Part shown: positions 1 through 64,000 of the stretch, one piece after another
Numbering within the stretch: the first letter of the stretch is position 1
Layout: each line of letters opens with the position of its first letter
Program-made: the position numbers and the translations under genes
Notes under the pieces: model-generated
Told to the model about the DNA's origin: nothing
Databases searched by the model: none
Seen by the model: the letters and a program-made list of their open reading frames with translations, nothing else
Assembly: GCA_033442325.1 (NCBI GenBank)
Contig: JAWQFM010000003.1
Location: 1,718,226-1,782,225, forward strand
From: Salpingoeca rosetta
Lineage: Eukaryota > Protista > Choanoflagellata
Length of the DNA: 64,000 nucleotides
Direction: 5' to 3'

Positions 1-108
1 CACCACCACCACCACCACCACCACCACACACACACACACACACACACACCACCACACACACACACACACAACACACATACACACACACACACACAAGGCC
101 GTGCTTAC

Positions 109-1430
109 CTGTGCAGTGGGTGTCCTGTGTCGATGTGTGTAAGCACAATCACATCTCCGTGTTGCAAGTATCGTACGTTTGCATCACCATCATCATCGCC
201 ATCGTCATCGCCGTTGTCGTCATACTCATTGTCGAACGTGAGCGTGCTGTTGAGGATGGTGACACGCCACAGGTTGTTCCGATCGTTTGCATGCGGATAG
301 CACGTCACCTGCAGCCCATGGCGACGTGAGTAAGAGGACGTTGCCCGAGCACACAACTTGCAATCACAAACCAGACAGACAGACAGGCAGACAGGGAGAC
401 AAAGAGAAGGACAGACAGACAGACAGACACACACGCACACGCACACACGCACACACACACACACACTGCACTGCAGTCCCACCTGCTGCATCTGGCTCGA
501 GACGAGGTCGCTGCCCTCCTTCGGGTATGGCGGGTAGCGAAACGCATGCGAGTGCAACCAGCACGATGGCGTGTTGTGCGCGTGCCTGTCAGAGCGTTGT
601 GGAGCATAGCAGTAGTCAAAGCAACGTAAGGTGTCACGTCAGCTACAGCTACATTGCACCAGTTCGCGAGTAAGCAAGCCCTAGTATGCAGCGTGCAAAG
701 GTGTTCTCCTGTGCGCACACGTATGTGTGTGTATGTGTGTGTATGTGTGTGTGTGTGTGCGCGTTCAATTGTGTGCAAAGTGCGTGTTCTCAATGCGCGG
801 ACCTGAGACTGATGATGGATTCGTGTGCCACATCGCGGGGAACAGAGACAACGAGCGGCTGTCGGTCTCCAGCGAGCGTCGACCGGAACTCGCTGCTCAT
901 AAACCCGGCGCCTGCACACGCAACACCAGTGGTGACGACGATGATAGTGACGACGATGGTGATGGTGATGGTGACGACAATAGTGATTCTGCGCACTGGC
1001 GCTTGCACACCACTCGCAGACAGACGGACAAACAGACAGACAGCTGTTTCGTACAACGCAAATGGGAGAGAAGGTAGGGCATGACGCCAGCAAGAGTGTT
1101 GTCGTGTGTGGCTGTGCGGGTGAACAAACGTCGCCTCACCTGGTCCCGTGTTGGGCAGGAGGAAGAAGTGGAGCCAGTAGCATCCAAGGAAGATTGCGAT
1201 AGGGAGTGCAATCAGCACCACCACGCGTGCGAGCACGTGGTAGGCCATGGTTGACAGTGGTTCACGCGCGCCCCAGAGATCCCACAGGTCGCGTGCAGTG
1301 ATGCAACCGACGGTGGCGAATGTGAAGAGGCCAACGAGCTTGACACTGCACACGGCGCCAAGACTCGCGCCCAGCAACAGCAGCCAGCACCACCACCGCC
1401 GCGAAAACGGAGCAGTCCTGACACGTGCCG

Positions 1431-1492
<62 letters not shown>

Positions 1493-3071
1493 CAAATGAG
1501 GCCAAGGGTGCGTGAGCAGTGAGTGAGATGTGGGCAAGCACTCACAGCAGCACGTAACAGCACGCGTCCACACAGACACACAGACACACACAGACACAGA
1601 CAGACACACTCACACAGACACAAACAGACAGCCACTGACCGTGTTGTGTTGCGGACGTGAATGGCGCACAGAAGAGAAAATGCGCAGAAGAAGACGAGCT
1701 GGGCGTCCAAGACGATGATGCGCGAGACAATCAGCGCTGCAGCGTCAACGGATACGAGCACGCCCGCCAGAACCGCAGCCCGCTCACCGCAGCCAAGCGC
1801 ACGCACAATCTGCAGCGAGGGCCACACAGGCGGTGCGGTGTTGTGTGCCGAGGGCCAGAGATCGAGTTTACACAAGGTTCACAGATCAACAGACACATAC
1901 AGGCAAACGAGGACAGAGACAGGGATAGAGACAGGCACGCATGCGTAGACAATCTACCTGATGGATGGTGGCAACGGTCGCTGTGCCAAAGACGACAGAC
2001 AGCATGCGCAACGCAACAAAGGGAACTGATGCCGGGTATTCTGTCATGATCACAAAGACACAAAGATACACGTGCACGCAAGCACAACACCAACAACAGC
2101 ACATGCACGCACATGCGCACACGTGGGTTGGTGAGCACGGGTGGAGAAGGTGGTGGTGGTATCAACTTGGGAAAGCAACCAGCTCAGGGCCTGACCTGCG
2201 CCGATGGTGTCAAAGTGGAAGGTGCCGTCGAACCCAGACAGCTTGGCTGCTCACGATGAGATGTTGGGATGTGGCACAATTAGTAAGTCCAGGGGCATGA
2301 TACGAAAAAAGCACAATCCAAGACAGCAGCATGGAGCCCTTCACACATCTCTCAAAGGCGCAAGCGAGGCCGCAAGCGAGGCCGCAAGCGAGGCCGCAAG
2401 CGAGGCCAGAGCAATCAAGACGGGCAGCAGCTCGCAGAGCACGACGGCCTTGACTCACCGACAAACGCAAGCAGCAGCTTTGCCAAGGGTGGGTGGACGT
2501 CCAAGAAGTACGTGCCCTGTGTCAAGCAGGGGCATGTGCATGAGTCACACAGCGGGAGCTTGCTTGTGTGCGAGGGCGCAGATGCGCACACTCATGTTTG
2601 CAGGCGTGTATGTACGCACGCCTTGTGGTACCTGGATGTAGTTTGCTGTGAATCCGCCAAAGTGCGTCTCGTCCCACCTGTCACGCAGCCGCAACCAAGT
2701 AGGCGTTCATGTGTGCATGCGAGGGAGGGAGGGTGAATCAATGCCAGAGGTGACATCAGAGCACAGCAGATACCAAGGGCTTCACGCAGTGCCATTGGAG
2801 CGAGCAGCGCGTCCACTCACACGACCGAGGATGGGTGGGAGATGAATGCGAGGCGCAGCAGGAGGGCGATCCCAGTGACCAGCAGCAGACCGCTCCAGCC
2901 GTGCGGCTGCTGCTTCACCGCTGCTACAGTGTCAGCAGCATCCTTACCCTCCTCCTCCTCCACTTGCCGTCTTTGCCGTCTGTGCTCTTCCTCCTTCTCC
3001 ACCTGCTCCTCACCGCCAGGCTCGCCTTCGCCTTTCCTCCGCCTCAACCCTCCCTTCCTGCCGTCCATCAT
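109..3071 (-). CDS. POMT1: Dolichyl-phosphate-mannose:protein O-mannosyltransferase (POMT1/PMT4-like), multi-exon, 3' end runs off the window start
   Basis: Stitched exons: MMDGRKGG...LLLRLAFISHPSSVV; WDETHFGGFTANYIQ (catalytic DE motif, ~2632-2677); VPFVALRMLSVVFG; SRIIVLDAQLVFF; GASLGAVCSVKLVGLF; HFFLLPNTGPG; AGFMSSEFRSTL; MIR domain WLHSHAFRYP...SSQMQQ/VTCYPHANDRNNLWRV...YLQHGDVIVLTHIDTGHPLH. POMT1 versus POMT2 is judged from recalled motifs only. Confidence 0.92.
2359..2407. repeat. 12-bp minisatellite (GCAAGCGAGGCC)x4 in a POMT intron
   Basis: Read directly from the sequence. Confidence 0.85.
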
Positions 3072-3178
3072 CACTGCCGTGAGCTCTTTCTTCCATCCGT
3101 TTCTCCGCGTCAGCCAGCGCACACAAAACCTGCCTACACGTTTTGCTGCTGTTCGTTTGGTCTGCTGCGGCATTGGCG
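3072..3178. promoter_or_regulatory. Putative bidirectional promoter, POMT / TM2D1-like
   Basis: About 107 bp separate the inferred divergent start codons. Confidence 0.55.
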
Positions 3179-3993
3179 ATGATGATGAGGAGGAGGACGA
3201 GGATGTGGAGAGGACATCATGGCGGCAGACAGGGCCGCCAGCGTGCGGGTGCCGCCGCATGCGCCTCGGTCTGTGTGGTGGCGACGACGGTTGTGGTGTT
3301 GGCGTGCTGTATCGTGGAGCTGGCGCCGGTCGAGGCGATTCCGTGCGAGGCGCTGTTCCCGTCCATGTATTGTTGTGTGACACCGGAACAAAACCCAGTC
3401 ACCTTCCAGCCTGTGGGCTGTCGGCGGAACAACACTGTCTTGGTAGACTGCTTTGCACGGCAAGGGGTCGAGTGCGACGGAATCATGGGCACTTCATCAC
3501 CCACTCCCTCCAACAACTCCGTTGTCTGCGATGACCGCTGGTACTCAAGAGACGACGTCGCCTTTCAACAGGTGTGTTTGGTGTGTTTGGTGTGTTTGGT
3601 GTGTTTGGTGTGTGCATGTGTGTGTGTGTGTGCGCGCGCGCATGTACATGTGTGTGTGTGTGTGTGGAAGCGAGTGTAGATATGCGTGTGCTCTCCATCG
3701 GACTCTTGTTCGCTCTTACCAGTGTTCTGCTCAACCTTCTCTCCTTAAAATGATGCCGTCCTCACTCCACCATGACCCCAACCTCCTCCTCTTCCTCCCT
3801 GACTCTGGCAACCTCCGCGATCACGTAGACTCGGGAGTGCTTCTTTGTGGACGAGGACAACATCTATGACCTGGACACGGCGCTTGCACTATCCATATTC
3901 TTTGGCATGTTTGGGCTGGATCGCTTCTATCTGGGATACCCTGCTCTGGGCTTGGCCAAGATGCTTACGCTGGGCGGCTTCTTCGTCGGTCAG
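3179..3993 (+). CDS. TM2D1: TM2 domain-containing protein (TM2D1-like); final exon(s) not located
   Basis: Exon 1 has a hydrophobic signal and Cys-rich ectodomain (IPCEALFPSMYCC...TFQPVGC). Exon 2 reads YDLDTALALSIFFGMFGLDRFYLGYPALGLAKMLTLGGFFVGQ, the TM2 DRFYLG motif. Confidence 0.85.
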
Positions 3994-4001
3994 GTGGGTC
4001 C

Positions 4002-4003
<2 letters not shown>

Positions 4004-4084
<81 letters not shown>

Positions 4085-4097
4085 GTGTGTGTGTGTG

Positions 4098-4156
<59 letters not shown>

Positions 4157-4158
4157 GT
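4004..4158. repeat. (GT)n microsatellite; representative of dozens of intronic (GT)n/(CA)n tracts across the window
   Basis: Read directly; others include 17545-17691, 25626-25739, 38637-38709, 40739-40847 and 58527-58626. Confidence 0.95.
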
Positions 4159-4777
4159 ATCAATGCGCACACCGCTGCAACTGCATGCCGCTGCAATTGC
4201 GCGTCGCTACAGCCACGGCGACGATGACCGTGGCTACCCACCCTCCTTGTTGCACTTTCCATATGTCACCCACATGCTGGCTTCTGTCTTGTCTTGTCTT
4301 GTGTTGTCTTTAATTAACTCGAGTTTGAGAGGCGGGACGAGCGGCGCGAACAACAATGTTACAACCATCGCGCGCGTCCCCCCCCCCCCTCCCTGGTTCT
4401 CACCCACCATTATGTCCCCGCACAGTACAAGAACATGAAGATGAAAACAACAACAGCAGAACGACCAAACGCAAGGAAGCAAAGCTGGTTGGATGAACGA
4501 ATGAACCTCAATAAACACACAGAGGGCACGTATGCTTGTAACAGGAGAGCGAAGGACGCTGAACGCGACATACCGTCACAATTCTCATATGAGCACACGA
4601 CAGTCAAGATCTCTTTCGTGTGCAACTTCCATCAAAGACGCACACACACACAGACACACACACACAGACACACACGCGCACAGACACACACACACACACG
4701 GATACACAGATGCACAGACACACACGGATACACAGATGCACAGACACACACGCACACACAGATACAGACACAAACGG

Positions 4778-6193
4778 TTAGTTGTCGAGGAAGCCATCCT
4801 GGAGGCTGAGGAGGTTCCGCTTGCGGCGGTGCTTGGACCTGCGGTTGACGGCAAAAGCCACAATGGCAATGACCATGGCAAGCAGCACAAGACCCACGGC
4901 AATGCCGATGATGGCCTTGTCATCGAGCGGAACAGAGCCGCTGCTGCTGTTGTTCTGGCCATTGCCGTTGGCGTCGCCGGCAAGGTCGCTGCTCGCAGTG
5001 GTCGAGCTCGCGGCACTGCCATCACCAGTACGGCGGCACGTCTTCTTGCCATCGTCGCCAGACTGCAGAAGGTCGAAACCTTCGGGGCAGTCGAGGAGAC
5101 ACTCTCCTTGGTGCAAGATGAAGGTGTTGCTGGAGCACAGCACACACAGCTGGCTCTCGTCTGTGCCACTTGGCGGCAAGAGGCACTTGGCACAGCCAAA
5201 CGCACACCCGCACGCCTCGTTCGTGTCAATGTTCAGGCCGCCCACACAGGTGGTCCAAGTGTCAGAACCATCGCCCGGTGCGTCGTCATCACCACCGCCT
5301 TGCATGACCTCGTCGTCGTCCGTGCTCACTGGCGCGTCGTCGTCGACCTCACCACCATCGTTGTCGTCGTTGTTGTTCAGCTCGTCCTCCGGCACAACTT
5401 CCGCGGCGTCGGGGCGGCGGCCGTTGTTGAAGAGGTTCCAGAAGTGGGTGTTGAGGGCGTTGACGTACTGGTCCGTGTATGCAAACGAATGCGCAATGAT
5501 GTCTGAGACCTGCAGGGGTCCGCCGAGGCGAAGCTCGGGGAAGGTGCTGCTGCCGTCGTGCGGGATCTCGCGCAGCGCACGCGTGCTGTTGACGTAGATG
5601 CCGACAACCTTGGTGGGTGCGTTGAAGGCGACGGCGATGAAGGTGATGCCGCCCGTGACGCGGATGTTTGTGGTGGTGCGCGTGGCGCCCTCCAGGCCCG
5701 GGATGCACGTGTCGGCGAAGAGGAGCCCGTCCTCGTTGGCGCCGAGGCGGAAGAGGCCCGGGCAGGAGGTGCCGAGCTGGATCTGGGGCGGCTGGCCTGG
5801 CTCGCCCGCCTGGAAACGGGCGATGGCATACACGCTGAGCGGGGCCAGCTCCACGTCCCATGCTTGCATGTCGTCGTAGCTGTTGTAGTTCATGATGGGC
5901 ACAATGTCAAGCGGGTCGGTGCCTGCGGGAATGTTTCCGAGGACGGAAGGGTCAGCCAGGGAGAGGTTGCTGGCAACGGGCATGCCCGTTTCCTCTGCAA
6001 TGTCGGCTGTGCTGAGGTAGCCACCGCTTGGGGTTGCGTGCAGTCGCAGCGCCAGGTTCTCCGGCAGCGGGATGGATGGCCAGTCGTTGTTTTGCACGAT
6101 GGCGTGCGTGGAGACGATGGCGAAGCCAGCAAGCAGCACAGCGATGAGAGGCAACACCATCGTTGCTCTTGATGTGGCTGTCTTGGTGCTCAT
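4778..6193 (-). CDS. Intronless 471-aa type I membrane protein: signal peptide, LamG/concanavalin-like domain, acidic linker, furin-like Cys-rich repeat, TM helix, short tail
   Basis: Uninterrupted ORF with strong C/G-ending codon bias. Signal [20 protein letters not shown]; beta-rich segment ITFIAVAFN...VVGIYVNS...LRLGG...VSDIIAH; CAFGCAKC...CVLC...[16 protein letters not shown]; [25 protein letters not shown] followed by basic RRSKHRRKR. The LamG call is inference. Confidence 0.85.
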
Positions 6194-6695
6194 GTCGGCA
6201 AGAAGAGAGTGTATGTGTGTGTGTATGTGAGCGTGTGTGTGTGGTCGTTGCTGGCTTGCTCTTGGTTGCTTGCTTGTTCTTGCTCTTGCTCTTGGTTGCT
6301 TGGTGTGCACACCCTCAGACTCGTGTCAGGGTGGAGCAAGGTTGCAAGGACGGAGGAGATACACGGAAGTGTGTAAAGGACGGTACGGGGGAAGGCAAAG
6401 GAAATGGTCAACCAATCACACACATAAACAAACCAAAGGCAGCTGGCTGTTGCTGCTGCTATCCCTCACGACATTGCTGCCAGTTCAAACACGTATGTGT
6501 GTGTGAGAGGGGTTGCGTGTGTGTTGGTGTGCGCGGGATGCATTCAAGCAAGCACGGGTTTGGTGGTCGCATGGCAGTGGGTCCTGTCACTGGGCAAATC
6601 CCATTCGTGCCTGCAGGCTTCGCATTCCCTACGTTTATTTGCGCATCGAATCATAACCAAACAAAGGAAATTCTGCCACCCATTTCGATGTCATT

Positions 6696-7960
6696 TCACT
6701 TGCGCTTCTTGTTTTCCTTCTGCTTCTGCGCCTGGTGCTGGTGTCGGTTCTGCTGCTGCTGCGTCTGCTGCTGCTTCTGGGGCTGCTTCTGGGGCTGCTT
6801 CTGTTGTTTGTCTTGGCCATTCGCGCGACGCTGTCGCGGTTGCTGGCCCTGTGCCGCTTCCTTTCCTTGCTCGTCTTGCTCTGCTTCGTCGTCGCCTCCT
6901 TCGCTGTTGTCGTCATCATCGTTTGCGGTGGGAGGGGGCTGGAGGAACAGGCCATCTCCGCGGTAGTCGTACGGCAGCTGCAGGTCCACTTCCTCCACAG
7001 CGGCAATCGGGAACCACCCTCGATGCAAGGGGTACACTGTGCGGATCATTCCATTCTCAACCCGCACCTGCCAGCCCATGCATGTGCAATTGAGTGTGTG
7101 TGTGTGTGTGATATGGTGAGTGAGTGAGTGAGACAGTGAGTGAGTGAGTGAGACAGTGAGTGAGTGAGTGAGTGAGTGAGTGAGTGAGTGAGTGAGTGAG
7201 TGAGTGAGTGAGTGAGTGAGTGAGTGAGTGAGTGAGTGAGTGAGTGAGTGAGTGAGTGAGTGAATGAGTGTAAATTGGGATGGGGAGAAAGGCACGCACT
7301 CAAGCGCTCTGGCAAGCGCACAGACAGACAGCCCGCCAGATGGACACGCACAGATACAGACACAGACACACACACACACACAGATGCACATACCTTTTCG
7401 CCGCAATACCACTTGCCACGCTGTCGCCAAGCGTGCATCAAATCACCAGGCTGCATGCAGCAACAACCAACAGGCATGAGCAACGTACCATCACTTGCAT
7501 GCGTGTGTGTGTGTGTGTATGAAACGTGAACATGACACGGATTCACGGCACGCTCCACTCACAACCAAAGTGGGCAGAGGAAATGTTGCCAAGCCATGCT
7601 GTTCTCCTCTCTCAACCCAACTCTCACTCTCACGAGTGCGCAAACAGACCTGGAGGTCGATGGTGGCCTGTGTCCAGGGGCAGGAGCAGAGAATACGCCA
7701 GCCCATGCGCCACCCTAAACCACACAGTCACGTGTGAAGCGTGGGATCATGTCACAACACGTGCGGGTACAACAAAGAATGCATGGCAAGGATGGAGAAG
7801 GCAGGGTGTTAGCTGGCAGCCAGACACACAGGCAGGCACACAGGCAGACAGACAGAGGCACAATGGCAGAGGCGCAATGGCAGACACACACACACACAAA
7901 CACACACAAACACACACAAACACACACACACACACAAACACACAAACACACACAAACACA

Positions 7961-8047
<87 letters not shown>

Positions 8048-8388
8048 CCCATCGGCCAGGCCGCGTTTTGACTTTGAAGGTGTAGCGGTACTGCGCATGG
8101 GTGCGCTTTTGCCACAGCTGCGCTTGGCTCATGTCATAGTTGGTGCAGCCTGAACGACACCATGCAGCAGGGCACATGCGTCAACAAAGTGGTGGAGAGA
8201 GATGGGACACAACGGCCAACTCCAAAGCAGCACCGCCACAAAGACAACAAGCAGGCTCATGATCGATGGCACATGCATGCGCAGACATAAGCACAGGCGC
8301 ACACGATTGCCCGAACCTTCACGGACGGCCCAGTTGATGCCATCGCGTCGCACTGACTGCCGCATCACCTCCCTGCACACACACACAC

Positions 8389-8473
<85 letters not shown>

Positions 8474-9095
8474 CACTTGAGTGAGGAAAGCAAACCAGCA
8501 AGCACGTAACTGGCGACTCGTTGCTCGCAGTACAGAAGGGCGTTGTGACTGACTGACTGACTGACTGACTGACTGACTGACTGACTGACTTGATATTGTT
8601 GCGCCATCCCAGATCATAGGGGAAGATGAACGGCGTCTTGCTCTTCTTGGTCACCCGCTTCGCCTTGTCGTCAATCCAGCCCTCAATGTCCGTCTTGTTC
8701 CTGCCAAGTGCAAGTGTCGTTGTTGATGGGTTGCATGAGACGCGTGGGACTGGCGGTGTGTAATGTGGATGGAGGTGTGTGGAATGAATGTGGACGGATA
8801 CACGCACATGTGGATGTATGTGTGAACGCATACACATGTGGATGTATGTGCAAGTCGTTGAGACAAAAAGAAACAAAGGCGGCAGCCACTGCACTGGCGC
8901 ACTCACTTGAGGATGCTCTTGATCTGAATGACGGCCAGCATCGCCACAGCCAACGCCACACCTGCGATATGTTGGTTGGTTGTGGGGACGGTTGGGTGTG
9001 GTGACAAGTGTTCATGAAGGGCGAGGATTGGAGGGATTGGAGGGATTGGAGGGGGACAGCTGTTCGGACGGTCAGACACACACAGACACACACAG

Positions 9096-9127
<32 letters not shown>

Positions 9128-9722
9128 ACACACACACACAGACACACACACACACACACAGACACACACACACACACAGACACACACACAGACACACACA
9201 CAGACACACACAGACACACACACACACACACAAACGCAACAGACACACGCGATGTTCATGTTACCGAGCGCAGCAGCACCGCCGCAGATGACAAAAGCAA
9301 AGCGCCCCGCTGTCAGATCGTTCATGCCACAAACGTTGACCATGAAGCACACAGAGGGCAACAAACCAACAGCACCATGTTGTGAGCACACGGAAGGCAG
9401 GGAGCCAAACACAACGATACTTCTTCACCTCACCTCGACCCGCCATCCATTCACACAGGCATGGATGGGCGCAGCACCCACGCACGTGTAAGGCGGTATC
9501 CGAAGTAGCGCGCGTGCTGCACGGAGAACATGGTCTGGTAGTAGCGGATCAGAAACAGAACGCACTTCACAGCACTGTACACACAGCCTGGATGCATCAA
9601 ACACACAGGACTTGCATGAGGGAGCAAGCATCACACAGTGGAGACAAGGCAGCATGACAGTGCGTGTACGTTGAAGGCCATCACAGCAGCCAGACACAGA
9701 TACAGACACAGACACAGACACA

Positions 9723-9765
<43 letters not shown>

Positions 9766-9850
9766 CGATTGGGACGGACGTGACGAAGAGGAGGAAGTAG
9801 ACCTTGTTGTCGTTCCCCACGCAGGAGTTGATCCACTGCAGCGGGTCCAC

Positions 9851-9933
<83 letters not shown>

Positions 9934-10883
9934 GTGTGCACAGTGAACATCAGTCAGCATTGCGAGACGATGACCGTGTCCAGAGCCAGAAGACAGTATC
10001 AGTGGCAGTGAAGAACACGAAGAAGAGTACGAGTTGGACATCGTACCGGGCAGTGGTGGTCGAGGACCTTCACGCAGCGGCCACTGATAGAAGCACCGTG
10101 GGTCATCGAACGCATGGGTGAGTGATCCGTTGCAGACGTGGCAAATGTCAAACTGGCAGCAGCGTGCAAGTCGAGCCACATGCACATGTGCGTGCATGGT
10201 TGGAGACGCACCATTGTCGGCAGTGGTGCGATCGCGGTGCCTTGTAACCCTCGCAGATGTGGCAGTATGTCAGCCGTTCGATATTGGCCTCATCTTTCGG
10301 TCTCTGCAGTGCGCGACGCACGATGTGCAGGGGAGGGACAAGGAAGCGTTGAGTGAGGTGGGTGTATGGTGAGGTGCAGTGGGCGCGGTGGTTGGATTGG
10401 TGAGGTGTAGACACGTCGACACGTTGGCATGCAGCACACAGGCGGGGGGGGGGGAGGACACACAGACACAGACACAGACACACACACGCACAGACACACA
10501 GACACACAGACACAGACACAGACACAGACACAGACACAGACACACACACACGCACAGACACACACACGCACAGACACACAGACACACAGACACAGACACA
10601 CACACACGCACAGACACACACACGCACAGACACACAGACACACAGACACACACGCACACACACACAATACCCATTTCAGTGGCACAAAGCCTGGCCCGAC
10701 GTAGATGGACTTGAAGAAGCTGTACAGCACGACGACCACCGTGGTCACCCACGTCACAAACAAGGCATCGCTCCAGAGCGTGGCCTTGCCAACTTGGTGG
10801 CAGTACGTCGTGGCATAGGCAATCAGCACGATCAGCCCCAACGCCACAAGCGGGCCCCAGCCAAACACGCTCTGCGTCGCCAT
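6696..10883 (-). CDS. ZDHHC6: DHHC palmitoyltransferase with C-terminal SH3-like domain (ZDHHC6-like), multi-exon
   Basis: Exons: MATQSVFGWGPLVALG...GPGFVPLKW; YCHICEGYKAPRSHHCRQ/CGRCVKVLDHHCP/WINSCVGNDN; NKTDIEGWIDDKAK...FIFPYDLGWRNNIK; DGINWAVREG/CTNY; WYCGEK; RGWFP; ends KKRK (KKxx ER-retrieval type). Confidence 0.95.
7116..7269. repeat. (TGAG)n microsatellite in a ZDHHC6 intron
   Basis: Read directly from the sequence. Confidence 0.95.
8547..8590. repeat. (GACT)11 microsatellite starting at a ZDHHC6 5' splice site
   Basis: Minus strand reads AA|GTCAGTCAG... Confidence 0.9.
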
Positions 10884-11047
10884 CCAGCCGTTGTCGTTAT
10901 CTTCGACTTCTTGTTGGTGGTGTATTGGCAACTTCGAAGGATGGGTGGTGATTGGCTTTGTTCTTGAAGAGTTTGTTTGCTCACACCATGCCACACCACA
11001 CACATGCCACGCACACATGTCATGCACATCATCACAGTGGATCTTGG

Positions 11048-12968
11048 CTACAGCGCAGTCACGTCTGGCCTCTGCTCCTCGTTCGGGTTGCTCGCCGTTG
11101 GCGGCGGCGGCGTTCCCCGACGCTGTGAGTGAGTGAGTGAGTGAGTGAGTGAGTGAGTGAGTGAGTGAGTGAGTGAGTGAGTGAGTGAGTGAGTGAGTGA
11201 GTGAGTGAGTGAGTGAGTGAGTGAGTGAGTGAGTGAGTGAGTGAGTGAGTGAGTGAGTGAGTGAGTGAGTGAGTGGGTGAGTGAGTGAGTGAGTGAGTGA
11301 GTGAGTGAGTGAGTGAGTGAGTGAGTGAGTGAATGAATGAGTGAGTGAGTGAGTGAGTGAGTGAGTGAGTGAGTGAGTGAGTGAGTGAGTGAGTGAGTGA
11401 GTGAGTGAGTGAGTGTGTGTGTGTGTATGTGTGCGAGTGAATGAGTGAGTGAGTGAGTGTGTATGTGTTTATGAGTGAGTACTCAAGCCACGGCCAGCGA
11501 TGCAATGCACGGTATTGAGCCAGGTACCACTCCACCCAACACCAAAACAACGGTACCTGCAGCTCTTGCATGTAGTCGACGAGGAGCTGGGCGCGCGTGG
11601 TTGGGTCGTTCTCCAGCAGGTGATACCGCTTGTCGTGCTGGCAGGGCAAGGCAGTGGCGCAGTGATGTATGCGGTCAGCGCACACGCTTGAAACAACCCC
11701 TACCCAGCCATGCAAACAAAGGTGCAGGCAGATGTACAGACAGGCACAAGTAGCGGTACCTCGAGGTAGTCTTGGATCTCCTTCATGTGGGGGCTGTCCA
11801 CCATGTGCTCCTTTACCTTCTCCCAGGACTTGTGCGTGATGCACCTGTACATTATTCACATCAGCCGCAAGCAGACAAGGCGAAGCACGCCGTGAGCACG
11901 CACGCGTGTGCATTCACCGTGACGGACACCGTTGTCTCGCAGTTGAAGGCGTATTACTGTCCGCAGCAACACGCCCGCAACATCACCCACGGCACTCATG
12001 GCGAGCGGGTAGCTGTCACAACAGGGGTCACCGTGCAGAAGCTCACTTTGTTTCCCTGAGAAGGGCCTTGAAGTCCTCAACGAGCCGCTCCTTCCGCTCG
12101 ATGACGTACCTGTTGAATTCGGTCTCAAGCTCCCTGCTCAAGTTGAGAAGAAGGGGAAGGTTAGAGTTGAGGGTCAGAGTGAAGGGGAGACGCGCGCGAG
12201 TCATACACACACACACACACAGACACAGAGGCACAGCGACGCAGACACAAAGACACAGGCACAGACAGAGGCACAGAGACATAGACACAGAGGCACACAC
12301 ATACACACACACACACACAGACATACAGGCACACACGGCAACGCACTCGTGCGAGGAGGAGAAGTTGGTGACGCGCGGATCGCCCTCGATGATGGGGGGC
12401 ACGTCTTCAAACGTGATGTCGTCTCCATACTTCTCAAGCACCGTGTCCAGCGCAGCAGCATACCCGGCCCGCGCACGTGCACGCAGCGCAGCCTGGTGCT
12501 CGTGGAACAGCTGCTGCTTGTCGGCGTCTGAGAGGTGTACCATTGACCACAGTGGGTCGCCCTCCATCGCCGGTACAGCATCCTCCCACGACACCTGACG
12601 CAAGCAAGCAATGCCGGAACAAGGCAGAAAGGGTGCGGTGGGGGTGAGGTGGACACGAGCGCGGCGAGCTCGCATGTTGAATGCAGAAAAAGGTGTGTGT
12701 GTGTGTATGGGCAGGTCTGCATGTTTGGGGTTGTGATGTGTTCGGTACCTGATGTGAGCGGATCTTGTTCGCCAGGAGCGTGTTGAACGTATCACGTCCT
12801 TCACCACTGTGGGCAACACGGCAACACGCACAAGCCAGTCAAGCAAGTGTGAGTGCGTTGGAACGAAGGAGCCACAACGACAGAAAGAGAGGACCACAGG
12901 CAGCAGCAAGAACAACAAGAACAACAAGAACAACAACAACGACGACGACGACAACAACGACGACGACG

Positions 12969-13052
<84 letters not shown>

Positions 13053-13337
13053 GCAACAACAACAAACAAACAACGAGGTAGCCACTTCACTGACCGCTGC
13101 AAGTTGCGGGATGCGCGCTGCATGTCGCGCTCAAGCCGGCGCCGTTCCTCTGCAACAGCCGCCTCGCGTTGCCTGCAGGCAAGAACGAAAGAAAAACGAA
13201 ATGGTGAGATCTGACAGTGGGGGCAGGCTCCGAAGAAAAGAGGTTGAACTCGAGCGACAGCAAAGGGGTTGTCTAGCTGATGGCAGTCGTACTGAATTGC
13301 GGAAACTCCGCCGCTGCCGAGCTTGTCCTGATACTCC

Positions 13338-13418
<81 letters not shown>

Positions 13419-15079
13419 CACACATGTATGCATGAGCATGGCAAGTGCAATGACACGGAGCTTGGCAGACAAGTAAGTAGAATGGGCACATATGCAGCAT
13501 TGTGGCAAAGGGATGCGCACCAGAACCATGCCTCCAAGTCTGCCTCGTCAATGTCTTTGCAACGCTCGTCTTCACGGATTCGCCGCTGAGCACGCCAAAG
13601 GAATGGCGGCAGTGCAGGTGACAGGCAATGAGTGAGACCAGTGTCAAAATGGAAGCATGGAAAAGGAGACAGGCTGTCACCAAACCCACCCACACACCCA
13701 TCATCATCATCATCATCATCTCACAGAGTTGCATACCCTGAGGGCGCGGAACGAATCGCGGCGGGTGACGCGAAGATCCTCGTATGCAGCAAAGGCCGCC
13801 TTCCTGCAGGAGCGTGCCAGTAATGGATGGTGTGATGAACAGTGAGGACACGGTGTCACATACAATCGTTGGTGGCAGTGTTGTTGGCATTCCCGCATCA
13901 GACAGCGGCAAGCCACAGCTGCAGTGTAGCCACACGTACTTGTTGGTTTCGCGCTGTTTTGCCTTTGTTCGGTCCTTCTCATGCAATTCCTCCACGTATT
14001 CCCGAAACGCAGCCTCCCGTTCCTTCTCCTTGCCAATTGCCTGCAGGCACGAGTGCGTGCATGTGCGTGCGTGTGCGTGTGCATATGAGTCACACATGAG
14101 CATGTGGGTACAAATCATGGTTGATACGATGGCGGCCTCGAATGATCACAGGCAATGTGCACACGTGACGATGCGGAGAGCACAGCCACTGTCTTACTGT
14201 ACCTTGAAGCGTGAATCTTCTTGCCACCTGGTCTTGAACTGGGAGGAGGCGATAGCAGTTACAGACAGACAGACAGACACACAGATGCAGACACAGACAG
14301 ACAGACACAGACACAGACACAAAAATACATGTGTGAGGTGTGTTGTATGTGACACCAGGCAAGACACACGAAAATAAGAACGAGCAACCAAACGCAAGCT
14401 CTATCAACGTACCGAGATCCACGTTGTCTTCTCGTCCACGTTTGCTTCCTCCATCAGCTCTCGGAACGCTTTCTTCGTCTGCGCATGCATGCAGGCAAGA
14501 AACACAGCAAAGCCACGTGAGAATGCACCAAGCAGCGTAACGCAAGCCAACGCGACGCAACCCAAGGGTGGAGTTGATGGCTGTGGACTTCTCATTGCTC
14601 TGTGTGCGTGTGTGCGTGCGTGTGTGTGTGTGTGTGCGTGTGGCAGCGCCAGTTACCTCTGCTGCTTTCGACATGACGGCTGACTTCTCCTCCTCCAACT
14701 TGCTGCTTTGATACCTGCGAGCGCACGCGCAGTAGAGCAAGATGAGGGGCTGGTGTCAGGCCATGCTGTGATGTCGCTGCCAACATGTGTCAAGAACAAG
14801 AACGGGCAAAAGTACAAGAACGAGAGCAAGAACAGCCGCATCCCACGGCACTGACACGTGTGTGCACTGCACTGACTTGTTGAAGGCGGACTTTGCCTGC
14901 TTCTCTGTGAGCGCCTTGAAGGATGGCTCATCCTCAACCTCCATGCGGATTGTGTCCCACAGCGCAAACGCAGACACGTTTCGCGCCGCCAGCACCTTCT
15001 TGAACTGCACACAGCCGCCATGAAACGAAGAAGCGAAACGCAAAACGGAAAGGAGGGTTAGTTACATTACAGACACACG

Positions 15080-15145
<66 letters not shown>

Positions 15146-16559
15146 ACTTGCTCAGTGACATGCGACAGCCTCGCTCTTCCGCCAACAGCACCTCATTCTG
15201 TTTGTCAGCAAGGGAAGGGCCCTTTGGCTTCGCAGGCTGCTGCTGCTGGTGGTGGTGGTGGTGGTAGTGAAGGTGGGGTGGTGGCCGGAACGCGTGCGGG
15301 TGCGGCGGGTACGGTGGGCGGTGATGTGGAGGAGGCGGACGGTGATGGTGGTGGTGGTGATGATGGTGCGGTGGTGGTGGTGGTCGTGCGTGTGGCGGTG
15401 CACCTGGTCGCCATCCTGGCTGATACGGCGGCGGGGCGCCATGCGGTGGTGGTGGTGGTGCTGGTGGCATTGGGGGCCGGGGTGGCAGGTTTGGCTGCTG
15501 CTGCATGTGCTGCTGCATTTGCTGCTGCATTTGCTGCTGCTGTTGGAGGTGTGGTGGTGGAGGCATGGGTGGGCGTGGTGGCATGTGCTGCATCATGTGC
15601 GGTGGTGGTGGTGGCGGGGGTGCCTGTTGTGGTGTTGCGAGCTGGTGCGGTTGTTGAGTGCTCGGCCCAGTGGGCAGGAGCGCTGGGTTTGGCAGCAGTC
15701 CCGTGTGCCCATCGTCCTGCTTTGCTTTCTTTGCTGCAGGCTCCTCTGCAACAGCAACCTTTGGAAGGGGGGGGGGGGGTGAGCGCATGTGTTTCGTGGG
15801 AGGGAGGGTAATATTCGTGAGTGCGCGCGCGCGCGGGGAAAGTGGGCGTCGTACGTACACGTGCGTGTGAGCCAAGATAAGAGGCGGCGACAAGCACCAG
15901 CCCCTGATACTCCATCCCTCCACCCCTGGATTCAAACTCAAACAGGACACCCTGTATACCTCCTCGAGCTGTGGAATGGCCTCTGCCTTCAGCTCATCTG
16001 GAAGTGTGTACGCAGACTTCTTCGTCGCCTGTACGCGGTCAAGTGCATTGTCAGTGGAGCGGCAGAGCAGCGAAGCGTGTGATTGCCGCAGACAATGACA
16101 GGGAAACACTGTGCGGTGTTCAGTGATTCATATGTGTTTACATCAGTGACCGACCTTGTTGAAGTAGAACAGGGAGTTATCGCTGGCGCGAACGACGAAC
16201 CACTTTGTCTTGCCAATGCGCTTGCTGCCACGTGTGTGCATGTGTGTGTATGTTTGTTTGTGCGTTAGCGGCAGCGAGGACCCAGCATTGCAAGCAAGCA
16301 CCTGTGTAGCGTGACAGCAGCAGACATGTAGAGACAAGACGTTCACGGAGAAAGCGGGGAGGGGGAGGGATGGGCGCTGGGACATGGCATGCGCAGTGGG
16401 TGCAACAACCAACTCACCGAGCAACCGCTTTCTGGGGGGGGGACGAACAGCATGCATGGCGGTGACGTGCGCGCGTGTGTGAGTGTATGTGTGTGTGTGT
16501 GAGTGTGTGAGTGAGTGTGAGTGAGTGAGTGAGTGTGTGAGAGAGCGAGAGAGTGTGTG

Positions 16560-16641
<82 letters not shown>

Positions 16642-17190
16642 TGAGTGAGTGAGTGAGTGAATGAGTGAGTGAGAGAGGGTTGAGTGTGTGTGTGTGTGTG
16701 TGCATGTGGGTGCGTTGACGGCAGGAATGTCCCAGATGGGACAAGTACAGCAGCAAGAGGAAGTACAACAGGGCCAAGCGCAACAGTGCATCCAACGCAT
16801 GTGCTGCGTGCGTGTGAAGCGAACTGACCTTGGATGCAGCAGCAGCAGGAGCTGGAGCGGTAGGCGTTGCTATGGGGGCTTGATGCGGCTGGGCTGTTGG
16901 GCGCGTGTACGAGCTTTCGCGTGTCTTGGTGTTGAAGTAGTACACCTGTCCATCCGGCGTCACTTGCTGCTTCCACCCTGGTGGAAGGGGCGCCTCTCCT
17001 CCTGCTGCTCGCAGTGGGTGTTGGAAGGGGAGGTGCAGCATGACAAGGTGAGTGCACATGGTCCAGGCAGGGAGAGAGAGAGGAAGGGAGCCAGCGAAGT
17101 CGATACACACACACACACACACACACACAACCACTGAACAACACCTTCCATCTTTGCCAGTTGCGCCGCTTCTGTTTTTGCTGCTGCCAT
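11048..17190 (-). CDS. TCERG1: Transcription elongation regulator 1 (CA150; WW and FF domains), about 20 exons
   Basis: WW LPPGWKQQVTPDGQVYYFNTKTRESSYTRP; KRIGKTKWFVV...FYFN; Pro/Gln/His-rich exon; FF repeats (NVSAFALWD, AFRELMEE, KEREAAFREY, DFKALLRETK/ITHKS); last exon RRGTPPPPTASNP...AL-stop. Confidence 0.93.
11125..11459. repeat. About 330-bp (TGAG)n microsatellite in the last TCERG1 intron
   Basis: Read directly; it abuts the 3' splice site. Confidence 0.95.
12907..13068. repeat. (AAC)n/(GAC)n trinucleotide tract in a TCERG1 intron
   Basis: Read directly from the sequence. Confidence 0.9.
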
Positions 17191-17255
17191 TCGTTCATTC
17201 GTTTGTTCGTTGTTGTTTGTTGTTTGAACTGCGACTGCAAACAACACAGAGGACG
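17191..17255. promoter_or_regulatory. Putative bidirectional promoter, TCERG1 / C6orf136-like
   Basis: Only 65 bp separate the inferred divergent start codons. Confidence 0.6.
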
Positions 17256-17539
17256 ATGCGGACGTCGCTTGCGAGGTGGTGGGGCTTGCGGTTGGTGCAG
17301 CAGGCTGTGCCGCCAAAGCCTTCACACATGGGCATGTCTGGCGACCACGGGCAAGGGAACGATGAGCGACTCAACTTGGTCAAGTACCACTTGAGAAGAG
17401 AGCTGCCCGTCATTCACCAAGCAACACCGACAGACACGCTGGCGCTGTGCCACCCAAATGTCATCTTCAGAGACAACATCCACGGCATCACCCTGCAAGG
17501 GAAGCGAACGCTACAGGTCTGTACAGGGTGCGTGCGTGC

Positions 17540-17623
<84 letters not shown>

Positions 17624-17624
17624 T

Positions 17625-17693
<69 letters not shown>

Positions 17694-18550
17694 TTGCAAC
17701 CTTGTGTGTGAGAACCGGTCAGCTGACGGACTGGCGGGCCGAGGAGCGAAGTGCGTGCTTGCGTGTTGTCGCGCGAGTAGCTCACGACCATGCCTCGTGT
17801 TTTGTGACTGGCTGACGCCTTTGCAGCTGTCCCTGATGGCGTTCCGACAATCGCTGCCACTGCTGGTGAGCCAGCCAAGCTGCCAGGTGCTGTGGCTGGA
17901 CCGGCGCGCCTCGCAGCAGCTGCATGCGCGCTGGCGCATCGTTGGCTTCTCCCGCACCTCTCTCACTGGACAGGTTGGTGTGCATGCGTGCATTACGACT
18001 GGGTGGTCTGCAGTGACCCAAAGAAGTGCCAGTGTTGATTCAACGTCTTGTACCTGGGCTGAGACGATGTCATGTTACTCCGAGCAGAGAAGTCGCTGCT
18101 TCTCCTATCGTGTGCCACCACGCGTCCGATGCTTCCCCACATCCCACACCCACACCCACGCGCGCACACACGCACGTACACACTTCGTTTGAGGTTGTGT
18201 ATTGGTCCCTAACTGATCCACGCAAGCAGCAAGCCTCTCGTATCCCAGACCACTGACTGAAAAACACATGCAACCAGGCAGCAGCAACAAGACTTAACTC
18301 ACACCAACTCACATCCCACACACCACACACCGTCTTGCTCATCCGTCATCTCCCCATCTCCTTCATCTATTGCACGGTCGGCACTCGTCGTAACCGTCTG
18401 CGGCAGATCTGGCTGGACGCCTACACGGTGTTCCACGTGAAGAACACGGGCCTCATTGAGAAGATTGAGCTTGATAACGTCATGCCCCGCAAGTCTGAGG
18501 ATAAGGAGCGGGCACGCCACTGGCCCTTTGCTTACAGCTCGTCCGCATGA
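17256..18550 (+). CDS. C6orf136/DUF2358-like protein (NTF2-like fold; probable mitochondrial presequence), 3 exons
   Basis: Exons MRTSLARWWGLRL...HLRRELP...HPNVIFRDNI; LHARWRIVG; WLDAYTVFHVKNTGLIEKIELDNVMP...SSSA-stop match the recalled family pattern. Confidence 0.8.
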
Positions 18551-19863
18551 CGCCCGCGCTCAGGCTGCTCTTGCTGTTGCGTTCGCTCTGCTTGCTCTTG
18601 CCTGTCATTATTTGCTGTGCCATATTTGCCCTTGCTATCCGCATCCTCCCCACCCGTGCCACCTGCGCCCCCAGCGCCCGCGAGCGTGTGGCCGCGTCGC
18701 GTCGTCGTCATCATTGACAGCGGCGTTGTGCCGTCACCAAATGCCAGTGCCCCGTTGGGCTGCAGCGCAAACAGCACATCCTCCTCGCGCTCGTACACCC
18801 TGTGCATCGTGGTGCACTCGGAAGTGAGCGAGCGTGTGCACATCGCATGCATTGGATTGCATGCGTGGCACCACATTGCACCCCCGTTGATACTTGCACA
18901 CATACGCCTGCTGCATCCCCCCCTCTCTCTCCGTCCTGCACCATAAACTGGGTCTCCCTACCACCACGGCACCTTGGTGTTGTCGGCGTGTTGGCGAGCG
19001 GTGTCCATATCTGCCACGACCGCAGAAGCGTGTCCAACTCCACAAACTTGGTCCTGGGTTTGTGCATGTGAATGAGTGAGCGAGCGAGTGAGCGTTCGTG
19101 CGTGTGTGCATGCGAGTGAGTGAGTGTGCGTGCGTGTGTGCATGCGAGTGAGTGAGTGTGCGTGCGTGACTGCTGACCTGTCCCCGACAACGAGGGCGTG
19201 CATGAGTTCCGTGTACGGCGACAGCGATCCGACGTCCTCGCCTGAACCGGCAGCAATATCCACGCGCAATGATAGAGAGAGAGTGTGTGTGCGGGGATGG
19301 GGGATGGCGTGGGTGAGGAACACACGAGGAAGAGCACGCGGAAATGCAGAAATGCAGGCACACACACACAGACAGACAGACACAGACACAGACACAGAGG
19401 CACACACACACACACACACAGGTACACACACACACACACCACACAGGCACACACACACACAGACACACAGGCACACACACGGGCAACTAACGACCCTACA
19501 TAGGCTTCACAGAGTAGATCGTGCGTGTGTGCATGCGAGTGAGTGAGTGTGCGTGCGTGACTGCTGACCTGTCCCCGACAACGAGGGCGTGCATGAGTTC
19601 CGTGTACGGCGACAGCGATCCGACGTCCTCGCCTGAACCGGCAGCAATATCCACGCGCAATGATAGAGAGAGAGTGTGTGTGCGGGGATGGGGGATGGCG
19701 TGGGTGAGGAACACACGAGGAAGAGCACGCGGAAATGCAGAAATGCAGGCACACACACACAGACAGACAGACACAGACACAGACACAGAGGCACACACAC
19801 ACACACACACAGGTACACACACACACACACCCACACAGGCACACACACACACAGACACACAGG

Positions 19864-19897
<34 letters not shown>

Positions 19898-21128
19898 CAC
19901 ACACACCACCACACACACACACACACACAGAGTCAAAGGCAGCCGACCTGGGCAGAGGGCAATGTGTGCGGTTGTGTTGTGCTCAACGGACCATCCATCC
20001 GGGACCACCAGTTCAGGAAAGTTGCCCCAGAACGTGATGCATGGCGGCTTGTTGTGGCCCTGGATGTGATACTCAATCTGGTGCACGCCACACCCCTCTG
20101 TCGTGCACACCATGCTGGTGTCTTGCTTGAACCGCACACGCGCAAATGCAACGCGTTCACTCAACCGCTTCCCAGCAACCATCACAAACGGCGTGCCCTA
20201 GTGTATGGCATGTGCGTGGTGCGTGTGCGTGTGTGCGTGTGCATGACGTGTGTGTATGACAGGTGAGCATGGCATTCAAATATCGCCTGATCTGAGGCAG
20301 CCCCACATTTACACCCCCCCCTTTCAAATGGCTACCATCACCACAATCGCACCTCCCATCGCGGCGTGTCGATGAAAAGTGTGACGCCAGCGAACGTTGG
20401 CGTCTTTGTGTCAACCTCCTCCCCTGCAATGACGCAACCACCCACCCACGTGATGCAAGCGTGCAAGTGGTCAGCTTTAGAGACGTGTGTGTGTGTGTGT
20501 TGTGTGTGTGTGTTGTGTGTGGTTGCCACCATTTCAACAGCAATAAGAACAACAACAACAACAGCTCCCAGACCGTGGTCGTGTGCGACGTGTGTACGGT
20601 ACCCCGCGTATTGGCCGAGCACGGCGCGCGACGGAGCAGCCGGCAGCATCTGCATTGCCGATGAAGAACAAAAAGGGGATGATTGTGGAATGCGTGAGTA
20701 CATGTGTGTGTGTGTGTGTGTTTGTGAATATTGAATGGGGCCAAAAGTCCCTTACCTCCACATTCACCACCACCACGACCACCACGACTTCCTTCGTACC
20801 GCGGAGAGGATGGGCATCTTGGATGAGAATGAGACGGGGACACCAGGATCCATGGCGAGCAGCAGCAGCACCTCTGTCAGGTGGTTCTGCATCACGTCGC
20901 GAACAATCCCGTACGCGTCAAAGAACCGCGTGCGTCCGCTGTGCACAGGGCGCAACACGCAGCGTAAGATCGATGCGTTCGGGAAGAAGGGGGAGGGGGT
21001 CATGGCCGGTACACGTGACACGAGCAGGGATGGGGACACAGGCAGGCAGGCAGTCAGACAGATAGGGAGATTGGCAAACAGACAAACAGACAAACAAGAC
21101 AGACAAACAGGACAAACAAGCAAACAAG

Positions 21129-21218
<90 letters not shown>

Positions 21219-22991
21219 CAGACAGACAAGCAAACAAGACAGACAAATAGGCAGACAAACAAGACACACATATAGGCAGACAAACAAGACACACATATAC
21301 CTGCAGTCCTCTGTTTCCTTCATGACAATCTCGACTCGCTCCACGTGCTTGCGCCGCAGATATGTGCTGACAAAGCGGCGATTTGCGCGGGCGAATTCAG
21401 CAATCTGCAGCACGCCGCGCTTGCCAAGATAGTGGTCGACAAGCATCGTCTCCGCCGGCTTGAGGGATGTGCGGAGGGCGGCTTGCAGTTCCCGCGCTGA
21501 GTGGAAGTCGCGCCCAAACGGTTTTTCGAGCGCTACGCGCAGTGGCGTGGCGTGGCCGGGCCTGGAGTGGCGGGGCGAAGGGGGGGGGGGGGTTGCACAA
21601 CGACGACAGCATGATGAGCGGACGCGCGCGGGATGGCGCGTTGGTGCTGGTGTGCTGAGTGTGCGTGACAAGCTTGCACACATGGAGTCGGTGTCAGTAA
21701 GCCAGCGAGAAAAGGAGAAACACAGACAGACGAGGGACAAAGTCACCGATAGAGGAAGACATAGAACGCATGGCGGTGTGCGGACCTGCAAGACTGGTCG
21801 ATCCAGTGTGCGATGGTCGGATACGCGGACGGCGGCACAGATAAGTAGAACACGCGCGCAGCCTCGGTCTCGCCTGAAGCACACGTGTGCATGTCAATGA
21901 TACACACAGGGCGTCAACAACACAAACGCGCGCGTTGCATGAGGGGCTTGGGAAGGAAACAGCGAACGCACAGCAGATTACAGGGACAGCAAAACTGCAC
22001 GCTGTTTGTGCTTACCATGCTTGGCAATGGCGTCGTGCAAGGCCGCATAATCTGCACGAATCCAAGGGACCCAGTTAGCAACAGGACAGTAGCACATGAG
22101 AAGCAGCTGTGACTCATTCAATGACACACTCACTCACACAGTCACCCACGTTCACTGACACAATCATCCTCTTCTACTCACACACTCGCCCACCAACGCA
22201 ACTATCCACCTCACAAGCAAGAATGAGAGCAGGGAGAAGCAGGTATTATCATGGGCACGCACGTTCTTCTGTCTTGAGCTGGATATATTGGACGTGCTCT
22301 GCAAACGCGTGGCGCAGCTGATCACACTCCGTAGTCAGCAATGTGTCACCGTGGCGGCCGCGGCATTTCACGGCCGCCAGCGCTTGCTGGATTGTGGGCC
22401 AGCTCTTGTCTTTGGTGTGCCGTGCACCGGCGTACACGCGCAGCTGCGGATCGTCCCTTCCCTGACCCAAGAACACATCAAACAGCGACTGGAACAGGTA
22501 CTTTTTCGCCTTCAGGGTGGTGCGAGAGAGGTGCGACCCCGAGGTGCACGCAGGATGTCAGAATTGAAGTGTCACGCTTGTCACAGATGCACAGCAGTGC
22601 AGTAGTCCAGTTGCGCAGTGGCACAGGTGGCACACAGATCCACTCCGTATCAAGCACACACAAACACACACGCACATACACCATCACAACCAGCTTCATA
22701 ACCACCATCATCATTATATCCGCTTCATCAAAATGCAGCGTGATCTGATATGTGACACACGCAATGATGAAAGTTCATGCCACTCACCAGGTTGCCGGTG
22801 GCGCCAACAAGCACGAACGAGACCGTGCCAGGGTCCTGCTGCTGCTTCGAGGCCGCTGCAGCATCGCTGAAAGTGACCGTCGGTGTTGTCCCCAACAGCA
22901 ACAGCACCAGCACCAACAACGGCAGCAGCGCTGTCGTTCGTCTTGCGCCAACAATACGTGTTGCGCCGCACCAGTCCATCGTTCCGCTCAT
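18532..22991 (-). CDS. H6PD: Secretory-pathway hexose-6-phosphate dehydrogenase (H6PD-type G6PD domain only), with signal peptide and C-terminal HADEL
   Basis: Signal LLPLLVLVLLLLG; FVLVGATGNL/AKKYLFQ; RVFYLSVPP; LRVALEKPFGRD; VDHYLGK; GRTRFFDAYGIVRDVMQNHLTE; LGQYAGY; TPTFAG; PFVMVAGKRL; ends RHADEL-TAA. Alternative start at 22979. Confidence 0.92.
19130..19872. repeat. 391-bp tandem duplication containing an H6PD exon and flanking intron sequence
   Basis: 19130-~19480 matches 19521-~19872; exon copies at 19178-19241 and 19569-19632 read identically. Confidence 0.95.
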
Positions 22992-23348
22992 CTCACTTCC
23001 ACTCAAATCAGCAACAACGTCCACCACAGGCACTGCAGAAAATTATGAACATCGTCTGCATTTTTCAGCAACCACAGCTTCAAGCAAGCAAGCAAGCAAG
23101 TCAAGCAGGACAACTGGCTGACTGACTGTGTGCTGGTGGTGTGGCTGTGTTTGTGTTTGTGTGTTTGTGTGTTTGTGTGTTTGTGTGTTTGCGTGTGTGT
23201 TTGTGTGTGTGTGTCAGCGGAGGAAGAAGCTGGGCGAGTGGCAGTGCTGTGCTGTGCTTGTAGTGGCAGCACAACAAGGGAAGGGCGAAGCTGTGCCTCT
23301 TGAAGTCCAGCTGGGTTCACTTTTGCGTGAACTCGCTTTCACGGTAGC

Positions 23349-28276
<4,928 letters not shown>

Positions 28277-28495
28277 TGGACGAATGAACAATGTACTTGG
28301 CTGTGGTGGTGGTGATCATGAAGATGATGGACGTGTGGATGAATGCGCGTGCTTGCCATGCGTTTGGTGGTGGTGTGTTCTTTGTTGTTACCCGGACCAT
28401 CACTCTCACGCACTGGTGTGCTGGAGTTATAATTGAACTTTTCGCCTTTGGACGGAGGAACAACTGCTCTTCACTTGGTGAGAACGACAAACGAC

Positions 28496-28550
<55 letters not shown>

Positions 28551-28645
28551 AACAAAGCGCATGAAGGAGCGAACAAGGGAGTAAAGTGGCATGTGCTGTG
28601 GGTTCTACTTGCTGCTGCTGGCGGTGGCGATGGTGGCAGTGGTGC

Positions 28646-31600
28646 TCACGCCTGCGCGGTTGCATCGCCAGTGCCAATGAGCATCTCATCATCGCTGTCC
28701 ATCAAGTCGTCGTTGATGTTCGTGTTGGTGAGCTGGCTGAAGCTGACGGTGGACCGGCTACGGAAGCACGGCACGTACCCGCTCACCCTGCACGCAGCAG
28801 ACATGGTGGTGTGAAGGTGAGGTGGTTGGCAGTGAGACGCCGAATGGAAAGGATGACGGGAATGGGAGAAGGAGAGCGGGCGAAGGGCAGGGAGAAGGGG
28901 CAGGATACGCACACACGTGTGAGCTGGGGATGGCGTGTCAGTCAAAGCGCAAGTGAGGCAAGGGCATCACGCATGCAGTGGCATGAGCACATAAGCACGA
29001 GCCGCACCTCTCGCGAAGGGAAGGCGACTTGTACAGGATGACGGTGATGAAGATGACGAGGAACGCAATCACGACAACCACACTGACAACGGCCATGCTC
29101 GTGTCGGCACCAGGGTTCGACTGCACATCACACACGAGCACACAAACGAAGCGGAACGGGGCAAAACGAGATGGGATGAGCATTTATGGCGGAAACAGCC
29201 ATTCGTGTGACCCACACACACACACACACACCCACACACACACACCCACACACACACACACGCATGCACACGTGATGGGAGCAGGAACACAGTGTGTGCG
29301 TGTGTGCGATCATGCGTGGGGGCAAGGAGCAACAGGAAGCGGTGAACAATGAAACGTACGCATTCCACGGAAGTTGTCTGCTGGTACGTCTCCTCTTCGC
29401 CGCCACTGCACACGTCGCCCACGACTTTGGCGTAGTTGCGCACATCCTCAAACTCCTTGCGGCCCTGAGGGATTGACAGATGCATGTACACGTGTGTTGG
29501 TGTGTTGGCGGTGGTGAGAGGGGGCGAGGTCTTGCTGGGGTACCACATCAAGAGCATTGCATCAGGCGTGTCCGAGTAATTGTGACTGTGTCACGACGAA
29601 ATCAGCGCTACCCAGCAGTGAGAGACGACAGAAAGGAGACGAAAGGAGACGAAAAGAAAGGAAAGAGAGAGCGGCTTGCGCAATGGAATCTCCACCACAA
29701 GTGCAGACAGCAAACACACCGAGCATGCAATCTCCTTCTTGTACGCCTTGTCGTATTCGCACGGGCTGGTCGCGGAAAGGTCTGACTTGCGCGTGAATCC
29801 CGGGGCGCTGAAGCGCGAGGAAAGGAGAAGGGCACGGTGTATGTGAGTGTGTATGTGAATGTGTATGTGAGTGGGAATTTGAGTGTGTGTGTATGCGTGT
29901 TCTTGCGTATGCTTGGACGATTGTGAAACGCATGCAAAGAAAAAATGGAGGCTGCTACATGGTCAATTTGAGTAATGTGCGCACAACTCTGTCAGATAAC
30001 ACACGGCTGTGAGTGTGAAAGGCAGACGTGTAGTATGAGCAATGCGATGATATGGGTTCTCCCTCACCAGGCAAAGTCTGCTGCGGTGCACTTGCAGATT
30101 GTTGTTCCCTGGTCCTCCGCTGCCTCGTATTTCGGCTCGTGGTCGAGGCCGTTGAAGCAGCTGGCGGGCAGGGCAAACAAGGAGAAAAGGAAGGGGAAGT
30201 TTGGCAAAGGGGGTATGAGAGGATCAGTGATAAGGCACAGTCGTGGTGATGGTGGAAGGTGTTGTTGGTGTTGTGGCGGCGGTTTGAGGAAATGGGAGAC
30301 ACGGGAGACGCAGAGGTATGGGTTGCTGTCATTGGCAATCACGCATGAACCACGACCACAGCTGGCAAAGCGAACATGTTTGTATGCACACGTACATCCT
30401 GCAAGCGATGCGGCGAAGGAACTTGTGCTGTTGCCCAAGCAGGCAGCGCTGGTCACTGCCGCTGCTGACGGGAACACCCGGTGAGAAGATCTCGTAGTCT
30501 GCGTTGGCGGTGCCAAGATACGCCGTGCTGCCTGTGGTGGGTGGGAACACGTGTCACACACACACACACACATACACACACACAAACACACATACACACA
30601 CACAAACACACACACACACACGTGTCACACACACACATGTGTTGTGGTGTTGTGCGTGAGGAAGCGTGTGAAAAGGTGGTGTTTTTGCGCTTTGAATGCA
30701 ACACAAAGCCGCACAGCTGCCTGATCCCACACCACACTCGCGCCAAACCATCAACATCATCGCCAACAGATGCGTACGCAGCAGGTGCGTACATGGGCGG
30801 CCGAGGAGCGGCTCAAAGTCGACGGCAGCACCCCGCCACTCAATGTCGTAGTAGTACGCATACACGACGAGCGTGCCCCCGCCCGTCTCAGCCGTCATCT
30901 GCAAGATTGCTGTGGGTAACAGGTAGTGGTGGTGCGATGGTGATGTGAGAGGTTGGGGTCTGGTGGGACAGGAAGGGAAGACTCATGCATGCGTGTGCGT
31001 GTGCGTGTGCGTGTGTGTGTGTGGTGGATGCTGGAGGGTGACGCCAAAAAGGACATACTGTCTTCGCGGGCAATCTTCTTCGTCTCCCAGTCCGTGGTGC
31101 CGCGATCAACAGAGTACCTGACCAAGCCATCGCACATGCGTGAGATCACCAAGTGACGTGGCATTGGCAAGAAAGCCACGCCCTACACACAAGTACGTAT
31201 GTGTGCGTGTGCTAGAATGTGCGTACAGGATCGAGTCTGTGGTCTGGAAGTAAGGAACGGCAACAAGCACGCCGCCGTGGTCGAGGATCTGGTACTCGTG
31301 GGGCGTTTCCGCAGCCTGATAACCCGTGCATGCAAGCAAACCAGGATCGAAACGGATGAGGTGAGATGACAACGCAGAACGCTGTGAGCGCATGCACGTG
31401 TGAGCACATGTGTGTGTATGTGTGTGTGAGACAGTCTGCAATTTCATGTGCGTGCGGATGTTTGTATGCGTCTGCGGGGGGGGGGGGTGTACAGACTCAC
31501 GAGGGACCAGGTGAGGCCACCATCGGACGAAAGGTAGAGGTTCGCTTCTGAAGATGCAAAAGTCATGCTCTCCCCGGCAAACCTGGAGGCACGCAAGGGA

Positions 31601-31709
31601 GGCAAGGCGGGGGGGGGGGGGTTACGCATATGCATGTCGTGTTGTGAGCGGCAAGAAGGACCGAACGTAGGCCGAGAGAGATGTATGAGTGGCAAGCTCG
31701 CAAAACATA

Positions 31710-31792
<83 letters not shown>

Positions 31793-32047
31793 TCATTCGT
31801 CTCCTTGTACCCGTTAGCGAGAATGATGCCTGAGGCGGTTGGTGTCGACATGGGGAGTGGGAGATCCATGATGGCACGAGCGGCATCGAGCGCAATGTGC
31901 AGCTGGCACGCGGCCTCATCATCGTCCTCGCACCTGCACAGGCGACAGCCGTTGAGGTGGTGAGCGAGAGCACCATGGCTGTGTCTGGGTGCAGAGTCCA
32001 TTCTACCCTACGCCCTTCCCCTCAGAGCACACACACAAACACACACA

Positions 32048-32086
<39 letters not shown>

Positions 32087-33628
32087 TCTCTCTCTCTCTC
32101 TCACCCTGCACCACCTCACCCCCCCCTCCTAAATCTGCCTTGCATGACGAACCGAGCGCCGTGTGGCGGCGGGATGTGGGACCACGACGCGCCCTTGTTG
32201 AATGTGATGACCGTCTCCATCCGGTCGTTCTTCAGCCACGTCGCAAGATACGTGCCGGGCTGGCTCGCTACCTTGTGCACGTCAGCAACCTGCACACGGT
32301 GTGGGGCGGCGGTGGATGGGTTTGGGTGAGAAGTGGGAAGCAAGCGTTGCATCGTCGTGGTATAGTGGTGCGAACAGGAGCTGAGGCTGAACTTGGTGTG
32401 ATGAGTGAGGAAGTGAATGTGAAACAGTGTGGCACATCACATGTGCGCGTGCTCTTGGCAACAGACCTCGGTGCCTGTGCTGGAGAAGTAAGGGAGGTAG
32501 GCTACATCTTGCAGGGAGAGAGTAAAGTCAATACCACTCGCGTCCTGGCATCAACACACGAGCAACAGAATGAGGTTGTGGTGATTGATTGTGGTGACTG
32601 TTTGCTGTGATTGCTGTTGGAAGTTAGGGCAGGAAGGGCTGTTAAAGCCTCCCCCCCCCTCCGGGGGAGAAATGACCGTCGCGCAACGTGCAACCGCATC
32701 ATCCATCAAGCACTTTGGGCAACATCCACAACGATCGGATCGTACGGAGACAAAGAGGTTGCTCGTTTGCATAATCTCTTGCTCCTGGATGTTGTCTTCG
32801 ATCAGCGAAGCGATAATGTCAACCCCGTTCTTGTCTGTCATGGAAACGCAAGGCACGCGCACACAGTGTGAGCAGGAAGTGGGGCAGCAGGGGGCACAGC
32901 TGAGCTGTTAACCATTCCTGGTGCGTATGCGTGCACCCGCAACGGTCAATCGCATCCACTGCACTCAAAAGGCAAGTGGCCTCGACGACGACGACGACGA
33001 TGACAACAACTAGCAGATACAGCAAACACACACACACAGAACACAACACACACAACACACACACACACACACAACACACGCACACTCGCCATTCCAGTAA
33101 TCAGGCAAGTCGTCCATACCGAATGTGTCTTCGAGCGTGGCGCCTGTCGACTTCTGCACCATGAACGCGGGGATGTCCAACTCAAGACCCTCCTCTCCCG
33201 CCATCCGGAAGTCGAGTGTGTCTGCATCGTTCACAATCACAATCCCGATCGCGCCAGCTGCTTGCGCATTCAGCGTCTGCACACGGATGTGTGTCGGTTT
33301 ATGAGTGTGCGGGGTGGTGCGTGAGTGAGTGAGTGAGTGAGTGAGTGAGTGAGTGAGTGAGTGAGTGAGTGAGTGAGTGAGTGAGTGAGTGAGTGAGTGA
33401 GTGAGTGAGTGAGTGAGTGAGTGAGTGAGTGTGCAGGCTGGTGGGTGAGTAGATGAGTGAAGCAACCTCAAGGAGTGCATGCACATGTGCCCCAGACCGC
33501 CCTTTCATCCCAGCACCACGCGATGGGCAAGCACGTCGCACCTTCTCTGTGAATTTGCACTCGCCGCGCTGCACAACAGCAATGCGGCCCTTGGCTTCAG
33601 GACTCACGCCTCCACGGTCAGAGCACCC

Positions 33629-33680
<52 letters not shown>

Positions 33681-33954
33681 GAAGAAGAAGATGATGATGA
33701 AGAAGAAGAAGAAGAAGATGATGATGATGATGGTCAGGGAATGGCGAAGCGCCGTTTTAAGCAAGACATTGCACGCTGCAAACCCGCAAGAAGCATGCTG
33801 TACCAAGTGGGTTCTGCTTCTCAATGAAGAGGGTGCCTGACAGCACGTTGCCGGTGAGTGCTGGGGTGAACAGCCCCTTTGTTGCGCTGAAATTCCCCGC
33901 AATCTCTGGCGGCGAGTCAACTCGGAACACAAACGTGTCGCCTGATAACGCGCG

Positions 33955-34025
<71 letters not shown>

Positions 34026-35384
34026 CAAAAGCGATGCAAAGCCATCGGCAATGAGCAGAACCGCACGTTCCACTGCTCCAACAGGAGGAACCACCACAGC
34101 GCAGCGCAGCACATCACACCTTCAGTGCGGGTGAGGGTGTGCTGGACGAGCGCAAAGACAACGCCCTCCGTCGCATCGACAATCTTGAAGTGGTTGTGCC
34201 GCGCATCAAAGGGGAACACAGCGGCCGTGAATGTGTCGCCGTTGTCCTTGGACACAAACAGCCGGCGCTCGTCAAACCCATCGCTCGACGGGACCTCCGT
34301 GGCGAACAGGAACTCGGCAGCCTGGCAGCATTGGGTGGCAATGGGAGATGAAGGGGGGGGTGTGGAAAGGAGGAGGGGTTGGTCAGTGCAGGGAAGGAAT
34401 GACAAGGCAAAGCACGGCGTGGTCTGGTGGGAAGACCGCGACTGCTGTCTTGATCGCAATTTACGCACACAGATGGAACAGACACCGGTACAGCCACGCA
34501 CAGGCGGAGATACGCACGAATACACACAGACACAGACACACAGACACACAGACACACACAGACACAGACACACACAGACGCATAGGCAGACACTCACACA
34601 CCTGTTCAAAGTCGTAGCAGTTCTTCCTGAGCATGGATGTCTTTGCATCCCGCGTGCCCGGACGGTGCATGCGGACGAGGTCGAGTGGAACCACCTCGCC
34701 CGGCTCGGCACGATACACCGTCATCAGCACATCATCGTCGTTCTGGTGCACACACACACATGGGGTTGGCATGGCAGGGAATTGGATGGGAAGGGGAGGG
34801 AACACGGGTGTTGAAGGGACAGCAAATGTGACACGGACATGAGTGAGCAGAAGAAGAAACGAAAGAGGAGAGAATGGCGGAAAACGGCAGCAACAAGAAG
34901 AACAAGAAGAGTGAGAAGAGAAGAAAAACGAGAAGAACAAGAGCAACAACACGCACAAGAGCAAGACCAACAACAGCAAGAAGAAGAAGAACAACAACAA
35001 CAACAGCAGCAGCAGCATGCATGCATTCATTCCTCATCAATCAACAACAGCTCACCCCCGCTGCATTTTCCTGTGCCCAGTCGGCATAGAAGACGTGCTC
35101 GCTGATGCGCAGCAGCTGCGCCTGCTCGCTGCCGTATTCAGACAGGTGGTACAGGTCGTCCACCTCGTAGTCCGAGTGGTCCTGTGTAGGCATGCGCAGG
35201 CGTGAGCGGCATGCGACGGAAGGAAACGCAGTCAAAGGGCAGGCAGGCCGCCGGATAGACAGGCAGACAGAATTCAGGAAGACACAAAACGAGAGACACA
35301 AACGCGGGCACGCACACGTGCACATAGACACGGACACACACGCAAAACGACACGCAGGGCACACATATGTGCGCGCGCGCGCAC

Positions 35385-35437
<53 letters not shown>

Positions 35438-35881
35438 GCTCCTGCTCGCCTCTCTCCTCAACTGACGTCATCTGGGACGAATCCGAGCATCTCGTGTGCG
35501 TTTGTCGGGTTTGGCAAGATGCGGTGCATGTGCATGTCAAGCGGTTTAAACGTGAACGTGCGCCCGTTATCCGTGGACAGGTAGAAGCCAGCGGACTTGC
35601 GGTAGTCGTCTTTGGAGAAGTACTGCGACTCGCTCGGCGACGGCAACGCATACACCTGATGCAGCATCGAACGCATGCACGTGTGGATTTATCAGTGGGT
35701 TGGATGTGTCAGTGGATGACACGTGAGTGTGCGCACATAACAGCAGCCAGGCGAAGAAGAGCATGAACCCGCCAGTGAAGCATGGACGTGTGTGTGTGTG
35801 TGCGTGTGTGTGTGTGCGTGTGTGTGCGTGTGTGTGGGATGTGCGTGCGATGTGTGTGTGCGTGTGTGGGATGTGCGTGCG

Positions 35882-35958
<77 letters not shown>

Positions 35959-36994
35959 GTGTGTGCGTGTACAGATGCACGTGCGCGGGGTGTGTGCGAC
36001 CAACCCAGATTGCGTCAAGGGTCTCGACGCGGTGGAGCTCGACGACGGGCCACTTGATGCCCGGGCAGAGGGTGTAGTTGCGGCCATAGTCGCTGCTACA
36101 GTACACGTTCGGCTCCTGCCGCTGCAACTCACGCGTCACCAGCGCCACAATCTCCTAAACACGCATGCAGAAACAGTGAACAAGCAGCGGGACGCATGTT
36201 AGCAGTGAGAATTCAAGCTGGAAAGCAAGTTGGCAAGCAAGTTAGCAAGCAAGCTAGGCAAAACAACACACACCCAGATACCCTGCATCGCAACTGCGGT
36301 CGAAGACTTACGCCGCGGGGTTGGCCGACCCACAGGAAGGAAATCTCGGTTGCGTCGCTGGGGAAGCTGTGCGTTGCCACGCTGATCTTGCTGGCATCCA
36401 ACGCCACGTCGTCGGACTTTGACCCGCACCGGTCATCGCTGGCAGCGGCACGGCGCTGACGGCGTTGTGGTTGCTCGTTTTGCGCAGAGCGCTGCTGTGC
36501 ACCCGTGGGCACGCTGGCAGTGCGGCGCGCATCGATAGCGGTGTCGCCCGTGAGCAGATTGCGTTTGTGGGAGAACAGGCTGGCGTGGACATCGTCAGAT
36601 GTGACTCCTTGTGGCTTGTCCGCAAGGGAGGTCACCTGGTCGTACACTGGCTCGTGACGGCTGCAAGCGGCCAACATACGCAAGTGCATGGTGTGCATGT
36701 GAGTGTGTATATGTGTATGTGTGCGGGTATGTGTGCATGTGAGTGTATTTCATAAGGACTCGTGCATGGCCATGAAGTCGTATGACACACAACAACATCC
36801 CACACTGGCGGGGATTCGCATCACGCATGTAGAGGAGTGGTTGACGACGACAACGTTGCTGCTCACCGTTTCAAGGAAGCAAGGCGTTGATGTGAGGAAG
36901 TTGTGGGTGCAGTTGCAGCTGCGAATCCACACGACACAGCCAAAAGCACTGCTGCCAGGACAACTGCAGCAACGCTGCGCGGACTGTTGCTCAT
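28646..36994 (-). CDS. Vps10p/sortilin-family sorting receptor with an inserted PA domain, about 20 exons
   Basis: Signal [25 protein letters not shown]; propeptide ending RRQRR|AAA; Asp-box repeats ([40 protein letters not shown]); [11 protein letters not shown]; 10CC module ([28 protein letters not shown]); [22 protein letters not shown]; tail FSQL...DSDDEMLI. Confidence 0.92.
33321..33430. repeat. (TGAG)n microsatellite in a Vps10 intron
   Basis: Read directly from the sequence. Confidence 0.95.
33630..33732. repeat. (GAT)n/(GAA)n compound tract in a Vps10 intron
   Basis: Read directly; it abuts the acceptor of a PA-domain exon. Confidence 0.9.
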
Positions 36995-37601
36995 TTTTTT
37001 TATTCACTGCCTGGTCGTCCTGCACAAGCGAAAAAGGGAAGAGAGCAGGTCCACGTATGTGTTCGTTCGCGCATGCATCGAAACACAAGAGTTGAGTGGA
37101 ATTCCAAGGTCGTTCCGTCATCCGCTCATTCATTCATGCATCCAAGCAAGCCAAGCAAGCCAAGGCACAGCACACAACCAACGCATCGTCGCGCTCTCCA
37201 TCAGCAGCACACCACAACTTCAACTTGCCACTCACCAACTTTCCAGCGTCAGCAGTTGCTGTCGTTTTTGTGGAGGACAGGGCAACGTCAAATTTGCCTT
37301 TCTGCCAACGTCAAAGTTGCCATTCCACAACTGCCACCACTGCCAAAGCAAACAAACAACAACAGAGGATGCGAGGTGGGTTGGTGCCTGCGTCCACATG
37401 CGTGCTCGTGTGCGTGGATGGGAACAAGAGGGCGGCGTGGAGATTGGGAAGGAAGGAGGAGGCGAGAGGGAGATAAGGAGACCATGTGTGTGTGTGAGGG
37501 AGAGCTGGATACATAAGGTTGTCAGCAACACGGAAAAGGAGAGCAGTGTGCGTGTGTGTGGATGCGTGTGTGTGCGTGTGTGGTCTTGTCCAAGATCTGT
37601 C

Positions 37602-42578
<4,977 letters not shown>

Positions 42579-42845
42579 CCAGCGCACGCACACCATACAC
42601 GAATAGACTTTGACACATAGTCACACACGCCCACGCTCGCATGCACGCAATGTGCATGGCTTTGAAGCTGCTGGTGGTTCGTTTACAGTTGAGACTGCAC
42701 CATGTCTGCACCCACTTGTTCGATGAGATTGATGTGAAGCGCAAGTCCCCACCCAACGATTAAAAGGCAAAACGCACAGACACACAGACACACAGACACA
42801 CACACACACACACACACACACAACAACAACAACAACAACAATGAT

Positions 42846-47194
<4,349 letters not shown>

Positions 47195-47344
47195 TTTCCG
47201 CCAACAACAAGCTTGTTCTCTTCTTCCGCTTTTTGCCGAAATGTCCTTGAAATCATTCACAGATTCTCCCAACTTCGCTCCACTCCTTGCTTTCTCTTTC
47301 GCTGCGTTGTGTTGTGCGTCGTGGTGTCTGCTCCTTTTGACAAG

Positions 47345-49335
47345 ATGATGCGTAGTCGAACTGCGGAGTTCAAGGCCTCGAGGAAGCGGCGAAAGGAGAC
47401 ATGTGACATTAACGAGCACAGGCTTCTTCAGCGACTGGAGAAGGTGGTGTGATGTAACTTTGTTTCGTTGCATGTTTGTGAATGTGTGTTGTGTGTTTGC
47501 GTGTTTGTTTGTGAAATCACAACATGCTCACGCCTGTGCGCTCCACGCTGTGTGCATCGTGACAGCTGCTGTTCAAAGGCCCATCAAACCAGCAATCGTC
47601 TCAGCGGAAAGGTTCCTTGATTGGGTTGTTCATGCGCTTGCTCCCCTTTGGGTGTGTTTTGAGAGAGCTGCAACACAGGCGGAAGCAAGTTGGCTGACTC
47701 ATTGGGCACCCAACTGCAATGTCTGCTGCAGAGTATGAGAAATCGGTGGTGCCATGGGTGGATGGCAACATGGTGCCGCGGTGTCCGGAGTGTGCAGTGC
47801 GATTCTCGCTCGCCCGCCGACGCCATCACTGCAGGCTGTGCGGGGCAGTCATCTGTAATGACTGCAGCCTTGGTCTTGACGTGGGTGCAGCAGGTAAGCA
47901 GCCATGCGACCTTGGTTGAAACGGGTGGGGTGCCAAGAAGTGTGCTCGCCCAGGGTTCCTCATGCTGGCGCACCCACGCGCGTGTGTGTGACAGCATGTA
48001 TCAGCACTCACCATCATAACAATCATTCCCATTTGCGCTCATACCCACTCCATTCCTTATGCATGCGCATTTCTCTTATCGCTTGCGATTACTTTCTCCT
48101 TATCCTCTTGGTGTCCTGACCTCTTCCATCATCAGTGAGCTTGACGGTGAGTCCACGCCTCGCTGATGCGCGCAAGACACCGAAAGAAGCGGAGGCAGAG
48201 CGGCAGCGGCGAATTGCACAGAAGAAACGAAAGTTGGCGCTCGAGGAGACATCCTGTATCCGCATCTGCCCCTTTTGCCAGACGTCCTTGCATAGGTGTG
48301 TGTATGTAGATGTGTGTATGTATATGCGTGTGTGTATGTGTGTGTATGTGTGTGTGCGTGCGATAGGTGCTTGCTTCATTACTTGTGTGTTCTTTTTTTT
48401 TTTGTTTGCTTGCTGGGTTGACTGAATTGTTTCTCTGCGTGCGTCTTTGTGTGTCCTGATGCGAGCGCTCTCTTTGCATATCACCATGGAAACGAATTCG
48501 TTTCCGTGTCTTCCCTGATCACGATTCAACGTGCAGGTCACAGCTGCGGCAGGTGCGGGAAGCAACAGACAAGCAAGTCTCCTCAATCGTCCCTCTCTAC
48601 GAGGTGCGCTTCCTTTATTCACACACACACACATGTTCACTGTCGTGCGTGCGGCTGATCTTGTTTGCTCCACTGGTGGTGAGGGTTGTGGCGTGATCTC
48701 AATCGCCGCTGCCCTCCTGTGCACCCACATGTGTGTGCATGAATTTGTGCGTGTGTATGTATGCATATGTGTGTGTGCATGAATTTGTGCGTGTGTATGT
48801 GTGTGCGTGTTGTCTGCAGGAGATGAAGCGGGCGCAAGCGGCAATCCAGCGGCAGCTGCCCGACTACAACTCTTTTGTGCACCGCATCGTGTGAGTAACA
48901 CGAGACAAGCAGAGACAAAGCGACAGAGAGAGAGATAGACAGAGAGGGAGATAGACAGAGAGACAGACAGACAGAGAGAGAGAGACAGACAGAGAGACAG
49001 ACAGACAGAGAGAGAGAGACAGACAGACAGACAGAGAAGTCATGTGATAGGGCAGAGGGGCTGCTTGTCATTTGGAGTCAATGTACAAGGATGTTGCACT
49101 TCACCTGCGTGGACGTGCCACCCCTGTGCAGCCATCATGGTATCTGATGCCATCATGCGTGCATGTGCGTGTGTGCATGTGCGTTTGCGTGATGGGGGCA
49201 ACTTGACAGGTCGAGCGGGTCTGTTGGTCTCCATTCGGATGCAAGACGAATGCGCGACGACATCCTCCGCCACTTTGAAACACTCAGGAAGATCAGGTGC
49301 AGCAACTTGTTGGATATGTGTGTGTGTGTGTGTCT

Positions 49336-49372
<37 letters not shown>

Positions 49373-49943
49373 TGTCTGTCAGCATTCCAAATCAACAGTC
49401 ATAGGAGCTAACATTGGTGCCTCCGTTGCGTGTGCAGCAAAGCCGCTGCTGGGGGTGGCGGTCTGGATGTGAGCGAACGCCCGTCGAGCAAGAAGGTGCT
49501 GCTCCATACGCTGGTGCTGCTGTGCATGGGCTCTTTCATGAAGCAGGCACACAAGCGCCTCATCACGTGGCCAACATCTACATCTACATCCACACACACA
49601 CACACACATGTTTACGCGTGCACACATCTGACGGCTGCTGAACATGCGCGTGGTTGTTGCAGGTGCTTGCAAGCATGCAGGCTGCGATTCGGGAGTTTCT
49701 GCAGTTGTACACGGTGGCCATGACGAAATTGCCGGACGAGGAGGAGCTTGCCGCCATGTAAGACGATAAGCATGAGCGTATCATCCCAACTACACAGTGC
49801 AACCACACAAACACACACATAACCACGCACACACACACACAAACGCACATAAACACGCACCTACACACAGTCCTTGTGCATACACACTCACACCCTCTCC
49901 CTCGTATACATCGTGTGTGTGTGTGTGTGTGTGTGTGCGTGTG

Positions 49944-49987
<44 letters not shown>

Positions 49988-50440
49988 CAGAGCGGAGGAG
50001 AAGCGGCAGGATGCAGAGGAGCGACGACGCGCGCAGAGAGAGGACGAGGACAGACAGCGGAGGCAGCGACAGATACTCATGCAGCAGCAACACCAACAGC
50101 AACAGGCACAAGCGCACGAACAGCAGCAGCAGGAACACCAAGCACACCAGCAGGAGCAGCAGCATGGTGATGGTGCAGCATCCACATCAGCGGTGTTGGA
50201 GTCGGGTGGCAGTCGATTTTCGCTACTTCGGCGCATGCGCGGGACGGCAAAGCCCACCACACCGTCTGCGTCTGCGTCAGTATCAGCACAGCAGACCACG
50301 CACGGTGCAGGCCACCCAGGGTCCTCATCATCGCCATCGTCGTCGTCGTCATCATCACACGCGCGGGCGCGACAGCCGTCCGTCACCACGCCAGAGTACG
50401 CCTTGCTGCTGCTGCTGTTGTTGTTCTGTGTGTGGTGTGT

Positions 50441-50523
<83 letters not shown>

Positions 50524-50961
50524 CGTTGCGTGTTTATAGAGTATCACTCTTTGTGCAACCACATTTAACCTCCCCCTCCACCAACATAATATTTGCAGAC
50601 GAACTGTCCCCGACGACTTTGAGGATATTGTGGAGGCGGAAAAGCGCTCACTCCTCGTGTATCTCCGCGAAGCGCAGAAGGTGTTCGCACACACATATGT
50701 GCTTGCGTGCGTGTTGTGCTTCGGTTTAATATTATGATTAGATACAGCAACAGGGTTTGTACAAAAGGGTGCTGTTTGAACAACACTTACCACCATCAGA
50801 ACGCATCACCATTGCCATCGTCGTCGTCGTCACAACCACCACCACCATCACCCCAATGCTGACAGGCCGGGCGGACGGACGAGGTTGCGATGCTCAAGGC
50901 ACAGCTGCAGCATCTCGAGGTCTTTCGCTCCGAATCCGCAATCGACACCGCAACGTCGTAG
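47345..50961 (+). CDS. RBSN: Rabenosyn-5/Vac1-like FYVE-domain Rab effector, multi-exon (start uncertain)
   Basis: RSRTAEFKASRK...RLLQRLEK/L; EYEKSVVPWVDGNMVPRCPECAVRFSLARRRHHCRLCGAVICNDCS; IRICPFC; C-terminal Rab-binding helix pair LLVYLREAQK/AGRTDEVAMLKAQL. Confidence 0.88.
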
Positions 50962-51059
50962 ATCACACGTGCATGCAAGCATGCGCACAATACACGCGCG
51001 CACGCAAGCACGGTGCACAACCAGGCTGCCTGTGGTTCGAGATGGTGTGTAGGGATGGT

Positions 51060-51411
51060 TCACTTTGCGCGGGCGACGTGTGTGTATTTGTACATTTTCA
51101 CGGCCGCGTCGGCGCCCGCAGAGACGAGCATCTCCCCATGCCAAATCTAAACGATGCGTGTATGTGTACAGACGTGCGCGTGTTTGAGTGTATGAGTGCG
51201 CATGTGTGAATGTTACGTGTGCATGTGTAAAGTGTTACGTGTTGTGATTCCCTTGTTACCGCACCCCAGGTCTCGTGCAAATGCACAATGCATGAATGAT
51301 GTCTGCCTGTTGGTGTCATTCTCCAACTAAACAACGACAGCAGCCACCTGAACTGACGCGCGCGTACACACACATGTCAATCACACACACACACTCACAC
51401 TCACACGCACT

Positions 51412-51455
<44 letters not shown>

Positions 51456-52907
51456 ATTACACCCCATGCCATCGCCTCGTGTGCCACCGCCACTGTTCGG
51501 TGCACTCACAAGCGCGTTGACGCTGCCTTCGTGCCTGCACAGCGCCTGTATCTCGAGGCCCTTGGCGAGATTCCAGATCTTGATGGTCTTGTCCCAGCTG
51601 GCACTCAGCAGGAACTGCTGATGCAGAACGCGGTGGTGCAACGCGTGAGCAGTTGTGGCGAGCAGGGCAAACGCAAGCCAAGGGGAAACGCAAGGGGCAC
51701 ACACACACACACACCACCACCACACCACACCCATCCACAGCACACAGTGTCACACAATACCACAAGTGCACACCCCACACAATACCACGCAGTGTCACAC
51801 ATCACATCACGGCACGACACGCACCTGACCGCCCGGAGAAGTGATCAGGGCTTCAACGGCGCCCACGTGACCAACGAGCTTGCCCTGATGGGTGCCTGTC
51901 TCCGTGTCGTAAATGTGGATGTTCTGTTGCCGTTGTGAAGGACGGGGCGATATGGTATTGGGAACGTCGTGAGTGGAACCAGAATGGGGCTGTAGATTGT
52001 GCAGGCAAGCAGACAGCCATCCACCTGCACATAAAACACAGCACCCTCTCATGCAAACCCAACACACAGCACACCTGGTTCTGGGTGCCGGTGATGAGAA
52101 GATTGTTTGAGATGGCGAGCGAGCGCACGCTGCCGTATTTTGTGCGAAACGACTGCACGCGCATCAGCGTTCCCAGCTGCCACACACACACCTCCGCGCC
52201 ACTCGCTGACATGTGTGTGTGTGTGCATGTGTGTGTGCATGCGTGTGTGTATGTGTGCATGTGTGTATGTATGTGTGTGTACGCATGTGTGTGTGCATGT
52301 GTGTGCGTGCATATGGAACGTGAGTGCGAAAGGAGCGTGACCATGCCGTCAACCACCACCGCAGCACCTCCGTGCCATCCTCCAAGGAGCACGTGCATAC
52401 ATGCGTGCACCTGAGTAGATGAGCTGCTGTTGCGGAACAACAACGAGTGCGCGGATCCAGTGGCCGAGCCCCTCCTGCGATTGCGGCACCGTCCCGTCCA
52501 TCGCCATCATCTGAACGCGTGGTGGTGGTTATAAGTTGGTTGGTGAGCGACGGGACTTGGCACGACAAGGTGTGAGAAGATCCAGGCACGGCGTTGTCTG
52601 AACGCATGTGTGTGTGTGCGTGTGTGTGTGTGTGTGTTGCATGAATGCATGCGGTTCCCACATGTCACATGATCCATGGGGCGCATGTGCCATGTACAGT
52701 CCCAGCAAACAATGTGGCGGCTGCCCCACCTGCAACGACCCAAATGATCCGATGTATGCGAGGTGGTCGTGTGCAGATGCGCACGAGATGATGGAGTCGG
52801 CCACTTGCTGCGTCTGCTCAAGCTCATATGTGCTCGTCGAAAACAGCAGAACCTGTTGGTGTTGGTGCCAATGTGTTTGCGTCGCGCGCGCGCGTGTGTG
52901 TGTGCAT

Positions 52908-52945
<38 letters not shown>

Positions 52946-52962
52946 GTGTGCGTGTGTGTGCG

Positions 52963-53008
<46 letters not shown>

Positions 53009-53442
53009 TGGGTGAGTGTGGGTGGGGTGTGGGGTGGGTGTGCACGAGCGTGTCACTATAGTCCTCCCAGTACTCGACAAACGTCATCGCCAAGCGCTGT
53101 GCTGCACCTCACCTTTCCAGTGGATGTGCCGCAGATGAGGTGCTCGTCACAGACACACAAGCAGTGGATCACACCTGTTACACACACACACACATGTATG
53201 AAAACATCTTAGCGCTAGTGTGCTGTTGCATGCGAGTTGTGTCAACGACACGAGAGGGTGCAAATGGAATGTGCAGTGCAGCTCACCTTCGCCCGGTCGA
53301 AGCGTGCGAACACACGAGAGCTTGGACATGTCCCACACCTGCCACACGCCCGTGCAATCAGAACCGTGAGCGTCACGAACGAGCAGGGAAAGCATGCAAA
53401 TGTAAATGCGCCACACACACATACACACATTCACATGTACAG

Positions 53443-53497
<55 letters not shown>

Positions 53498-54052
53498 GTG
53501 AACCTTGATAGCTTCGTCACTGCCGGCGGAAAAGAGCATATCGTTGAAGGAATGCAGTGCCCACACCGGCTCCGTGTGGCCCCTGCACGCACACACACAC
53601 GCACGCACACACGCACGCACAAGTGCACGCGTGATGGAGTGAATGGATTGGGCACAATCTAGCAAACGCACACACACACAGACACACACACACACAATCA
53701 CACAGACACACAGACACACACACAATCACACACACACACACACATAGACACACACTCACCGAAATGAGCCAATGCACCGGAAGCGAAACGGCATGACGAA
53801 TTCACGCAGTGATGACACACGTCGATCCTCAAGCTGCTGCTGATGTTGATGCTGCTGCTGCTGTTGATGTTGCTGTTGCTGGTGTTGCTGGTGTTTGTTT
53901 TTGTGTTCGTGTTGCCCCTGTTGTGACTGGTGCGCCTGCCTCTCCCTGTCTCTCCTCTGCTGCTCAGCCGCCCTCAAACCTTCGTCGATGCTCTGTTCAA
54001 CATCAAGGGCACCCAAACGAAATAACGAACCCACATGAGCTTGGTAGGGGGT

Positions 54053-54143
<91 letters not shown>

Positions 54144-54154
54144 CGTACAGGCAG

Positions 54155-54192
<38 letters not shown>

Positions 54193-55506
54193 GTGTGTGT
54201 GTGTGTGAGCGCGCAGGGACATGTTGGTTCTTGAGCGCACGTCACGGTTCATGTGCGCGTGACAAAGGACCCACTGTGTTGAGATGATCGAGACGCGTCC
54301 ACGCTGAAGAAAACTCCCGCCAAAGCTGCTGCTCAATATCGCGCAGGCGATGCACTGCACGGGACACAATGCTGGTGTGGTCGCTGCCACGAAACTCGCA
54401 CGTGTCAAGATGGTGTTGCACCTCAAAGAACGTGCCTTTGAACCGGCACCCGAGCACCTTTGTAGAGCACGGTTGATGGGTCGTGTGAGTGACGGTTGGA
54501 ACGGAGCAACAAGTGCAAGCGCACACTTGCACAAAGCAACGCTGTATCCACACACACTCACACACACACACACACGCACACACACAACCAGGCGCGCGCA
54601 CACTCACACACATTCTCTCTCTTTCTCTCTCACAATCAGGCTCGCACACATACAAACACACACAAACACACTGCATACGTTCATGGGGCAGGTGGCGAGA
54701 TGGCAGAGCTGCAGGTGCTCCATGAGCTGGCGACGCGGAATGGGGTGGCACGCGAGTGAGTTGAGACACCGCGCAGGCTTGTTAGGGCAGCGTCTCGCGT
54801 GCTCCGCAAACTGTCCGAGCTGCAGGTGAGCATCCTCGCCTTGCTGCGCTGCCTGGCAATGGCGACACACGACAGGTAGCATGGCCACTTGTTCCGCCAG
54901 TGCGGCGTTGGGCACAAAGATTTGAATGCGCTGCTGGTCGCTTGGGCACCTTTGCAGCACCGTGGCTGGTGCGCTTTGTTCACCCAGCCTCAGACCACCA
55001 TGCCCATCACCACGGCCACCACCTTCTTCTTCTTGTCCCACTTCTGTGTCCTCTTCGCCGTTGCTCTGGTTGCCGCGCAAACTCCCGCCGTCGCCGTCAT
55101 GGCGCATCGCTGCGCCACGCCACATGTCGGCAGTGGTGGCTTCCCCGTGCTCGGCATCGTCAGGGAAGAACTGGCCATCGCCGCCGCGCTGGCGACCACC
55201 TTGTCCATGTGCGCTGTGCGGATCTCCACGTACTCTGGGGACTTGCGCCGCTGCATCATCGCGCTCATTTGAGCCAACCCCAAACGCTGGGCTCGCACCC
55301 TCCTGCACGACCTCTGGCGTGCGCTCCACATTTGTGGCGCTGCGGAATTGCCCGTGTGTGCAGGAAGAACAAAAAGAGTGGCCACACGGGACCGCTGTCT
55401 GTGGATCAACCGCAATGCGGCCACAGGCGACACACCGGAAGCTCGTCGGCACCTTCACCGCCACCACCTCAAACTCCTCCACCTCACCGCTGGCAGCATC
55501 GTCCAT
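51060..55506 (-). CDS. TRAF7: TRAF7-like E3 ligase (RING, TRAF zinc fingers, coiled coil, WD40)
   Basis: CVAC...[10 protein letters not shown]...CPSD; [19 protein letters not shown]; [17 protein letters not shown]...[14 protein letters not shown]; LYSGSA-like LIYSG; GHVGAVEAL; [13 protein letters not shown]...RHEGSVNAL; last exon [14 protein letters not shown]...AK-stop. Confidence 0.88.
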
Positions 55507-55694
55507 CACGGCTGCTGTTGTTTGTTGTGCCTATTTGTGTGTCGACTGAATTCAGTTTCACTGTTGCGCTCTGCTGGATTCGCTGTAAGGTCAACAAGCA
55601 AGCAAGCAAGCAAGCAACAAGAAGCAGCCACAGATCCTTGCACTGCACCAGCACCACAACACAACAAGAAGCGCACCGCCAGCACCCTGCCAGG

Positions 55695-58936
<3,242 letters not shown>

Positions 58937-59147
58937 TTGAATCCCCAACCCGTACCCACAGACACCAGCACGCCCCATCGTCTCTTACCCCTTCAAGCAA
59001 CACACCTGTCCAGCTCTTGTCCAATGCTGTTCGCTTTCGTTCACTCGCCTGTTGCGTGATCTTCCTCCCCCAGCACAACAATCCACACCACCACCCGCAA
59101 TTCATACACACGGCGTGCGCACGTGTGCGTGTTATCGGTGCCTCTGC

Positions 59148-61772
59148 CTAAAACCGCGACTTGCGAATCACGTTCGGCTTCCAGTCGAGGGGATGTGTCT
59201 CTTCCGTCTGCTCCAACACCAACAACAACGCGCACATCAACACAACACATGCAATTGTGAGAAAGGTACTCTCGTGTTCAAACAGAGGAACTGGGAAGGG
59301 GGATCCACTCAGCACACGCAGTAGAGGCATGAACGACGATGACACATGCATGCGATCAGGTCGTAGTTTTACGCACGGAGTCTGGGTCCTCCTTGTAGAT
59401 TTTGATTGTCTTGTCGGCCTCTGCTGTGAGAAGGCGGCTGTAACTCTTGTCAAAGGCAAGACCAAAGATGCCACTCTCGCTGTCCAGCGAGCCTGTAACG
59501 ACACACACGCGTAAGTTGAGGTGAGCTGATGTGCTGAAGCGTGGGGGAAGAGGCTCCGTACTGGTACAACAACACAAAGTAAGCACACACATAGGGCTTA
59601 CACGCACACACGCTTACACGCACGCACATACACGCACACGCACACGCACACGCATACACACGCATACGCATACACACGCACACCTGGCTGGGGCGGCGTC
59701 TCAATGTCCTGGAAGCGGTATCCTGTGCGGTAGTCCCAGAAGCTGAGGCTGCCGTTGTCTGCACCCGACACCATCACTCCGCTCGGGTTGACGGCCAGGG
59801 AGTTGATGATCGCCGTGTGCCCGCCAAGGTTCTGGATGAACTCGCCCTTGGGCAGATACCACTGCTTGATGTTGTCCGACGCGCCTGACACAAACGTAAA
59901 CCTGACGCACACAAGCACACGTGCGATGGTAAAAGAGGAGGTAATAGAGAAAGAGGGGGGGGGGAGAAGGGAGTGAGCTGAGACCGTGTGTTGACAAAAG
60001 AGTAGGCACATATACACATGCAAGTGTGTGTGTGTGTGAAGGCGTGTGAAGGTGTGTGTGTGTATGTGTGAAGGCGTGTGAAGGTGTGTGAAGGTGTGTA
60101 ATGCGTACTCTTTTGGGTGTTTTGCGAGTGCGCGGACGCTCTTCTTGTGGTTTGTGAGCTGCGCCATGCAGCGGCCAGCACGAATGTCCCACAGCCGAAT
60201 CGTCGAATCGTGTGACCCTGGCACAGCGGTGGGGTGCAGTGTTTGTATGATGGAAAGGGGGGGGGGCACGGGTGAGCACGTGACAAGATCAACACGCGAG
60301 AGCCCCCACACGGGCACCAACATCATGCTGTGTCATCTTCACCACCACCATCACCATCACCATCACCACGATGGCTGCACCTGAGATGACTTGCGGGTCG
60401 ACGGGCTCTGTCTCAAGGGAGGCGACCGTGTTGGTGTGCCCGGACAGGCAGTGGATCTGCGCCTTTGTTCGCATATCCCACAACTGCACACACACGCACG
60501 CACACACACACACACACACGCACGCACACACATAACACGGGTGACAAACAGGGGGAGGAGGGGAAATTGCATGGTGTCAGTGGCGAGCACAGCCATGGGT
60601 GGGCGCGTGAGCGAGAGAAAATGTTGTAGTGACGCTGATACACAAAACGACAAGAGCAAGTAGCGGAAGAAAGGAGAACAAGATGACGACGAGAAGATAA
60701 TGGATGAAGATGCTTCTAAAGGAGATGTGGTGTTTGCACACGATTACAAAGGCTTGGTGTGCTGGCCCAAACCAACACCTGTACTGTGCATCATTGGTGT
60801 TGCCATGGTCAACATCACCACCACGTCCACCATGATGGCGAGTGTTGTGGTGGTCGGGAGGAGTGTGCCGCGAGGGCAAGTGGGAGAGGAGTGATCATGA
60901 CACAACAGCACCAGCGAGCGACAAAACCGCCCCTGATGTGCATGTGTTCGCACTCTCAAACCAGCTCATGCATACGATGAGCAGCCACAAATCCAAACAA
61001 GCACACGCAGAGACAACAACAACAACATTGCACAAACGCTCCTCCTGACAACATGGCGTAAGCAGACAGAAAGAAAGAGAAGGAAAGAAAGAAAGAAAGA
61101 AAGAGGGAGAGTGTGTGTGTGTGTGCGTGTATGTGCGCGTGTGTGCGTGTGTTGCGGACTACACACCCGCACTGTTGAGTCGCGACCGCCTGTGAAGAGG
61201 ACGTCCAGCGTTGGATGCAATTTCAGCGCATACACGCCGCTACAAAAACGCATATGCGCACGTGCACGTGCACAAGTGAGTGGGCAATCTGTGCACCGTT
61301 GTGGACATCTCCTTTCCTTTCCCTTCTTCCTCCTCCACCTTCGCATTCTATTCTTTCACCTTCCTCGATAGCCCCCCCCCCGGCTCTTTCCACGCTCAGT
61401 ATCACACCTGAGGTGTCCGTGGTAGTGGCGAATGACCTTGTTCTGCTCCAGGTCCCAGCACCGCACCATCTTGTCTTCGCCAACGGAGAACAGGTACGGG
61501 TGACGCGGGCTGACCTCAAGACCGCGGACTGTGCTAATGTGGCCCGTCAGCGTCAGCTTCAGGGTCCCCGATGCAAGGTCCCAGATCTTGATGGTGCGGT
61601 CAGCAGACCCTGAGGTGTGTGTACGTGTGTGTTTATGTGTGCATGTGTTGTGTGTGTGTGATTATCATGTGAGATTGAGCAGGGTGATGGATTGGTGATG
61701 GAGAACGAGGCGACATGAGAGGAGCGGAGAGAGTGGAAATGATCCGAGGGTGGAACACAGCGCAAGTACACG

Positions 61773-61843
<71 letters not shown>

Positions 61844-63038
61844 CGCATTCAAACCACACGCAGACAACATGTGCGCACCTGAGACAAACCACTGGTTCTT
61901 TGGCTCGACGGCCAAGCAGCGAACCCAGCCGGTGTGACCGCTGATGACACGGAAGAGCTTCCAGTGCGGATGCCACTGGGGCTTTGGCATTGTCGGCGCC
62001 CTTTGTCTCAGCACAAGCTCCTTTGTCATGGGCTGCTTCTTCTGTGTCTGCAATAGCAATAGCAAGTGCAGAAAACACAACGAAAGACCGCGACAAGCGT
62101 CAGCAAACAAACACGGTGTACAGGCGCAGCGTGAAGTGCAGCACGCAAGCACCACGACCAAACAAGCGACTGCTGTAAGCCGTGCCAGTAAATGAGGTGG
62201 GTGCGCAACTGACATCAGACACGAGGGCGAGTGCCGAGCTGGGTTCCTTGCCCGTCTTCTTGCTGCATGGTGGATGGGACGGCAGAGGAGTGAAAGTTAG
62301 AAAATGCGCGTGTGCGTGTGTGCGTGTGTGTGTATGTGTGTGTATGTGTGTATGTGTGTCTGTTTGGAGGAGCTGTTGGACAGATGCAGACAGTTGGCAG
62401 CTGGATATTGTCGTTGGTGTTCATGCATTCGCACACAAGAGCAGTGACGCACCCTTCAAGAACATCTGTAGGTTTGATGGAGGGTCTTGCAGGGCCCGGG
62501 CCAGATGCTGCACCCTTTGCTTTCTTCTTCAAGGCCGCTGGTGGTGGCAGGTGCATCACCGATGCGTACTCATCCATCTTCTTGCATGCCAGCTTGGCCG
62601 GACGGCTATGACAACAACGCACATGTCACACAACAGCAACGTCAGTGCTGACAACGCTGGCCAAACAAAAACACAAACAGCCACAGGGACACTGGCGTGC
62701 GTGCAGAATTGTACTCCCACCAACGTGCATGCAGAATGAAACTCCCACTCACGTGCACGGCACACACACACACATACATACATACACACACACACGCACA
62801 CGCACACACACACGCACACGCACACGCACACGCACATAGATACATACGCACAGACACAGACACAGACACAGACACAGACACAGACACAGACACAGACACA
62901 GACACAGACACAAAACACATATCAGCAGCACCTGAGGTCGCCGTCTGACGGCCGCTTTGCGTAGTCTGACACAAACATGTCCTTTGTGCGCTTGATGGAC
63001 CTGAACGTGTGCTGGTCCATGCTCGTTCCCCCCTCCAT
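59148..63038 (-). CDS. PLRG1: Pleiotropic regulator 1 (Prp46; NTC spliceosome WD40 protein)
   Basis: [13 protein letters not shown]; [24 protein letters not shown]; [14 protein letters not shown]; [12 protein letters not shown]; [10 protein letters not shown]; [12 protein letters not shown]; [17 protein letters not shown]; [11 protein letters not shown]...RF-stop. Confidence 0.97.
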
Positions 63039-63344
63039 GATCGTCGATGCCAGTGGGATGAGGCAGGTGGTGCTCGTTGGTGGTTGTGGTTGTGGTGCAG
63101 AAGAAGATCGTTCGCGGAAATTTATGCAAATCATTCAACACAATTCACCAGAGGCAGGGCAAGCGGGAAGATGAAGGAGCCACTCACACTCACTCACTCT
63201 CTCTCTCAGTCACACACACACACTCACACACACACACTCACACACACTCTCTCTCTCACAATCACTCACTCACTCACTCACTCACAAACACGCGCGCACA
63301 CACACACAAACACACACACACACACACGATGCACACAATGAAGG

Positions 63345-64000
63345 TCAGGCATCGGAAGGCTGCTCTGTGAAGCTGATGTAGGTGCGCGTGCTTGCAGCAC
63401 GACCAGAGGACGTGGTTGTGCACGACCACGTGGAGGGACGAGCAGCCAATGTTGGCAAGCCACGGCTGCGCAGAATTTGCTCCAGTGCGTCAGCCACAGA
63501 CGCGCGTGTGCTGGCGTCAGCCCCGTCTTCGACCTTGCTCTTGCTCTTGCGTTGTGTTGCCTCGCTATTGCGCTCATCATGCGTCGCACCACGACCCACG
63601 CCATCGCCGCTGTTGATGTGGCAGCAGGAAGAATACAGTTCAGTTTCACGGAGCATGTCGGCGAGCTGTGCTTCGGATGGAGGCGGCGGCAGCGGTGGAC
63701 TGGCATCCAAGAAAGAAGCACTCGCACCACCTCCTTTCTGCGGTGTCGCAACGTGCTGCTGCTGGTTGCTGTGGTCCTGGTTCTCTCGCTCACAGTCGCT
63801 TGTCTTGTCGTCGGCAGCATCTGTCGCTGAATAGGCAAGCTGCTCCTCCCAGTGTTGTGCTGCAGGGCGCGCGTGCGTTCGTCGTGGCGGCGTCGGTGGC
63901 GGTGGCGGTGGTGGTCGCCGCTGCCTCCTGTGTCGTGGGGCAGTCGCGGGTGGTGGGGATGCTGCCACGCTGTTGACTGGACCCGGCTGGTGTTGCTGTA
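63345..64000 (-). CDS. 3' part of an unknown gene (low-complexity Pro/Ser/Ala-rich C-terminus), entering from beyond the window end
   Basis: Minus frame open from the window end to the stop at 63345 and free of microsatellites; no recognisable domain. Confidence 0.55.
   Translation of the reverse strand, partial: QQHQPGPVNSVAASPPPATAPRHRRQRRPPPPPPPTPPRRTHARPAAQHWEEQLAYSATDAADDKTSDCERENQDHSNQQQHVATPQKGGGASASFLDASPPLPPPPSEAQLADMLRETELYSSCCHINSGDGVGRGATHDERNSEATQRKSKSKVEDGADASTRASVADALEQILRSRGLPTLAARPSTWSCTTTSSGRAASTRTYISFTEQPSDA

What the first reader, a model, noticed from the sequence alone, without database searches (positions are those of the whole stretch)
32750..33941. Sortilin/Vps10 receptor with a PA domain spliced into its beta-propeller
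Seen: in-frame exons between Vps10 blades ([17 protein letters not shown] ... QTSNLFVS) encode [15 protein letters not shown]...[45 protein letters not shown]...[13 protein letters not shown], a typical protease-associated (PA) domain. Established: animal and fungal Vps10/sortilins have no PA domain, while plant VSR/BP-80 and RMR receptors use PA domains to bind vacuolar cargo. Inference: one receptor carries both lysosomal cargo-recognition modules and may represent an undescribed sorting system. It keeps the sortilin propeptide/furin site and a DxxLL-like tail.
Basis: partly seen in the sequence, partly recalled or inferred. Interest (0 to 1): 0.8.

Follow-up and report, generated by a model that had tools for sequence, protein, structure and literature searches.

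The report
Choanoflagellate sortilin with inserted PA domain
This is a real, expressed gene of the choanoflagellate Salpingoeca rosetta for a sortilin/Vps10-type sorting receptor with a protease-associated (PA) domain inserted into one blade of its propeller; the design is shared by all choanoflagellate relatives found and visible in databases, but I found no paper on it.

Summary
Observation confirmed. A 24-exon gene on the minus strand (ATG 36994, stop 28646) encodes a 1038-aa protein. My model is identical to NCBI 'hypothetical protein PTSG_02537 [Salpingoeca rosetta]'.

The protein has a signal peptide, a propeptide with a furin-like RRQRR site, a Vps10 propeller, a 10CC module, one TM helix and an acidic DSDDEMLI tail.

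- **Insert:** 160 residues (421-580, exons 7-11) replace a 9-residue hairpin of human sortilin in blade 6. They form a PA domain (Pfam E 1.6e-17).
- **Closest solved fold:** the plant VSR1 cargo-binding PA domain (Z 19.9).
- **RNA evidence:** stranded RNA-seq and transcript contigs confirm the exon 9>10 and 10>11 junctions and 12 of the 13 downstream junctions directly. Junctions 7>8 and 8>9 rest on the frame, the NCBI model and colinear orthologue mRNAs.
- **Distribution:** every relative scanned (21) has the PA at the same place. All named ones are choanoflagellates of both orders; unnamed ones nest among them.

So this is a lineage-wide sortilin variant, not a one-off. Public databases already annotate both domains; no paper describing it was found.

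A VSR-like cargo-binding role for the PA is plausible but untested. Bacterial peptidase PA domains score as high as VSR1, and the RGxCxF loop also occurs in peptidase PA domains. Novelty: new variant of a known kind. Interest: moderate.

The parts
28646..36994 (-). Coding region of the gene (24 exons, 1038 codons plus stop) = PTSG_02537 of Salpingoeca rosetta. Exons (high-low): 36994-36867, 36660-36312, 36154-36005, 35655-35467, 35181-35056, 34742-34602, 34321-34120, 33941-33804, 33627-33542, 33276-33120, 32834-32746, 32544-32467, 32289-32153, 31933-31811, 31582-31501, 31315-31227, 31117-31059, 30909-30793, 30531-30396, 30160-30068, 29807-29720, 29464-29360, 29120-29008, 28787-28646 (3' UTR down to about 28588).
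   Evidence: Gene model. Identical to P0042. Exon 10 and downstream: junctions from RNA reads and contigs, one inferred at a CA repeat.
36914..36994 (-). Signal peptide (about residues 1-27)
   Evidence: Hydrophobic stretch 4-30; inferred.
36450..36464 (-). Furin-like propeptide site RRQRR (residues 109-113)
   Evidence: Aligns with human sortilin RWRR before SAPG..CG; coordinates. Cleavage not tested.
34120..34321 (-). Exon 7: Vps10 blade 5 Asp-box and blade 6 strands 1-2. Holds R380 (34265-34267), the equivalent of human sortilin R292.
   Evidence: Pfam Vps10 positions 186-235; aligned to sortilin chains; column conservation.
33804..33941 (-). Exon 8: ascending stalk strand and N-terminal strands of the PA domain (residues 429-475)
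   Evidence: Frame and GT..AG. Colinear with orthologue mRNAs. Aligned to VSR1 PA residues 10-60 by profile.
33542..33627 (-). Exon 9: PA core with Cys476 and the RGECKF loop (33551-33568)
   Evidence: Pfam PA positions 21-42. Its 3' end is read in the loose ends of RNA reads at exon 10. R495, C498 and F500 are invariant in 16 relatives.
33120..33276 (-). Exon 10: PA core, helix NAQAAGA, strand IVIVN, Met528, IPAFMV
   Evidence: Pfam PA positions 44-95, E 7e-8. Joints to exons 9 and 11 in RNA.
32746..32834 (-). Exon 11: end of the PA, descending stalk strand, re-entry into blade 6 strand 3 (SNLFVS)
   Evidence: RNA joints 33120>32834 and 32746>32544. Human sortilin alignment resumes at residue 581.
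32761..34144 (-). Genomic span of the 160-residue insert (residues 421-580) relative to human sortilin
   Evidence: Two-domain phmmer alignment to sortilin chains: query 109-420 and 581-943 against chain 41-332 and 342-695; coordinates.
29028..29099 (-). Transmembrane helix (residues 962-985)
   Evidence: Hydropathy; helix 964-985 in the model.
28676..28699 (-). Cytosolic acidic-cluster dileucine-like motif DSDDEMLI (residues 1022-1029)
   Evidence: Sequence. L1028 is invariant and an acidic run is conserved in the family consensus.

Best explanation
The gene encodes a type I membrane sorting receptor of the sortilin/Vps10 family.

Shown:
- Domain order is signal peptide, propeptide ending in a furin-like RRQRR, ten-bladed Vps10 propeller, 10CC module, one TM helix, and a short tail with an acidic dileucine-like motif.
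- A complete PA domain of about 150 residues is inserted into the hairpin between strands 2 and 3 of blade 6. In the model it sits on those two lengthened strands (417-428 and 572-585).
- By my recollection of the sortilin-neurotensin structure, blade 6 is the blade whose strand 1 binds peptide C-termini in the tunnel. The Arg equivalent to human R292 is kept here (R380).
- The insert is constitutive in the mRNA and conserved in position and length (150-187 residues) in all choanoflagellate relatives found.

Inferred:
- The receptor cycles between the Golgi and the endolysosomal or food-vacuole system, like sortilin and Vps10p.
- The PA domain acts as a second ligand-binding module next to the tunnel site. 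It most likely grips peptide termini or exposed strands with its RGxCxF loop (R495) and the Met528 strand, as the VSR1 PA domain does, and so widens or changes the cargo range.
For: Gene structure and expression.

Family membership:
- Pfam Vps10 E 1.9e-64, Sortilin_C E 5e-22, PA E 1.6e-17.
- The model matches sortilin and SorLA ectodomains with TM 0.75-0.83 by target.

Insertion point:
- 160 residues stand in for 9 of human sortilin.
- The model shows lengthened strands 417-428 and 572-585 flanking the PA.

Conservation:
- 21 of 21 relatives scanned have the PA at the same Vps10 profile position, about 225-240.
- C476, R495, C498, F500, K503 and M528 are invariant.
- The R292 equivalent is R or K in 12 of 16, the F281 equivalent is F in 14 of 16, and the I294 equivalent is always L.

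PA resemblance:
- The PA-only model matches the VSR1 PA with Z 19.9, rmsd 2.1 A over 143 residues.
- The family profile's best PDB match is VSR1, E 4.5e-17, aligning R495, C498, F500 and M528 with VSR1 R95, C98, F100 and M128.
- In VSR1, R95 binds the cargo's C-terminal carboxylate and residues 127-129 pair with the cargo strand (PMC8740768).

Tail: DSDDEMLI resembles the sortilin and M6PR acidic dileucine signals (own knowledge).
Against: - No functional data exist for this protein or any relative.
- The RGxCxF loop and the disulphide pair also occur in bacterial peptidase PA domains, which score as high as VSR1 with the family profile. Their conservation therefore does not single out cargo binding.
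- VSR1 residues that give specificity (Y99, D129, E133) are not conserved.
- The tunnel Arg is replaced in 4 of 16 relatives.
- I could not read the model's coordinates or predicted errors. Where the PA sits relative to the tunnel mouth and the 10CC module is therefore unknown.
- Parts of the insert are less confident (10-residue blocks of pLDDT 68-78 at 421-430, 451-460, 521-540 and 571-580).
- Junctions 7>8 and 8>9 were not covered by reads.
Confidence: 0.55

Rival explanations
1. The PA domain is not a cargo site. It is a lid, gate or oligomerisation module that regulates access to the propeller tunnel or the pH-dependent dimerisation of the receptor. PA inserts in subtilases, M28 aminopeptidases and the transferrin receptor/PSMA family likewise shape substrate access or partner binding.
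For: - PA domains are typically inserted domains in host proteins. The model with its two stalk strands aligns end to end (residues 1-176) with the PA inserts of M28 aminopeptidases, TfR and GCPII.
- Bacterial peptidase PA domains are at least as close in sequence as VSR1.
- The insertion is in the blade that forms the tunnel's peptide site (plus own knowledge of PDB 3F6K).
Against: - The best structural and profile match among solved structures is a true cargo-binding PA.
- The VSR1 contact residues R95 and M128 are invariant in the family, although they are also common elsewhere.
- No geometry was available to show that the PA can reach the tunnel mouth.
Confidence: 0.28
2. The receptor works mainly at the cell surface or the phagocytic cup of this bacterivore. 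It would act as an endocytic or prey-recognition receptor, with the PA domain binding extracellular or bacterial ligands, rather than as a Golgi-to-lysosome sorter.
For: - Sortilin-family receptors also act at the surface (own knowledge).
- The family consensus carries a YSxL-type endocytosis motif, which is FSQL in S. rosetta.
- Choanoflagellates feed on bacteria.
Against: - The propeptide with a furin site and the acidic dileucine tail are the hallmarks of Golgi-endosome cycling in sortilin.
- No localisation data exist.
Confidence: 0.12
3. The PA exons belong to a nested or alternative transcript, or the fusion is a gene-model artefact.
Against: - Reads and contigs join exons 9>10>11 and onward.
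- A 3240-nt transcript contig leaves 1515 nt upstream of exon 10, against 1509 nt predicted to the ATG.
- No antisense signal or internal starts were seen.
- Transcriptome-derived orthologues from seven other species are colinear across both junctions.
- A second species' genomic contig has the same order of parts.
Confidence: 0.02

Closest known systems
Human sortilin (SORT1) / yeast Vps10p, the Vps10-domain sorting receptors
   Same: - Signal peptide and a propeptide with a furin site at the aligned place.
- Ten-bladed propeller (Pfam PF15902; fold TM 0.75-0.83 by target) and a 10CC module with ten conserved Cys.
- One TM helix and a short tail with an acidic dileucine-like signal.
- Tunnel residues equivalent to F281, R292 and I294 are kept.
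   Different: - A 160-residue stretch holding a PA domain replaces the 9-residue hairpin between strands 2 and 3 of blade 6.
- The propeptide region is longer.
- The Y318 equivalent is Lys.
- No function has been tested.
Plant vacuolar sorting receptor VSR1 (BP-80 family), PA domain (PDB 4TJX, 7F2I)
   Same: - Closest solved PA by fold (Z 19.9, rmsd 2.1 A over 143 residues) and by profile (E 4.5e-17) across nearly the whole domain.
- Shares the RGxCxF loop, the disulphide pair and the Met of switch III (PMC8740768).
   Different: - No VSR central domain, EGF repeats or YMPL-type tail.
- The PA is internal to another receptor fold rather than N-terminal.
- Y99, D129 and E133 are not conserved.
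- Only 24-26% identity.
- Bacterial PA domains score as high, so no specific kinship is shown.
PA domains inserted into peptidases and their relatives (M28 aminopeptidases such as BSAP/YwaD, M36 metallopeptidases, subtilases such as C5a peptidase, transferrin receptor/PSMA apical domain)
   Same: - The PA sits as a domain inserted into a loop of a host domain, carried on two connecting strands.
- Structural alignments cover the stalk as well (Z 13-18).
- Sequence scores of 52-83 bits with the family profile.
   Different: The host here is a non-catalytic Vps10 propeller. No other host of this kind was met in the PDB or among the Atlas clusters returned.
PA-TM-RING proteins (plant RMR, animal GRAIL/RNF128, RNF13, ZNRF3/RNF43)
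   Same: A lumenal or extracellular PA domain on a single-pass membrane protein of the endosomal system. Fold match Z 16.3 for GRAIL and about 13 for ZNRF3/RNF43.
   Different: No RING domain, and the PA is not N-terminal. Sequence match is weaker (RNF128 E 1e-6).

Membership tests
Sortilin/Vps10-domain receptor family | Ten-bladed Vps10 beta-propeller | tested here: met
   Pfam PF15902 E 1.9e-64 in two stretches. The model matches sortilin and SorLA ectodomains with TM 0.75-0.83 by target. Five Asp-box motifs found by pattern.
Sortilin/Vps10-domain receptor family | 10CC module with ten conserved cysteines after the propeller | tested here: met
   Pfam PF15901 E 5e-22 at 802-954. C814, 843, 860, 881, 883, 890, 906, 938 and 954 are invariant and C918 nearly so in 16 relatives.
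Sortilin/Vps10-domain receptor family | N-terminal propeptide removed at a furin site | tested here: inconclusive
   RRQRR (109-113) aligns with human RWRR and the following Cys. Cleavage itself is not testable here.
Sortilin/Vps10-domain receptor family | Type I topology with a short cytosolic tail carrying an acidic dileucine sorting signal | tested here: met
   TM 962-985; 53-residue tail with DSDDEMLI; L1028 invariant. Adaptor binding not testable.
Sortilin/Vps10-domain receptor family | Peptide C-terminus site in the tunnel (human F281, S283, R292, I294, Y318; recalled from the neurotensin complex, PDB 3F6K) | tested here: inconclusive
   The equivalents are F367, T369, R380, L382 and K407. 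The Arg is R or K in 12 of 16 relatives. Binding not tested.
PA (protease-associated) domain, Pfam PF02225 | Sequence profile above the curated cut-off, and the PA fold | tested here: met
   63.9 bits against a cut-off of 23.9. PA-only model pLDDT 85; Z 19.9 to the VSR1 PA and Z 13-18 to many other PA domains.
Plant VSR (BP-80) receptors | N-terminal PA, then the VSR central domain, EGF repeats, TM helix and a YMPL-type tail | tested here: not met
   Pfam finds only PA, Vps10, Sortilin_C and BNR. The PA is internal. Not a VSR.
RMR / PA-TM-RING proteins | PA, TM helix and a cytosolic RING-H2 domain | tested here: not met
   No RING in Pfam. The tail is 53 residues with one Cys.

The most novel reading that the evidence does not exclude
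The ancestor of all choanoflagellates built a two-site lysosomal or food-vacuole cargo receptor. It did so by planting a VSR-like, C-terminus-gripping PA domain directly beside the sortilin tunnel site on blade 6. One receptor would then read two peptide signals, or clamp one cargo between two sites. [quoted passage not shown]
Probability: 0.3. Interest if true: 0.65.

Novelty: new variant of a known kind. Interest (0 to 1): 0.45.

Why it matters
**Two modules in one chain.** Sortilin/Vps10 receptors and PA-domain receptors (VSR, RMR) are usually treated as separate answers to the same problem: recognising soluble cargo for the lysosome or vacuole. Here the two modules are fused in one polypeptide, at a fixed place next to the sortilin peptide site. 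That design has been kept across the choanoflagellates sampled, in both orders.

**A testable case.** It offers a natural experiment on how cargo range is widened in a phagotroph that depends on digestive vacuoles. S. rosetta is now genetically tractable.

**Evolutionary reach.** It also bears on what the trafficking toolkit of the animal ancestor looked like. If outgroups of animals and choanoflagellates also carry the insert, animals lost it. If not, it is a choanoflagellate invention.

**Limits.** Its value is limited by three things: the protein is already in databases with both domains annotated, PA domains are promiscuous inserts, and no function is shown.

Tried and rejected
- **Read laying over the whole gene:** I did not probe the rule.
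- **Single-exon searches:**
  - Exon 10 alone found nothing in the PDB.
  - Exon 8, exon 11 and exon 3 alone found no Pfam family.
- **Word-indexed homologue search:** with the full-length H. balthica protein and with the 16-sequence profile it returned only 5-6 proteins. It identified PTSG_02537 but is too insensitive to map the architecture across eukaryotes.
- **Atlas searches by features and by shape:** only PA-less sortilins and Vps10-less PA proteins came back. That is no proof of absence, because only clusters of 50 or more members are searched.
- **Specific descent of the PA from plant VSR:** considered and set aside, because bacterial PA domains score equally or higher. The opposite idea, domain transfer from bacteria, cannot be tested without a balanced PA tree. 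The gene is not among the S. rosetta HGT candidates of PMC7971027.
- **Exon-shuffling cassette:** not supported by the present structure, because the introns flanking exons 8-11 have different phases (1 and 0).
- **Spliced protein as a query:** I did not type it into any tool. It became usable only once P0042 was found.

Full report
**What is in the sequence**

The region 28.5-37 kb holds one intron-rich gene on the minus strand. Reading the open stretches and pairing GT donors with AG acceptors in frame gives 24 exons and 23 GT..AG introns of 109-349 nt. The open frame has 1038 codons, from the ATG at 36994 to the stop at 28648-28646.

- [17 protein letters not shown] ends exon 7 (34321-34120).
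- [15 protein letters not shown] lies in exon 8 (33941-33804).
- CSDRGG...RGECKFTEK is exon 9 (33627-33542).
- [17 protein letters not shown]...[11 protein letters not shown] is exon 10 (33276-33120).
- QTSNLFVS ends exon 11 (32834-32746).

Scanned exon by exon, exon 9 matches Pfam PA positions 21-42 and exon 10 positions 44-95. The two exons therefore continue one another in the profile across a 265-nt intron. Exon 7 matches Sortilin-Vps10 positions 186-235. This is far beyond chance.

**Identity of the gene**

A phmmer search of exon 7 against 1.84 billion representatives gave 29 hits. A follow-up search with the best full-length hit returned P0042, 'hypothetical protein PTSG_02537 [Salpingoeca rosetta]'. 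UniRef calls it 'VPS10 domain-containing protein', and it lies on a 2.24-Mb contig.

My spliced translation is identical to P0042 over all 1038 residues. The window is therefore S. rosetta, a choanoflagellate. The gene is already annotated, with precomputed Pfam PF02225, PF02012, PF15902 and PF15901.

**Transcript evidence**

I laid 28500-33316 with two stranded RNA-seq runs and two transcript-contig runs. The results were:
- The joint 33120>32834 (exon 10>11) is seen in 18 and 43 reads and in both contigs.
- Twelve of the 13 downstream joints are seen directly, at GT..AG positions. The joint 31811>31582 was dropped by the tool at a CA repeat and is placed from contig piece lengths and GT..AG.
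- At the 5' edge of exon 10, 19+11 reads and both contigs run on into letters that are the reverse complement of the 3' end of exon 9. That proves the 9>10 junction.
- One contig is 3240 nt long and leaves 1515 nt upstream of exon 10. The model predicts 1509 nt to the ATG.
- Reads lie almost only in the orientation expected for a minus-strand RNA, and no internal start is seen.

Junctions 7>8 and 8>9 rest on four things: the frame, GT..AG, identity with the NCBI model, and orthologue mRNAs from other species that read straight through both junctions.

**Architecture**

On the full protein, Pfam gives Vps10 (E 1.9e-64, two stretches, resuming at 572 at profile position 232), PA (469-551, E 1.6e-17) and Sortilin_C (802-954, E 5e-22).

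Other features:
- a signal peptide;
- RRQRR at 109-113;
- five Asp-box motifs;
- a TM helix at 962-985;
- a 53-residue tail ending in ...[22 protein letters not shown].

Against human sortilin chains the match falls into two pieces. Residues 109-420 align to chain 41-332, and residues 581-943 align to chain 342-695. So 160 residues (421-580) stand where human sortilin has the 9-residue hairpin DEPGDTGFG. The RRQRR site aligns with the human furin site RWRR.

**Model**

The AlphaFold2 model built on 16 relatives has pLDDT mostly 85-93 over the ectodomain and pTM 0.68. The strands before and after the insert are lengthened (417-428 and 572-585), so the PA sits on a two-stranded stalk.

Foldseek matches the model to SorLA and sortilin ectodomains with TM 0.75-0.83 by target. 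For the insert, the best match is the VSR1 PA domain.

**Where the insert sits**

The Asp-box lies in the turn after the descending stalk strand. By the usual placement of Asp-boxes between strands 3 and 4 (recalled), the insert is therefore in the strand 2-3 hairpin of the blade whose strand 1 is HFKIVD.

This equals human QFYSIL, which I recall as strand 1 of blade 6, the strand that pairs with neurotensin in PDB 3F6K. The recalled contact residues F281, S283, R292, I294 and Y318 fall exactly on those letters at chain positions 281-318 in the alignment, which supports the recollection.

Their equivalents here are F367, T369, R380, L382 and K407. In 16 relatives the Arg is R or K in 12, the Phe is kept in 14 and the Leu in all.

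I could not read the model's coordinates. Which face of the propeller the PA covers, and whether it reaches the tunnel, is not known.

**The PA domain itself**

A model of residues 415-590 alone has pLDDT 85. Its best structural matches are:

| Match | Z |
|---|---|
| Arabidopsis VSR1 PA domain (4TJX; rmsd 2.1 A over 143 residues, 24% identity) | 19.9 |
| M28 aminopeptidases | 17.6-17.9 |
| GRAIL | 16.3 |
| TfR, GCPII, C5a peptidase, ZNRF3/RNF43 | 13-15 |

The family profile (A2) also ranks VSR1 first in the PDB (E 4.5e-17), over almost the whole domain. It aligns R495, C498, F500 and M528 with VSR1 R95, C98, F100 and M128.

In VSR1, R95 of the RGxCxF loop holds the cargo's C-terminal carboxylate, and residues 127-129 pair with the cargo strand (PMC8740768). 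R495, C498, F500, M528 and C476 are invariant in the family.

Two results caution against reading this as kinship or shared function:
- The nearest PA domains outside the family in the large database are bacterial (M36 and other peptidases, 34-38% identity).
- With the same profile they score 52-83 bits over the full domain, against 65 for VSR1, and they carry the same RGtCxF loop.

**Distribution**

All 21 relatives that I scanned have the PA at the same place in the Vps10 profile.

The named ones are all choanoflagellates:
- Hartaetosiga balthica (two paralogues) and H. gracilis;
- Salpingoeca infusionum and S. urceolata;
- Barroeca monosierra;
- the loricate Diaphanoeca grandis and Bicosta minor.

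Further points:
- In maximum-likelihood trees rooted with a fish sortilin, the unnamed metagenome and Logan proteins nest among these.
- A 12.9-kb genomic contig from SRR27444530 carries the same gene with one intron inside the PA, next to an SH2-domain gene. It groups with the acanthoecid-like clade.
- The insert is 150-187 residues in all 16 aligned members.
- No Atlas cluster of 50 or more members returned by the feature or shape searches combines the two families. The neighbours are PA-less sortilins of chordates, cnidarians, apicomplexans, fungi and green algae, or bacterial PA peptidases.

The simplest reading is that the insert was present in the last common ancestor of living choanoflagellates. 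Whether it is older could not be tested: the sensitive search was limited to one 67-residue exon, and the word-indexed searches were insensitive.

**Literature**

Full-text searches found no paper that describes a Vps10 receptor with a PA domain. I combined Vps10, sortilin, PA domain, protease-associated, choanoflagellate names and the locus tag. The gene is not in the supplementary HGT lists for S. rosetta.

**Interpretation**

*Shown:* this is a bona fide, expressed sortilin-family receptor with a constitutive PA insert in blade 6, conserved across choanoflagellates.

*Inferred:*
- It cycles between the Golgi and endolysosomes or food vacuoles, given the propeptide/furin site and the acidic dileucine-like tail.
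- The PA adds a second peptide-binding surface beside the tunnel site.

*Main rival:* the PA is a lid or oligomerisation element, as in PA-bearing peptidases. The data do not separate these two readings.

*Nested-transcript or artefact reading:* effectively excluded.

**Verdict**

It is a new variant of a known kind, already visible in databases but not described in the papers searched. Interest is moderate.

Noticed in passing
window 33317-33431, 33629-33732, 35788-35970 and most other introns of the gene: Long microsatellites fill the introns: (GTGA)29 between PA exons 9 and 10, (TGA)35 between exons 8 and 9, about 90 GT units in intron 3, and CA/GT runs in many others. They block read laying and give long spurious ORFs rich in His-Thr or Cys-Val.
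   Followed up: partly
window 38878-39560 (+ strand): A neighbouring gene in divergent orientation encodes a family-2 glycosyltransferase. Its exon pieces (VIIPFHNEA..., [22 protein letters not shown]) match Pfam Glycos_transf_2 positions 1-24 and 58-86. By recollection it looks like a polypeptide GalNAc-transferase. The ATGs lie about 1.9 kb apart.
   Followed up: partly
L001:5718-8676 (Logan contig of SRR27444530): A genomic copy of the same PA-in-Vps10 receptor in another, unnamed, gene-dense genome. It has a single AT-rich intron inside the PA domain after ...THLLYMQ. Its neighbours are SH2, Tim17, prenyltransferase and ATP-synthase delta/epsilon genes.
   Followed up: partly
P0001 and P0044 (Hartaetosiga balthica): This species has two paralogues of the receptor, and both carry the PA insert. 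H. gracilis groups with the second one.
   Followed up: no
window 28588: Many RNA molecules begin or end here in both raw-read runs (11 and 9). This fits a poly(A) site about 58 nt after the stop codon at 28646.
   Followed up: no
window 30878 and 32754: Minor alternative letters in RNA reads: C>A in 4 of 38 reads of X21, and A>C in 5 of 40 reads of X22. They are most likely strain differences or errors.
   Followed up: no
P0050-P0063 (bacterial proteins): The closest PA domains outside the choanoflagellate family in the word-indexed search are bacterial, in M36 metallopeptidases and other secreted proteins. They share 34-38% identity and the same RGtCxF loop. This is a lead for the origin of the insert, and it is untested.
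   Followed up: partly
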